From contig OY759599.1 in the NCBI GenBank assembly GCA_963662465.1, positions 4,832,001 through 4,896,000 on the forward strand: a stretch of DNA of 64,000 bases. Reading direction: 5' to 3'. This stretch comes from Desulfatiglandales bacterium. Its GTDB lineage: Bacteria > Desulfobacterota > DSM-4660 > Desulfatiglandales > Desulfatiglandaceae. This document shows positions 1-64,000 of the stretch, piece after piece (position 1 is the stretch's first letter; each line of letters opens with the position of its first letter). A program made the position numbers and the translations under genes. The notes below the pieces were generated by a model. The model was not told the origin of the DNA and did not search any database. It saw only the letters and a list, made by a program, of their open reading frames with translations.

Positions 1-1
1 G

Positions 2-274
2 GGCGCCGGGACGCTTTCGGTCAGCGTATTGGAAGAAAAAGACCATTACCGGGCGACCATTGAAGACGATGGGAACGGCATTTGCGAAAAAGATCTGAAA
101 AAGATCTTCGACCCTTTTTTCAGCACCAAGGACAAAGGAAGCGGCCTGGGGCTTGCCATTGTCCGCAATATCATGGAAGGCCATCACGGCCGCATATGGA
201 TTGAGAGCCGGCATAAAGAATCCTCTGCCGAAAAAACGGGGACCAAGGTCTTTATCCGACTGCCAAAAGAATAA
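2..274 (+). CDS. Sensor histidine kinase, C-terminal HATPase_c fragment (5' end outside the window)
   Basis: Frame open from base 2; G1/F/G2 boxes IEDDGNGI, IFDPFFSTK, GSGLGLAIV; ends 16 bp before the response regulator. Confidence 0.9.
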   Translation, partial: GAGTLSVSVLEEKDHYRATIEDDGNGICEKDLKKIFDPFFSTKDKGSGLGLAIVRNIMEGHHGRIWIESRHKESSAEKTGTKVFIRLPKE

Positions 275-290
275 AACGGAGCCCAATATC

Positions 291-1655
291 ATGGAAACCA
301 TCCTGATTGTTGATGATGAAAAAAACTATCTCGTGGTACTGGAGGCCCTTCTAGGCGCTGAAGGATATGAAATCGTAACGGCCAGGGATGCTAAAATGGC
401 CATCAGCATCATTCGTGAAGCGGATCTCGATCTGGTTGTCACCGACATGAAAATGCCCGGGATGAGCGGCATGGAACTTCTGGAAAGATGCAAAAAAATT
501 AAGCCTGAAATACCCGTCATCATGATGACTGCCTTTGGCACCATTGAAATGGCGGTTGAGGCCATGAAAAAACAGGCCTATGACTACATTCAGAAACCCT
601 TTGAAAATGAACAGCTTAAACTGACGGTGAAAAAAGCGCTGGAAAATCACCGGTTGGTCAAGGAGAACAAGCGACTGACGGAGGCCCTTGCCGATCGATT
701 CAGATACGGCAATATGGTGGGCAAGAGCAAACCGATGATCAAAGTATATGATCTCATCGACAAGGTTTCCAGTTCCAAAGCATCGGTCCTCATTACCGGG
801 CCATCGGGCGCCGGAAAGGAACTCATTGCCAAAGCCATTCATTACCAGGGTTCCAGAAAAGAACAGCCGCTCATTGCCATCAATTGCGGCGCCTTGACGG
901 AAACCCTTCTGGCCAGTGAATTGTTCGGACATGAAAAGGGCGCGTTTACCGGCGCCATCGCCTTAAAAAAAGGGCGGTTTGAATTGGCGGATGGCGGCAC
1001 AATCTTTCTGGACGAGGTGGGCGAGATGCCGCCCTCGCTTCAGGTAAAGCTTCTGCGGGTCCTTCAGGAAATGGAGCTGGAACGGGTGGGGGGAACGCGA
1101 ACCATCAAGGTAGATGTGCGCGTGCTTTCAGCCTCAAATCGGAATATCAAGGAGGATGTGGCCAAAGGGATATTTCGTGAAGACCTCTACTATCGCTTGA
1201 ATGTTATCCACATCGATACGCCGTCCCTTCAGGAGCGTACGGACGATATTCCCCTCCTGGTAAAGCATTTTATCGAAAAATTTCAAGAAGGCGAGACCCT
1301 CAAAACAATCGAGTTGCGACCCGAAGTGTGGAAAGCACTCTATTCACACCCCTGGCCGGGGAATGTCAGGGAGCTGGAAAACGTCATTGAAAGAGCCCTG
1401 GTATTGCATTCGGGCGGCGTCATTACCCTGGATGATCTGCCGAAGACACTCATAGAAACGGAAACCGATTTCGATGTGGAGCGATTTGTCCCCCCCCACA
1501 TCCCCCTGCAAAAAGCCATGGAAGAAATCGAAGAACGGCTGGTACGGAGAGCCCTGGCCCAGTCCAACAATGTTCAGTCCCATGCGGCCAAGAGTCTGGG
1601 GATTACCAAAAGCCTGATTCAACACAAAATGAAGAAGTACAATATCACCCTGTAG
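291..1655 (+). CDS. Sigma54-dependent (NtrC-family) response regulator, REC-AAA+-Fis HTH
   Basis: [15 protein letters not shown] (phospho-Asp), GPSGAGKE, intact [22 protein letters not shown]-terminal HTH; ATG at 291 rather than ORF-track 153. Confidence 0.95.
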
Positions 1656-1657
1656 GG

Positions 1658-1751
1658 GTAAAAGGTCTTGTACCAAAGATATCATACATTATTTCATATA
1701 TTTACGTTAAAACAACTGTTTTTGACCGTTTTCAGGTACAAAATCTTGTAC
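1658..1751. promoter_or_regulatory. Putative enhancer (UAS) sites GTACAA-N4-TTGTAC
   Basis: Perfect palindrome GTACAAAATCTTGTAC at 1736-1751 and one-mismatch copy GTAAAAGGTCTTGTAC at 1658-1673, upstream of a sigma54 promoter. Confidence 0.6.
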
Positions 1752-1848
1752 TATCTCAGGAGTTCATAAAAAACCGGAAATGAGGGTTGGCACAAGTTAA
1801 ACTCTTAAAAAACAATGGGTTATAAAAAAAGTTGCCCCCCATATTTTT

Positions 1849-1865
1849 TTGGCAAGCTTATTGCA
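1849..1865 (+). promoter_or_regulatory. Sigma54 (-24/-12) promoter
   Basis: TTGGCAAGCTTATTGCA: GG 1851-1852 and GC 1863-1864 separated by the canonical 10 bp; predicted +1 near G1876. Confidence 0.8.
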
Positions 1866-1875
1866 GTAAAGAAAA

Positions 1876-1946
1876 GCCATATAGAGTTAAAAAAATTACT
1901 CTTTCCTCCTAAGAAACCAACCTCGCTTTGCGGGGTTGGTTTTTTT
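1876..1946 (+). ncRNA. Putative sigma54-dependent small regulatory RNA (~71 nt)
   Basis: Promoter directly upstream, 5' hairpin AGAGT...ACTCT, single-stranded TTCCTCCT, intrinsic terminator; no ATG or RBS within the transcript. Confidence 0.65.
1914..1946 (+). terminator. Rho-independent terminator, probably bidirectional (sRNA / era)
   Basis: AAACCAACCTCGC-TTT-GCGGGGTTGGTTT stem ending in a T7 tract; the minus strand reads out into TTTCTT. Confidence 0.85.
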
Positions 1947-1978
1947 ATGCCTTCTGAAATCTGCAATGACTTCACTGG

Positions 1979-2032
1979 TTCCCCACGCTCCGGCGTGGGA
2001 GTGCGTAGAGGCGAAAGATTTTTCGCCCCGAC
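1979..2032. repeat. Two adjacent REP-like palindromes
   Basis: CCCACGC-TCCG-GCGTGGG followed by GTAGAGGCGAAAGATTTTTCGCCCCGAC (GTAG-headed imperfect palindrome). Confidence 0.55.
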
Positions 2033-2046
2033 ACTCTTCACTGCCC

Positions 2047-2931
2047 TTAATACCCCAACCGTTTCAATGCCCGTGTATCCTTGCTCCAGTTTTTCTCTAG
2101 GCGGACCGCCAAATCAAGATAAACTTTTGCACCAAGCAGCGATTCCAACTCAAGCCTGGCGGAACGGCCGATGGCCTTGATCATCTTTCCCCCTCGGCCA
2201 ATGAAGATGCCCTTTTGGGAATCACTTTCAACATGGATCCCGGCTGCAATGGATACCAGTTTTTTTTCAGGCACATCCTCAATTTTTTCAACGGTTACCG
2301 CACATGAATAAGGCAGTTCCTGCCGGAGGTAATGATAAATTTTCTCCCGAATGATCTCGGAAACCATGAAAGCCTCGGATTGATCGGTGTTCATGTCCGG
2401 CGGGAAAAACTGCGGTCCTGGCTTTAACCGCAATTCCAGTTCATGAAGCAATTCATCCACACCATCGCCCTTGAGCGCTGAAATGGGAATCATAACGTCA
2501 AAAGGAAATCGTGCCCCGTAGTCCGCCAGCATGGGGAGAATCCTTTTTTTTTCAACCTTATCGATTTTATTGATGGCCAGCAATCGTGGTTTTGCCATGA
2601 CCTTCAGACTTTCCATAATGGACGGAATGGCGGGATCTTTACGGGCGCCGGCCTCAACCATCATCAGGATGATATCCACTTCATGAAAAGCGGCAAAAGC
2701 GGCTTTGACCATGCTTTTGTGCAGCGCCGTCCGCGTCCTGTGTATCCCCGGGGTATCCATAAACACCATCTGGCAGTCATCCTGGTGAAAAACGCCCAGG
2801 ATACGATTCCTCGTGGTTTGCGGCTTAGGGGATACAATGGCTAATTTCGTTCCCACAATGCGGTTTAACAATGTAGACTTTCCCACGTTCGGTGGGCCAA
2901 TAATGCCGATAAAACCGGATTTAAAACTCAT
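2047..2931 (-). CDS. era: GTPase Era
   Basis: GPPNVGKST, PQTTR, DTPG, NKID, C-terminal KH domain with IGRGG. Confidence 0.97.
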   Translation of the reverse strand: MSFKSGFIGIIGPPNVGKSTLLNRIVGTKLAIVSPKPQTTRNRILGVFHQDDCQMVFMDTPGIHRTRTALHKSMVKAAFAAFHEVDIILMMVEAGARKDPAIPSIMESLKVMAKPRLLAINKIDKVEKKRILPMLADYGARFPFDVMIPISALKGDGVDELLHELELRLKPGPQFFPPDMNTDQSEAFMVSEIIREKIYHYLRQELPYSCAVTVEKIEDVPEKKLVSIAAGIHVESDSQKGIFIGRGGKMIKAIGRSARLELESLLGAKVYLDLAVRLEKNWSKDTRALKRLGY

Positions 2932-3947
2932 AATCTCTCAAACCGAATCCTTCCCACGGGAACCGTGTCGTCCGGAAAAACACCCATAACACGGGCTCCT
3001 GTTTTATGTTCAATGCTTTTAATCCCCCTATTTTTATAGCCCCTTACAAGGGGAACCTCCCGTTTCGGCGCATAGAGTCTTATCCGTGCGGCCTCTCCGG
3101 GGGTTGGCAGATCAGGGACAATGTTTTGGTAATGGATGGCCGAACGCACCAGGAATCCAAATGCGGGATGCCAGGGACCTGACAGAATGCGACCTTTTTC
3201 AAGGAGCGACGGCGAACTCATGAGACCAACCCTGATAACCGGAATCCCATTTTTTTCGAACAAGACAACACCTTCCACGCACGCATTGACGGCCTCCCCA
3301 AGAGAAAAAGGCTGGTATGCCCCTGCCTCATACATACGGGCAAGTCCGGTCCCCTTTAAGACCAGCGCCGGATACAGCCGGGCCATGTGAGGAGATAACG
3401 CCAGGACTTTTTTCAGGGTAGCCGAAAATATCTCCCTTGAATCACCGGGGAGTCCCGGCATGAGCTGGACACCCACCTTGAAGCCGTGATCTTTCAGCAT
3501 TTGAACCGCTGTAACGGTGTCCCCGGCCGTATGTCCCCTCCGAGAAAGAGACAGGACACGGTCATCCATGGACTGGACCCCCAACTCCACAGTGGCAACG
3601 CCGTATGCCTTCAAAAGGCGCAGACGCTCCTCATCCAGAGAATCGGGTCGGGTGGAGATCCGTATGGACCGAATGGCGCCGGAACGGATATAAGGCGCCG
3701 AGGCCTTCAGAAGGGATTCCATGCGGGCTTTATCAAACCCGGTAAATGTGCCGCCATAAAAGGCCAACTCGGCATTTCGGTTCGGGTCAAACCCATTGGA
3801 TTGAATGGCCGCATCCAGCGTTTCACGCACCTGTTGAGGACCGATCGAATAAGCCGGTTGATCGGTAATCTTTTCCTGGTCGCAGAAAAGGCATCGGTGC
3901 GGACATCCGGCGTGGGAAATAAAAATGGGAATAATCAGGAATTTCAA
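2928..3947 (-). CDS. Radical SAM protein, Elp3-like, without KAT domain
   Basis: CPHRCLFC (CxxxCxxC), FYGGTFT, ISTRPD, VELGVQS, LMPGLPG; 4-bp overlaps with rnc and era. Confidence 0.85.
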   Translation of the reverse strand: MKFLIIPIFISHAGCPHRCLFCDQEKITDQPAYSIGPQQVRETLDAAIQSNGFDPNRNAELAFYGGTFTGFDKARMESLLKASAPYIRSGAIRSIRISTRPDSLDEERLRLLKAYGVATVELGVQSMDDRVLSLSRRGHTAGDTVTAVQMLKDHGFKVGVQLMPGLPGDSREIFSATLKKVLALSPHMARLYPALVLKGTGLARMYEAGAYQPFSLGEAVNACVEGVVLFEKNGIPVIRVGLMSSPSLLEKGRILSGPWHPAFGFLVRSAIHYQNIVPDLPTPGEAARIRLYAPKREVPLVRGYKNRGIKSIEHKTGARVMGVFPDDTVPVGRIRFERL

Positions 3948-4654
3948 TCTTCTTTCAGGCGAAAATATGCCTCCCTTGCCGCATGCTGTTCGGCCTCTTT
4001 TTTGCTTTTGCCTTCCCCCTCAGCCAGGACGATGCCATTAACAGCCAAGGCGATGCGAAATACCTTGTCGTGTGCCGGCCCCGTCTCTTCCATGAGCCGG
4101 TATTTTGGAAGGCTTTTGAATGCCTGCTGGGTAAATTCCTGCAGCAAACTTTTAAAATCCTGAACCAGATCGTCTGTTCGCACCTTCTTTAGAAGAGGTT
4201 CAAACAATTTTTCGATAATCTTTTTGACCGCATCAAATCCACCATCCAGATAAATGGCCCCGATAAGGGCTTCCGTAACGTCCGCGAGGATTGAAGGTTT
4301 TTGTCTGCCGCCGCTTTGTTCTTCGCCTTTGCCCAAAAGCAGATAACGTCCCAGGTCAAGCCTTGTGGCAACATCATAAAGCCCCGCTTCGTCCACCACC
4401 ATGGCCCTGAACTTGGATAAATCCCCCTCGTTCGCGGTTTTATAATGTTCCATGAGCAAATGACTGATGGCCAGATCCAGGACCGCATCCCCCAGGAACT
4501 CAAGGCGCTCGTTGTCCTCAAGGTCGGCCTCTAACTGCTCATTGACATAGGAGGAATGTCGAAATGCCTGAAGCGCCAATTCAGAATCCCTGAAACGATA
4601 CCCCAGTTCTTTGTGAAGATTCTCAAATCCGCAGTCTTGAAATGGATCTGCCAT
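3944..4654 (-). CDS. rnc: Ribonuclease III
   Basis: NERLEFLGDAVL signature, EALIGAIYLD, C-terminal dsRBD; start uncertain (ORF extends to 4696). Confidence 0.97.
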   Translation of the reverse strand: MADPFQDCGFENLHKELGYRFRDSELALQAFRHSSYVNEQLEADLEDNERLEFLGDAVLDLAISHLLMEHYKTANEGDLSKFRAMVVDEAGLYDVATRLDLGRYLLLGKGEEQSGGRQKPSILADVTEALIGAIYLDGGFDAVKKIIEKLFEPLLKKVRTDDLVQDFKSLLQEFTQQAFKSLPKYRLMEETGPAHDKVFRIALAVNGIVLAEGEGKSKKEAEQHAAREAYFRLKED

Positions 4655-5681
4655 AATATTCCTGATGTCTAAAATATGCATCCTTTCGGGTTTCATATAA
4701 GCCCAAGCCCTTTTCTAAGTCAAGAAAATCCCTCAAAATGAGAATTCGTAAAGGGCAGCCGGTAGAGGCAGGAGTGGAATGGCGCCCAGCCAGCGGCGGA
4801 TCTTTTTTTTCGTGCCGCCTTCAAAACAGCGTTCAGATGAACTTATCAAAAATGTTTTCGGCTTACGCCATCGGGAAAACATGTGAGCGAAAGAGCCATA
4901 GGTAGATTGGAACCTATGCCTTCTCTATCACGCAAATACTATCCCTGCTGACTTCTTTTGGCAAATTCATTACCAAAAACTTGAACATCGAGTACAAAGG
5001 AAATTGTTATCCATATCATTACCACAAAAGGTGGGATATTGAAATTGCTTAAAATGAAGTAAAAACCCATCAGTGTACAACTCAAGGGTCATATACCGAC
5101 CATTTTCAGAATTAAACGCGCTGACTTTGTAAAACTAGTCCCGGAGATATTACCGCCGTTTGCCCATTGACACACAACGAAAAATTCCATACAGTCCTAA
5201 TTAAGAAGAGGCGTTTTTATATGAAGAGAAAGAGGTATAGCATTACACTTATACTCATTCTTTAATTTCTGTTGTTCAGCGTGCCAATCCTGGCGCTTGC
5301 TCTTGGTAATGCCAACGAGAATACATCCGGGGTAACAATTACTACAAATAAAAATCAAAAACGGCTCCATTTCAGATCTTACCCCACGACGATTATAGCT
5401 CACGCGGGGGAGGGGGGGGGAGGTCGGCGGTAGGGTGGGACAAAATTCTCTCGAAGCTCTAGATCGCAATTACGCAAAAGGGCATCGCTATTTCGAAATT
5501 GACTTCTGCTAGACATCCGATGACCGCCTGGTTTTAATTCATGACTGGAAAAGGACTTTTAGAGAATTATTCGACGACGCGAAAAAGAAGCCGTCGCTTG
5601 AACGGTTCGAATCCATGAAAATGAAACACGGTATGACTCAGATGTCCCTTGCTTCTCTTTTTCTCTGGTTATCGAAACATA

Positions 5682-7493
5682 ATGACGCTCATATTATTAC
5701 CGATGTGTCGGACTTTTTTCAATAAAGCGGGGCTATTAAGCTATTTAATCATTATTTCAAACTTTATTTTTCTTGTAGTATATCGGGCTTACGGGGTTTG
5801 GTCGTTTGTTTTCCGAAACACAGGTCGAAATGCGCCGGTTTTCTTGAACATCGTCAATAATGACGCCATCGTTATCGGTGCAGTGTTCTTACTGCTTCAT
5901 TTCGGTTTTTTTTATACATTTATAAAATCAATAAGATGGGTCGCTTATCTGTTGAAAGCGGTTGTGATTTTCATTACATTTCTTTACGCTATTGATGTGC
6001 TGCTGCTATTAAAATTTTTCAAGCGTCTTCATTACCATGATATTTTGAAATACGGCGCAGAAATTAAAGCCGGGCTTTCGTTCCTTATTCCTATGAAATC
6101 GCTTTTCTTCAATCTTTTTTCCACCGAGACGATCGGAATCATTCTTGCCGGCATCTTCGCTTTACTGCTCATTTCTTTTATGATGTTTCAAGTCACTGGA
6201 CGGCACAAAAAAATACATGGAAAACTACTCTTAATCTGTGGGCTTTGTTTTTCGATTTTCAGTTTTGTCCCACTGGATCACATTTTTCTTCATGGATGGG
6301 CCTATCAAAATTTATTTGCCTACAACATGCCCAAGGGTTCGGAAGAACCATATTCCAGTAATTTTATCGCGGCGCTGAAAGAAAAGCGGGAGAAAAAAAA
6401 GGAAATATCTGAAGGGCTGGGCAAACGGATTAACATAATGCTGGTGATTGTCGAATCACTTTCATCCTGTCAGAGTCAATTTTTCTCGGGCATCAACAAT
6501 TACACACCACATCTCGACGCCATTTCAAAAGAAAATCTGAGCTTTACGAACTTTTTCGCAAATGGCTTCACCACCGAACATGGCCTGATTGCGTTGCTTC
6601 TTGGCGAAGTTCCCTTACCAATCGTGGGCACGGGACAGCACTGTGCCTTCGAAGGTTTTTATCAAAAAGAGTCCGTAGCCGCTTTTTTGAACCGATTGGG
6701 CTATAAAACGTGTTTTCTAACCACTGGCGACTTGGGTTTCACGAACAAGAGAACATGGCTTGCGCGAATAGGTTTTGATGATGTTGAGGGAACTGAAACA
6801 CCTTTCTATAAAGAATGGCCGCGGTTCGCCTTCAACGCCGCACCGGATGAAGCCCTATTTGCCTATGCTATAAGAAAGATAGGAAACTTGAACTCGGATC
6901 AACAGCCCTATTTTATGGTTCTTGAAACAGTCACAAGTCATTTGCCCTTCCTTGATCCAGAGGGAAAATCCAACACAGAGAAAGCGGTGATTACTTATGT
7001 GGACCGGCAATTGGGAGTTTTTTACAAAAAGCTTGAGGATTGCGGTTTTTTCAGTAACGGCGTCCTTATTATCACAAGCGATCACCGGCTTATGGCGCCA
7101 CTTTCAAAGGCCGAAATGGATCGTTATGGGAATTCTGCCTTTGCCAGAATTCCGATGGTAGTAGCATCGGGCGGCAAGAAAAAGGGAAAGATCGATGCAT
7201 GCTTTCAACAAACGGATTTGTATTCTTCATTGAAATGGTTTGTTTCTGACCAGTATGAAAAGGACCCGTGGAACGGCAATTTTTTGCGCCCAGAACCAAC
7301 GCCGCCTTTCTGCATTTTAAAAAACATGGCTAATAACTACGATCTGGTGTATACGCGATGCGGTCCGGAAGAAGGATACATAAAACTCCAAGGAGACGGG
7401 ACGTACTTATGCCAGGGACGAATCAAGACGGAAAAGGTTAGGCTGATAATTGAAAAAATCAGCAGTGATAGAATCTTTCGCGATCAAAAATAA
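5682..7493 (+). CDS. LTA synthase / phosphoglycerol transferase (sulfatase-fold) family membrane protein
   Basis: About 5 N-terminal TM helices, then IVESL, GFTTEHG, TSHLPF, ITSDH metal/nucleophile motifs; start uncertain. Confidence 0.8.
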   Translation: MTLILLPMCRTFFNKAGLLSYLIIISNFIFLVVYRAYGVWSFVFRNTGRNAPVFLNIVNNDAIVIGAVFLLLHFGFFYTFIKSIRWVAYLLKAVVIFITFLYAIDVLLLLKFFKRLHYHDILKYGAEIKAGLSFLIPMKSLFFNLFSTETIGIILAGIFALLLISFMMFQVTGRHKKIHGKLLLICGLCFSIFSFVPLDHIFLHGWAYQNLFAYNMPKGSEEPYSSNFIAALKEKREKKKEISEGLGKRINIMLVIVESLSSCQSQFFSGINNYTPHLDAISKENLSFTNFFANGFTTEHGLIALLLGEVPLPIVGTGQHCAFEGFYQKESVAAFLNRLGYKTCFLTTGDLGFTNKRTWLARIGFDDVEGTETPFYKEWPRFAFNAAPDEALFAYAIRKIGNLNSDQQPYFMVLETVTSHLPFLDPEGKSNTEKAVITYVDRQLGVFYKKLEDCGFFSNGVLIITSDHRLMAPLSKAEMDRYGNSAFARIPMVVASGGKKKGKIDACFQQTDLYSSLKWFVSDQYEKDPWNGNFLRPEPTPPFCILKNMANNYDLVYTRCGPEEGYIKLQGDGTYLCQGRIKTEKVRLIIEKISSDRIFRDQK

Positions 7494-7594
7494 TACAACA
7501 AACGAATATCGTTTTGTTCATCTTTCCGCAGGTGTAATAAGAGAGTGAAACCCGAATTAACGGACATTATACAGGTATTGAACTTATAAGACCT

Positions 7595-8992
7595 TCATTC
7601 GGCCAACACGATGACAGGCCGCCAAATAAGCCATGTATCTTCGGGTTTGTCATGGAGAATGAATCGGGCGCCTTTTTTGACAACCCTTCCCGATGGAGAA
7701 GACGGCTTTGCACTCTTTTTGGCCGGTATCTTTTTTTCCAATCCGTATTCGTTTAGTTCCACGCCCTTTTCTTTATGTTTTGATTCGACCTTCACCGGCT
7801 GTTTCTCGGGGGTAGCAAAAGCGACCCCCCCTGCCAGCATGGCTTCAAGGGATTCGGTTTTCACCTGTGCCCCGCTGAAAAAGCCGAAACTCATATTGAT
7901 GCCCGATGCTTTCCAGAATTTTGAATCGGTTCGCACCAGGGGCGCGTAATAACGTTCGATATCCAAATCCACCAAGGCGGAAACGGCGTCCGGTGAGAGA
8001 CGACATTGGGTTACTTTTCCCACCTTGATTTGACGAAAGTAGACCGGGTCCCCCGGTTTAAGGGAACCGGCCCGTTCCGTTTCAAGGGTAATTTGGAGAC
8101 CTTCTTTGGATTCGATTTTTTCAGGCGTGATCCCGCTTCCCTCCTGCAGGGCGGCATCCCTGTTTTCAAAAAGCCGAAATACATCGCCGTTTTGAGCGTC
8201 CTTAAGGCCTTTTCCATCGCCCGACGTGAAAAAAGCGATACCGCCCTTGACCAGAGCGCTGAGGGCCTCCGTACGGATTTTAAAACCGGAAAGCCCCCCC
8301 TCCAGGGTAATGCCGCTCACGCTGTAAAACCGGGATTTTTTTTTCAGCAGATGGGCGTACTCTTTTTGAATGAAGACATCAATGGCTACATTATTGTCTT
8401 TTCCCAAAGCACATCTCTGGATTTTACCCACCTCGATCCCCTTAAAATATACCATGCTGCCGGTATCGAGAGACCCCAGGTTGCCGGCGGTAAGCTGAAT
8501 CTGAAGTCCAGGCTCGGTGGATGTCATGGGCGGGGGCTCTGAAAGGGCTGTAAATTGAAAGGCCTCTTCCCCTTTTCCCGGTTTTAAGGCAATGTAGTTG
8601 CCTCTTAAAATAGTTTCCAGTCCGGTAATCCCCTGAGCGGAGATGCGAGGTTCCACCATCCAGAATTTGGCGCCTTGGGTCAGAAGGCTTTGAGCGCTTT
8701 TCACGAATTCCACCTGAACATCAACGCCATTAAAATCCTTATTGATGGTCAGGCCCTGCACCAGTCCGATGGGCATACCGCGAAACATAACCCGGGTCTT
8801 GCCTTTCTCGATCCCCTGGGCCGTGGCAAATGTCATCACCACCTTTATGCCGGCATCCACAATGCTTTTATAAACCAGCCAGCCGGCGATGAGAAGCGCC
8901 ACAATGGGCAGAATCCAGATAGGTGAAATCCCTTTTCGCTTTTGCATGTCAGGTTGGCCGATATTTGCACTTGCCGAAAGATCATCCATCAT
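7595..8992 (-). CDS. pqiB: PqiB/LetB-family MCE-domain intermembrane transport protein (3 MCE domains)
   Basis: SPIWILPIVAL anchor; three repeats of the V(M/Y)F(R/K)xxx(I/V)GxV ... (K/R)F(W/Y) MCE pattern. Confidence 0.85.
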   Translation of the reverse strand: MMDDLSASANIGQPDMQKRKGISPIWILPIVALLIAGWLVYKSIVDAGIKVVMTFATAQGIEKGKTRVMFRGMPIGLVQGLTINKDFNGVDVQVEFVKSAQSLLTQGAKFWMVEPRISAQGITGLETILRGNYIALKPGKGEEAFQFTALSEPPPMTSTEPGLQIQLTAGNLGSLDTGSMVYFKGIEVGKIQRCALGKDNNVAIDVFIQKEYAHLLKKKSRFYSVSGITLEGGLSGFKIRTEALSALVKGGIAFFTSGDGKGLKDAQNGDVFRLFENRDAALQEGSGITPEKIESKEGLQITLETERAGSLKPGDPVYFRQIKVGKVTQCRLSPDAVSALVDLDIERYYAPLVRTDSKFWKASGINMSFGFFSGAQVKTESLEAMLAGGVAFATPEKQPVKVESKHKEKGVELNEYGLEKKIPAKKSAKPSSPSGRVVKKGARFILHDKPEDTWLIWRPVIVLAE

Positions 8993-9609
8993 GGTTCAGC
9001 ATCCTCCCATATGAGCCGGGTATCAAATGTATTGGCTGCCAGCATGGTACACACCACCACTGCCGCAAAATAGGTGGCCGCGGGCGCAGCAGTGATGGAA
9101 TTCAAGGTCCCGAACTCCACAATAGCCACCATGAGGGCGATGACAAAAATATCCAGCATGGACCAGCGCCCAATGAACCGGATGATTCGAAACATCAAGG
9201 TCTTGTGCCTGAGCCACCCTTCCCACTTCCGCCGAATGGACAACAGGACCAGCATGATGCCGGTTACCTTGAATATGGGCACCAGAATGCTGGCGAAAAA
9301 AATCAAAAATGCGATCGCATAGTCGCCCGACTGTATGAAGAATTGAATGCCCTCCATGATGGTGTTGGGCGCAATATCGCCAAGGGTTGTCACCGTCATG
9401 ATGGGCAGGAAATTGGCGGGAAACAAAAAAATCACGCTGGTGATCAACAGGGCCCAGGTCCTTGTCAGGCTTCCGGGCTTCCGGGAATGCAGCCTGGCGC
9501 CGCATCGGGGGCAATGGCTTTTTGTTGGCGTATCTTTTTGAACCGTCAGCATACGGCATTCCCGGCACAGGACAAATCCCGCCTCCCGTGCGGTCATGGC
9601 CCTATTCAT
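8989..9609 (-). CDS. pqiA: Paraquat-inducible protein A family (second module)
   Basis: CREC...CPRCG zinc ribbon, PANFLPIM, IGRWSMLDIF. Confidence 0.9.
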   Translation of the reverse strand: MNRAMTAREAGFVLCRECRMLTVQKDTPTKSHCPRCGARLHSRKPGSLTRTWALLITSVIFLFPANFLPIMTVTTLGDIAPNTIMEGIQFFIQSGDYAIAFLIFFASILVPIFKVTGIMLVLLSIRRKWEGWLRHKTLMFRIIRFIGRWSMLDIFVIALMVAIVEFGTLNSITAAPAATYFAAVVVCTMLAANTFDTRLIWEDAEP

Positions 9610-10285
9610 GGGATTTTCTCCTGTCTTCTTCCATGAGAACCCAATACCGGTGTTCATCCAGGCTGATGGCGGCGCAAATGGCAATCATTAAAAGCGCCAC
9701 AAAACAGAAAAGGCCTAAGTCATAGGAGAGCTGCGCCAGATCCTTCAGCTTTATAATGGAAACCAGAATTCCCAGCATATAGATTTCAAGCATTCCCCAC
9801 TCATCCAAAAAATGGTAGGCCCTGAAAGCGAGGACGGGAAAGCGCCGGCTGGACTTTAATAAGATGGAAAGAGAGACGGTGAACAGCACCAGCAATTTGA
9901 TAAAGGGCACAGCCACGCCGGTGAGGAGTACCAAAATGGACACCACGTGAAAACCGGACTGAAAAAGAACACTGGTGCCGTGGACCAGGTTTGTTGCCTG
10001 TTCCAAACCCATGGCGTTCAAGGTCATGATGGGCAGCAGCATGGCGGGGAAAAAAAGAATCAACCCCGTTAAACTCAGGGCCAGGGTTCGTTCAACGGTA
10101 TTCTTTTTGGGCATGAAAAGGACGCTGCCGCAACGGGGGCAACGGCTTTTAAGCCCTACGCCCATTCTAATATCCTTCAACAACAGGTCACATTCCGGGC
10201 AGGCAATTAACCCCTTTGAACCCTGTCGTTTCAGGCCCTGAGGCTTCAGATAGGGGGCAAACCCGTCGAGGATTGGTTCTCTCAT
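9602..10285 (-). CDS. pqiA: Paraquat-inducible protein A family (first module)
   Basis: CPECD...CPRCG, EWGMLEIY, TM helices. Confidence 0.9.
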   Translation of the reverse strand: MREPILDGFAPYLKPQGLKRQGSKGLIACPECDLLLKDIRMGVGLKSRCPRCGSVLFMPKKNTVERTLALSLTGLILFFPAMLLPIMTLNAMGLEQATNLVHGTSVLFQSGFHVVSILVLLTGVAVPFIKLLVLFTVSLSILLKSSRRFPVLAFRAYHFLDEWGMLEIYMLGILVSIIKLKDLAQLSYDLGLFCFVALLMIAICAAISLDEHRYWVLMEEDRRKSHE

Positions 10286-10299
10286 GATACGGACCGGAA

Positions 10300-11075
10300 T
10301 CAGGGTTCCATCTCCAGGATAAATTCCAGCACGTTTTTATTGAACACCTGATGGTTTTCAATCATGACCATATGACCGGCTAACGGAATGATCTCACACC
10401 GGCTTCCCTGAATGGCACCACTTAGTTTTCTGGAAAGGGAGGGGGGCGTTAGTTGATCCTTTTCCCCGCAAAGGATGAGCGTGGGAAGACTGATCCGTGA
10501 TATGCAGTCTCGCAAGTCAAACCGGTTGCAGGCCAGGAAATCCCCATGAACAAGGGTGGGTCCGGCTTCCCGCATGAGGGCCGCGCCCTCCGTGATGAAT
10601 CGGCTGTCGGCTGCCGGTGCGTAGGCGTACCCCATAATAGCATCAATGGTTTGTTCAAAATTGTGTAACAGGCCCTCCAGAAATGCAGGGGCCACAATGA
10701 GGCGGGGCCCCGTGCCTGCCAAAATGATCCCTTTCATCAAAGAGGGGCTCGTAATAGCCATCTGTTGAACAATGGCCCCCCCCATGGAATGGCCCATGAG
10801 GAAGGGGGGGTCGGAAAAATAAGCTTTAAGGATTTCCATCAACCATTGGGCATACCCGTCGATGGTGTCTTGCGGATTTCCGGCGGATTCTCCATGGCCC
10901 GGCAAATCAAGGGCAGGGTATTGAGTTTTGATTTCAGCGGGTAGACCTGATTGCGCCAGTTTTGTGCCCCCCCTCCGGCCCCATGGATCATGAGAAGCGT
11001 CGGGCGATTTTCCTTGAAATCTTCAGTGCCGGCTTCGAATCCGATACCGGCATTTTTAAGTGCTTTAAGGTTCAT
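10300..11075 (-). pseudogene. Alpha/beta hydrolase split by a 1-nt frameshift near 10913
   Basis: N-part 10839-11075 (LMIHGAGG) and C-part 10300-10905 (LPGHGES, GHSMGG, GEKD, AGHM) join if one G is restored (LALDLPGHG). Confidence 0.75.
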
Positions 11076-11098
11076 TCGTCAAACTCCATATTTTTTTA

Positions 11099-12088
11099 TC
11101 ACCAGCGGACCAGGGCGCTGCCCCAGGTGAGTCCGCCGCCAAAAACCGGAAGACAGATCAGGTGACCTTTTTGAATACTGCCGTCCCGAACCGCTTCATC
11201 AAAAGCGATGGCACAGGAGGCCGAGGAGATGTTGCCGTATTTGTTGAGGGTGACATAAAATTTTTCCATGGGGAGTTTCAACATCCTGGCCATGGATTGA
11301 AACATGCGTAAATTGGCTTGGTGAGGAATGAACCAGTCAATATCCTGAACGTCCACCTGGTTATGCCGGGCCGCTTCCTGGATGGAATCAACGAAATGTC
11401 TGACCGCCACCCTGAAACTGTTACTGGCTTCAATCAATTGAAGACAATGGCGCTTTTCATCCACACTGTCATGGGAGATGGGGGTGGTTTTGCTTCCGCC
11501 GCCGGGCATCAGGAGATCCCGGCCATTGTAGCCGTCGGTGTGAAGATGGGTGGACAGTATTTCCGGCCCCACTTCTCCCCTCTGCAACACGGCGGCGCCG
11601 GCCCCGTCTCCCCAGAGGATGCAGGAGGTTCGGTCCGTCCAGTCCAGGGTGCGTGTCATCACCTCGGAGGCCACCACCAAAACCCGTTTGGCGGCGCCCG
11701 TTTTCAGATATTGTTCCGCCACATTGAGTGCAAAAATAAAACCGGAGCAGGCCGCCGTAATATCAAATGTTACAGCCCCGGGAGCATCCAGTTTGGCCTG
11801 AAGCCAGTTGGCGGCGGAAGGGCAGCAGGTATCCGGCGTAATGGTGGCCACGATCATGAGGTCAATCTCCCGGGCGGTAACACCGGCCATATCAAAAGCC
11901 CGAAGGGCCGCTTCACGGGCAAGATCGGCGGTGGTAACGTCCGGATCGGCGATTCTTCGCTGGCTGACGCCGGTTCTCTTGACGATCCACTCATCGGAGG
12001 TTTCCAGTCCCATTTTCTCAAGGTCGAAGTTGGACAGAATCTTTGGCGGTACATAAGATCCCGTCCCCAGAATTCTTATGGATTGCAT
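11099..12088 (-). CDS. fabH: 3-oxoacyl-ACP synthase III (KAS III)
   Basis: DITAACSGF, FIPHQAN, YGNISSAS catalytic Cys-His-Asn; GGGLTWG; AGGA RBS before ATG 12088. Confidence 0.9.
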   Translation of the reverse strand: MQSIRILGTGSYVPPKILSNFDLEKMGLETSDEWIVKRTGVSQRRIADPDVTTADLAREAALRAFDMAGVTAREIDLMIVATITPDTCCPSAANWLQAKLDAPGAVTFDITAACSGFIFALNVAEQYLKTGAAKRVLVVASEVMTRTLDWTDRTSCILWGDGAGAAVLQRGEVGPEILSTHLHTDGYNGRDLLMPGGGSKTTPISHDSVDEKRHCLQLIEASNSFRVAVRHFVDSIQEAARHNQVDVQDIDWFIPHQANLRMFQSMARMLKLPMEKFYVTLNKYGNISSASCAIAFDEAVRDGSIQKGHLICLPVFGGGLTWGSALVRW

Positions 12089-12110
12089 GGTTTCCTTTTT
12101 CTCCACACCC

Positions 12111-12135
12111 AAAACTTAAAACTTAAAACTTAAAA
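12111..12135 (+). repeat. Heptamer tandem repeat (AAAACTT)n
   Basis: AAAACTT x3.5; the same unit recurs at 15633-15650 and 29652-29714. Confidence 0.8.
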
Positions 12136-12254
12136 ATGATACCTATCATTTGTGTAATATGTTGTCAATTGGCAATAAAAAGCGTAAAAAATGTCAGGGA
12201 CCTGGCCCTTTGCGGGATACGAAAACACCGATTTTTTATTGAAAGGCGGTTTTG

Positions 12255-13415
12255 ATGATGGAAGCGGCGCTAAACCATATGATTTACCTGGATCACAACG
12301 GAACGACCCCCATTGCGACCGAAGCCATTTCGGCAATGACGCCCTTCATGGCGACGCATTTCGGCAATCCTTCCAGCACTCATGCCTTGGGTTTCAAGGC
12401 AAAGCAAGGCGTGACGCGTGCCCGGGAAGAGGCAGCGGCGCTCCTGGGTTGTCAACCGGATGAAATCGTTTTCACATCCGGCGGCACCGAGAGCAACAAT
12501 ATGGTCCTCAAGGGACTGATTGATTTCAGGCATCCGGAAAATTTTCATTTGATTACATCCGCCATCGAACACCCGGCAATTCTGAATCCTGCCCTGTTTT
12601 TAAGTGAACTGGGGGCCGGGGTTACCATCCTTCCAGTGGATGCGAAAGGCCGCATCGATCCGGATCAGGTTCAAAAAGCCATTTTGCCCAATACCCGGCT
12701 GATCAGTCTCATGCTGGCCAACAACGAAACCGGAACCCTTCAGCCCATCAGAGAAGTGGCTGACATCGCTCATCATCACAACATTTTGCTCCATACGGAT
12801 GCGGCCCAGGCAGTGGGAAAAATTCCCGTTGGAGTCAAAGAACTGGGGGTGGATTTTCTGAGCGTGGCAGGCCATAAGCTTTACGGCCCCAAGGGCGTGG
12901 GGGCTCTTTATGTGCGTGATGGCCTTTCGCTGACGCCGCTTGTTCACGGGGCCGGTCAGGAAAACGGACGGCGGGCCGGGACGGAAAATACCATCCTGAC
13001 GGTGGGCCTCGGGGCCGCATGCCGGGTGGCCAAGGAGCGACTTTCCAAAGATGGGCAAGTATCCCGGTTAAGGAACCATTTACAAACCCTTCTGTTTGAG
13101 GGTATTGAAGGACTTGTGTTAAACGGCCATGAAACCTTGCGGTTGCCCAATACCCTGAATGTCTCCGTTCCGGGCCTTGAAGGGGGGCGCATCCTGGAGG
13201 GGGTTCCCACGGTCCTGGCTTCCACCGGCGCCGCATGTCACGACCAACGGGTAACCCTGTCCCATGTGCTGTCCGCCATGGGCGTTTCTCCCCGGGTGGG
13301 CATGGGGGCGCTGCGATTCAGTTTGGGAAGAAGCAATACCCTGGAAGAAATTGAAGCAGCCGCCCGGGCTGTCATCCACCAAGTCCGAAGGATGCGGGAT
13401 GATCAAACCCCCTGA
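12255..13415 (+). CDS. Cysteine desulfurase (IscS/NifS group)
   Basis: YLDHNGTTP, FTSGGTE, HTDAAQ, GHKLYGPKG (PLP Lys), STGAAC catalytic Cys. Confidence 0.92.
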   Translation: MMEAALNHMIYLDHNGTTPIATEAISAMTPFMATHFGNPSSTHALGFKAKQGVTRAREEAAALLGCQPDEIVFTSGGTESNNMVLKGLIDFRHPENFHLITSAIEHPAILNPALFLSELGAGVTILPVDAKGRIDPDQVQKAILPNTRLISLMLANNETGTLQPIREVADIAHHHNILLHTDAAQAVGKIPVGVKELGVDFLSVAGHKLYGPKGVGALYVRDGLSLTPLVHGAGQENGRRAGTENTILTVGLGAACRVAKERLSKDGQVSRLRNHLQTLLFEGIEGLVLNGHETLRLPNTLNVSVPGLEGGRILEGVPTVLASTGAACHDQRVTLSHVLSAMGVSPRVGMGALRFSLGRSNTLEEIEAAARAVIHQVRRMRDDQTP

Positions 13416-15633
13416 ACCATTTTCCTGTTTAAAAATTGCGGTATCGGCGCCCGTCAAGGAATCTTTTTTCTATTCCGTTCCGGAAAGCCTAAAACCTCTG
13501 GTTCACATCGGCAGCCGCGTTCTGGCGCCCTTCAATCGCCGTCGGGTAACGGGTTACGTGGTGGAAAAGGTCTTTGAAATGCCCGACTGCAACCTGAAGG
13601 ACATTGAGGACCTGCTGGATCCGGCCCCCCTCTTTCACCCGCAAATGGTGCCCTTTTTTGAATGGATCGCCGATTATTACCGTCATCCCCTGGGCATGGT
13701 CATCCATTCTTCATTGCCCGGCGAGCCCTATAAGGGGGCAGTGTTGACGGAGAAGGGAAAGGCCTTTCTCGACGGCAGACTCTTTGATTCTGAAGATGCC
13801 CGCATATTAAGCTGGATCGGCAAAAATCCCGAAAAAAAACTTTCCTGGCCCATGAAAAAGATCTATCCCCTTCAGGCGGAAGGATGGATCAGGGTACAAC
13901 GCAGCATGAAGCGCGTTAAGAAAAAAGGCATTCCAGCGCTCGGAAACCCGCCGGAGTCTATGGCATTGCCTTCTCCGAGCCCCCACCACTTGAACCCCCA
14001 TCAGCGTCAGGCCCTGACGCAAATCAGTGAGAGCCTTAACCGGAGCGCCTTTGGTTCCTTTTTGCTTTACGGGGTAACGGGAAGCGGCAAGACCGAGGTC
14101 TATACCGGGGCCGTTGAACATGCGGTGCAATTGGGCAGGCAGGCGATTCTCATGGCCCCTGAAATTCTTTTGGCGGGCTATCTGGAAGCGGTCTTCAGGG
14201 ATCGACTGGGAGACCGGGTCGCCCTTTATCACAGCGGTCTAAGCAAACGGGAACGAAATTACCAGTGGTCTCGAATGGCCGCTGGAGAAGTGGACCTGGT
14301 CATCGGCGCTCGTTCGGCCCTCTTTGCGCCCCTGCCTCGCCTGGGGTTGGTGATCGTGGATGAAGAGCATGATGCCGCCTATGTACAGACCGGAAGCGGC
14401 GGACCCCACTATTCCGCCAGAGACGCCGCCGTGGTCAGGGCCCGGATGGAAAACGCCGTGGTGGTTTTGGGTTCAGGCACCCCGTCGGTTCAATCTTTTC
14501 AAAATGCCGGCAACCGACGTTACCATCTCCTCAACATGCCCGAGCGGGTGGAACAGCGGCCCATGCCCCGAATGGAAATTGTGGACATGCGAAAGGTCAA
14601 GGATGCCCACGGCAAGGAACTCATGATCAGTCCCAGACTCGAAAAGGCCCTGCGGGAAAATCTGGCTGCCGGCAACCAGGCGATTTTGTTCCTGAACCGA
14701 AGGGGATTTCATCGAATTTTTCTATGTCGATCATGTGGCCAGGCCCTGCGCTGCCCCAATTGTGATGTATCGCTCACCTTTCATCTCAATGAAAACCGTC
14801 TGGCCTGCCACTACTGCGGATTCAAATCCCCGTCGAATGTCCCGTGTGCATCCTGCGGGGGGCATAGTTTGAAACCCTTCGGATTCGGAACGGAAAAGAT
14901 GGAAGTCGAATTGAACGCCCTTTTTCCAGAGGCCGAAATCTCTCGAATGGATACGGATTCCACTCGGAAAAAGGGAGCGGCCCTGAAAATTTTAAAACAG
15001 TTTGACCAGCGTAAGATCGATATTCTGGTGGGGACCCAGATGATTACCAAGGGGTATGATTTCCCCAATGTAACCCTGGTGGGCATTATCGCGGCGGATC
15101 TGACCTTGGGGTTTCCGGATTTCAGGGCGGGGGAAAGGACCTTTCAACTGCTCTGTCAAGTGGCCGGCAGGGCGGGACGGGGCGATCATGAAGGACAAGT
15201 GATTGTTCAAACCTTCAACCCGGATCATTATGTGATTCAAACGGCCGTAAACCACGATTTCAACCTGTTTTTTAAAAAGGAAAAGGATCTCAGGCAACAG
15301 CTTCGGTATCCTCCCTTTTCCAATCTGGCCTGTCTGAAATTTCAGGGAGACGATGCCGTAAAAGCCGGGGCGGCAGTGCGCGAACTGGGCATGCAGCTAA
15401 GACGGATGCTCCGAAGCTGGCCCACCCGGGGAAAGGAAATTCAGTTGCTGGGTCCGGTTGCCGCGCCCATGGCCCGGTTAAAAGGGAAATTCCGATGGCA
15501 ATTGCTGGTCAAGTGCGGAAACGGTTCTCTGCTGAAACATTTTCTTCAGGAGGCGGAGAGGATTTCCGTGCGGATACTGGGTGCAGGTCGAGTCCGGTTG
15601 CTGGTGGAAGTGGATCCCTATGATATGCTTTAA
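13399..15633 (+). CDS. priA: Primosomal protein N' (replication restart helicase)
   Basis: GVTGSGKT, VDEEH, GSGTPS, four CxxC zinc motifs, QVAGRAGR; start 13399. Confidence 0.96.
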   Translation: MIKPPEPFSCLKIAVSAPVKESFFYSVPESLKPLVHIGSRVLAPFNRRRVTGYVVEKVFEMPDCNLKDIEDLLDPAPLFHPQMVPFFEWIADYYRHPLGMVIHSSLPGEPYKGAVLTEKGKAFLDGRLFDSEDARILSWIGKNPEKKLSWPMKKIYPLQAEGWIRVQRSMKRVKKKGIPALGNPPESMALPSPSPHHLNPHQRQALTQISESLNRSAFGSFLLYGVTGSGKTEVYTGAVEHAVQLGRQAILMAPEILLAGYLEAVFRDRLGDRVALYHSGLSKRERNYQWSRMAAGEVDLVIGARSALFAPLPRLGLVIVDEEHDAAYVQTGSGGPHYSARDAAVVRARMENAVVVLGSGTPSVQSFQNAGNRRYHLLNMPERVEQRPMPRMEIVDMRKVKDAHGKELMISPRLEKALRENLAAGNQAILFLNRRGFHRIFLCRSCGQALRCPNCDVSLTFHLNENRLACHYCGFKSPSNVPCASCGGHSLKPFGFGTEKMEVELNALFPEAEISRMDTDSTRKKGAALKILKQFDQRKIDILVGTQMITKGYDFPNVTLVGIIAADLTLGFPDFRAGERTFQLLCQVAGRAGRGDHEGQVIVQTFNPDHYVIQTAVNHDFNLFFKKEKDLRQQLRYPPFSNLACLKFQGDDAVKAGAAVRELGMQLRRMLRSWPTRGKEIQLLGPVAAPMARLKGKFRWQLLVKCGNGSLLKHFLQEAERISVRILGAGRVRLLVEVDPYDML

Positions 15634-15688
15634 AGTTTTAAGTTTTAAGTAAAAAAATGTAAAGATGTTAAAGAAAGGTGGTACTCAA

Positions 15689-16564
15689 ATGATGATCGAT
15701 TTTCATACCCATATCTTTCCTCCCGTAATCAGAGAGAACCGGGAGGATTTTTTTGAAGGTGAGCAGGCCTTTAAAAGCCTGTACAATTCCCCCAAGGCCA
15801 AACTCGCAAGCGTCGAGGACTTGATTGCCGGCATGGACGAAGCGGGCGTTCAAAAGTCCGTGGTTTTTGGCTTTCCCTGGGAAAACGCAGAATATCTCAA
15901 GTTGCACAACGATTATGTGGTTGAGGCTGTAAGGCGGTATCCCCATCGACTGGTGGGCCTGGCCTGTTTCTCCCCCCTTTCCCCCATGGGGGCAACGGAG
16001 GCAAAACGGTGTTTTAATCAAGGACTCTCGGGCGTGGGAGAGCTGGCGGTCTACGGCGCCGGCATAACCGCCCAGGTGGTTCGAGCTTTAGAGCCGGTTA
16101 TGGCCGTATGCCGGGAGCAAAACGGTCTTTTCATGCTGCACACCAACGAACCGGTGGGGCATCAATATCCCGGTAAAACACCCAACACCCTTCGTCAGAT
16201 ATATGATTTTGTCAAGGCCTATCCGGAAAACCGCATTATTCTGGCCCACTGGGGCGGAGGGCTTCCGTTTTATGCCTTGATGAAGAAAGAAGTGAAAAAA
16301 GTGCTTGAAAACGTGTGGTTTGATACGGCTGCATCGCCATTTCTCTACCAACCGGAAATGTACAGGATCGCCGGTGAAGCAGTGGGTTTTGATAAAATAC
16401 TGTTCGGCAGCGATTTTCCCCTGTTAAAGCCACAGCGTTATGTCAAGGAGATCGCCACAGCAGGCCTTACCCCTGAACAGAGGAACCGGATCATGGGATT
16501 AAACGCCGAAACCTTGCTGCAAATTCCGAAATCCGCAATCCGCAATCCCCTCACCCCCCGATAG
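15689..16564 (+). CDS. Amidohydrolase_2 family metal-dependent hydrolase
   Basis: IDFHTH, GVGEL, MLHT, LAHWGGG, LFGSDFP. Confidence 0.85.
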   Translation: MMIDFHTHIFPPVIRENREDFFEGEQAFKSLYNSPKAKLASVEDLIAGMDEAGVQKSVVFGFPWENAEYLKLHNDYVVEAVRRYPHRLVGLACFSPLSPMGATEAKRCFNQGLSGVGELAVYGAGITAQVVRALEPVMAVCREQNGLFMLHTNEPVGHQYPGKTPNTLRQIYDFVKAYPENRIILAHWGGGLPFYALMKKEVKKVLENVWFDTAASPFLYQPEMYRIAGEAVGFDKILFGSDFPLLKPQRYVKEIATAGLTPEQRNRIMGLNAETLLQIPKSAIRNPLTPR

Positions 16565-17552
16565 CCGACATTCTTCCCGAAAGCGCATCAGCATCTTCCG
16601 AACCCACATGATGCGCACGGGGTTTTTTATCGGCTGCGTCTGCAAAAATTTTCACCAGATCACGGTCCGTAGCCCCTGCCCGCATGGGACCTTTCAAATC
16701 CAATTCCTGGTCGGAAAGCAGGCAGGGCCGCAAATGTCCGTTGGCGGTAAGCCTCAGGCGGTTGCAAACCTGGCAAAAATGGTGGGTCAGGGGGCTGATG
16801 AAGCCGATTTCCCCCGGCGCCCCTTCAAAACGGTATCTCACGGTGGGACCATCAATGGCGGTCCTGGGAATCCGGATCAGCGGTTGCGCCGCTTCAAGCG
16901 CTTCCCGAATGACGGTATTGGATACAAAATGCAAAGGCTCGTTGTGATGAAGAAGGCCGCTGGGCATATATTCAATGTATCGGATATGAAATGGATAGCG
17001 TGCGGACAGCTCGGCAAAATCCGCAACCTCATCGTCATTAATGCCTTTCAGCACGACCATATTAATTTTGATGGGATGAAAGTTCAGTTTATGCGCCAGT
17101 TGAATGCCTTCCCAGACCCGCTCAAACCCGTCGTAGCCGGTAATTCTCCGATACCGGTCCCGATGCAAACTATCGAGGCTGACGTTGATCCGTTTTACAC
17201 CGGCGCCGCGAATGTTTTCCAAATGTTCTTTCAAGAAAATTCCGTTGGTGGTAATGGACAGGTCTTTGAGCCCCGGAAGGGCCATCAATTCGGGCAGCAA
17301 ACGGGGAAAGTCTTTTCTGACGAGGGGTTCACCCCCGGTCAGGCGGATTTTATCCACCCCCAGTCCAACGGCGATTTTGGCCAGACGAAGAATCTCTTCA
17401 TAGGTCAGAATATCTTCATGCCTCAATTTGTCGAGGCCCTCACGGGGCATACAGTAGAGGCATCGAAGGTTGCATCGGTCCGTAATGGAGATGCGAAGGT
17501 AATTAAGGCGTCTCTCGTAGTGATCAATTAAGCAGGGTCGTTTGGTTTCCAT
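16551..17552 (-). CDS. moaA: GTP 3',8-cyclase MoaA
   Basis: CNLRCLYC, RLTGGEP, C-terminal CQVCNRLR...PC cluster, MSAIGG terminus. Confidence 0.96.
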   Translation of the reverse strand: METKRPCLIDHYERRLNYLRISITDRCNLRCLYCMPREGLDKLRHEDILTYEEILRLAKIAVGLGVDKIRLTGGEPLVRKDFPRLLPELMALPGLKDLSITTNGIFLKEHLENIRGAGVKRINVSLDSLHRDRYRRITGYDGFERVWEGIQLAHKLNFHPIKINMVVLKGINDDEVADFAELSARYPFHIRYIEYMPSGLLHHNEPLHFVSNTVIREALEAAQPLIRIPRTAIDGPTVRYRFEGAPGEIGFISPLTHHFCQVCNRLRLTANGHLRPCLLSDQELDLKGPMRAGATDRDLVKIFADAADKKPRAHHVGSEDADALSGRMSAIGG

Positions 17553-17688
17553 TGAAATCGCTTTTTATTTGGGATATGTTTCATCAGGGTGCATGCACAC
17601 CTTTTCGAATAAGTGTTGCTATCCATATAGGAATGCAAGGGCGGAGTCAACCATAATCCCCGTTCACTGTTTTTATGATTGGAAAACT

Positions 17689-19293
17689 ATGTATACTTCG
17701 TATTTTGGGCTGATGGAAAATCCCTTTACCCTGACCCCTGATCCCCGGTTTCTCTTTTTGAGCCGGCGCCATCGAGAGGCCTTGGCCCATCTACTGTTCG
17801 GGATGGGCGACAAGGGAGGATTTGTATTGCTGACCGGCGAGGTGGGAACGGGAAAGACCACCTTGTGTCGCAGCCTGCTGGAACAGATTCCCGAAGAAGT
17901 TGAGATTGCATTGGTTTTGAATCCCAAACAAACTTCCCTGGAACTGGTGGCATCTATCTGCGACGAACTGAAGGTTTCCTACCCGAATCCGGCACAGAGC
18001 CTCAAGGTACTCATTGATCACTTAAATCGTCATCTGCTGGATATCCACGCCAAAGGGCGAAGGACCGTGGTAATTATTGACGAAGCACAAAACCTCGGCA
18101 TAGAGGTACTGGAACAGGTGCGATTGCTGACCAACCTGGAAACCACCACCCGGAAACTGCTGCAGATTCTACTCATCGGCCAGCCCGAACTCCAGAGTAT
18201 GATGGCCAAGCCGGAATTGCGCCAGCTAGGTCAACGGATTACAGCCCGTTATCACCTTGCACCCCTGTTGCCGGAAGAAACAGCTGCCTATATTGAACAT
18301 CGCCTTGAGGTGGCAGGGTGTAAACGCCCGTTGTTCACTCAGCGGACACTCAGCCTCATACACCGATTGTCCGGAGGGATTCCCCGGCTAATCAATACCA
18401 TCTGCGACCGCGCCCTGCTAGGGGCCTACGGCCAAAAACGCATGGTGGTCAATCGGGGGTTGGCCCGCCAGGCTGCCGCTGAAGTGATGGGTAAAAAAGC
18501 GCTGATTCGGGATTCAAGCATTAAGTCCTGGGCTTTAGTGCCTCTGTTATTGATCCTCCTCGGGGCCGGATGGGTTTTCCTTCAGGGCCCGAAACCCTAT
18601 CCATGGGGAGCACCATGGGACAGTGATCCGGAAAAGGCCGCAAATCAGAGTACCAAAAGGACGCCAAAAACCCTTGAGGACGTGTTTAAGGGTAACGATG
18701 ACAAGACCCACAGGCAAAGCTCCTTTAAATCCCTACTGAAGTACTGGGGATTGACCTATCCGGCCCTATCCGGCATGAACCTTTGTGAATGGGCGCCCAG
18801 GGTCGGTTATCGCTGTTACAGCGACCGGGGAAACTGGACCACCCTGAAACATTTGAATCGCCCTGCGATTCTGGAACTGATCGACGGTAAGGGACGACGG
18901 CATTATGTAACCGCCATACTCATCGAAGACCGGAAAGTACTCCTGGATCTGGGAGATCAGCAAATGTCCCTGTCCAAAGCTGATCTGGACCCCTTCTGGT
19001 TCGGAGATTTTACCTTGATCTGGAAACCGCCGCCCATCAAAAGCGCGATCCTCAAAAAAGGAGATTCAGGTCCTGATGTACACTGGTTAAAGGACCAGTT
19101 AAATCGCATGGAAGGAATGCGTCCTCTGCCTGAGGAAACGGATAAGGCTGTTTTTGACGATCTTCTGGAACAACGGGTCATGAATTTTCAACGCTCCTGT
19201 GCCGTGAAAGCGGACGGCATTGTGGGAGAACAGACCCTGATCCAGTTGATGAAAGCGGAGCGAGATTCGCTTCCGCCTATTTTGAACCATTGA
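17689..19293 (+). CDS. exeA: ExeA/GspA-family AAA ATPase with TM helix and peptidoglycan-binding domain
   Basis: PFxxTPDPRF, GEVGTGKT, IIDEAQ, GIPRLIN, C-terminal FQ...ADGIVG PG-binding motif. Confidence 0.9.
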   Translation: MYTSYFGLMENPFTLTPDPRFLFLSRRHREALAHLLFGMGDKGGFVLLTGEVGTGKTTLCRSLLEQIPEEVEIALVLNPKQTSLELVASICDELKVSYPNPAQSLKVLIDHLNRHLLDIHAKGRRTVVIIDEAQNLGIEVLEQVRLLTNLETTTRKLLQILLIGQPELQSMMAKPELRQLGQRITARYHLAPLLPEETAAYIEHRLEVAGCKRPLFTQRTLSLIHRLSGGIPRLINTICDRALLGAYGQKRMVVNRGLARQAAAEVMGKKALIRDSSIKSWALVPLLLILLGAGWVFLQGPKPYPWGAPWDSDPEKAANQSTKRTPKTLEDVFKGNDDKTHRQSSFKSLLKYWGLTYPALSGMNLCEWAPRVGYRCYSDRGNWTTLKHLNRPAILELIDGKGRRHYVTAILIEDRKVLLDLGDQQMSLSKADLDPFWFGDFTLIWKPPPIKSAILKKGDSGPDVHWLKDQLNRMEGMRPLPEETDKAVFDDLLEQRVMNFQRSCAVKADGIVGEQTLIQLMKAERDSLPPILNH

Positions 19294-19318
19294 GACCCAG
19301 TAGCCGGAAGGAACCCTT

Positions 19319-20137
19319 ATGTCGTTGATTCTTGACGCCCTGAAACGCGCTGACCGGGAGCGAAAACTTAAACAGGCCCCTGATCTGAGCGCCATCTATG
19401 AGGAAGAACATTTGAACCGCCGCAAATTCTATTCCTGGTTTGCCGGCGCTTCGCTGGTCGCTTTGGCGGTTCTGGCTTTTATATTCTGGCCGAAAGAACC
19501 CTTGATGGGGAAGTTCAGAGATAAAGCGCCGGAAAATGCCATGAAAGCTTCTGCCCAGGTACAGCAGCTTTCGCCCGAAAACCCGTCCAAACAGCTGCCG
19601 GTTGTTGAAAAACCCGTCATTCCGCCGCCCGCTTCCGATGATCAAAACAAACAACCGAAGGCAAAGCAAAAGAGTGATTTTCCCAATGAACAACCGCCGA
19701 AACTTCCGGAAAACGGCAAGCAAACTCCCTCAACAGAAATTTCCCAGGTAAAAGATTCCGGGACAGCCATTGCCGTCAGACCCCCACCCGATAACGGGGG
19801 AAACCGAAAAAAACTTGCTGCGCAACCGGTGAAACAATTTGTAACACCTGGGCAAACAAAAGATCATTCAACAGTTTCCGAAACACCGCTAAAAGAAGCG
19901 CCCCCCTCAATCGATACGCTTCCGGAAGAAATTAAAACGCTTCTGGAACCATTGGAGATCAATGTCCACATGTATTCCATCAAACCTTCGGAACGTCGGG
20001 TTTTTATAAACATGCACGGCTACCGAGAAGGAGACACCATTGGGGAAACCGGTTTTCGGTTGACGGAAATCACATCAAACGGGGTTGTCATCAATTACGG
20101 GGAAGGGAAAGCGGTGTTGGGCATTAAGCAGAAATGA
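19319..20137 (+). CDS. exeB: ExeB/GspB-family protein
   Basis: MSLILDALKRAD start, TM helix, Pro-rich linker, INVHMYS...VFIN...EG C-domain; follows exeA. Confidence 0.85.
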   Translation: MSLILDALKRADRERKLKQAPDLSAIYEEEHLNRRKFYSWFAGASLVALAVLAFIFWPKEPLMGKFRDKAPENAMKASAQVQQLSPENPSKQLPVVEKPVIPPPASDDQNKQPKAKQKSDFPNEQPPKLPENGKQTPSTEISQVKDSGTAIAVRPPPDNGGNRKKLAAQPVKQFVTPGQTKDHSTVSETPLKEAPPSIDTLPEEIKTLLEPLEINVHMYSIKPSERRVFINMHGYREGDTIGETGFRLTEITSNGVVINYGEGKAVLGIKQK

Positions 20138-20150
20138 GTGAAACCTCTAA

Positions 20151-20216
20151 CAGGGGGCAGGGGACAGTTGTCAGGGGACAGGTCTCCCGCATTCTGCACC
20201 CTGACAACTGCACCCT
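20151..20216. repeat. Inverted array of CAG-N4 heptamers between convergent exeB and EF-G
   Basis: CAGGGGG CAGGGGA CAGTTGT CAGGGGA CAG ... CTGCACC CTGACAA CTGCACC; can fold as an imperfect hairpin. Confidence 0.7.
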
Positions 20217-20224
20217 ATAAACGG

Positions 20225-22279
20225 TTACGCCTGATCATAGTGGCTGAACTGCATGGAAAAGGTCCCTCTCCCCTGGGAAGCGGATCGCAGGGCCGTTGAA
20301 TAGCCGAACATCTTTGACAGGGGAACATTGGCCGTCAGAACCTGGGTGGTCCCCTTGTTTACAATCTGGGTGATTTTTCCCTGACGGGCATTTAAATCGC
20401 CGATCACCTCGCCCATGAATGCCTCGGGCACCAGCACTTCCGTTTTCATGATCGGTTCGAGAAGTATGGGCGCCGCTTTCAGAAAAGCCTGTTTGAAGGC
20501 CATATTGGCGGCAACCCTGAAGGCCATGGCATCAGAGGACGGCTCCTTTATCTGAATGTCCAGCAGGGTGGTCCGTAGGTCAATCACCGGATAACCCATC
20601 AAGGCGCCGCCGGTTTCAGCTTCAGCAATACCCTGGCTGATGGCCTTCAGAAATTCCTCGGTGAGTCCCTCAGTCTTGCAATGGTCTATAAATTCGTTGC
20701 TGCTGCCTCTATTAAGGGGAGATACTTCAATTTTAACCCCCGCAAAATGCTGTTGACCTCCCAGTTCCCTTTGGAATATTTCCTCATGGATTATAGGAAT
20801 GGTCACGGTTTCCCGATAAACCACCTGGGGTTTCCCCTGGTTGATTTCAACGGAAAATTCCCGTTTGAGTCTTTCGGTCAGGATTTCCAGGTGCAATTCA
20901 CCCATACCTGAAATGAGGGTTTGGCCCGTGTCTTCGTCTATTCTGGTTTTAAAGGTCGGATCTTCATCGGCAAGCTTTTGCAGTGCATCCATAAGTCGGT
21001 CATGGCCTTGAACATTTTTGGGCTCTACCGCCACGCTGATGACCGGTTCATTAAACTGTATGGGTTCAAGCAGGATCGGGGCTTCTTCCGTGCAGAGGGT
21101 ATCGCCGGTGGTCGTGAGTTTCAGACCCATCGATGCCACGATATCCCCGGCTGACGCCTGATCGATGCGTTCCCGTTTATTAGCGTGCATCTTCAAAAGA
21201 CGCGCCGGCTTTTCTTTGATGTTTTTTCCCGGGTTAAAAACCGTTTCCCCGGCTTTCAAGGTCCCGGAATAAATCCGGAGATAGGTCATCTTTCTGCCCT
21301 GATCCATCATGACTTTAAACGCCAGAGCTGAAAGGGGCCCCTTGGCTTTGGCCGGGCGCGTTTCCGGCTCGCCGGTAACCGGATGGATGCCCGCGATGGG
21401 GGGAACATCCAGGGGTGATGGCAGGTAGTCCACGATGCCGTCCAAAAGGGGTTGAATGCCCTTGTTTCGCAGGGCTGTTCCGCAAAAAACGGGAACCAGG
21501 GCCATTTTCATGGCGGCATTCCGAATGGCCTCTTTCAGTTCCTGAACCGGGATTTCTTCTTCGGAAAGGTATTTTTCCATAACCCGATCATCGTTGTCCG
21601 CCAGGGTTTCCAGAAGCTGTTCCCTGTACCTGGAAGCCTCTTCGGCCATTTCTTCGGGAATGGGGATGGTGCGGTGTTCCGAGCCAAGGGTGTCGTCTTC
21701 CCACAGAATGGCCTCCATCTCAACAAGGTCAATGATCCCTTTGAGTTGATCCTCGGCGCCCCAGGGGATCTGAAGGACAAGGGGATGGGCATCAAGACGC
21801 GTTTCCATCATCTCCACGACCCTGGAAAAGTCAGCGCCCACCCGGTCCAGCTTGTTGATAAAGGCAATTTTGGGCACCCGGTAGCGATCCGCCTGCCGCC
21901 AGACCGTCTCGGATTGGGGTTCCACGCCGCCCACGGCGCAAAAAACACCGACGGCGCCGTCCAGTACGCGGAGAGAACGCTCAACCTCAATGGTAAAGTC
22001 CACGTGTCCGGGCGTATCGATGATGTTGACGGTGCATCCACGCCACTGACAGGATGTGACGGCGGAGGTAATGGTAATGCCCCTTTCTTTTTCTTCCGCC
22101 ATCCAGTCCATGGTGGCTTCACCATCATGGACTTCGCCCATTTTATGGACGCGACCGGAATAATAAAGGATACGCTCCGTTACGGTGGTTTTTCCCGCAT
22201 CGATGTGGGCGATAATGCCCAGGTTTCGGGTTTTGCTCAGTTTTATGGCTTGCGGTGTCGGCATGGATGTGATCACCAT
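20225..22279 (-). CDS. fusA: Elongation factor G paralog (outside the str operon)
   Basis: [37 protein letters not shown]; divergent domain IV loops. Confidence 0.92.
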
Positions 22280-22379
22280 TCAAAAACGTTCTTGTTAACG
22301 GCGGGCTCACAGGCCCGCCCCATATGATGAGCGAAATTTAAGGGATATAGACTCAGGTGTCAAGATATAAGATATCCGC

Positions 22380-23093
22380 TCACGGTTTTTCCACCAGCAG
22401 GAAACGATTCGGTTTCAGCCGTGCAAATATGGTGGCGCCGGGACAGGGCGCCACCAGTTTTTTCTTGAAGTCACTTCCCAGAATCTGAAACAGCTCGACG
22501 CAGCAGGAACAGAGATGGGCGCTTTGGTCGATGGAGTAGGGAATTATGCCGTCGGGTGTTTCAATGAAAAATTTTGGCGCTATGAAGTTGGCATGGTTGG
22601 CGGTGTGGGTCAGGTAAAGTTGATTGTAATCCCGGACGGATGAGCCTAACCTCTTGGCCCATCTCAGGTATATCCTTTTTTCAATTTCTTCCACCTGCGA
22701 CCACTGGGCCGGCATTCTTTCCTTAAGACGGAAATCATTCAAAAGGCCCTGCTTTTCAGCCGGTGAGGCCGGCTGCGGGAGCTGGAAATCAGATTCGGTA
22801 ATCACGGCTGCTTTTTCGGTTTCAAAACCATCCAGCTCAAATGCACTGATGATCAGGTATAACCCGTTTTTTTCGGAGGTTCGATACCAGCTCCCTTGCC
22901 TGCCGCAGGTATCATCCCAGACTTCGGGGGCAACGCTCGTGATTTTATTGATCCTGTCAAGGGGGGTGCAAACAATTCCCTTGGCGTATTTTAATTTGAG
23001 TCCTCGATGTTCAAGAACGGTTTTCAGTTGGGATTCCCGATCCCGGGTTAACCAATAAATATGTTTTTGATAGGGTCCAGTTGGTTTTGACAT
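22380..23093 (-). CDS. Hypothetical Cys-rich protein
   Basis: 237 aa, AGGAG RBS; HLCSCC and APCPGA motifs. Confidence 0.7.
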   Translation of the reverse strand: MSKPTGPYQKHIYWLTRDRESQLKTVLEHRGLKLKYAKGIVCTPLDRINKITSVAPEVWDDTCGRQGSWYRTSEKNGLYLIISAFELDGFETEKAAVITESDFQLPQPASPAEKQGLLNDFRLKERMPAQWSQVEEIEKRIYLRWAKRLGSSVRDYNQLYLTHTANHANFIAPKFFIETPDGIIPYSIDQSAHLCSCCVELFQILGSDFKKKLVAPCPGATIFARLKPNRFLLVEKP

Positions 23094-23371
23094 GGTTTAA
23101 ACTCCTAAGGCGGCAAGCCGCAATTTTAAGATTTGGATTTCAACTTTTTCCGCGCCGGCGAATTGATGATAAAAAAAATATATCGTAGACTTTTTTCAAT
23201 CCTCCGGTATAATGAGAAAAAAATGAATGAAGGTGTTTTCGCTATCCTGCCAAATTCAGCCGAAAAAATCAAAGCCCGATTTATCTTGTCAATCATAACG
23301 ATTTTGCTTTTAATAACGCGATGCGAGATTATGACAAACCCATCAAAATTGAAAAACAGGAGAATAGGAAG

Positions 23372-23938
23372 ATGGGGGAAAAACTGATTCGAAAATTCCA
23401 TTTGAAGCAATTCAAGGCCATCAGTGAGGCCATTTCAACCTACGACGACTTGAATTTACTCGTCAAGCATCTGGCTGAAGGAACAGCCCTCACCTTTGAA
23501 GCAAAAGGGTGCTGCATTATGGTCCTGGACGAAAGAGAAAAGCAGCTCTTTCCCCTGGGCAGTTTTGGAATCAGTGAAAAATACCTGGAAAAAGGTCCCT
23601 TGTTTGTTAATGAAAAATGGTCTGCCTTCGTCACCGGAAAGCCTGAAATCATCCATGATTTAAACCACAATCCCCGCATCCAGTATCCCCAATATGCTGC
23701 GGAAGAAGGAATTGCCGCCATGTTGACGGCGCCCATTATTTCGCGTGTCTCGGTGATGGGCCTTATCAGAATTTATTTTGGGGAACCCAAGCATGTTCAC
23801 GAAGAAGACGTGGATTCATTGCGTGTCTTGGGCAAGCTGCTGGGCCTTGCCATCGAGAACCATGGCATCAAGAATTTTGTGGAAGGGGTCAAAATAGCCA
23901 TGGGAAGTCTTCCCCTGAGGATGCTGGAAGGACTCTAG
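23372..23938 (+). CDS. Stand-alone GAF domain protein
   Basis: CCIMVLDE, FGISEKYL, EGIAAMLTAPI, GLIRIY, LAIEN GAF pattern; AGGAG RBS before 23372. Confidence 0.8.
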   Translation: MGEKLIRKFHLKQFKAISEAISTYDDLNLLVKHLAEGTALTFEAKGCCIMVLDEREKQLFPLGSFGISEKYLEKGPLFVNEKWSAFVTGKPEIIHDLNHNPRIQYPQYAAEEGIAAMLTAPIISRVSVMGLIRIYFGEPKHVHEEDVDSLRVLGKLLGLAIENHGIKNFVEGVKIAMGSLPLRMLEGL

Positions 23939-23941
23939 TCC

Positions 23942-24844
23942 ATGACGATTCGGCAATTTGAGGACACAACGGATTTTTTCCAGATCGACAGCGGTGATGA
24001 GATTCATATTGGGGGCAGATGTTTTTCGGTTCTCCGCAATGAGCGTGAGCGGCGGTTCGCCATGGATGACCCCAAATATTGGGTGAAAAGGGTGGTGGAC
24101 CGGGAAACGGGCGCACGGATGATACTGAAGTTGACCTTTTTTGAATCGTTTATCACCACCATCGGAAGCGTTAAAATCAACCGTTTCAGAAATCCCAAAA
24201 AGGAAGGGGATATCCTTAACCTGGTCAAAGGCCATCCGCATTTTATGCAGGGGACCGTTTTTCACGACATTAAGGGAAATAATGTACGCGCCCTGGACAT
24301 CGTGAACGGACCGAATCTTTTTGTGTACCTGGATTCCCTGAATATCGGCCATGAAGAATATTTTCACAATATCGTCCCGGGAATTCTGGCCAAGCTTCTG
24401 GATGCCTTCAAGGCCATTTTGTTTTTGCATCAGAATGGATTTAAACATGGCGACATTCGAAATGACCACCTGATCATTGAAAAGGAAACGGGAAATTACG
24501 TCTGGATCGATTTTGATTATGATTACGAAACCAAGGAAAATCCCTTCAGCCTGGATATTTTCGGCGTCGGCAATATTTTGCTCTATGCCATCGGCAAGGG
24601 CATTCATACCTACTCGATGATTTCCCACTGTCCCAATGTGTATGGGGATGCTAAAAACAGGATTAATGCCGAAGATTATTCGATTCTGGATAAAGGGAGG
24701 TTGGTGAATCTTCAAAAAATATACCCCTATATCCCCCCCTTGCTCAATGAGATTCTATTGCACTTTTCAAGGGGGGCCAATGTGTATTACGAATCCATCA
24801 ACGAAATTATTGATAATGTCAACTGGTATCTTTTGTCGTTATAA
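23942..24844 (+). CDS. Ser/Thr protein kinase-like protein (compact, soluble)
   Basis: ILK (VAIK Lys), KEGDIL, LHQNGFKHGDIRNDH catalytic loop, IDFD, DIFGVG. Confidence 0.8.
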   Translation: MTIRQFEDTTDFFQIDSGDEIHIGGRCFSVLRNERERRFAMDDPKYWVKRVVDRETGARMILKLTFFESFITTIGSVKINRFRNPKKEGDILNLVKGHPHFMQGTVFHDIKGNNVRALDIVNGPNLFVYLDSLNIGHEEYFHNIVPGILAKLLDAFKAILFLHQNGFKHGDIRNDHLIIEKETGNYVWIDFDYDYETKENPFSLDIFGVGNILLYAIGKGIHTYSMISHCPNVYGDAKNRINAEDYSILDKGRLVNLQKIYPYIPPLLNEILLHFSRGANVYYESINEIIDNVNWYLLSL

Positions 24845-24899
24845 TCTTGAGGCGCATATCCATTTTTTGCGGTGCATATAAAATTCAGGGAGGATTGCC

Positions 24900-25379
24900 T
24901 TGAACAAATCCATACTGGTCGCAATAAGCGATTCGATAGGTTCCCGCGCTGTGTTGAAAGGGATAGAGGCCATATTCCTTCATGATGAGAGCGTTAACAT
25001 AACCCTCTTTCACATTTTCAGGCAGCCCTCCGCAAGTTCGGAACTGATGGGGAAAAAATTCACGGAAAAAGAGGCAAAACGGAGAATGAGCATCCTTTTG
25101 CAGGCCAAAAGACGTCTGGAGGAAAGCGGCTTTCACCCGGACAAAATTGAAACGTTGCTGGCTTCCGAGCCCTATCCCACCGTGGCCGACGGCATCATCG
25201 ACCAGCAAAGAAAGGGCCATTACGACATAATCGTCATCGGCAGAAAAAAGATGTCCAAAGCCGAGGAATTTGTCATGGGAGATGTCAGCGTAAAACTGGT
25301 GAGGACCATTGAAGACGCTTCCATCCTGGTGGTAAAATCCGGAAAAAAGACAAGCAAGCGTCAAGGGGAAAATAAATAA
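24900..25379 (+). CDS. Universal stress protein
   Basis: ILVAISDS, DIIVIGRK, MGDVSVKLV, ILVV; TTG start with GGAGG RBS. Confidence 0.85.
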   Translation: MNKSILVAISDSIGSRAVLKGIEAIFLHDESVNITLFHIFRQPSASSELMGKKFTEKEAKRRMSILLQAKRRLEESGFHPDKIETLLASEPYPTVADGIIDQQRKGHYDIIVIGRKKMSKAEEFVMGDVSVKLVRTIEDASILVVKSGKKTSKRQGENK

Positions 25380-25380
25380 G

Positions 25381-26151
25381 TTGGATGTTGAACATCTGAA
25401 AGAAATCCTTGAGCAGGTTCAAAAGGGACGCAGCAGTGTCGCCTCAGCCTTGGACCAGCTCAAAAAACTGCCATATGAGGATATCGGTTTCGCGAAAATC
25501 GATCATCATCGCAGTCTCCGCACCGGCGCGCCTGAAGTAATTTATTGTGAAGGAAAAAGCGTTTTGCAGATCATCGGCATTGCCAAACGAATGGCGGAAC
25601 ACCATTGTAATATTCTGGGCACACGCGTTACAGGAGAAATTTTTGAAACCATTCAAAAGGAGTTCGAGGATTGTCGATATTATGATGTGGCGCGGATGGT
25701 GGTTTTCCAGCCCCGCCCTGTTTTAAAAAAAGGCCGAATCGCCGTGGTATGCGCCGGGACCTCGGATATTCCCATTGCGGAGGAAGCTTGCGTAACAGCG
25801 GAAATTCTGGGCAACAATGTATCCAGGGTATTTGATGTGGGCGTCGCGGGCATTCACAGACTTCTGGCTTCATGCCGGGATATCTTTGATGCCAATGTGG
25901 CGGTTGTGGTGGCGGGCATGGAAGGGGCCCTGGCCAGCGTGGTGGGGGGAATGGTTTCCTGCCCGGTCATCGGCGTACCCACCAGCGTAGGATACGGCGC
26001 CAGCTTCGGCGGCGTCGCGGCATTGCTCAGCATGCTTAACAGTTGTGCCTCGGGCGTCAGCGTGGTCAACATTGATAACGGCTTCGGGGCCGGCTACCAG
26101 GCCGGCTTGATCAACAAAATCGCGGTTGGCAACGACCGGGGGACATTATAA
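25381..26151 (+). CDS. larB: Nickel pincer cofactor biosynthesis protein LarB (AIR-carboxylase-like)
   Basis: DHHRSLRTG-PEVIYCEGK, AGTSD, DVGVAGIHRL, AGMEGAL, VPTSVGYG, VNIDNGFGA. Confidence 0.93.
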   Translation: MDVEHLKEILEQVQKGRSSVASALDQLKKLPYEDIGFAKIDHHRSLRTGAPEVIYCEGKSVLQIIGIAKRMAEHHCNILGTRVTGEIFETIQKEFEDCRYYDVARMVVFQPRPVLKKGRIAVVCAGTSDIPIAEEACVTAEILGNNVSRVFDVGVAGIHRLLASCRDIFDANVAVVVAGMEGALASVVGGMVSCPVIGVPTSVGYGASFGGVAALLSMLNSCASGVSVVNIDNGFGAGYQAGLINKIAVGNDRGTL

Positions 26152-26207
26152 AAAAAGGTTCCCCAAAGGCGTTTCGATTTTGCCCCCCCTAAGCGGCTGT
26201 TTATCTT

Positions 26208-26915
26208 CTATTTTCCGCCGATCTTCAAATAATCATTCATGGTTGCGGCGCCGCCATGGCTCATTTTGTGAACCAGGTATATGAAGAGATAGGCGGTCTG
26301 GAGTGCGTCTTGAAGGGCATTGTGTTCCCCAAACCTCGGCAAATGGAATTCTTCACTCAAGGACGAAAGCCTGTAGGAATTCTGTTTTTCGTGATGATCG
26401 AAATAGGGGCCGTTTATGGACGCTTTGTAACCCATGGCAAGCCGCATGGTGTCTAGGCTTGAACTCCGAATGACGCCGCCAAGGTAATTTTGACATGCGC
26501 GATTAACAAATCCCAAATCTAAAGACACATGATGCCCTACCAGAAAGGCGCCGCCGCAAAAGTCAATAAACCCGGGCAAAACATCGACAATGCTCTTGGC
26601 CCCCAGCAATTCGCGAGGCGTAATGCGATGGATGAGGGTACTGGGCGTATGCAGCTTTCCCTGCGGTTTGATGAGCGCATAAAACGTATCCCCGCAACAG
26701 ATCCGCAAATTCCTGATGCGTACGGCCCCAATGGCAATAATTTCATCCTTTCGCGGATTAAGTCCCGTCAATTCGGTGTCAAAAACCACAAATTCACAGT
26801 TGCGAATGGGTAGATACTTGTCGGAGGCAATGCTGATCAGGTTGTTTGCAACAATAGCGGGATGCGTTGGCTGTTTGGATGAGAAAAGATTCTTTATGAA
26901 ATTTATGATCAACAT
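26208..26915 (-). CDS. DEDDh 3'-5' exonuclease (DNA pol III epsilon-like)
   Basis: FDTELTGL, GHHVSLD, HNALQDA motifs all intact. Confidence 0.9.
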   Translation of the reverse strand: MLIINFIKNLFSSKQPTHPAIVANNLISIASDKYLPIRNCEFVVFDTELTGLNPRKDEIIAIGAVRIRNLRICCGDTFYALIKPQGKLHTPSTLIHRITPRELLGAKSIVDVLPGFIDFCGGAFLVGHHVSLDLGFVNRACQNYLGGVIRSSSLDTMRLAMGYKASINGPYFDHHEKQNSYRLSSLSEEFHLPRFGEHNALQDALQTAYLFIYLVHKMSHGGAATMNDYLKIGGK

Positions 26916-26984
26916 GAATCGTCAAAAACGAGAGATAACGCAAAGTATTCGAGTCCAAACGTCGTGTTCAATGGATCATCGTTT

Positions 26985-28895
26985 TCACAAAAGCCCGAAC
27001 TCATGTCGTACAAAGTCCTGCAAGCGCCTGATAACCTCAAATACTTCCTTTAGTGTCTGTTTTTCCAGATTAGAGAGATTCTTGGGCTTGACCTTATTGT
27101 TTAGTTCCCCCCCGTTTTCTATCGAATGGAGTTGATGAACCAACTTTATATGCATTAACAATTCATAGGCCTTGACAAGTTCAGACCCCAGATCCCCGGG
27201 AATGTGCCGGTTCTCCCGCAGGAGGCGGAGTCTTTCCAGTGTGTTGGTTTTGCGGATCCCGTATTTCAATGACATGGCCCGGGAAAAATCAACAAAAAAA
27301 ACCAGACCTTTGCATTCTAAATCCAGGGTATCTCCATATCGGCCATCCTTTTCGACCACGGAATTCCCGTAAAAAGAGAGTGGCGGTTTCAATGCGGTGC
27401 ATTCTCGCGCCAGATGGCGCGGGAATGGCTCATTTTCCCGGGTCAAGGCATGGACTTGCTCTTTCAACTCATCCACCAGCGAAACGTTTCCAACCCCAAA
27501 CCTGAAATCAAAAAAAATGGCGGGGTTAAAATTTTCTTTTCGGTCCGGAAATTCGCACCAATCCCGAAAGTATCGGCCCCACACGGATTGAGGTTGTCGC
27601 CATTTGACATTTGCGGCGGTAATATTAACCGGATCCGATGGATACCCACATGCCGTCAGATGTCTGGTGGCTTGTTCAGATAAAGTTCTGAAATATTCTT
27701 CAGCTTCCCCGGCGGTCTTTTTATCAGGGCAGTTGCCATACACGACGGCATTGGTCAGGCAGTTCTTGAAGATCTGCTCCCGACGTCCCTCACTACCCAG
27801 TAACAACCAGGCGAACGGCAGGGGGCTTTTCCCGAGTTCCTCCTGAAGAAGCGTAAGCAACCGATCCAGGACATGGTCATTTAAAATGGAGATCATCCGG
27901 GTCACGTTGCAGGCCTTTGCCCCTTCTTCAATGAGCGGACGCGCGACCATGGGAATCTTCTTACTGAGATCATACAGCCCGCTGACCCTTCTCTGTGCCT
28001 GGATTTCCCTGAAAAGGAAGTAGGGTGAGCTGCCCTGAGCCACCATGATGTCGTGGGTGGTGAGCATCTTTGATATCTTCCCGTTTTCTTCAACGGCAAG
28101 ATGGTGTATTCGATTTTTTATCATGGCCAGCAACGCATCAAAACAGACGGCATCAGCGGAAATCGTCTGAACCGACGACGCCATGATTTCCGATGCCGCG
28201 GTAGAATAACTCAGGCCCTTGGCCACAACCTTGCCGCGAATATCCTTGTCGGTAACAATTCCGACGATTTCTCCCAGATCATCGGTCAGCAAAATAGACC
28301 CGATCCTTTTTTCCGACATCAGCAGGGATACCTGCTGGACCGTGGCGTGTGCCGATGCCGTAAAAAGGTTTCCCTTGGAAATTTCCCCGACCCCGGCATT
28401 AAAAAGAAACAGCGCCCCTTCCGTGCGGGGCGAGATTTTCCGCTGCCGAAGCGCGGAATACACCGGCTCGACATTCTCCGACATGGCGCTCAAGTAATGC
28501 CGCTTTACGTTGGGATTTGTTTCAAGTAGTTTTAGAAAATCTTTTTTATCAAAGAGAAAACAGAAAGTATCATCCAGGGTTTCAATATTAAGATTTGCCG
28601 TAGTATTTTGAATAATGGGAAGAGCGCCAAAATGTTCCCCTTCACCCCGAAAATCCTTTAACGTCATGTTCCCCAGGGTGTCCAGCCTGTAACTGCGTAC
28701 ACCACCCTTCTGGATAACATAAAAATGGTTAACGTCACTCTCTCCCTGCCTGAGAATGAGCGTCCCTTTCGGGAAAAAATCAATGGTGGCTTTTTGAACA
28801 AACTTTTTTAAATGTAATGGATCAAGTTTGCTGAAAGGCAATTTGTTGCCGAGAAATTCCAGAACAACCGCATGGGGAACAACATTTTCGTTCAT
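26985..28895 (-). CDS. cNMP-binding + CBS pair + DUF294 nucleotidyltransferase-like protein, degenerate active site
   Basis: cNMP fold (FYVIQKGGV, GEHFG), GIVTDKD CBS, GSEGRREQ, IFFDFR; DxD replaced (KNCLTNA). Confidence 0.85.
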   Translation of the reverse strand: MNENVVPHAVVLEFLGNKLPFSKLDPLHLKKFVQKATIDFFPKGTLILRQGESDVNHFYVIQKGGVRSYRLDTLGNMTLKDFRGEGEHFGALPIIQNTTANLNIETLDDTFCFLFDKKDFLKLLETNPNVKRHYLSAMSENVEPVYSALRQRKISPRTEGALFLFNAGVGEISKGNLFTASAHATVQQVSLLMSEKRIGSILLTDDLGEIVGIVTDKDIRGKVVAKGLSYSTAASEIMASSVQTISADAVCFDALLAMIKNRIHHLAVEENGKISKMLTTHDIMVAQGSSPYFLFREIQAQRRVSGLYDLSKKIPMVARPLIEEGAKACNVTRMISILNDHVLDRLLTLLQEELGKSPLPFAWLLLGSEGRREQIFKNCLTNAVVYGNCPDKKTAGEAEEYFRTLSEQATRHLTACGYPSDPVNITAANVKWRQPQSVWGRYFRDWCEFPDRKENFNPAIFFDFRFGVGNVSLVDELKEQVHALTRENEPFPRHLARECTALKPPLSFYGNSVVEKDGRYGDTLDLECKGLVFFVDFSRAMSLKYGIRKTNTLERLRLLRENRHIPGDLGSELVKAYELLMHIKLVHQLHSIENGGELNNKVKPKNLSNLEKQTLKEVFEVIRRLQDFVRHEFGLL

Positions 28896-28960
28896 AAAAC
28901 CGCCCAAATCAAAAAATTTGAGGATTAATGCCGGATGAAAATGAACGTTTCCGGTGTGCC

Positions 28961-29464
28961 TTAGGGTTTCTTGTTAATCGGCGCCGGAATGAGTGATTCT
29001 TTTGAAAACAGCTTAAAATACAAGAATGCAGCAATCACAATCATTGCAAGGATAAACAGAAATTCAGGAAAATATCGATTCTCCTGATGAATGAATGACA
29101 TGGCGCTCAGGATGCAAAGAAACAGATAACCACTGCGTCGAAAAAAGAGTATCTCTTTCAGTATATACATATTTATCATTGGCACAACAAGGACAGCAAT
29201 AAAATAGATGCCTTCTTCAGTATCAACCGCCAACAGAATCTTACTGATGGTTACGAATAGAAGGATCAAAGACAGAAAGATGTTCAGATACCGGTACGTC
29301 TTCTTATCCTTTAGAAGCGCCTTGTTGTTCAAATGCTGTCTCAGGGGGGTCGCATTTTCGCTGCTTTTCAGCCGTTTCCAGATTTGGAATCTGTCGTCGC
29401 CTTTTGAAAGCAGCGAATCAACTTGGTTGCTCAGCTCATCTTTCATGAGACCACACGCAATCAT
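28961..29464 (-). CDS. Hypothetical membrane protein (about 4 TM), AT-rich
   Basis: Hydrophobic segments in the C-terminal two thirds; start may be 29446. Confidence 0.65.
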   Translation of the reverse strand: MIACGLMKDELSNQVDSLLSKGDDRFQIWKRLKSSENATPLRQHLNNKALLKDKKTYRYLNIFLSLILLFVTISKILLAVDTEEGIYFIAVLVVPMINMYILKEILFFRRSGYLFLCILSAMSFIHQENRYFPEFLFILAMIVIAAFLYFKLFSKESLIPAPINKKP

Positions 29465-29732
29465 CCATCCATTTTTGACTTAGACTTTGATATCATTGTT
29501 GTGTTTTCAAGCGCTGCCGGGCTTTTACGGATCCTATTCTCCCATTTGGTGAACAAAAATATCATAGAATCACAAAAAAGTACAACTTTTCTTCTTTTTC
29601 TGGTAATTGTGATGGCAGCAGTAGTCTTCGGCATGTGTTTCTCCTTGCCGATAAGTTTTAAGTTATGCCGGAATGAGTGATTCTTAAAACTTAAAACTTA
29701 CAACTTAAAACTTACAAAAGGCAGGTAAAAAC

Positions 29733-31619
29733 ATGGCATCGAGAACCCACTGGGCCGATCAATATGTGGAGAAGAAAAAAAACGCCGTTGACGCCGTACG
29801 GCTCATCAGAGGCGGTCAGCGGGTTTTTATCGGCTCTACCTGCGGCGAACCACAGCACCTCGTCAAAGCGCTTTCGGAAACCTCCAATTGCTTCTCCGAT
29901 ATCGAGATTGTCAGATTGATGGCCCTGGAAAGCGCACCCCTGGCTCTCATTGCGGATAAAACCATGTGCAGGGCCATGAATATCAGATCCTTTTATCTCG
30001 GTTCCGCGAAAACAAGCGGCATCCGCCGGAACATGAGATTCATCACGCCGATCAATCTTTCCGAGATTCCGAGGCTTTTCAAGAGCCGGCAGTTGCCCAT
30101 TCACGTGGCCCTGATCCAGGTGTCTCCTCCGGATGACTTCGGCTGGATGAGCCTGGGTATTTCCGTGGACATTACACAGGCAGCAGCCCTTTCCGCAGAT
30201 ATGGTTATCGCCCAGATCAATTCCAGAATGCCGCGGGTCCTGGGCCAGAGTTTCATCCATGTAGACGACGTGAATGTGATTGTTGAACATGACGAACCCC
30301 TGCTGACCATCAGTCAAATGCCGGAAATGGCAACAGCCGATGCTATCGGTCAGTTAACGGCCAGATTGATCGAGGATGGGTCAACCATACAGATTGGACC
30401 GGGTGTAACATCGCAGGCAACCTTGCTGGCGCTTTCCGAAAAAAATGATCTGGGTATTCACAGCCAGTATATCACCGATGATGTCATGCACCTGGTGGCG
30501 CGGGGCGCCATCACAAACCGGAAAAAAGGGTTCAATGATGGGAAACTGGTAGCCAGCAGCGCCATCGGCAGCGAGTTGCTTTACGAATATATTCATGACA
30601 ACCCTTCTATCGATTTTTACCCTTCAGACTATGTCAATGATCCCGGTATCATCGCAAGACACAATAAAATGGTGTGTATCAATGTGGGGATGTCCATGGA
30701 TCTAACGGGACAAATGGCTGCTGATGCACTCTCTCATAATTATTATTCCGGCGTAACCGGCATCCTCGATTTCATGAGAGGGGCATCCCGCTCACCGGGC
30801 GGCAAATCCATCGTGTTATTGACCTCAACATTTTCAGGCGGAACCCAGAGCAGAATTGTTCCCATGCTCGAAAATACCGCGGTCGTCGTACCCAGAGGGG
30901 ATGTCCATTATGTGATAAGCGAATATGGGGTCGTGAACCTTTTCGGAAAAAGCTTACAAGAACGGGCCATGGCCATGATCAGCATCGCACACCCCGATTT
31001 CAGGGATGAACTGTTTTTCAGGGCAAAAGAAATGGGCCTGCTGGGCCCGGAGCGAACACTAAAGGAGTCCATTCATGGCATTTATCCCGCCAGACTGGAA
31101 GAAACCCGAAAAATAAACGGCGAAGATGTGGTTTTCCGGCCCGCAAAACCTGTGGATGAAAGGCGAATTCAGGAACATTTCTACAGTTTGAACCAAGATG
31201 ACGTGGTCGCCAGATTCTTTCATAAAAAGCACAGTTTTTTCAAGGACGACCTTGCCGATATGCTTCAGATCGATTACGTCAATGATATGACCATGGTGGC
31301 CGTAGTGGGAGAAGTCGGGTTTGGAAAGGTCATCGGCATTGGGGAATACCTGCTCGTTCCGTCAACAAACATGGCGGAAGTCGCCTTTTCCGTAAGCCGG
31401 GAATATCAAGGTAAAAAAATCGGAAAAATCCTCCTGCTCAAACTGACCCAGGCCGCACTTGAAAATGGCATTTCCGGTTTGTTTGCCATGACTTCGCCGA
31501 GCAACATGGGAATGATTCGGCTGTTTAAAACCCTGCCGTATAAGGTCAAAAGCGTGTTTGAGGACGATATGGTCGCTCTGAGTTGCCGCTTCGATGAACC
31601 ACGATTGAAAACCCCATAA
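29733..31619 (+). CDS. Acetyl-CoA hydrolase/CoA-transferase-family domain fused to a C-terminal GNAT acetyltransferase
   Basis: CGEPQ, LIQVSPPD-GWMSLG-SVD, MPRVLG, DLTGQ, SEYG; GNAT AEVAF-V-EYQGKKIG, NMGMI. Confidence 0.88.
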   Translation: MASRTHWADQYVEKKKNAVDAVRLIRGGQRVFIGSTCGEPQHLVKALSETSNCFSDIEIVRLMALESAPLALIADKTMCRAMNIRSFYLGSAKTSGIRRNMRFITPINLSEIPRLFKSRQLPIHVALIQVSPPDDFGWMSLGISVDITQAAALSADMVIAQINSRMPRVLGQSFIHVDDVNVIVEHDEPLLTISQMPEMATADAIGQLTARLIEDGSTIQIGPGVTSQATLLALSEKNDLGIHSQYITDDVMHLVARGAITNRKKGFNDGKLVASSAIGSELLYEYIHDNPSIDFYPSDYVNDPGIIARHNKMVCINVGMSMDLTGQMAADALSHNYYSGVTGILDFMRGASRSPGGKSIVLLTSTFSGGTQSRIVPMLENTAVVVPRGDVHYVISEYGVVNLFGKSLQERAMAMISIAHPDFRDELFFRAKEMGLLGPERTLKESIHGIYPARLEETRKINGEDVVFRPAKPVDERRIQEHFYSLNQDDVVARFFHKKHSFFKDDLADMLQIDYVNDMTMVAVVGEVGFGKVIGIGEYLLVPSTNMAEVAFSVSREYQGKKIGKILLLKLTQAALENGISGLFAMTSPSNMGMIRLFKTLPYKVKSVFEDDMVALSCRFDEPRLKTP

Positions 31620-31844
31620 CGGGATTTTTCCTCCCAAATTTCATACCCCTGCTTTTACCCGCCTGTCTGCCGGATAACGAGTGTCTCCAAAAAACGCGGA
31701 GTAATTTTCACTTTCCATTCTCCTTGATCTTCATGGATGACGCGCCATTTTCAGCAGGATTGAAAAACGCATCAATGCGTCAAAAATTGAGGCCCCTTGT
31801 TATTTTTTTCACAATATCCATAAGATACCGGCCCAAATTTTTAA

Positions 31845-31874
31845 TTGACAAATTGAACAGATTCAATTTAAAAC
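31845..31874 (+). promoter_or_regulatory. Sigma70-type acs promoter overlapped by a palindromic operator
   Basis: TTGACA 31845-31850; AAATTGAA-CAGA-TTCAATTT 31850-31869 fills the spacer. Confidence 0.55.
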
Positions 31875-32005
31875 GTAAAAGGCCTAGAGAAGCCCCTGAG
31901 AAATGTTGCGGAAAAACGCGGCTGTTTTTGACGATTTTCAGACTTCAAAGAGCGACCGTTTTTTCCAACTAAACCTGTTTTAATTGAACTAAGGAGGACA
32001 CAAGC

Positions 32006-34042
32006 ATGGCGGAAAAAGAAAGTGTGGAAACTTCTGAAGCGCAGATTGCTGTTCACTGGCAGGACGAGGGTTACTACTATCCTTCAACGAAATTCATTGC
32101 CCAGGCCAACATGACGGACGAAACGATTTATGAACGGTTCAGCCTGGATAATTTTCCCAACTGCTTCAAGGAATATGCGGACCTCCTGGAATGGTATGAG
32201 TACTGGCATACTATCCTTGATACCAGTGATGCGCCTTGTTGGAAATGGTTCGTCGGCGGCAAGATCAATGCAAGTTACAACTGCATTGACCGGCATCTCA
32301 AAAATCATAAAAATAAGACTGCCATCCACTTCGTTCCGGAACTGGAGAATGAGAAAATTGAGCATATTACCTACCAGGAACTGTATGTGCGGGTAAATGA
32401 GTTTGCCGCCATTCTCAGAGACTTCGCCGGACTCAAAAAAGGGGACCGGGTAACGCTTCACATGCCCATGTGTGCGGAGCTGCCCATCACCATGCTGGCC
32501 TGTGCCCGCTTAGGCATTATTCATTCGGAAGTATTCGGTGGATTCAGCGGTCGCGCCTGCGCAGACAGGATTGTGGATTCCCAGAGCAATGTTCTGATCA
32601 CCATCGACGGCTATTACCGCGGCGGCAAGCTTTTGGATCACAAACAGAATGCCGACATCGCCCTCAAACTGGCGAAAGCGGACGGCCAGATTGTGGATAA
32701 GGTTCTGGTGTGGCAACGCTATCCGGGGAAAAATTCAAGCCCCACGCCGATGGTTGAAAACCGCGACTATTTTGTCAATGACCTGCTAAAAGATTATTAC
32801 GGCGCAAGGGTGGCGCCGGTGCCCATTCCCGCGGAAGATCCCCTGTTTTTGATGTATACCAGCGGTACCACGGGGAAACCGAAAGGGTGTCAACACAGCA
32901 CGGGAGGGTATCTTGCGTATGTGACCGGAACATCAAAATATATTTTGGATATTCACCCCGAGGACGTGTACTGGTGTATGGCGGATATCGGCTGGATAAC
33001 AGGTCATTCCTATATTGTTTACGGACCTCTTTCACTTGGGGCCTCGACCGTTATCTATGAGGGCGTTCCCACTTACCCCGATGCCGGCAGGTCGTGGCGA
33101 ATTGCTCAGGAATTGGACATCAATATTTTCCATACGGCGCCTACGGCTATCCGGGCACTGCGAAAGCTCGGACCGGACGAACCCGCCAAATATAAGTATC
33201 ACTTCAAGCACATGACCACCGTTGGGGAGCCTATCGAACCCGAAGTGTGGAAATGGTACCACAAGGAGGTGGGCAAGGGCGAGGCCATCATTGTCGATAC
33301 CTGGTGGCAGACGGAAACCGGTGGATTTCTCTGCAGCACCGTGCCGGGCATAACCCCCATGAAACCCGGTAGCGCCGGCCCCGCCGTTCCGGGGATTCAT
33401 CCGGTGATTTACGATGAGGAAGGGGATATCCTTGCAGCCGGATCCGGAAAAGCAGGAAACATTTGTATTCAGAATCCCTGGCCGGGGGCCTTTCAAACCA
33501 TCTGGGGTGACCGGGACCGGTTTGTGAGTACCTATTACGCCAGGTACTGTAAGGATCCGGACAGCAAAGACTGGCGCGACTGGCCTTATCTGACGGGGGA
33601 TGCCGCGGTCCAGGCCGAGGACGGCTATTATCGAATCCTGGGAAGAATCGATGACGTAATCAATGTGTCGGGTCATCGACTCGGCACCAAAGAAATTGAA
33701 TCCGCGGCAATGGTTTGCCCTGAAGTGGCGGAGGCCGCCGTGGTTCCCGTGGCCCATGACATCAAGGGCAAGGAACCGGATCTGTATATCGCTTTAAAAC
33801 CCGGCATCGAGCCATCCGATGCCCTGGCCAAAAAGATTTCCGATACCATTTGCGATGAAATCGGAAAGATCGCAAAGCCGAGATGTGTATGGCTGGTGAA
33901 AGATATGCCCAAGACCCGTTCAGGAAAAATCATGCGAAGGGTACTGGCGTCCATCTCCAATGACAAGGATGTGGGCGATGTTACCACCCTCGCCAATCCG
34001 GAGATCGTAACGGAAATCCAGGAGATGCTGAAAAAAAAGTAA
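32006..34042 (+). CDS. acs: Acetyl-CoA synthetase (AMP-forming)
   Basis: YTSGTTGKPKG, ADIGWITGHSY, VGEPI, DTWWQTETGG, PKTRSGKIMRR; AAGGAGG RBS. Confidence 0.95.
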   Translation: MAEKESVETSEAQIAVHWQDEGYYYPSTKFIAQANMTDETIYERFSLDNFPNCFKEYADLLEWYEYWHTILDTSDAPCWKWFVGGKINASYNCIDRHLKNHKNKTAIHFVPELENEKIEHITYQELYVRVNEFAAILRDFAGLKKGDRVTLHMPMCAELPITMLACARLGIIHSEVFGGFSGRACADRIVDSQSNVLITIDGYYRGGKLLDHKQNADIALKLAKADGQIVDKVLVWQRYPGKNSSPTPMVENRDYFVNDLLKDYYGARVAPVPIPAEDPLFLMYTSGTTGKPKGCQHSTGGYLAYVTGTSKYILDIHPEDVYWCMADIGWITGHSYIVYGPLSLGASTVIYEGVPTYPDAGRSWRIAQELDINIFHTAPTAIRALRKLGPDEPAKYKYHFKHMTTVGEPIEPEVWKWYHKEVGKGEAIIVDTWWQTETGGFLCSTVPGITPMKPGSAGPAVPGIHPVIYDEEGDILAAGSGKAGNICIQNPWPGAFQTIWGDRDRFVSTYYARYCKDPDSKDWRDWPYLTGDAAVQAEDGYYRILGRIDDVINVSGHRLGTKEIESAAMVCPEVAEAAVVPVAHDIKGKEPDLYIALKPGIEPSDALAKKISDTICDEIGKIAKPRCVWLVKDMPKTRSGKIMRRVLASISNDKDVGDVTTLANPEIVTEIQEMLKKK

Positions 34043-34077
34043 GCTTCGTATGAAACTTCATGGAAAGGAAGGGGCCT

Positions 34078-35988
34078 ATGACCAACGGATATCTTGCGCA
34101 ATATAAACAGTCAATTGAGGATCCCAATGGCTTCTGGAGCGTACCGGCGGAGGATTGTCATTGGTATAAAAAATGGGACAGGGTTTTAGACGATTCAAAC
34201 AAACCATTTTACAGATGGTTTACAGGCGGAATGCTCAATACCTGTTACAATGCCCTTGACCGTCATATGGGAAACGGCATCGGGGATCAAACCGCCCTTA
34301 TTTACGACAGCCCGGTTACCGACACCATCAAAAAATTCACCTACCGTCAACTTAGAGATGAAGTTGCCCGGTTTGCCGGGGTTCTTTCGTCCAAAGGCGT
34401 TCAAAAGGGAGATCGCGTCCTTTTGTATGTGCCCATGGTTCCGGAGGCGGCCATTGCCATGCTGGCCTGTGCTCGGCTTGGCGCGGTTCATTCCGTGGTT
34501 TTCGGTGGATTTGCCTCTAAGGAACTGGCCATTCGAATCAATGACGCAAAACCGAAAGTCATCGTTTCCGCATCCTGCGGAATTGAAGGATCAAGGGTCA
34601 TTGCGTACAAACCGCTCCTCGAAGAGGCGCTGAATATTGCGGATGCAAAACCGGAGGCCTGCATCATCCTGCAGAGACCCCAGGAAACCGCTTCCATGAC
34701 AGCAGAGTTCGACTACGACTGGCATGAGGAGATGAAAAAAGCGACGCCGGCAGATTGTGTCCCGGTAGCCGCCACGGATCCCCTGTACATCCTGTACACA
34801 TCCGGCACCACCGGTATTCCCAAGGGCGTTGTTCGGGATAATGGCGGGCATATGGTTGCCCTGAAATGGACCATGGGCGCCGTTTACAATCTACAGCAGG
34901 GAGATGTTTTCTGGACTGCTTCGGATGTGGGTTGGGTTGTTGGACATTCCTACATCGTTTACGGCCCCTTGCTCAAAGGATGCACCACCGTACTTTTCGA
35001 AGGCAAACCCGTCGGCACGCCCGATGCGGGTGTATTTTGGCGCGTCATAAACGAACATAAGGTCAAAACCATGTTTACCGCCCCCACCGCATTTCGCGCC
35101 ATCAAGCGGGAGGACCCTGAAGGCAAGTTAATTGAGAATTATGACCTGTCAAACTTCAAAGCGTTGTTTTTGGCAGGGGAAAGGTTGGATCCCGATACGT
35201 TGCACTGGGCCGAAAATAAGCTGAAGGTCCCGGTCATCGATCACTGGTGGCAGACGGAAACCGGCTGGGCCATTGCGGCCAACTGTCTTGGCATCGAGCA
35301 GTTTCCCGTGAAGCAGGGATCTCCCACAAAGGCGGCGCCCGGCTGGAACATCCAGGTGGTTGATCCCAACTGTGAACAGGTGGCGCCGGGGAAAATCGGG
35401 GCCCTGGTGGTAAAACTGCCGCTTCCTCCGGGAACGCTGCCCACCCTCTGGAACAATGATAAAGGCTTTATCAAGTCTTATTTGGAAGAATTTCCAGGGT
35501 ACTATAAAACAGCGGATGCCGGATACATTGATGAGGATGGCTACGTATTCGTCATGTCGCGGACCGACGACATCATCAACGTGGCTGGACACAGGTTGTC
35601 CACGGGCGGCATGGAGGAGGTCCTTGCGGACCACCCGGACGTGGCGGAATGTGCGGTGCTGGGGGTTGAAGATAAACTCAAAGGGCAAACCCCCATCGGT
35701 TTTCTGGTTCTCAATGCCGGGGTGACGCGGGACCCTGAAGAAATCGAAAAAGAAGTGATTCAGATGGTCCGACAACGCATTGGTCCCGTAGCCTCGTTTA
35801 AAATCGCCACCATCGTAAAACGCCTGCCCAAAACAAGATCCGGGAAGATATTAAGAGGCGCCATGCGAAAGATCGCGGACAATGAAACCTTTCAGATGCC
35901 GGCGACCATTGATGATCCGGCCATTTTGAAGGAAATCGAAGAAGCACTCGTTCATAAAGGGTATGCAGGAGCAAAAAAAGATCGATAA
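34078..35988 (+). CDS. prpE: Propionyl-CoA synthetase-like acyl-CoA synthetase
   Basis: YTSGTTGIPKG-VRDNGG, SDVGWVVGHSY, AGERLD, DHWWQTETGW, PKTRSGKILR. Confidence 0.85.
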   Translation: MTNGYLAQYKQSIEDPNGFWSVPAEDCHWYKKWDRVLDDSNKPFYRWFTGGMLNTCYNALDRHMGNGIGDQTALIYDSPVTDTIKKFTYRQLRDEVARFAGVLSSKGVQKGDRVLLYVPMVPEAAIAMLACARLGAVHSVVFGGFASKELAIRINDAKPKVIVSASCGIEGSRVIAYKPLLEEALNIADAKPEACIILQRPQETASMTAEFDYDWHEEMKKATPADCVPVAATDPLYILYTSGTTGIPKGVVRDNGGHMVALKWTMGAVYNLQQGDVFWTASDVGWVVGHSYIVYGPLLKGCTTVLFEGKPVGTPDAGVFWRVINEHKVKTMFTAPTAFRAIKREDPEGKLIENYDLSNFKALFLAGERLDPDTLHWAENKLKVPVIDHWWQTETGWAIAANCLGIEQFPVKQGSPTKAAPGWNIQVVDPNCEQVAPGKIGALVVKLPLPPGTLPTLWNNDKGFIKSYLEEFPGYYKTADAGYIDEDGYVFVMSRTDDIINVAGHRLSTGGMEEVLADHPDVAECAVLGVEDKLKGQTPIGFLVLNAGVTRDPEEIEKEVIQMVRQRIGPVASFKIATIVKRLPKTRSGKILRGAMRKIADNETFQMPATIDDPAILKEIEEALVHKGYAGAKKDR

Positions 35989-36095
35989 AAGTTATCATCA
36001 TGACCAATGGAAAGGGGGGATGCATAAGAAATACACAAAAGGTACGATGGCCAAGAAATCCAATTAAAACGAACTTTTAATTAGGAGGATAGATT

Positions 36096-36344
36096 ATGAC
36101 TAACGGTGAAGCGTACTGGCAGAAAAACCTCAAACTTATGGTTGGCTGTTTAATCGTTTGGTTCGTTGTTTCATTCGGGTTCGGCATCTTCCTGGTTCAT
36201 CCACTTAACAATATTATGCTCGCCGGCTATCCGCTGGGATTCTGGTTTGCGCAACAGGGGTCCATGTATATCTTCGTAATCCTGATTTTTTTCTACGCCA
36301 ATACGATGTCAAAATATGACCGTGAATTCGGGATGGAGGAATAA
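36096..36344 (+). CDS. DUF4212 small membrane subunit of a solute symporter
   Basis: AYWQKN, GYPLGFWFAQQGS; precedes the symporter. Confidence 0.88.
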   Translation: MTNGEAYWQKNLKLMVGCLIVWFVVSFGFGIFLVHPLNNIMLAGYPLGFWFAQQGSMYIFVILIFFYANTMSKYDREFGMEE

Positions 36345-36346
36345 TC

Positions 36347-38128
36347 ATGACCCTGCAAGCCACCACTTATCTCGTTGTCGGATTAACCTTTTGTGTTTAC
36401 ATCGCCATCGCCATCATTGCTCGAGCAAAAAGCACGTCGGATTTCTATGTTGCCGGCAAGGGCATTCATCCGGTGCTCAATGGCATGGCCACGGGCGCTG
36501 ACTGGATGTCGGCGGCATCCTTTATTTCCATGGCGGGTCTGATCGCCTTTATGGGATATGATGCCTGCGTCTATCTCATGGGATGGACAGGCGGCTACGT
36601 ACTCCTTGCCATGATGCTGGCGCCATACTTACGTAAATTCGGAAAATTCACCGTACCGGAGTTTATCGGCGATCGGTACTATTCTCATGCGGCTCGACTC
36701 ACCGCGGTTATCTGCCTGATTATCTGCTCCATCACCTACGTTATCGGGCAGATGAAGGGGATTGGCGTTGCCTTTTCCCGGTTTCTCGAGGTGGAATTTG
36801 CAACGGGCCTTTACTGCGGCATGGGCATCGTGTTTGTTTATGCGGTCCTTGGGGGAATGAAAGGCATTACCTATACCCAGATTGCCCAGTACTGCGTACT
36901 GATCTTCGCCTATACGGTGCCCGCGGTCTTCATCGGCCTTCAGTTGACGGGAAACCCGGTTCCGCAGCTTGCCCTGGGTAGCCACATGTCCGATGGCAGC
37001 GGCATGTATCTGCTCGCAAAGTTGAATTCCATCTGCGTTGATCTTGGTTTTGCCGAATACACGGCCCAGAAGTGGTCAACCTGGAACATATTCCTGTTGA
37101 CCATCTCTCTGATGGTCGGTACAGCAGGACTCCCCCATGTGATCATCCGTTTCTTTACGGTGCCGAAGGTTCGTGATGCCCGTTTTTCAACGGGCTGGGC
37201 CCTGGTGTTTATCTCCCTGCTGTACACCACCGCCCCCGCGGTGGGCGCCATGGCGCGTACCAACCTCATGAATACCTTTCAGATCGGGCCGGTAGGCTCC
37301 CCCACGGGCAATCTGCTCTACGCAGACAGGCCCACCTGGTTCACCAACTGGGAAAAAACCGGACTGCTCAAGTGGGTGGACAAAAACGGGGACGGCAGAA
37401 TTCAGTATTACAACGATAAGAACAAGGCCTTTGACAAAAAAGCCGCATCATACGGGTGGAAAGGCAACGAGATGGTAAAGGTGGACAGGGATATCATGGT
37501 GCTGGCCAATCCGGAAATCGCCAACCTGCCCTTCTGGGTGATTGCCCTTGTTGCCGCGGGTGGTATTGCGGCGGCCCTTTCAACGGCTGCCGGCCTCCTG
37601 CTGGCGATCGCCTCCGCCATCTCCCATGATCTGTTGAAAAGTGTTTTCATGAAGCACATCAATGAAAAACAGGAACTGATGGCAAGCCGCATCGCCATGG
37701 CCTTCGCCATTGTTGTGGCCGGGATCCTGGGTCTGCATCCGCCCGGATTCGCGGCACAGGTGGTGGCCCTGGCCTTTGGTCTGGCCGCCTCGTCCATCTT
37801 TCCGGCATTGATGATGGGCATTTTCTCCAAAAAAGTCAATCGAACAGGCGCCATCGCCGGCATGCTCACCGGTATCGGCTCCACTCTCCTTTACATCTTT
37901 TTGTACAAGGGATGGTTCTTCATCGCGGGCACGGCGCCCCTGGTCGACAATGCGAGCGGCTGGATCCTGGGCATTAACCCCCAGGCCTTTGGCGCCGTGG
38001 GCGCTGTTTTGAATTTCGTGGTGGCCTTCGCGGTATCCAGCATGACGGAACCGGTACCGGATCATATCCAGCATCTCGTGGAAGATATCCGAGTTCCCAA
38101 GGGTGCGGGAACTGCTGTAAGTCACTGA
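36347..38128 (+). CDS. Sodium:solute symporter (ActP-like, probable acetate/monocarboxylate permease)
   Basis: FYVAG, ADWMSAASF, GGMKGITYTQ, GTAGLPHVIIRFFT; many TM helices; acs context. Confidence 0.9.
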   Translation: MTLQATTYLVVGLTFCVYIAIAIIARAKSTSDFYVAGKGIHPVLNGMATGADWMSAASFISMAGLIAFMGYDACVYLMGWTGGYVLLAMMLAPYLRKFGKFTVPEFIGDRYYSHAARLTAVICLIICSITYVIGQMKGIGVAFSRFLEVEFATGLYCGMGIVFVYAVLGGMKGITYTQIAQYCVLIFAYTVPAVFIGLQLTGNPVPQLALGSHMSDGSGMYLLAKLNSICVDLGFAEYTAQKWSTWNIFLLTISLMVGTAGLPHVIIRFFTVPKVRDARFSTGWALVFISLLYTTAPAVGAMARTNLMNTFQIGPVGSPTGNLLYADRPTWFTNWEKTGLLKWVDKNGDGRIQYYNDKNKAFDKKAASYGWKGNEMVKVDRDIMVLANPEIANLPFWVIALVAAGGIAAALSTAAGLLLAIASAISHDLLKSVFMKHINEKQELMASRIAMAFAIVVAGILGLHPPGFAAQVVALAFGLAASSIFPALMMGIFSKKVNRTGAIAGMLTGIGSTLLYIFLYKGWFFIAGTAPLVDNASGWILGINPQAFGAVGAVLNFVVAFAVSSMTEPVPDHIQHLVEDIRVPKGAGTAVSH

Positions 38129-38151
38129 TTTAGAAAACCTGGTTAAACAGC

Positions 38152-38184
38152 GGTGTGCCTGCCCCGGCAGGCACACCATTTTTT
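38152..38184 (+). terminator. Rho-independent terminator after the symporter
   Basis: GGTGTGCCTGC-CCCG-GCAGGCACACC then ATTTTTT. Confidence 0.8.
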
Positions 38185-38210
38185 AATGATGAGGATTAGA
38201 ATCGTTTAAC

Positions 38211-40556
38211 ATGACTTCTGAAAAGCATTCCGATAACAACACGTGTTCCTTCATATCCCACACCCCTGTATTTGCTTCTCTACCGGCGAAGGAACTTCAG
38301 CATTTATGCGAAAATTCAACAAAAGAACAGTACCCGAAAGGTTTTATCCTGTGTCGGCAGGATGACGCCTCCCTTGAAAAGGTCTATATTATCGAAAGTG
38401 GATGCTTGGAACTGTATTTCGATGAAGGCGGGGAAAAGCGACTGCGGGGAACGCTCCGCGAGGGAGATGTTTTCGGCGGCATCGCTATTTTGATGAACGG
38501 GGGGAAGTCGGTCAGAACCGTCATGGTGCAGAACGATGTCGCCCTTTATGTGCTGAGCAAAGAGATTTTTATCGATATCTGCACCAGATACCCGTCATTT
38601 TACACCTTTTTCGTGGAAACCTTTCACGGTCGAATGCTCGAAAAATCCTATGCCGCCATTTTCCAGACAAGCCAGGTTGGTCATTTCCTCTCTGGAATCG
38701 CGCCTTTTACCTTTCTTCCCGAGGATGTTTTGAAGGAAATTTTAAGAGAGTTTTCCCTTGTTCATTATTCCGGGGGCACCCGGCTTTTTTACCAGGGAAA
38801 ATCGAAGGTCGAGTCCCTTTATATCATCCAAAAAGGCGCGGCTGAACGTTACTACGAGGAGGGTGAAAAAAAGATATTGCGCGGAATGCTGGGAGAAGGG
38901 GACATGTATGGCGGGATTAGCATGTTGATCAACAACGGCATATCCATCCGCTCTATCCGGATTCTCGAAAACACCTATTTTTACATCCTTCCAAAAGCGG
39001 TCTTTTTGAAACTCTGCGGTGAACATGAAGCCTTTGCGGAATATTTTACGGATGCCTTTGGGAAAAAAATGATGGACAGGTCTTATGCCGCCATCATCAA
39101 GAACCACGCCAACGCCGTTGATTCAGAAACACAGTTTTTTAACCTGCAGGTGGAAAATATTTTTCACAAAGATATTCTTTCCTGCGGTGAAAATACCACC
39201 ATTCAAAAGGCAGCATCGCTTATGAGCGATGAGAAGTGCAGTTCCATCTTTATAAAAAACCTGGAAGGGGATTATACCGGTGTTGTCACGGATACGGATC
39301 TTCGAAAAAAAGTGATCGCAAAAGGGCATGACATTACCGCCCCCATAGCAGACATCATGAGTTCCCCCCTGCGCAGCGTTCAGATGGATTCAATGGTATC
39401 GGAAGCGTTGCTGGAAATGATGGAGACCAACCTCAAACACCTTGCCGTCAGGGATCGGCAAAGCAAGGTTGTGGGAATTGTCACCAACAGGGATCTGCTC
39501 ACAGCTCAGGAACAGTCTCCGTTTTTTATCGTTCGGGAACTCGCTTCGGCCTCCGGTATGGATGAGATTATTGATAAGCAAACAAGAATGCCGCGGTTGA
39601 TTCAGAATATGATCAACAACGGCGCAAAAGCCAAGACCATTACCCGGCTGATCAGTTCCATATCCGATGCTATCCTGGAGAAACTGATCGGATTTGCCCT
39701 CAAGGAATTGGGACCGGCGCCCACTGAATTTGTTTTCCTGATCATGGGCAGCGAAGGAAGAAACGAGCAGACACTGAAAACGGACCAGGACAATGCCATC
39801 ATTTATGCGGATGTCGGCAAAGCCGAATCCAGTGCCGCAAAGGCGTATTTTCTGGAACTCGGGGAACGGGTCTGCACATGGCTTGATCAGGCCGGATACG
39901 ATTTCTGCAAAGGGGAAATCATGGCAAAAAACCCTAAATGGTGTCAACCGCTTTCCATGTGGAAACGGTATTTTTATTCATGGATTCGTGTTTCAACGCC
40001 GAAAGATCTGATGCAATCCAACATATTTTTCGATTTGAGAGGCGGGTGTGGAAATATCGAACTCGTTGACGAATTACGGCTGTTTCTGTTTGAATCTCTG
40101 GAGGGCTGGACAAGATTTTTCAGGGATCTTGCCGTCAACGCCCTTGGCTTCAAACCCCCTTTAGGATTTTTCAGAAATTTTGTCGTGGAATCCAAAGGCG
40201 AACACCGCAACAAACTTGACATCAAAAAATCCATGACGCCCATTGTGGATATTGCGAGAATTTACGCACTCAATCATAACATCTCCGAAACCAATACCCA
40301 GGAAAGGCTGTATCGCCTTTACCTGGAAAAAGTGCTGAACGAAGAAACGTATAACGATCTCAATCAGGCCTACAGTTATCTGATGCATCAAAGATTGAGC
40401 TGTCAGATCAAAAACATCCTGGACGGAAAAAAACCGAATAACTATATCGATCCCAGCAAACTTTCACGCATGGACCAGACCATGCTCAAAGAAATATTCA
40501 AACGAATTGAGGGCATGCAAACCAAGTTGCGCCTGGATTTTACAGGTGCGGCGTAA
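38211..40556 (+). CDS. 2x cNMP-binding + CBS pair + DUF294 nucleotidyltransferase-like protein
   Basis: Two cNMP repeats (EGDVFGG, EGDMYGG), GVVTDTD/GIVTNRD CBS, GSEGRNEQTLKTDQDNAII intact, LDIKK. Confidence 0.9.
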   Translation: MTSEKHSDNNTCSFISHTPVFASLPAKELQHLCENSTKEQYPKGFILCRQDDASLEKVYIIESGCLELYFDEGGEKRLRGTLREGDVFGGIAILMNGGKSVRTVMVQNDVALYVLSKEIFIDICTRYPSFYTFFVETFHGRMLEKSYAAIFQTSQVGHFLSGIAPFTFLPEDVLKEILREFSLVHYSGGTRLFYQGKSKVESLYIIQKGAAERYYEEGEKKILRGMLGEGDMYGGISMLINNGISIRSIRILENTYFYILPKAVFLKLCGEHEAFAEYFTDAFGKKMMDRSYAAIIKNHANAVDSETQFFNLQVENIFHKDILSCGENTTIQKAASLMSDEKCSSIFIKNLEGDYTGVVTDTDLRKKVIAKGHDITAPIADIMSSPLRSVQMDSMVSEALLEMMETNLKHLAVRDRQSKVVGIVTNRDLLTAQEQSPFFIVRELASASGMDEIIDKQTRMPRLIQNMINNGAKAKTITRLISSISDAILEKLIGFALKELGPAPTEFVFLIMGSEGRNEQTLKTDQDNAIIYADVGKAESSAAKAYFLELGERVCTWLDQAGYDFCKGEIMAKNPKWCQPLSMWKRYFYSWIRVSTPKDLMQSNIFFDLRGGCGNIELVDELRLFLFESLEGWTRFFRDLAVNALGFKPPLGFFRNFVVESKGEHRNKLDIKKSMTPIVDIARIYALNHNISETNTQERLYRLYLEKVLNEETYNDLNQAYSYLMHQRLSCQIKNILDGKKPNNYIDPSKLSRMDQTMLKEIFKRIEGMQTKLRLDFTGAA

Positions 40557-40566
40557 TCCCGGGTTT

Positions 40567-43266
40567 TTAATTCCCACCCGGCCCCACCGTGACCAAAACG
40601 TATCGGTCGGGAAGGATAATCTCCTTCACCGCCTCGTTAACATCCGTCAGCGTTACAGACTCGATCTTTTGGATGTACTTGGGCATGTGGTCATAGCCCA
40701 GGCCGTAAAGCTCGTCCAGTCCCATCTGCATCGCCTGACTGCCGTTGGTCTGCATGCCGATTTTAAGGTTGCCCAGGAGATACCGTTTGCCGGATGCCAG
40801 TTCTTTGTCGGTTAGACCTTCCTCCCTGAGAAGTGCCAGTTCGTGAAAAACGGCCTCTTGGGCCGGCGGCAGCTTGCTCGGATCGCAGGCCAGATAGACG
40901 CCGAATGCCCCTGTTTCAAGTCCCGGACTTCTGAAAGCAGTGATGGTATAGGCCAGGCTCCGGTTGTCCCGGAGCCTGGAAAAGAGCCTGCCCCCCATGC
41001 CCGAAAGGGCCGTATCCACCAAGGCCATGGGTGCATTGAGATTACTTTTGAGATCGGCGCCGAGGTATCCCACCGATAGGTGCGTCTGAGCTCCCGGTCG
41101 TTCCAGGTGCGCTTTTCTGGGGCCGGTCAGGGGGAGCGCGGGCTTAATGGCGGGCAGGGCTTTGTGAGAAGGCTGAAGAGGATCAAAAAGTGTTTTCAGG
41201 AAAGGGATCAACGGGTCCCGGTCCAGATCACCCACAATGGTCAACACAAAATTTGAAGGGATACGGATGGATTCATACCAGTTTTCAAGGTCCTTCCGGG
41301 TGATGGCGGAAATGGTTTCCCGGGTCCCCGTAGCCGGGTGTCCATAGGGGTAATGGGGATACAGGGTTTTGTAAAACAGTTCAAAGAGCTGGCCCGTGGG
41401 CCGATCCTTCTTAGCTTTGATGGCCGCCAGGATGTCTTCCCTGACTTTTTCAATTTCCGCCGGCGGAAAATTCGCATGCAGGATCAGGTCGGACAAAAGT
41501 TCCAGACCCGCGTAAAGGTCCTTGCTCAGAAATTTCCCGGAGATGCCCAAACTGTTCCTCCCGGAAAATCCTTCCAGGCTTCCGGCCCAGGATTCCACGG
41601 TGGCGGCGATCTGGGCCGCAGTCCGCTTTTTTGTTCCCCGGTTCAGCATCTCAGCCACAAATCCTGAGATACCCCACTCTCCGGTCTTTTCAAGTCGTTT
41701 CCCTCCCAGAAAGACCCCCAGGATGGACACTTCCGGTAAACGGTGATTTTCCTTTATGATGATGCGCATGCCGTTTTTTAAAACGAGCATTTCAGCGGGC
41801 TGCCGAGCCTCTAAAACAGATTTTCCCCGGGGTTGTTCTTTGAGACTGCCGTCTTTGAAAAGAGACAAAACCACGTCCGTCTCAAGATCAATCTTCACAC
41901 CCTCCGGGGCCATGAAACCGATGGAAAGGTTTTCCGGTCTCAAATAGGTTTTTGAAACACGAAGAACGTCATCGGCGGTGACCTTTTTCACATTCGACAG
42001 ATACCGGTCGGCATTAAACATGTCGCCGGTCATGGTCTGGAAAAACCCCAGGGTCTTCGCCTGCCCTGCCATGTCATCCATATCAAAGATAAACGAGGCT
42101 TCGGCTATGGTTTTGGCCTTGCTGAGTTCCCGCTGAGACACCGGGTTATGGGTTAATTCGGTAATTTCCTTCCCAATGACGGCAAGGGCCGGGTCCAGGT
42201 TCTCGGGATGGAGGGTCGCATCCACGGAAAAGAGACTGGGATCTGCCAGGGCATAGGCCCCGCCGCTGACATTGTAGACCAGATTGGCATCCATTTTAAG
42301 GCTTCGATAAAGCCGAGAGGTCCTGCCCTGCCCCAGAATAATTTCCAGTACATCCAGCGCATAGGCATCTTTATGGGTCAAAGAGGGAATATGCCAGGAA
42401 AGATCCAGATAAAGCTGTTGAACCCGATGGTTCAAAATGGTTTTCCTCAGTTCAGTTTGAGGCGGTTCCTGTATCCTGGATGGCGTGGCGCCGGTTCGTT
42501 GTGGAAAATTTTGAACGAGGGCTTTGATAGACGCAAGGGCTTTTGACGCTTGAAAATCCCCCACCGCAACCACAACCATGTTCCGGGGGGTGTACCATTT
42601 GTCCATGTACTTCATTATCATGGGCCGGTTAAAGGACCGAATGGTTTTTTCATAGCCGATAATAGGCCTGCCATAGGGATGTTTCTCATAACACAAGGCC
42701 ATCATGGCCCAGCTAAGTTGGTTTTCTGGAATATCCAGAGAACGTCGGTACTCCTCGAGAACCACCTCTTTTTCTTTTTTCAGCTCCTCCGGATCAAAAA
42801 GGGAATGCTGGACCGCATCGAGCAGTACATCGAGACCTTTGTCAAATTGGGCGCTGTCAATTTCCACGAAATAGACCGTGCGATCAAATGACGTATAAGC
42901 GTTGATTCGACCGCCCGATGTTTCGATGGTTCGGGCAATTTCACCGGTTTTTTTGGTTGGCGTTCCCTTGAAAATCATGTGTTCGATCTGATGGGTAATC
43001 CCTGCCTCTTCGGCGGTTTCATTGGCGCTTCCCGTTTTGACCCAGACCTGTATGGCCGCCACGGGGGCATGATGGTCTTCCTTGAGGATGACGGTCAAAC
43101 CGTTTTCAAGGGTGATCCTTTCAGCCCCTTCGGTGACGGATTCAGCATGGCCGCGAACGACAAAAAGCATGCTCAAAACGATCCACGGCAACAGAAAAGA
43201 AACGACAAATGGAAAATTAATCGCTGTCTTTTTTTTATTAAAGACTTTCAAGGCATTAGCCTCCAT
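40567..43266 (-). CDS. M16 (pitrilysin) family zinc peptidase with N-terminal signal/anchor
   Basis: HQIEH inverzincin motif, NAYTS, HPYGRPIIG, duplicated second half lacking HxxEH; start 43266 or TTG 43251. Confidence 0.9.
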   Translation of the reverse strand: MEANALKVFNKKKTAINFPFVVSFLLPWIVLSMLFVVRGHAESVTEGAERITLENGLTVILKEDHHAPVAAIQVWVKTGSANETAEEAGITHQIEHMIFKGTPTKKTGEIARTIETSGGRINAYTSFDRTVYFVEIDSAQFDKGLDVLLDAVQHSLFDPEELKKEKEVVLEEYRRSLDIPENQLSWAMMALCYEKHPYGRPIIGYEKTIRSFNRPMIMKYMDKWYTPRNMVVVAVGDFQASKALASIKALVQNFPQRTGATPSRIQEPPQTELRKTILNHRVQQLYLDLSWHIPSLTHKDAYALDVLEIILGQGRTSRLYRSLKMDANLVYNVSGGAYALADPSLFSVDATLHPENLDPALAVIGKEITELTHNPVSQRELSKAKTIAEASFIFDMDDMAGQAKTLGFFQTMTGDMFNADRYLSNVKKVTADDVLRVSKTYLRPENLSIGFMAPEGVKIDLETDVVLSLFKDGSLKEQPRGKSVLEARQPAEMLVLKNGMRIIIKENHRLPEVSILGVFLGGKRLEKTGEWGISGFVAEMLNRGTKKRTAAQIAATVESWAGSLEGFSGRNSLGISGKFLSKDLYAGLELLSDLILHANFPPAEIEKVREDILAAIKAKKDRPTGQLFELFYKTLYPHYPYGHPATGTRETISAITRKDLENWYESIRIPSNFVLTIVGDLDRDPLIPFLKTLFDPLQPSHKALPAIKPALPLTGPRKAHLERPGAQTHLSVGYLGADLKSNLNAPMALVDTALSGMGGRLFSRLRDNRSLAYTITAFRSPGLETGAFGVYLACDPSKLPPAQEAVFHELALLREEGLTDKELASGKRYLLGNLKIGMQTNGSQAMQMGLDELYGLGYDHMPKYIQKIESVTLTDVNEAVKEIILPDRYVLVTVGPGGN

Positions 43267-43307
43267 GTGAGTTTTTTGGCAGATATTGCACTCCTTTTTA
43301 GCTTGAC

Positions 43308-43376
43308 ACACAACATGTGGTGCATGTAAAAAGGTGTTCCTATCAAACGGGTATTTACTTTTATCATCTATGGTGT
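43308..43376 (+). promoter_or_regulatory. Tandem NrdR-box-like operators upstream of nrdJ
   Basis: ACACAACATGTGGTGC (43308-43323, abutting TTGACA 43303-43308) and TTATCATCTATGGTGT (43361-43376), 53 bp apart. Confidence 0.6.
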
Positions 43377-43441
43377 CGCTTAATGCCAATTTGTGGCTCA
43401 TAAACGACCATAAAACTATAAACATGAACAGGAGAATGTCC

Positions 43442-45934
43442 ATGGGTCAGGAAAGCAAGATTGTTTTTACGGAAGGGGACGCTTTTGATCTGGGTTCTTA
43501 CAGCTGGGATGACCACCGATTTTCCGATCTTCTAATCAAAGAACACCCCATTAACCCGGATCAGGCCATGGACGTCAGTCGGTTTATCAGACGGGAGATT
43601 GCCAAGCTCGAGCGACAGACCATCACCATGGAGATGATCGAACAGATGATCGATGCCAAACTGCGTGATTTCGGTTTTTCCAAATCAATGCATGTTCGAT
43701 TGGACAAGTCATTTTTTATCAAGAGAGGCCTTGCGCTTTCCGACAACGCGGTTCGCGTTCTGGAGAGACGATACCTGAAGCGCGATAAGGAAGGGCGGGT
43801 TATTGAAAGTCCGGAACAAATGTTTGCTCGCGTAGCAGCCTTTATCGCCAAAGCGGAGAAGCGATACGGCGGAGAAGAGCGGGTAGATAAGGTGGAGGCC
43901 GTTTTTTACCGCTTGATGACGGAGTTCAAATTCCTGCCCAATTCTCCCACCCTGATGAACGCGGATCGTGAGCTGGGGCAACTGGCGGCATGTTTCGTGT
44001 TGCCCATTGAGGACAGTATGGAGGGGATCTTTGATTCACTCAAAAATGCCGCCCTGATTCACAAGTCCGGCGGCGGCACCGGGTTTTCCTTTTCCCGTTT
44101 GAGGCCCAAAAAAAGCCGAGTGGGCACCACCGGCGGCGTTGCCTCGGGTCCCGTGTCTTTCATGAAGATTTTCAATACAGCCACGGAACAGGTTAAGCAG
44201 GGCGGTACGCGAAGGGGCGCCAATATGGCCATTCTGAGGGTCGATCATCCGGATATCATGGAATTCATTCAGTGCAAGGAAAAGAACGACGACCTGAATA
44301 ACTTCAATATTTCAGTGGGCGTTACCGACGCCTTCATGGAAGGGGTTCAGACCGGTTCGGATTATGATCTGATCGACCCCAGGGACAGCCAAACCACGGG
44401 TCATCTGAACGCGGGGGACGTTTATGGCGCCCTCATCGAGCGCGCCTGGGAAAACGGGGATCCGGGCATCGTGTTTCTGGACAAGGTCAATCAGGATAAT
44501 CCCACACCGGGCCTGGGGGAGATCGAGAGTACGAACCCCTGCGGCGAGCAGCCCCTTCTGCCCATGGAGGCGTGCAATCTGGGGTCCATCAATCTGGCCC
44601 GGTTCGTTGTGGAAACCGACGAAGGTCCGGCCGTTAATTACGGTGAACTCAAAGAAGTGGTTTGGGAGAGCGTTCATTTCTTGGACAATACCATCGACAT
44701 GAGCAGGTATCCCCTGCCGGAAATCGGTGAAATGGTGCGGGGAAACCGCAAGATCGGCTTGGGCGTCATGGGCTTTGCCGATTTGCTCTACCAGTTGAGA
44801 ATTCCCTATGATTCCGAAAAGGCCCTTGAAACAGCCGAGGTCGTTATGGCGTTTATTCAGAAAGAATCCCACCGGGCATCCCAACGCCTGGCGGAAGAAC
44901 GGGGGGTTTTCGGCAATTTTGACAAAAGCGTTTTTAAAGGGCGAAAGGAATGCTCCTACCGGAATGCCACCACCACTACCATTGCACCCACCGGCACCTT
45001 GAGCATCATTGCCGGCTGTTCCAGCGGCATCGAGCCCTTGTTTGCCCTCAGTTTTGCCAGGGATGTCATGGATCATGATCGATTGGTGGAAACCAACCCA
45101 TACTTTGAACGAAGGGCCAGAGAAAAGGGTTACTACAGTGGGGAATTAATGGATGCCGTCGCCCGAAAGGGGTCTATCAGAGGGCTTAAAGAGATCCCCG
45201 AAGAAGATCGGGCCGTTTTCACAACGGCCCATGACGTGGCGCCGGAGTGGCATGTGCGGATGCAGGCGGCCTTTCAAAAATATACGGACAATGCCGTCAG
45301 TAAAACCGTCAACCTGCCCCGGGATGCGACCATTGACGATGTGAAAAAGGTCTATGATCTGGCCTATTCCCTGTCATGCAAGGGCGTTACCATATACCGG
45401 GACGGCAGCAAGGAAAATCAGGTCCTTTCCTTTACGGAAAAGGCGAAACAGCCCCATGGCCGGTTCATGACCGCCGTGGAAGAACGTCCGGAAACACTCT
45501 TTGGGTTTACCACCAGAATGACCACGGGTATGGGGGCACTCTATGTGACGGTGACCGAGTTTGAAGACCGGCCCTTTGAAGTGTTCGCCACCATCGGGAA
45601 ATCCGGTCGGTCCACCACCGCCAAGACCGAAGCCATCGGCAGGCTGGTTTCCCTGGCGCTTCGGTCCGGGGTTCGAGTGGAGAAAATTGTGGAACAATTG
45701 AAAGGCATCGGCGGTGAGCATCCTATTTTCCAAAAGGACGGCCTCGTCCTGTCAATCCCCGATGCCATCAGCCGGGTACTGGAGAAACGGTACATGCAGG
45801 ATCAGCCTGCCAATGGACGGAGCAAAAACGAAAAAAGCCTGTTGGGTGAGACCTGCCCCGAATGCGGCCAGACCATCAGTTTCGAAGAAGGCTGCATGAC
45901 CTGTCATTTCTGTGGCTTTACCAAATGCGGTTAA
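43442..45934 (+). CDS. nrdJ: Vitamin B12-dependent (class II) ribonucleotide reductase with C-terminal TSCPD-like domain and zinc ribbon
   Basis: PNSPTLMN, QLAACF, GGTRRGANM, TNPCGEQ, EACNLGSI, IAPTGT, SIPDAI, CPECG...CHFCG. Confidence 0.94.
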   Translation: MGQESKIVFTEGDAFDLGSYSWDDHRFSDLLIKEHPINPDQAMDVSRFIRREIAKLERQTITMEMIEQMIDAKLRDFGFSKSMHVRLDKSFFIKRGLALSDNAVRVLERRYLKRDKEGRVIESPEQMFARVAAFIAKAEKRYGGEERVDKVEAVFYRLMTEFKFLPNSPTLMNADRELGQLAACFVLPIEDSMEGIFDSLKNAALIHKSGGGTGFSFSRLRPKKSRVGTTGGVASGPVSFMKIFNTATEQVKQGGTRRGANMAILRVDHPDIMEFIQCKEKNDDLNNFNISVGVTDAFMEGVQTGSDYDLIDPRDSQTTGHLNAGDVYGALIERAWENGDPGIVFLDKVNQDNPTPGLGEIESTNPCGEQPLLPMEACNLGSINLARFVVETDEGPAVNYGELKEVVWESVHFLDNTIDMSRYPLPEIGEMVRGNRKIGLGVMGFADLLYQLRIPYDSEKALETAEVVMAFIQKESHRASQRLAEERGVFGNFDKSVFKGRKECSYRNATTTTIAPTGTLSIIAGCSSGIEPLFALSFARDVMDHDRLVETNPYFERRAREKGYYSGELMDAVARKGSIRGLKEIPEEDRAVFTTAHDVAPEWHVRMQAAFQKYTDNAVSKTVNLPRDATIDDVKKVYDLAYSLSCKGVTIYRDGSKENQVLSFTEKAKQPHGRFMTAVEERPETLFGFTTRMTTGMGALYVTVTEFEDRPFEVFATIGKSGRSTTAKTEAIGRLVSLALRSGVRVEKIVEQLKGIGGEHPIFQKDGLVLSIPDAISRVLEKRYMQDQPANGRSKNEKSLLGETCPECGQTISFEEGCMTCHFCGFTKCG

Positions 45935-45952
45935 AATTGACGTAATTGTTCA

Positions 45953-45976
45953 CAGGGTGCAGTTGTCAGGAGGCAG
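45953..45976. repeat. CAG-N4 heptamer repeat, same family as 20151-20216
   Basis: CAGGGTG CAGTTGT CAGGAGG CAG; AGGGTGCAGTTGTCAGG is the reverse complement of part of 20194-20216. Confidence 0.7.
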
Positions 45977-46148
45977 ATTGACACATTCGTTTTTTTCCTA
46001 CCAGCATGGCAATCTCCCAAAAGCTGATTGATGCCACACTCAGTTGACCGGATACCAGGGCCCAATCTATGGTTTGCAAAGCCTTTTCTCCCAGTCGCGG
46101 ACTTCCTTCATCCAGCCATACAAGTGCGTGTGTGTCAAGAATCAGCAT
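45966..46148 (-). pseudogene. vapC: Truncated PIN-domain (VapC) toxin
   Basis: LILDTHALVW...SISFWEIAML stops after 60 aa; C-terminal PIN acidic residues missing. Confidence 0.8.
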
Positions 46149-46371
46149 TGGATGCATCCCAGTCAATATCCAGGGGGGCGATCAGATCGTCTTTGCTCTG
46201 CATTTTTCCTTTGTGCAAACCAAAAAGCGTCTCCGGTATTGTGCGATAGGCCCTCAGGACGGAAACAGGTGTCCCGTTTTTTGTGATTGTGATTTCTTCC
46301 CCCGTCCGGTTTACCTCATCCATCAGGTGCAGGCATTTTGCTTTGAATTCCGATGCCTTTATTGTTTGCAT
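46135..46371 (-). CDS. Phd/YefM-family antitoxin
   Basis: MQTIKASEFKAKCLHLMDEV...ITKNGTPV; GGAGG RBS; overlaps vapC. Confidence 0.88.
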   Translation of the reverse strand: MQTIKASEFKAKCLHLMDEVNRTGEEITITKNGTPVSVLRAYRTIPETLFGLHKGKMQSKDDLIAPLDIDWDASNADS

Positions 46372-46459
46372 GTTACAATCCTCCGATGCATTCATTTCAA
46401 TGGGGTAGTCAGGTTGTCCCTCCTTGTTTCTTGTTCTTTCTAAAGTGTATGTTGGCCGA

Positions 46460-47743
46460 CTACTCTTCCCTTTTGACGGCCCGGTAGCCGATGTCCCGTC
46501 GATAATAAACCCCATTCCAATGGATCTTTCCAGCCAAATCATAGGCCCTGAACTGGGCCTCGCTCACGGTTTCTCCCAGGGCCGTGGCGCAAAGCACCCT
46601 GCCGCCGCTGGTGATGACCTGATCATCCTTCAAAGCGGTGCCCGCATGAAAGATTTTCGCCCCTTCCACCTCCCCTTGGGAAAGCCCCGTAATGACATCG
46701 CCTTTGTGATAACTTACAGGATATCCGCCGGCAGCCATCACGACCCCCAAAGCGGCCCGGTTATCCCACTTTACTTGAATTTGATCCAGACGTCGTTCCA
46801 TGGCCGCCAGGCACATTTCCGCCAGATCCGACTGAAGCCGTAAAATAATGGGCTGGGTTTCCGGGTCCCCGAATCGGCAGTTGTATTCCAGCACATTGGG
46901 AGTGCCGTCGCCGGATATCATCACCCCCGCATACAGGAACCCCCGATAAGGATTGCCTTCCCCGGCCATGCCTTTCACCGTGGGTTCAATGACCGCCTTC
47001 ATGATGCGTGCATGAAGTTCCGGGGTTACCACCGGCGCCGGCGAATAGGCGCCCATCCCCCCCGTATTGGGCCCAAAGTCTCCATCATCCCGGGCTTTGT
47101 GGTCCTGGCTGGTGGCCAGGGGGAGAATATGTTCACCGTCCACCATCACGATAAAACTGGCCTCTTCTCCTTCCAGGCATTCCTCCACGATAATGCGTTT
47201 GCCCGCATCCCCAAAGGATTCCCCCGACAGCATGCCTTTCGCCGCATCAACGGCTTCGGTTTCGGACCTGGCAATAATCACCCCCTTGCCCGCGGCCAAA
47301 CCGTCGGCTTTCACCACCAGGGGGGCGCCCTTTAGCGCGATATAGGCCTTTGCCGACGTAAGATCCGTGAAGGTTCGATATTCGGCCGTGGGGATATGAT
47401 GGCGGGCCAGAAAATCCTTACAGAAAACCTTTGACCCTTCCAGTTGGGCAGCGCCCTTGGTGGGACCAAAGCATTTTAGCCCTTCGCGGTCGAATCGATC
47501 TACAATCCCCTGAACCAGGGGCGCTTCCGGCCCCACAAGGGTTAATTCAACATTGTTTTTTTGGACAAAATCCAGAAGACCTTCGATGTCATCCGAACCG
47601 ACCGGGATATTTTCCACCCCGGGTTCCCGGGCTGTTCCCGCATTGCCCGGCGCCACAAACACTTTTTCCACTTTATTTGACTGGGCCAGCTTCCAAGCCA
47701 GGGCATGCTCTCTGCCCCCGCTGCCCACTACCAACACTTTCAT
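46460..47743 (-). CDS. purD: Phosphoribosylamine-glycine ligase
   Basis: GSGGREHAL, GPEAPL, KADGLAAGKGV, GPNTGGMG, RFGDPETQ. Confidence 0.97.
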   Translation of the reverse strand: MKVLVVGSGGREHALAWKLAQSNKVEKVFVAPGNAGTAREPGVENIPVGSDDIEGLLDFVQKNNVELTLVGPEAPLVQGIVDRFDREGLKCFGPTKGAAQLEGSKVFCKDFLARHHIPTAEYRTFTDLTSAKAYIALKGAPLVVKADGLAAGKGVIIARSETEAVDAAKGMLSGESFGDAGKRIIVEECLEGEEASFIVMVDGEHILPLATSQDHKARDDGDFGPNTGGMGAYSPAPVVTPELHARIMKAVIEPTVKGMAGEGNPYRGFLYAGVMISGDGTPNVLEYNCRFGDPETQPIILRLQSDLAEMCLAAMERRLDQIQVKWDNRAALGVVMAAGGYPVSYHKGDVITGLSQGEVEGAKIFHAGTALKDDQVITSGGRVLCATALGETVSEAQFRAYDLAGKIHWNGVYYRRDIGYRAVKREE

Positions 47744-47790
47744 AATATGGTTCCTTTCCGAAGCAAATGTATGACTCCGTTAGCTAACGG

Positions 47791-49767
47791 CTAACAGCTG
47801 CTTTTCAACAATACCTCTTTCAGCTTTTGCGATAGCCCTGCAATGGAAAAAGGTTTTTGAACAAACCCCTCAGCGCCGGCATCCAGAATTTCCCGGGCGG
47901 GGCCATCCAGCGCATATCCGCTGAAAACGACGACCTTGAGATCAGGGCGTGCGTTCATGATCAGGGGATACAGCTGGTTTCCACTCATATCCGGCAATTT
48001 GATATCCAGAAGCGCCATGTCGATGGTCCCCTCGTAGGAAATGGCTTTTTGGACGGCTTCCCTGCCGGTGACGGCTTCAAGCACGACATATCCGAGCCTT
48101 TTCAGGGTTTCACGCGTAATCTCCATGACGTCCGGTTCGTCTTCAATGACCAGGATTGTCCCTTCTCCCCGCACCGGCGCCTCGGCCTGCGTTTTACCGG
48201 ATGTTTTTGCGGCAACGGTTTCAACCTGAATTGCCGGCAGGATCATGTGGACTCGGGTTCCCTCGCCCCTCTGGGATTCCACCCATATGGATCCGTCATG
48301 ATTGGTCACAATGCCATAGACGGCGGCCATACCCAATCCCCGGCCGATAAAATGGGTGGTAAAAAAGGGCTCGAAAATACGGCTTCGGGTTTCTTCATCC
48401 ATCCCCTTGCCATTGTCGCTGATGGTGAGTTGGACGTAGGGTCCAGGCTTCATGCTCTCTTCGCGGGATAGGGCATCCATTTCCACATTTTCAGCGGAAA
48501 TCCTGATGCGGCCCTTTTCTTCAATGGCTTCGTTGGCGTTGGCCACGATGGCCGATATGACCATCTGCATCTGGGTGCGATCCGCTTTAACCTGCATCAG
48601 GTTCGGCGGGAGATCCGTTTCCAAACGGACAGAGGGTTTCAGGGTATGTTCAATCAGCGAAAGCGTGGCTTCCAGAAAATCCCGGATGGGGGTCGTTTGC
48701 AAATGGTAACGTCCCCCTCTGGCATAGGCCAACAACTGGCTGGTCAGGTGCGCCATTCGATGGGCCGAAGTCTTCATGTCCGCAATATTTCGGGAAAACC
48801 GTTGATCGCCGGGGAGATCCATCTCCAACAGACCGATATTTCCGGTAATAGCCGTGAGTGCGTTGTTGAACTGGTGCGCAATTCCGCCGGCCAGGGTGCC
48901 GAGGGCATCCATTTTCCGGGCCTGCTGGAGTTGTTCCATCTGTCGCTTTTTTTCGCTGATATCCCTTATAACCGCCAGGAGATGGGGGTTGCCCTTATGA
49001 ACAAAGAGACTGCCGCTGACGCTGACATGGAATGGGGCGCCATCCTTTCGGATATCCATCGATTCCGCTTCAAATGAGCCGTTTTTCTGCACATTGCGCT
49101 TAAACTCATCAAAAATATGATAAAAATCGGGATGTACGGTATCCTGGCCCGACAAGCCGACCAATTCATCATGCGCATAACCGTACATGTGGCAAGCAGC
49201 GGGATTGGCTTCCACAATGCGGCCGTCCAAGTCGAAAATAAGAAATGAATCGGTCGCGGCATTAACGATGCGGCGATATTGCACGTCCCGTTCGCGAAGA
49301 ATTTTTTCCGCCCGCTTCTGCTCTGTGACGTCCTGACCAAAGGCCGCCAGTTTGACCCCATGATCATTTTCAGAAAAAACCGGGTAAATGTTCCAGTTAA
49401 AGAAAGTTTCGTGGGTTTTCTCCGAAAAACGAACGGGTTGCTTTTTCAAGGCGGCCTTCAGGCATTGTTCTTTCCTAACGGTCGCTATTTTTTCGGGGAG
49501 CAAGTCATAGATGTTTTTGCCGACAATATCGGAAGGCTCTTTTCCCAATCCATGAGCTGCCGCGGCGTTAATAGCCAGTACCGTTCCATCCAACTCCAAC
49601 AACAGGGCATTGTCGTGAGTGGCATCAAACATGACCCGCAGGATGCCCTCTGCCTTTTCCATGGCGCTCCGGCCGGCGTCCTTCTCAAGTTGACGGCAAT
49701 GGATCACCTCTTTTTCCAGGCGCCCTACTTTTTTGACCAGTTCTTCATAGGTTGGCTTATGGCGCAT
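47791..49767 (-). CDS. PAS-PAS hybrid sensor histidine kinase / receiver
   Basis: Two PAS repeats, AGGIAHQFNN H-box, DNGKGM, FEPFFTT, GRGLGM, C-terminal REC (VIEDE, LLDI, QKP). Confidence 0.92.
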   Translation of the reverse strand: MRHKPTYEELVKKVGRLEKEVIHCRQLEKDAGRSAMEKAEGILRVMFDATHDNALLLELDGTVLAINAAAAHGLGKEPSDIVGKNIYDLLPEKIATVRKEQCLKAALKKQPVRFSEKTHETFFNWNIYPVFSENDHGVKLAAFGQDVTEQKRAEKILRERDVQYRRIVNAATDSFLIFDLDGRIVEANPAACHMYGYAHDELVGLSGQDTVHPDFYHIFDEFKRNVQKNGSFEAESMDIRKDGAPFHVSVSGSLFVHKGNPHLLAVIRDISEKKRQMEQLQQARKMDALGTLAGGIAHQFNNALTAITGNIGLLEMDLPGDQRFSRNIADMKTSAHRMAHLTSQLLAYARGGRYHLQTTPIRDFLEATLSLIEHTLKPSVRLETDLPPNLMQVKADRTQMQMVISAIVANANEAIEEKGRIRISAENVEMDALSREESMKPGPYVQLTISDNGKGMDEETRSRIFEPFFTTHFIGRGLGMAAVYGIVTNHDGSIWVESQRGEGTRVHMILPAIQVETVAAKTSGKTQAEAPVRGEGTILVIEDEPDVMEITRETLKRLGYVVLEAVTGREAVQKAISYEGTIDMALLDIKLPDMSGNQLYPLIMNARPDLKVVVFSGYALDGPAREILDAGAEGFVQKPFSIAGLSQKLKEVLLKSSC

Positions 49768-50030
49768 TAAAAATGGCCTCCAAATGTATTTATTTTAAGG
49801 AAATTCCACATTTTATGAAGTACCGGTAAACAGCAAACCCGGCAGTTATGAACAGATGATTGCAAATCCGAGGCGTTTGTCATATGATATTAAGTTCAAG
49901 GGAGATGAGGTTAACATAACGTGACGAGAACCCGACCTGAGACTTGTGATTAAAGGAATTATTCGTATTTGTCAATTATTTCCGTTACGAACGGTATCGT
50001 GAAGTGAAACTGAAATGAGGGAACAAGTCC

Positions 50031-50648
50031 ATGGCAACCCATTATGAAAAATTGATTCAAGAGAATCTGGATTCTTTTTTTGACGCGCTTCCACGGTATC
50101 CGGAACAGCGCCTGGGCGCTCAAAAAAATGGCCAAGGCTTTTCCCTTCGGGCTTTTGGGGAAGAAGCCTGGTTCGATCATGAGCAGGTGATGTTTTCCGG
50201 TATAAAAAGCATTGACCCCAAGGGCCTCCTGATCTCCCTTTATGCAGGGCATGCCGGTCTGGAAGAGATTCAGCTTGAACCTTACAAGGCCTTCAAGGAT
50301 TTCCCGGGGAGCATGCCCTATCACGGCGCCTTCAGTGCCAACAGCGAGCGGGTACTGATCCCCCATGTGCTTAAAATTCTGGAAAAAAAACAGGAAATTA
50401 TATCCTGCTTTGATGGAGAAGAGGGGTGGAGCGGCGATTTTTCCATGCTGCTTTACCCGCTTCCGAAGATTGCACTCCGCACCATTTTCTATCTGGCGGA
50501 TGACGAGTTTCCGCCATCGGCTACCTGCCTTTTTTCAGCCAATGCCCTCAATTTCATGCCCCTGGACGGTCTGGCCGATGTGGCGGAATACACCTCCAAA
50601 AAAATTATCCAAATGGTTTCGGGACCGGGACGTTCGGGTCATGGATGA
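50031..50648 (+). CDS. DUF3786-like protein
   Basis: AFKDFPGS-Y--AF, PLPKI, ADDEFPPSA-LF, LDGL pattern. Confidence 0.7.
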   Translation: MATHYEKLIQENLDSFFDALPRYPEQRLGAQKNGQGFSLRAFGEEAWFDHEQVMFSGIKSIDPKGLLISLYAGHAGLEEIQLEPYKAFKDFPGSMPYHGAFSANSERVLIPHVLKILEKKQEIISCFDGEEGWSGDFSMLLYPLPKIALRTIFYLADDEFPPSATCLFSANALNFMPLDGLADVAEYTSKKIIQMVSGPGRSGHG

Positions 50649-51711
50649 AAAATCCGTAAAAAGTGAAAAGCCCCCGTGGAAACGTCTGCTTTCGGAAAGC
50701 GTCGTGACCCTGGATGCACTGCCTCGACCCCCGGCCCACCGGGAAAAACTGGCGAGGGTCATTTCCCGGTATCCCATGCGCATCAACCCCTACTATCTCG
50801 GGCTCATTCAAGAAGAAAATGATCCCATATACCGGCAATGCGTGCCGGATATTCGTGAGATTGAAGATGTCGGGGGCGTGGTGGATCCCCTGCACGAAGA
50901 AGGGCATTCTCCGGTTTACGGGCTGACCCATCGGTATCCGGACCGGGTTCTCTTTCTGGTATCCGCGGAGTGCGCCATGTACTGCCGGTTCTGCAACCGG
51001 AAAAGAAAGGTGGGGCGCCCTTCAATGGTAACCGATGCGTCCATTGAGCAGGGAATTGATTATATCCGGGCGCACGAAGAAGTGCGGGATGTGCTTCTTT
51101 CCGGCGGGGATCCGCTGTTGCTGGAAGATGCCCGCCTGTGGGACATCCTGAGCGCCGTCCGTGCTATTTCGCACGTGGAAATCATACGGATCGGAACCCG
51201 GGTTCCCTGTACGCTGCCGCAGCGGGTCACACCGGAACTGGCCCGATTGCTTCAAAAATTTCATCCCCTCTATATAAATGTTCACTTCAATCATCCTGTT
51301 GAAATTACTTCCGAAGCCGCCGTGGCATGCAATCGCCTGGCCGATGCGGGGATACCCCTTGGATGCCAAACGGTCCTGCTGAAAGGGGTAAACGATAACC
51401 TCAAGATCATGGGGGCCCTGATGCGGAAACTCTTGACAATCAGGGTTAAACCCTATTATCTCTTTCATGGGGATCCGGCCCGGGGAACAAACCACTTCAG
51501 GACTTCGTTGAACCGGGGCTTGAATATCATGCGGGGGCTGCAAGGCCATACCTCCGGCCTTTCGGTCCCCCATTTTGCCATCGATCTTCTGGGCGGCGGC
51601 GGCAAGGTGCCGCTTTTGCCGGAATACCTTACGGGGCGGGACGGTGATGTTCTGCTGGCAACCAATTATGCAGGGAAACAGTACCGCCATCCCGATGGAA
51701 AGGATGATTGA
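50641..51711 (+). CDS. kamA: KamA-family radical SAM/PLP aminomutase (lysine 2,3-aminomutase-like)
   Basis: HRYPDR, CAMYCRFCNR, LSGGDPL, HFNHP, QTVLLKGVND, GGGKVP PLP lysine; start 50641. Confidence 0.85.
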   Translation: MDEKSVKSEKPPWKRLLSESVVTLDALPRPPAHREKLARVISRYPMRINPYYLGLIQEENDPIYRQCVPDIREIEDVGGVVDPLHEEGHSPVYGLTHRYPDRVLFLVSAECAMYCRFCNRKRKVGRPSMVTDASIEQGIDYIRAHEEVRDVLLSGGDPLLLEDARLWDILSAVRAISHVEIIRIGTRVPCTLPQRVTPELARLLQKFHPLYINVHFNHPVEITSEAAVACNRLADAGIPLGCQTVLLKGVNDNLKIMGALMRKLLTIRVKPYYLFHGDPARGTNHFRTSLNRGLNIMRGLQGHTSGLSVPHFAIDLLGGGGKVPLLPEYLTGRDGDVLLATNYAGKQYRHPDGKDD

Positions 51712-51740
51712 GGCGCCACAATAGGGAAGGAGATTCACAT

Positions 51741-53341
51741 ATGGTCAGAATTACGTGTTTGGGTGCAGCGGGAAGCGTTACCGGTTCCTGCTATCTGGTG
51801 GAATCGCCCAGTATGAAAAAAATCATGGTGGACTGTGGACTTTTTCAGGGTGGGAAACAGATGGAAAGCCGTAACTGGGAACCGTGGGGATTTGATCCCA
51901 AGGAAATTGAAATTCTGTTCCTTACCCACGCTCACGTGGACCATTGCGGTCGGATTCCAAAATTGGTAAAGGATGGATTTCAGGGGAAAATCATTACGTC
52001 TCCGCCCACCGCGGAATTATGTGAGATCATGCTGCTGGATGCGGCCCACATTCAGGAAATGGACGCCGAATGGCAGACCCGCAAAAATTCCCGTCAGGCC
52101 AAATTGGGGATTGAGCCCCTTTACACCACCGAGGATGCGGAAGCCAGTCTCAAGTACTTCAAGCCCCTGGAGAGAGACCAGATTTTGACCCTTGAACCGG
52201 GGGTGAAAGCCCGGCTGCGAAATGCGGGACATATCCTGGGCTCTTCCATTCTGGAACTGTGGATCGAGGAAAACGGTGAAACCATCAAGATCGTTTTTTC
52301 AGGTGATCTGGGCAAGAAGGACCAGTTGATTGTAAAGGATCCCCATGAGGTATTTGACGCCGACTATCTCTTTGTGGAGTCTACCTATGGGAATCGCCTC
52401 CACCGCAGTTTTGAAGATAGTAAATTGGAGTTGGTGGAAGCCATCAAATACAGCGTCAGCCATAACGAGAAAATTATTATTCCCGCCTTTGCAGTGGAGC
52501 GAACCCAGGAAATCCTCTATATTTTGGGAGAATTCCATCGACAGGGGCTTGTTCCCGATATCCCCATTTACCTGGATAGCCCCCTGGCCATCAAAGCGAC
52601 GAAAATATTCCGGGAAAATAAAAAATATTACGATGAAGAGGCAAGGGCCATTGTGGATGCGGGTTATGACCCTTTTGACATGCCCAATCTGAAATTTACC
52701 CTAACCACCCGTGAATCCATGGCCATCAATGAAAAGCCCGGGTCCGCCATCATCATTGCCGGCAGCGGCATGTGTACGGCGGGACGGATCAAGCACCACC
52801 TGAAGCACAATCTGTGGAGACCAGGCGCCAGCATCGTCATCGTGGGATTTCAGGCCAAAGGGACCACCGGAAGAAAAATCGTGGAGGGTGAAAAACAGGT
52901 CAAGATATTCCGGGAAAACGTGGCGGTCAGGGCAAAGGTTTTTCCCATCGGGGGATTTTCAGCCCACGCCGACCAGGCTGACCTCATTGAATGGGTTTCC
53001 CATTTTGAATCCAACCCGAAGGTTTTCATAGTACATGGCGAAGCCACGGCCAGCGAAACCCTGGCGCAGGTCATTCAGGAAAAACTCAACTTGATTACGC
53101 ATATCCCCAAGTGGAAAGAGCGCTTGATTCTTAAATTAAAAGAACTTTCGGTGGATGAACCGGCGCCCGAAAAAGAGGGTCCCGACATTAAAACCACTTT
53201 GCTCAACAACATCATCGATCTGGAAAATGAACTCAAGATTTTGCGGAAAAAACTGAAATCCGGAGAGCTTGACAAAGAGATCGGAGAAGAGCAAATCGAT
53301 CAGTTCCAGTATATTCAGGAAGAACTCAAATCTGTTCTCAT

Positions 53342-53345
<4 letters not shown>
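51741..53345 (+). CDS. MBL-fold beta-CASP ribonuclease
   Basis: THAHVDH, AGHILGS, SGDLG, ESTYG, FSAHAD, VHGE. Confidence 0.9.
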
Positions 53346-55266
<1,921 letters not shown>

Positions 55267-55268
55267 TT

Positions 55269-55967
55269 ATGTATTTAGATACCTTGATAGATTTATTAAA
55301 GAAAGAAGCTGAAGCCCGGGTGTTTCCGTGCATCCGGGAATTGATCATGGAAGGCCTTCATTCGGAGCGATTTTCTTCGGATGATTTGGTTCCTTCCCGG
55401 CAGGATATTACCCAGTTCGTGGCTGCCTGGTTCCGACACATCGGCATTCCGAAAGACCTTTGCCGGGAATGGATGATACCCTTCTGCACCGAACGTCTTT
55501 CCGCCATGAGTTCCAGTTCCCTTTCGCGGATTCGACACAGCACCAAATCCAACGTCAAATATATTTATAGATCCGAGGTTCCCTTTGAGTGCGGGGCCAA
55601 AAACAACCTCTTCAAGGCGTCATGTGCCGAAACCTGTCCCCTTTTCGACCAAATGACCGAAAAACATCAAAAGAAACTGGCGAAACAAGCGGAACAGGTA
55701 GAACGACGCTATGAACCCGAACGACTCGATCCAAAAGCGATTGAGGCCGGTAACGTCGCCGTTGGTTCGCTGAAGGAACAATACCAGGAACAGCTTGTCA
55801 AAGCCATGGAATTTGCGTGCGAAGAAGTAGCGAAAGGCGTCGCCAAAAAACATATTGTCAACATGTTAAATGAAAAGGGCTTTAAAACCCGAACTGGAAG
55901 AAGATGGAGCCAGGGCATTCTGAGCGGCGAATTAAAAAGGATCAGAGAAAAATCATCAAACCCGTGA
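55269..55967 (+). CDS. Hypothetical protein: primase C-terminal Fe-S-like domain plus recombinase-type DNA-binding motif
   Basis: FPC21...FEC108-x10-C119-x3-C123P; LNEKGFKTRTGRRW at the C-terminus; tightly packed between purA and mnmG. Confidence 0.65.
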   Translation: MYLDTLIDLLKKEAEARVFPCIRELIMEGLHSERFSSDDLVPSRQDITQFVAAWFRHIGIPKDLCREWMIPFCTERLSAMSSSSLSRIRHSTKSNVKYIYRSEVPFECGAKNNLFKASCAETCPLFDQMTEKHQKKLAKQAEQVERRYEPERLDPKAIEAGNVAVGSLKEQYQEQLVKAMEFACEEVAKGVAKKHIVNMLNEKGFKTRTGRRWSQGILSGELKRIREKSSNP

Positions 55968-55988
55968 GCGGAACAATGAATTCTCATC

Positions 55989-57851
55989 ATGAACACCTAT
56001 AACAAACCATACGATGTGATCGTGGTGGGCGCTGGTCATGCCGGTTGCGAGGCGGCCCTTGCCGCCGCGAGAATGGGACACCCGACCCTGCTGTTGACCA
56101 TCAACCTGGATCATGTGGCGGCCATGAGCTGCAATCCGGCCATTGGCGGATTGGCCAAGGGACATCTGGTCAAGGAGATCGATGCCCTTGGCGGTGAAAT
56201 GGCTCGAAATACCGATGAAACGGGCATTCAGTTCCGGCGGCTTAATACGCGGAAAGGTCTGGCGGTCCAGGGGTCCCGTTCCCAGAATGACCGCGATCTG
56301 TACCGAAAACGCATGAAGCGGGTGGTTGAAAGTACGCCGAACCTGGATATTCGGCAAGCCATGGTGGATCGTTTGCTGGTCAAAGACGGAAAAGTTTACG
56401 GCATTGAAACCCGAATTCACGAAAAATTCCTCGGGCGTACGGTCATCCTGACCAGCGGCACTTTTCTGCGGGGTTTGATACACATCGGTCTGGATCATTT
56501 TTCAGGCGGACGCCTGGGAGATCCAGCCTCCACCCGATTGCCCGGGCAATTGATGGAACTTGGGTTTGAACTGGGCCGGCTGAAAACCGGCACTACCCCT
56601 CGCCTTAACGGCAGAACCATCGATTACAAGGGATTGGAGGCACAGCCGGGGGATGAAAACCCCAAACCCTTTTCTTTTACAACCACCCATATCCCTTTGC
56701 CCCAGGTACCCTGTCATATAACCTATACCAACGCCAAAACCCACGATATCATCCGTGAGGGACTGGACCGTTCCCCCCTTTACAGCGGCATCATCGAAGG
56801 AACCGGCGCCCGCTATTGCCCCTCCATTGAAGACAAAATCGTGCGATTTGCCGATAAAGAGCGGCATCAGGTTTTTCTTGAACCGGAAGGACTGGAGACC
56901 CTTGAAATCTATCCCAACGGCCTGCCCACAAGCCTTCCCGTTGATATCCAGATCCGAATGATTCGCTCCATTCCGGGTCTGGAAAAGGCGGAAATTCTGC
57001 GTCCCGGTTATGCCATTGAATATGACTACATCGATCCGCTTCAACTGAAACCCACTCAGGAAACCAAACGGGTGTCCGGCCTGTTTCACGCCGGTCAGAT
57101 CAATGGGACCTCGGGGTACGAGGAAGCGGCGGCCCAGGGACTTTTGGCAGGCATCAATGCAGTTAAGAAGGTTCGTGGCGAGGCGCCGCTGATTCTTTCC
57201 CGATCAGAGGCCTATACCGGCGTACTCATTGACGATCTGGTGACAAAGGGCACCAAGGAGCCCTACCGGATGTTCACCTCTCGGGCGGAGTACCGTCTCC
57301 TTCTAAGAGAAGACAACGCCGATTTTAGGCTGCGGGATCTGGGGTATGACCTGGGGCTGGTGTCGCCGGAGGTTTACGCGAACTTTTGTCGAAAAAGAGA
57401 ACGGGTGCAAAACCTGCTGGAACGATTGAAGGAAACCCAGTTGAAACCCAGCCCCGGAATCCAGGACAAACTGAAAGAATTGGGAACGGCGCCCATCAAA
57501 AAAGCCACGTCCCTTGAACAACTGCTGAAACGGCCCGATATCTTTTTTGAACACCTCCATTTTTTTGACCCGGCACTGTCCAATGAAGATGAGGCCGTGT
57601 CAATGGAAGTGGAAACATCCGTGAAATATGACGGGTATATTCAGCGGCAGGAAAAACAGGTTGAAAAGATGAAGCATTTGGAGGCGGAGAGACTTCCCGA
57701 GGGAATCGATTACACAGCCGTTTACGGGTTGACCAACGAGGTGAGAGAGAAGCTCGGCAGGGTCAGACCCCTGTCCCTGGGGCAGGCTGCCAGGATTTCG
57801 GGGGTGACCCCGGCCGCCATCATGGCCATCCAGATACACCTGAAACGATGA
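55989..57851 (+). CDS. mnmG: tRNA uridine-5-carboxymethylaminomethyl(34) synthesis enzyme MnmG (GidA)
   Basis: [58 protein letters not shown]. Confidence 0.98.
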
Positions 57852-59113
57852 TGAAAAGTCCTACGCACAGGTTTTTTTTTCTGGGAATATCCTTACTTTT
57901 GATCATTGGCGGATGTGGGGATGAACCGGTTTCCTCGAGGGAAAACGATGCCGCTGAAAAAAAGATGTCAGTGGATGGGAATCGGGGCGTTACCGTCCAA
58001 ATTGTTGAGGCGATTCCTCCTAAGGGACATATCGAATATGTGGGGGTCCTTGAGGCCTATCTTAAGGCGAAGGTTTCCAATGAAATCGGCGGAATGATCG
58101 AGGGGCTCTACTTTGAGAAAGGGGATCGGGTTCAAAAGGGCAACCGTTTGGCGGAAATCGGCAGCAGCAGCATGCGTCTTCAGGTGCGTGAAGCCGGCGC
58201 CTTAAGGGAGGCCGCGAAAAGCAATCTGAAAAAAATGGAAACCGGCAGCCGACCCCAGGAAATTCAAATTGCCGCGGCAACTGTAACGGAAGCGGAAGCG
58301 GCCCTCTCCGAAGCGGGAAAAAACTTCAAACGGATTGCCCGGCTTCATGAAATTCGCGCTGTTTCCAACAGCGACTACGACTCGGCGGAACGGCAGATGA
58401 GTACTGCCAATGCCAGGATGGCATCAGCAAAGCAGCAGCTTTCCCTGGCACAGCAGGGTCCGCGCGACGAAGATGTGGCTTCGGCCAGGGCCCAACTGGG
58501 GCAGGCGGAAGCCGCCATGGCACTGGCGGAGGACCGATTGAAAAAGTCCATCATTTGCGCCCCCTGTGCCGGAACCATTGCCTATCGGAGGGTAGAAGAG
58601 GGGGAGGTCATCCCGGCGGGGACCGCCATTACATCTGTGATTGGGCTGGATCAGCTTAAAATAAAGATTTCCCTGAACGAAAGGGACCTTCACATCCTCG
58701 AAAGCAGAAAACAGTTTGATGTTACGGTGGATGCGATTCCCGGTGAAAACTTTTCAGCCCGGGTTTTCTTCGTTTCTCCCACAGCCGAATCCAACACCCG
58801 GTTCTTTCCACTGGAACTGATGGTGGAACAAGTCGACCCTCGCATGGCGGATGGGATGACGGCGAGAATAAAATTTCCCATTGTGGGCAAACGGAAATCC
58901 CTCAAAATTCCCGCAAGCTGGTTGGCCGAGGAAAACGGGGCGGTGGGTCTCTTTGTTGAAACCAATGGCAAAGCGCTTTTTAAACCGGTTCGTATGGGGT
59001 CCTATTACGACAATCGGGTGGAAATTCTCTCAGGCCTGGAAAACAGGGAACGGGTTATTACCAATCCCGCCGGGCTCAGGAATGGCGATCCGGTGGATAT
59101 CATAGCGCATTAA
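57848..59113 (+). CDS. Efflux membrane fusion protein (periplasmic adaptor), lipoprotein
   Basis: Lipobox IIGGC, lipoyl halves (GDRVQKG; APCAGTI), long coiled-coil hairpin, VEILSGL. Confidence 0.85.
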
Positions 59114-59146
59114 GCTTTAGAGATCTAAGAGGATGGAGGCAAGCTC

Positions 59147-59482
59147 ATGAAGATTAGCAATATCGGCCGGAAAAAGGATTTTATCGTGATTGCGGTTGAA
59201 GGACGGATGGACGCTGTTTCCGCGCCGGAATTTGAAAAATTTCTCAATAACCTCATTGCGGATGGTGCGATACGGATCATCGTGAATTTTGAAGCCCTTG
59301 ACTATATCAGCAGTGCGGGTCTTCGAAGCGTTTTGATTACCGCTAAAAAAATTCAGAGCAAGGGCGGGGAAATTCTGGTGGTGTCCCTTCGAGACACGGT
59401 CAAGGAAATATTTGAAATATCGGGGTTCAGCACCATTATTCCCATCCATGGGTCCGTGGATACTGCCCTTAAAACCCCTTGA
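59147..59482 (+). CDS. STAS-domain anti-sigma factor antagonist
   Basis: GRMDAVSA, LDYISSAGLR (phospho-Ser), IFEISGF. Confidence 0.92.
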   Translation: MKISNIGRKKDFIVIAVEGRMDAVSAPEFEKFLNNLIADGAIRIIVNFEALDYISSAGLRSVLITAKKIQSKGGEILVVSLRDTVKEIFEISGFSTIIPIHGSVDTALKTP

Positions 59483-59606
59483 TGTAATACCCTTCATCTT
59501 TTGATGGCCTCCAAAAATCCGTTGACAAAAACTGGATCAAGGCCCATGTTGGAATCCGGTCATTTTCAACAATTGATCCCGCAGTTTTTTTCATGGAGAA
59601 ATAATT

Positions 59607-59912
59607 ATGATAAGACTTGAAATAAAATCCGATTTTGAAGATGCTGAATCACTTATCAGGTCAGCAGTTTATTCCGAGATAAAAAGGTTTGAAATAGGAC
59701 TAAACAGAACCGACAGGGAAATCAGAAAATTTGAAGACAAATATCAGATATCTTCCGACATATTTGTCAAAAAATATACGGCTGAGGATATGGATGGCGG
59801 AGATGATGAGTATGTTAGTTGGATGGGAGAGATAAAAATTAGGCGGAAGATTGCTGGAGAACTAAGCAGACTAAAAGAGACAGAATATGTTGCTCAGCGA
59901 ATATCTGCATGA
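59607..59912 (+). CDS. Putative antitoxin / partner of the DUF6516 protein
   Basis: FEDKYQISSDIF...DDEYVSW pattern; overlaps the downstream DUF6516-like gene. Confidence 0.6.
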   Translation: MIRLEIKSDFEDAESLIRSAVYSEIKRFEIGLNRTDREIRKFEDKYQISSDIFVKKYTAEDMDGGDDEYVSWMGEIKIRRKIAGELSRLKETEYVAQRISA

Positions 59913-60270
59913 AATCACGGAAACAGTCGGAGAACTGGCAGAAACGGGTTTGATCCTGTCCTCCGAGCTAACCGCCGATTTCAGGACAAAAAAGATCGGT
60001 CTGATAAAAGGTGTGCTGTCATTTTCCGACGACTCGAAACTTTTTTTCAGAGAATACCTTGATCTGCGTTATAAAACCGAAAAAGAGACTTATTCTTTCC
60101 ACTATCAGAATCAGAACGGCGGTTTAATATTCCGCTACGACAATGCCGCCCACAAGCCTTCCCCCGGTTTCACAGATCACAAACATGTCGGAGAACAGGT
60201 TGTTCAGGCCGAAATTCCAAATCTGAGAGAAGTTTTGGAAGAAATCATAAATGACCACCTGACAGTATAA
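59887..60270 (+). CDS. DUF6516 (TumE-like) putative toxin
   Basis: YSFHYQ...LIFRYDNAAH...HKH motif. Confidence 0.7.
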   Translation: MLLSEYLHEITETVGELAETGLILSSELTADFRTKKIGLIKGVLSFSDDSKLFFREYLDLRYKTEKETYSFHYQNQNGGLIFRYDNAAHKPSPGFTDHKHVGEQVVQAEIPNLREVLEEIINDHLTV

Positions 60271-60536
60271 TATTTGAAAACTTTTGGCGAATTCAACGCT
60301 GCTCGTGCCAAGGTAAACCCAAAACCTTGGGAACACATGTAAAACGGGATGAAATTGATTATCGTTGCCAAAAAAGAAGATGGCGATGGCGAACCACAAG
60401 CGCTCCACCAAACGCCTGATGCTTCAGCGGTTCCAGCGGGGGCCGGTGGAGGCGCTGGTGACCTTAACGTTGGAACGCTGAATTCACGGATGAACTTCGA
60501 GGAAGAGGAAAGGTGTTTGAAGGACGGTATCAAACC

Positions 60537-60962
60537 ATGACGAAAATTGTGCTGCCGGCCAAGATGGAAAACCTCGAAAAGTCGCTTGAATTTATTGATG
60601 ACCAGGCATGCTCTTTAGGATTTCTCCATCGACGGATTGGGGAAATTCGACTAGCCGCGGAAGAGGTTCTGGTCAATATCTTTTGCTACGCTTACCCGAA
60701 GGCGGACGGTGATGTCGCCATCTATTGTCATGGGGAGAATGATGTTTTCATTCTTGAGATTCTGGATCGGGGCATTCCGTTTAACATTCTGGCGGCGCCC
60801 GGTCCGGATGTCCAAGCCTGCCTGGATGACCGTTGCGTGGGGGGGTTGGGGATCCATTTTGTAAAGCAGATGACAACCGAAACCCGGTATGTGAGGGAGA
60901 AAGGGCAAAATCGGTTGATTCTGATTTTTGGAAAGTATCGTCAAAAACAGCACCCTTTATGA
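60537..60962 (+). CDS. RsbW-like anti-sigma factor / Ser kinase (HATPase_c_2)
   Basis: LAAEEVLVNI-YAY, DRGIPFN, GGLGIHFV. Confidence 0.9.
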   Translation: MTKIVLPAKMENLEKSLEFIDDQACSLGFLHRRIGEIRLAAEEVLVNIFCYAYPKADGDVAIYCHGENDVFILEILDRGIPFNILAAPGPDVQACLDDRCVGGLGIHFVKQMTTETRYVREKGQNRLILIFGKYRQKQHPL

Positions 60963-60975
60963 AAGGATAGAAAAA

Positions 60976-61689
60976 ATGGCATCGGTAGAATGGACCATGG
61001 ATGGAGAAGTAGCGCTGGTCACCTTAAATGATGGCGAAAATCGTTTTAACCCGGATTTTCTTGAAGGCTTTTTAGGCGTGCTGGACCGGATTGAAATGGA
61101 AACAGACGCCAACGCGCTGGTGGTGACCTCGTCGCATGAAAAGATTTTTTCAAACGGGATTGATCTGGATTGGCTGCTTCCCCATATTCAGAAGGGGGAT
61201 CTGGAAACGGCAAAGGGTTTTTTTTATACCATGAATCGCCTTTTCAGGCGGCTCCTGCTCTATCCCATGCCCACGGTTTGCGCCATTTCCGGTCATGCCT
61301 TTGCCGGGGGCGCCATCATGAGTTGCGCTTTTGATTTTCGGTTCATGCGGTCTGACCGGGGGTTTTTCTGTTTTCCGGAGGTGGATTTAGGGATTCCATT
61401 TCTGCCCGGTATGATTGCATTGATCCTGAAAGCCATTCCCCAATACAAATTCGAGGAACTCCAGTACTCGGGTAAACGGGCCACGGCAGACGAGTGTGAA
61501 GCTCATCATATTATCAGGAAAGCCTGCCATATGGATGATTTGATGAATGAGGCTTTAGACTTTGCCAAGGGGCTCAATAAGCGGCGGGAGATCATTTCCG
61601 AAATGAAAAAGCGGATGTATCAACATATTGTTCATGCCTTTGATGTGGAAGACCCCCCGGTCATCGATTCCGGAAAGTTTAATGTTTGA
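60976..61689 (+). CDS. Enoyl-CoA hydratase/isomerase family (delta3-delta2 isomerase-like)
   Basis: FSNGIDL, GHAFAGG, PEVDLG. Confidence 0.88.
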   Translation: MASVEWTMDGEVALVTLNDGENRFNPDFLEGFLGVLDRIEMETDANALVVTSSHEKIFSNGIDLDWLLPHIQKGDLETAKGFFYTMNRLFRRLLLYPMPTVCAISGHAFAGGAIMSCAFDFRFMRSDRGFFCFPEVDLGIPFLPGMIALILKAIPQYKFEELQYSGKRATADECEAHHIIRKACHMDDLMNEALDFAKGLNKRREIISEMKKRMYQHIVHAFDVEDPPVIDSGKFNV

Positions 61690-61961
61690 TTTAAAACTCC
61701 AATCCGTTCAGTCGGGGATATCTGAAAATGTGGGGAAGACATTGCAACCAGGAGAACGCGAGCCACGAGGATTTCTGGGAATTTGTTGACAAGCCCTTGC
61801 TGAAGCTGCTCTGCCAAACCACTCCCTTTCATCATTTTTCCATTATATACCGTTGATTTAATTTCAATTTGTATTTGACTCGACTAAAATTGAATGGTAT
61901 TTTGCGGGTGAAATAATGAGGCGCTTTGACAAAAGCGTCAACGATGTTTCATGGGAGCAAA

Positions 61962-63347
61962 ATGAAAAGATCTATTATTAAAGTTTTGGGACTTGCTTCA
62001 CTGACTGTCTTTTTTCTGGTTTTTCACATTGACCTGGCAGAACCTTCCGAAAATGCTCATGAATCAAGGTTCTCAGACCTTTCCACTTTGACCGATTGCT
62101 TTTCAACAGACATATCAAAAGATTTGCACGGGAAAAAACTCTATTTTGACAATACCTGCGTCAGGGAAGTGGGCGCCCAAAAGATTTCCAACTTTTCATT
62201 ATACCTTCAAAACGAGCTGGAGTCTTCTTTCAGTAGCCATGGATTTATCATGGTTTATGAACCGTCGGATGCAGAATATCTCATTGGCGCCAACTACCAG
62301 AGATTGGAAGACAGGGTCCGGGTCTTTTTTAAATATCATCAAGCGGATCTTTCGGGCAAAAAGAGCAGGGTTTACGAAATTCTGAAATCAAGTCTTCCGA
62401 AAAATGCCTTTGAAGAATCCATCCAGACCAAAGCCTATGACCTTGCATCGGGTATTCTCAGCGGACAAAAGCCCTTGAGGGTTTACGTGAGGCCACTCTT
62501 GGAAGAACAGAGTCGGTATACAACGAATTTTTCAAACTCATTTACCTCCAGGATCAAGTGTGCAATGCTCAGACTTGGCAAAGGCACGCAGATCATCGAC
62601 GAAAAACCCATTTCTCAAGAAGCTTTCAGCGTTTCTTGCTCCGATGCCGATGCCGTTCTGGATGGCGTCTATTTCGACCGGGGCGAGGTCGTTTGCGTGA
62701 ATTTGTACCTGAGAGATCTTGAAGGCAAAATTCTGGCGTCTTCCATTGTAGATATCAGCAAGTCTCTCATTAAATCCAGTATGGAAAATAAGACGGTAAA
62801 AAAGTTGATTGACTTCCTGGATCCACCACCGAACTCGGGTGATTTCAATGTGAAAATCACCACCCCGAAAGGAAAGGATTACGCCATCTATTCAAGTGGA
62901 GAAAGAATTCGTTTTCAAATTCAAGTGGCAGATCCGCTTTATGTTTATCTCTATGCTATCAACTCCAAAGGAAATGTTTCGATTCTGTTTCCCCATGGGA
63001 AACAAGGGTCTCATCAGAAAATGGCTCCGGGAAAGCTTTATACCATTCCAGCAAAAAATAGTGACTTTGAAATTGAAGTGAAGCCCCCCTTCGGAATTGA
63101 AGCCGTGAAGGTTTTTGCATCCCGCCTCATAATATCGTTGCCGAATCTCGAAGAAAGCAAGGCCTCCCAAAGCTACAACGGGGCATGGCGGGTCGAGGGA
63201 GAAAAACGCCTGCAGGTGCAAAAAGCCCTTTCTCACATGAAAAGCATCAATCCCAAGGATCTTGTGGATTTTTTCAGAGGGACCGCAAACAGAATGAATT
63301 TTTCTTTGTATGAGGACAGCTTGTTGCTTGAAACTAGAGAAAAATAG
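61962..63347 (+). CDS. Exported DUF4384-domain protein
   Basis: N-terminal signal/TM; C-terminal YSSGE-IRF...YVYLY...ILFP...PPFGIE-VKVFAS. Confidence 0.7.
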   Translation: MKRSIIKVLGLASLTVFFLVFHIDLAEPSENAHESRFSDLSTLTDCFSTDISKDLHGKKLYFDNTCVREVGAQKISNFSLYLQNELESSFSSHGFIMVYEPSDAEYLIGANYQRLEDRVRVFFKYHQADLSGKKSRVYEILKSSLPKNAFEESIQTKAYDLASGILSGQKPLRVYVRPLLEEQSRYTTNFSNSFTSRIKCAMLRLGKGTQIIDEKPISQEAFSVSCSDADAVLDGVYFDRGEVVCVNLYLRDLEGKILASSIVDISKSLIKSSMENKTVKKLIDFLDPPPNSGDFNVKITTPKGKDYAIYSSGERIRFQIQVADPLYVYLYAINSKGNVSILFPHGKQGSHQKMAPGKLYTIPAKNSDFEIEVKPPFGIEAVKVFASRLIISLPNLEESKASQSYNGAWRVEGEKRLQVQKALSHMKSINPKDLVDFFRGTANRMNFSLYEDSLLLETREK

Positions 63348-63411
63348 CACTTTTTGTCGTGCAAATGGCTGTCTGATGGTACGGATCAACCCATTGAGAG
63401 AGGAGGGCCGA

Positions 63412-64000
63412 ATGCCGTTTCCATGTGTACATATTTTGCAGATGTTGGTTTTTCTCTTTTTCTTTTTTGCCGGGGTTCCGATTCATGCCGGTGAGCCTCG
63501 GAAAATACTGCTCACCGTTGCGGAAGGGGAACAGGGTAGAGATGCGGAGAGCCTTCTGGCCAAGGACTTTATTGGGTCTGGTTTTCAAGTGGTTTTACCT
63601 GAGCATATGACGCCGTCAAAATGGATCACTGCTCGGGACCTGTCCGAAGCAACTAAAGGAAAGGTCTGTAAGCTCCGAAAAGCAGCTGCCTTTTCGGGTG
63701 CGGGACTGATATTTGAAGGACGAATCAGGACAACCTTCAACTCCGAGGAATTGCTCGGAATGAAGATGGAGAAAGCCGTAACAACCATAACCTATAAGCT
63801 TCTGTCTACGGCTTCCGGGAAAATCCTGAAAACTGACTGTAAAACCTTTCGCGAAGTCAACCGATCCTCGGATGAAGCCAGGCAAGGCGCACTGGAAAAG
63901 ATGCGGACCGAGATCACAGAAACGCTGATCCGTAAAATTCCCATTGAGCTGACCTCGTGTCATGAAAAAGCGATTGAGGAATACAGAAAGTCACTTGAAA
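63412..64000 (+). CDS. Exported protein, 3' end outside the window (absent from the ORF track)
   Basis: AGGAGG RBS at 63401; MPFPCVHILQMLVFLFFFFAGVPIHA-GEPRK... open to the window end. Confidence 0.75.
   Translation, partial: MPFPCVHILQMLVFLFFFFAGVPIHAGEPRKILLTVAEGEQGRDAESLLAKDFIGSGFQVVLPEHMTPSKWITARDLSEATKGKVCKLRKAAAFSGAGLIFEGRIRTTFNSEELLGMKMEKAVTTITYKLLSTASGKILKTDCKTFREVNRSSDEARQGALEKMRTEITETLIRKIPIELTSCHEKAIEEYRKSLE

Follow-up and report, generated by a model that had tools for sequence, protein, structure and literature searches.

A predicted sigma54-dependent small RNA downstream of an NtrC-type response regulator in Desulfatiglandales and its complementarity to a porin translation start

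In the genome of a Desulfatiglandales bacterium, a sigma54 promoter faces a transcription terminator between the gene for an NtrC-type response regulator (RR) and era. Is a small RNA made from this short stretch, what activates it, and on what does it act? The original prediction, made from the letters of the DNA, had proposed a base-pairing translational repressor controlled by the upstream histidine kinase and RR. We analyzed this proposal in the window, a stretch of 64,000 nucleotides (G000:C1:4832001-4896000) from a genome of 8.16 Mb that is 100% complete (G000), and in homologous loci of related genomes.

A predicted small RNA downstream of a response regulator gene

The window opens with the 3' end of a gene for a sensor histidine kinase with HisKA and HATPase_c domains (positions 1-274, forward strand; whole gene G000:C1:4830811-4832274), followed on the same strand by the RR gene (291-1655), whose sigma54 response regulator product has REC, AAA and Fis HTH domain matches and is the inferred activator. 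Just upstream of the kinase gene, and divergent to it, are minus-strand genes (G000:C1:4827608-4830738) that we take from their translations to be DnaA-like and radical-SAM-like. The interval 1657-1946, 3' of the RR gene, contains a pair of palindromic enhancer sites, then an IHF-like site, a sigma54 promoter and a predicted ~70-nt RNA that ends in a covarying terminator; the locus extends beyond what had originally been described. The distal palindrome (GGTAAAAGGTCTTGTACC, 1657-1674) and the proximal one (GGTACAAAATCTTGTACT, 1735-1752) scored 20.7 and 27.0 bits, respectively, in a weight matrix. Between enhancer and promoter, on the forward strand, the IHF-like site (AAACAATGGGTTA, 1810-1822) matches the IHF consensus, against which all such sites in this study were scored. 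The canonical -24/-12 element noticed originally is present on the forward strand at 1850-1865 (TGGCAAGCTTATTGCA), with GG at 1851-52 and GC at 1863-64, which places the predicted +1 near G1876. A TGGCAC at 1788 was considered as a second promoter and rejected, as it is without a -12 GC and unconserved. A gene with an RpoN box was found in G000.

The small RNA is predicted to span 1876-1946 on the forward strand (~70 nt, both ends inferred). It would consist of a weak 5' hairpin (1883-1902), a pyrimidine tract that we call the seed (1895-1912) and overlaps the 3' arm of that hairpin, and an intrinsic terminator (1914-1946) with its stem at 1914-1926/1930-1942 and a U-run at 1940-1946. A 72-nt RNA folded at -25.8 kcal/mol (z -4.99), and none of 200 shuffles folded equally well. 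In this predicted fold UUCCUCCU (1903-1910) is single-stranded, in agreement with the unpaired linker that had been proposed. The claim that no ORF lies between promoter and terminator stands for conserved genes and fails for open frames as such: a mechanical ORF list holds a 121-codon frame (1815-2180) that spans the small RNA, and this is not a conserved gene, because the length of the region varies freely among homologs. Thus, the locus combines a -24/-12 promoter, an upstream enhancer, a terminator and the absence of a conserved ORF, as would a small RNA activated by sigma54 and an enhancer-binding protein (EBP).

As predicted, era is convergent (2047-2931, minus strand); it passes its NCBIfam cut-off and is the last gene of rnc - radical SAM - era. 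It is a mere neighbor outside the RNA system, and other neighbors take its position in many homologous loci; in the window's lineage the terminator at 1914-1946 probably also ends the era operon. Window positions 1955-2046, between terminator and era, are an insertion that is absent from a close relative (L002) and contains, besides a small hairpin, a ~20-nt word that recurs about 13 times elsewhere in the genome. Eight metatranscriptome runs were screened and contained 5-7% of the words; four were assembled, and their RNA-library contigs, which carry neither strand nor transcript ends, extend across the promoter or continue into era and do not resolve a discrete RNA.

Enhancer sites, conservation and range

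We examined 30 loci chosen by RR orthology alone, the top 30 of 51 matches in 61 genomes of the order. The conservation of promoter and pyrimidine core 3' of the RR gene, on which the original prediction had staked itself, was borne out: a sigma54 site and a pyrimidine run ending in CTCCT were present in 29 of the 30, and an exact 14-mer in 22. The sole miss was a locus whose contig stops 146 nt past the RR gene (L028). An IHF-like site was found in 24 of the 29 loci with a promoter. The 5' AGAGU/ACUCU hairpin, present in the window as had been noted, occurred in only 11 of the 30 loci, all within the window's genus, and is thus genus-specific rather than a feature of the family. Lengths of homologous RNAs were about 55-80 nt. 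In an alignment of 63 sequences, conservation was confined to promoter, seed and terminator. The terminator covaried in all 13 of its pairs, each with double changes, and 86.9% of its alignment cells were paired, a value matched by none of 500 shuffles, in sequences selected partly for the presence of a hairpin. The strong terminator noted originally ~70 nt from the promoter is confirmed.

A covariance model built on this alignment matched 48 of the 51 RR-positive genomes of the order at E<1e-7, many of them belonging to its training set, and the three misses were at contig ends; none of the 10 RR-negative genomes of the order was matched. All but one of the 48 matches lay at most 500 nt from the RR gene. 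Near-identical loci in named records were from Desulfatiglandales MAGs. One pattern search gave at least 120 matches, about half of them chance ones in unrelated phyla, and was used for the collection of members, not for range. No Rfam 15 family reached its gathering score in window positions 1500-2300, in 12 homologous loci or in 10 distant loci, the best score in the window stretch being 26.9 against a gathering score of 54 bits; within this search, the RNA is outside the described families, as had been suspected.

The enhancer sites link this RNA to the RR. Across 50 aligned upstream regions, the proximal site lay at -112 to -118 from the TGGC of the promoter and the distal site at -189 to -196, 76-80 bp apart, and in 48 of the 50 the proximal site agreed with the consensus at 10 or more of 14 positions. 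The top two sites of the matrix in all 8.16 Mb of G000 are the window pair, which argues for a regulon with a single target. The only other twin site in the genome sums to 19.7 bits compared to 47.8 bits for the window pair, and among strong twin sites the window pair alone has a sigma54 promoter. A search that ignored the seed and used enhancer and promoter returned 46 rows; among the 16 loci with a second enhancer of at least 5 bits, 15 had a CU-rich short RNA and a hairpin downstream (two judged by eye), 11 of them already known and four new. Single enhancer-like sites also occurred 5' of protein genes in other lineages (L335, L347, L348). In four genomes of the families f43/f81, the RR belongs to the same clade and has a different C-terminal domain, winged-helix-like by eye; the Fis HTH was absent from the RR in the two of these genomes that were scanned, and full-length homology of the kinase was confirmed in two of the four. 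All four RNAs of these genomes have ~11-bp direct repeats, read by eye, in place of the palindromes. The enhancer evidently changed where the RR swapped its DNA-binding domain. NtrC-type regulators with a winged-helix-like domain for the Fis HTH (L275:2949-4415, L276:3116-4519, L277, L278) are an unusual EBP architecture in their own right.

We further followed the system across the phylum, in a sample of 151 genomes. The RNA model matched 32 of these and the RR was found in 53; the RR was present in 30 of the 32 RNA-positive genomes compared to 23 of the 119 RNA-negative ones, counts in which kin are not independent. The RNA lay 3' of the RR gene in 10 of 28 additional RR loci. In all 16 f57 genomes the RNA has moved away from the RR gene and kept its enhancers, and likewise in the Desulfovibrionaceae. 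There, 30 loci were returned, eight of them seen earlier, and 21 of the 22 inspected had promoter, pyrimidine tract and hairpin; most had one or two enhancer-like sites, and some were tandem arrays. Neither the narrow pattern (11 of 121 Desulfovibrionaceae genomes) nor a model based on sequence alone (60 of 121 at E<=0.02, with many weak matches) gives a true prevalence. Seeds vary by lineage and are nearly all pyrimidines; they are low-complexity sequence, and the genome counts include related, hence non-independent, genomes. The RNAs with the same enhancer architecture appear to be related as one family across the phylum, with homology between classes resting on architecture more than on sequence. 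The system does not appear to reach Myxococcus, where the best RR match is a non-orthologue. Together, the unique twin enhancers and the co-occurrence of RR and RNA favor the proposed control by the upstream kinase and RR.

Several further loci came to light. Extra model matches, tandem or dispersed, were found at G495:C5:59692-60837, G533:C21:47961-48847, G481:C6, G519:C1, L019 and L039; G495 has up to four, and the single copy inspected there carries a promoter and enhancers of its own. Two f57 loci (L178 and L181, about 1500-1585) hold a paralog of the RNA with the same twin enhancers and a seed changed to CUUCCCAUCCU, which suggests another target. Another sigma54 short-RNA family, distinct from this one, occurs in f57 genomes (L175, L177, L179, L180, L182, L183, L185, L186 and L187, about 1500-1590; variant L188); its members share a conserved ACCAUACCCUCUU core and have a short terminator and, upstream, a repeat of their own of the TGCGAAAA type. 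No Rfam match at gathering score was obtained in the seven loci scanned. In G000 itself, a sigma54 promoter is followed by a CT-dinucleotide run and, 85-105 nt downstream, a terminator at G000:C1:711561(+), 3969373(-) and 3981659(-), possible short sigma54 RNAs. In f11/f76 genomes with the RR, longer C-rich RNA-like stretches lie 3' of an enhancer and sigma54 promoter (L326 and L327, about 1600-1720) and are possibly an extended form of the RNA family. Three other loci (L036, L037, L098) have a sigma54 promoter and then a similar CU-rich tract, but longer and different 3' parts.

Pairing of the seed with a porin translation start

We next asked what the seed might pair with, using 6,963 translation starts of G000 predicted by a rough gene caller. 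One target was an outlier, at -28.8 kcal/mol compared to -21.9 kcal/mol for the next start, a gap of 6.9; for 12 shuffled seeds the best energies were -21.9 to -26.7 kcal/mol, with gaps of at most 2.6. The pairing comprises 18 contiguous pairs (one of them G-U) over the Shine-Dalgarno sequence (SD), the spacer and the AU of the start codon. The anti-SD seed of the original prediction does cover the SD in this pairing and, at about 18 nt, is longer than the anti-SD core. The target gene (G000:C1:4927319-4928593, plus strand) lies 31 kb beyond the end of the window and encodes a protein of 424 aa with a signal peptide and a final Phe, which scores above the Pfam cut-off for Porin_4 and has a weak match to DESULF_POR1. 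On either side of the porin gene (L355:232-2352, 5181-5723) there are three paralogs in tandem and a fourth relative with RFEQVDK heptad repeats.

Homologs of this porin were found in 21 other genomes of 60. The site retained pairing at -23.9 kcal/mol or better in 16 of the 21; of the other five, one paired at -19.9 and one at -12.4, and three were without a resolvable start. Paralogous porins pair more weakly with the seed. In Desulfovibrionaceae, where the porins are of the DESULF_POR1 type (five genomes), the seed differs and the porin site differs with it: the genome's own seed and porin form 16 Watson-Crick pairs in G131 (with one of ten paralogs) and in G551, 15 in G475 and 13 in G570, with partial pairing in G508. 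Porins were found in 15 of 17 genomes with a known RNA, from ten families; the porin profile A3 found none in G324 or G041. When all 15 RNAs were compared with all 15 porin columns, 11 paired best with the porin of their own genome, the covarying complementarity to a porin start that a porin-repressing base-pairing small RNA would have. In the remainder the own porin ranked 14th in G049 (a weak porin match), 4th in G222, 7th in G570 and 3rd in G508, where two starts were mis-picked. Against a null of 3,457 SD-bearing starts of G000, 12 of the 15 RNAs had 0-14 starts that paired better than the own porin, and the remaining three had 86, 92 and 3,058. An exact-complement target search in the families f6/f43/f81, f33 and f57 (the last with five genomes) gave no shared target; a porin profile search later found porins in 8 of 10 genomes. 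No match to the Hfq (PF17209) or CsrA families was found in G000.

Could the RNA instead act broadly on SD sequences and repress many exported proteins, the porin being just one of them? We consider this improbable. Among the top 100 strong-SD targets of G000 there are 23 signal-peptide proteins by a crude predictor, above a background of 14.6%, several porin paralogs pair partially, and in some lineages other starts pair equally well or better, as in G214, where the start of an unrelated periplasmic protein reaches -28.7 kcal/mol compared to -20.8 for the genome's own porins. However, G000 has the one clear outlier described above, and perfect matches of 15-17 bp outside the SD core follow the porin across families.

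The best explanation, and one we hold to be likely, is that the RNA is a sigma54-driven, Hfq-independent repressor of porin translation controlled by the neighboring kinase and RR. The membrane kinase would phosphorylate the adjacent NtrC-type RR, which would bind the two palindromes about 115 and 193 bp upstream, as their uniqueness and co-evolution suggest, and open the sigma54 promoter with the help of IHF bending. The product would be a ~70-nt RNA consisting of an unstructured pyrimidine seed and a terminator, a structure backed by covariation. The seed would form a duplex of 13-19 bp over the ribosome-binding site of the porin mRNA, reaching the start codon in the window's lineage, and this duplex would lower porin translation; it is long, so the proposal needs no Hfq. 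Of the base-pairing translational repressor predicted originally, the pairing thus gains in support from the covariation of the seed with the porin ribosome-binding site, and the repressing sign is read from the position of the duplex. The circuit most likely adjusts the level of the porin to an extracytoplasmic signal.

The regulators in Desulfovibrio and comparison with known systems

The kinase and RR appear to correspond, as orthologues, to DVU3221/DVU3220 of D. vulgaris and Dde_3598/Dde_3599 of D. alaskensis, as judged through a Desulfovibrionaceae locus (L272, genome G508) and the published properties of the two species. The RR has its reciprocal best hit in this locus (50% identity, 459 aa, GSFTGA) and falls with it in one clade with support 0.987; the kinase matches the adjoining kinase at 34% over residues 21-485 (E 1.5e-88), and its extracytoplasmic part is weakly sCache-like, which is a lead only. 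The gene order in G508 is aspB-pgi-HK-RR with a divergent sfsA, where the names aspB, pgi and sfsA are presumptive. The L272 RR agrees in length, GSFTGA motif and pgi-HK-RR order with DVU3220. In published data, DVU3222 is pgi, DVU3221 the kinase and DVU3220 a gene of 1,380 nt for 459 aa with GSFTGA (PMC10102598, PMC3333781), and D. alaskensis sfsA and Dde_3596-3599 likewise fit the G508 order (PMC4045070).

These regulators have been scored as essential. DVU3220, DVU3221 and rpoN are so listed in both transposon libraries (PMC10102598, Suppl. Table 5), and Dde_3598 and Dde_3599 are in essential classes, without central insertions, in Data Set S2 of PMC4045070, where the gene downstream is dispensable; polarity therefore does not explain the essentiality of the RR. 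It is speculative that the essentiality of DVU3221/DVU3220 and RpoN routes through the RNA. Tentatively, the RNA could be the essential output of this system, the most conserved sigma54 two-component system of Desulfovibrionaceae, and without the RNA the major porin would be overproduced to a lethal level. In the relevant part of PMC5686591, DVU0799 is described as a very abundant, probably essential major porin, and the term small RNA is not used. The same facts would fit an RNA that stabilizes or activates the porin mRNA, the system being essential because the porin is. We regard this as very unlikely, since the duplex covers SD and start codon, which in established small-RNA biology blocks initiation, and no inhibitory structure in the porin mRNA that the RNA would open was identified.

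DVU3220 has also been presented as the most conserved RR of Desulfovibrio and a likely nitrogen regulator, reported to shift the promoter of the ammonium transporter DVU1231 by EMSA (PMC3333781), so the RR might be NtrC, with amt/glnB as its main targets and the RNA a side branch or the product of another activator. The single enhancer-like sites 5' of protein genes (L335, L347, L348) would fit this reading, as would supplement 2 of PMC4641369, which lists a near-identical HTH under DVU3305. We find it hardly credible, however. In these reports, the DVU1231 promoter was tested on a functional guess only, DVU3220 has no DAP-chip data (PMC3333781) and no motif was obtained for it (PMC4641369). 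The window's RR scores 433.5 bits, below the NCBIfam ntrC cut-off of 558.6 (TIGR01818), no second twin enhancer site occurs in G000, and the enhancer changes with the binding domain of the RR. The DVU3305 label we take to be a slip, because DVU3305 is described as a Lon-linked, non-essential protein of 451 aa with GAFSGA; the DNA-binding domain given there fits a DVU3220-type protein, and the labels of the table may be shifted. A last possibility is that there is no separate RNA at all: the hairpin would terminate the RR and era operons from both directions, and everything else would be read-through. This would suit the A- and T-runs found to either side of the stem in many homologs and the contigs that cross into era, but is vanishingly improbable given that promoter, enhancers, seed and hairpin move together to RR-free and era-free sites, duplicate in tandem, and carry a seed that covaries with a distant gene.

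The proposed porin repressor can be set beside several known systems. Sigma54 small RNAs controlled by a two-component system or an EBP are established in GlrK/GlrR-GlmY, CbrAB-CrcZ and LuxO-Qrr; of these RNAs, GlmY and CrcZ act as protein decoys. The window's RR scores below the NCBIfam cut-offs of both GlrR (359.9 against 763) and LuxO (377.6 against 800). The porin-repressing small RNAs MicA, MicC, MicF, RybB and VrrA of Gammaproteobacteria pair at translation starts; their expression depends on sigmaE or OmpR/Rcs-type factors, and most of them require Hfq. The window RNA is like them a short RNA that would pair at a porin translation start; unlike them, it would be driven by sigma54 and an EBP, in a genome without detectable Hfq and with duplexes of 13-19 bp. 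MmgR/suhB (RF00519) and ar14 share a UUUCCUCC-type motif, a likeness limited to the anti-SD word, and membership in these families was rejected at 14.7-22.1 bits against gathering scores of 41-58.8. We also rejected a PyrR or other attenuator, because the score was 26.9 against 54 bits and the same strand carries no gene downstream; a CsrA sponge, since GGA repeats are missing and no CsrA was found; and, as no ORF is conserved, an antisense peptide gene or a type I antitoxin.

Closest in layout is Pxr, a sigma54 small RNA 3' of its own NtrC-type activator and kinase, in a host without hfq and with a C-rich single-stranded element (PMC5568312, PMC5684412), but Pxr is 108 nt with three stem-loops and the window RNA has one. 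Pxr (RF01812) had no match in G000 at its gathering score of 80 (positive control, 122.8 bits in G579), and the RR is not an orthologue of PxrR/Nla19, to which it is 40% identical without a reciprocal best hit and outside the RR clade. From the same phylum, the D. vulgaris sigma54 ncRNAs of DVU0679 (Dv_sRNA2), DVU0653, DVU1419 and DVU2359 are likewise EBP-driven, two of them just downstream of their own RR, according to PMC3333781 and PMC4641369. The Dv_sRNA2 system was nonetheless rejected, as the published motifs of DVU0679, DVU0653 and DVU1419 differ from the palindrome here; the DVU3381 motif resembles it, with a spacer of 3 bp compared to 4 bp, and DVU3220, to which the window's activator corresponds, is listed with no ncRNA and no motif. 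DseA is reported to be a sigma70 SAM riboswitch (bioRxiv 10.1101/803072) and was rejected. D. alaskensis G20, whose species has orthologues of both kinase and RR, expresses two sigma54 small RNAs (starts 86651- and 3627439+) that are unannotated and have no assigned function (section 7 and Data Set S3 of PMC4045070). One of the two could be a member of the RNA family, and, if so, would supply evidence of its expression. In the full-text literature searched here, which includes few subscription papers and not the D. vulgaris transcript map, no description of the RNA family, its enhancer or the porin link was found. On this analysis, the small RNA would resemble Pxr and GlmY in its control and MicA and MicC in its action, and it is in none of the families tested.

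If the RNA is indeed this essential output, it would serve across the phylum as an Hfq-free counterpart of the sigmaE-MicA/RybB envelope circuit, a presumed nitrogen regulator would be reassigned and the essentiality of rpoN would be explained. With a proposed binding site, RNA product and target for DVU3220, the reason why sigma54 is essential becomes directly testable in two genetically tractable strains. The RNA and its porin would also offer a rare example of co-evolution between a seed and its target over ten families, and they point to the way in which sulfate reducers may tune the permeability of their outer membrane.
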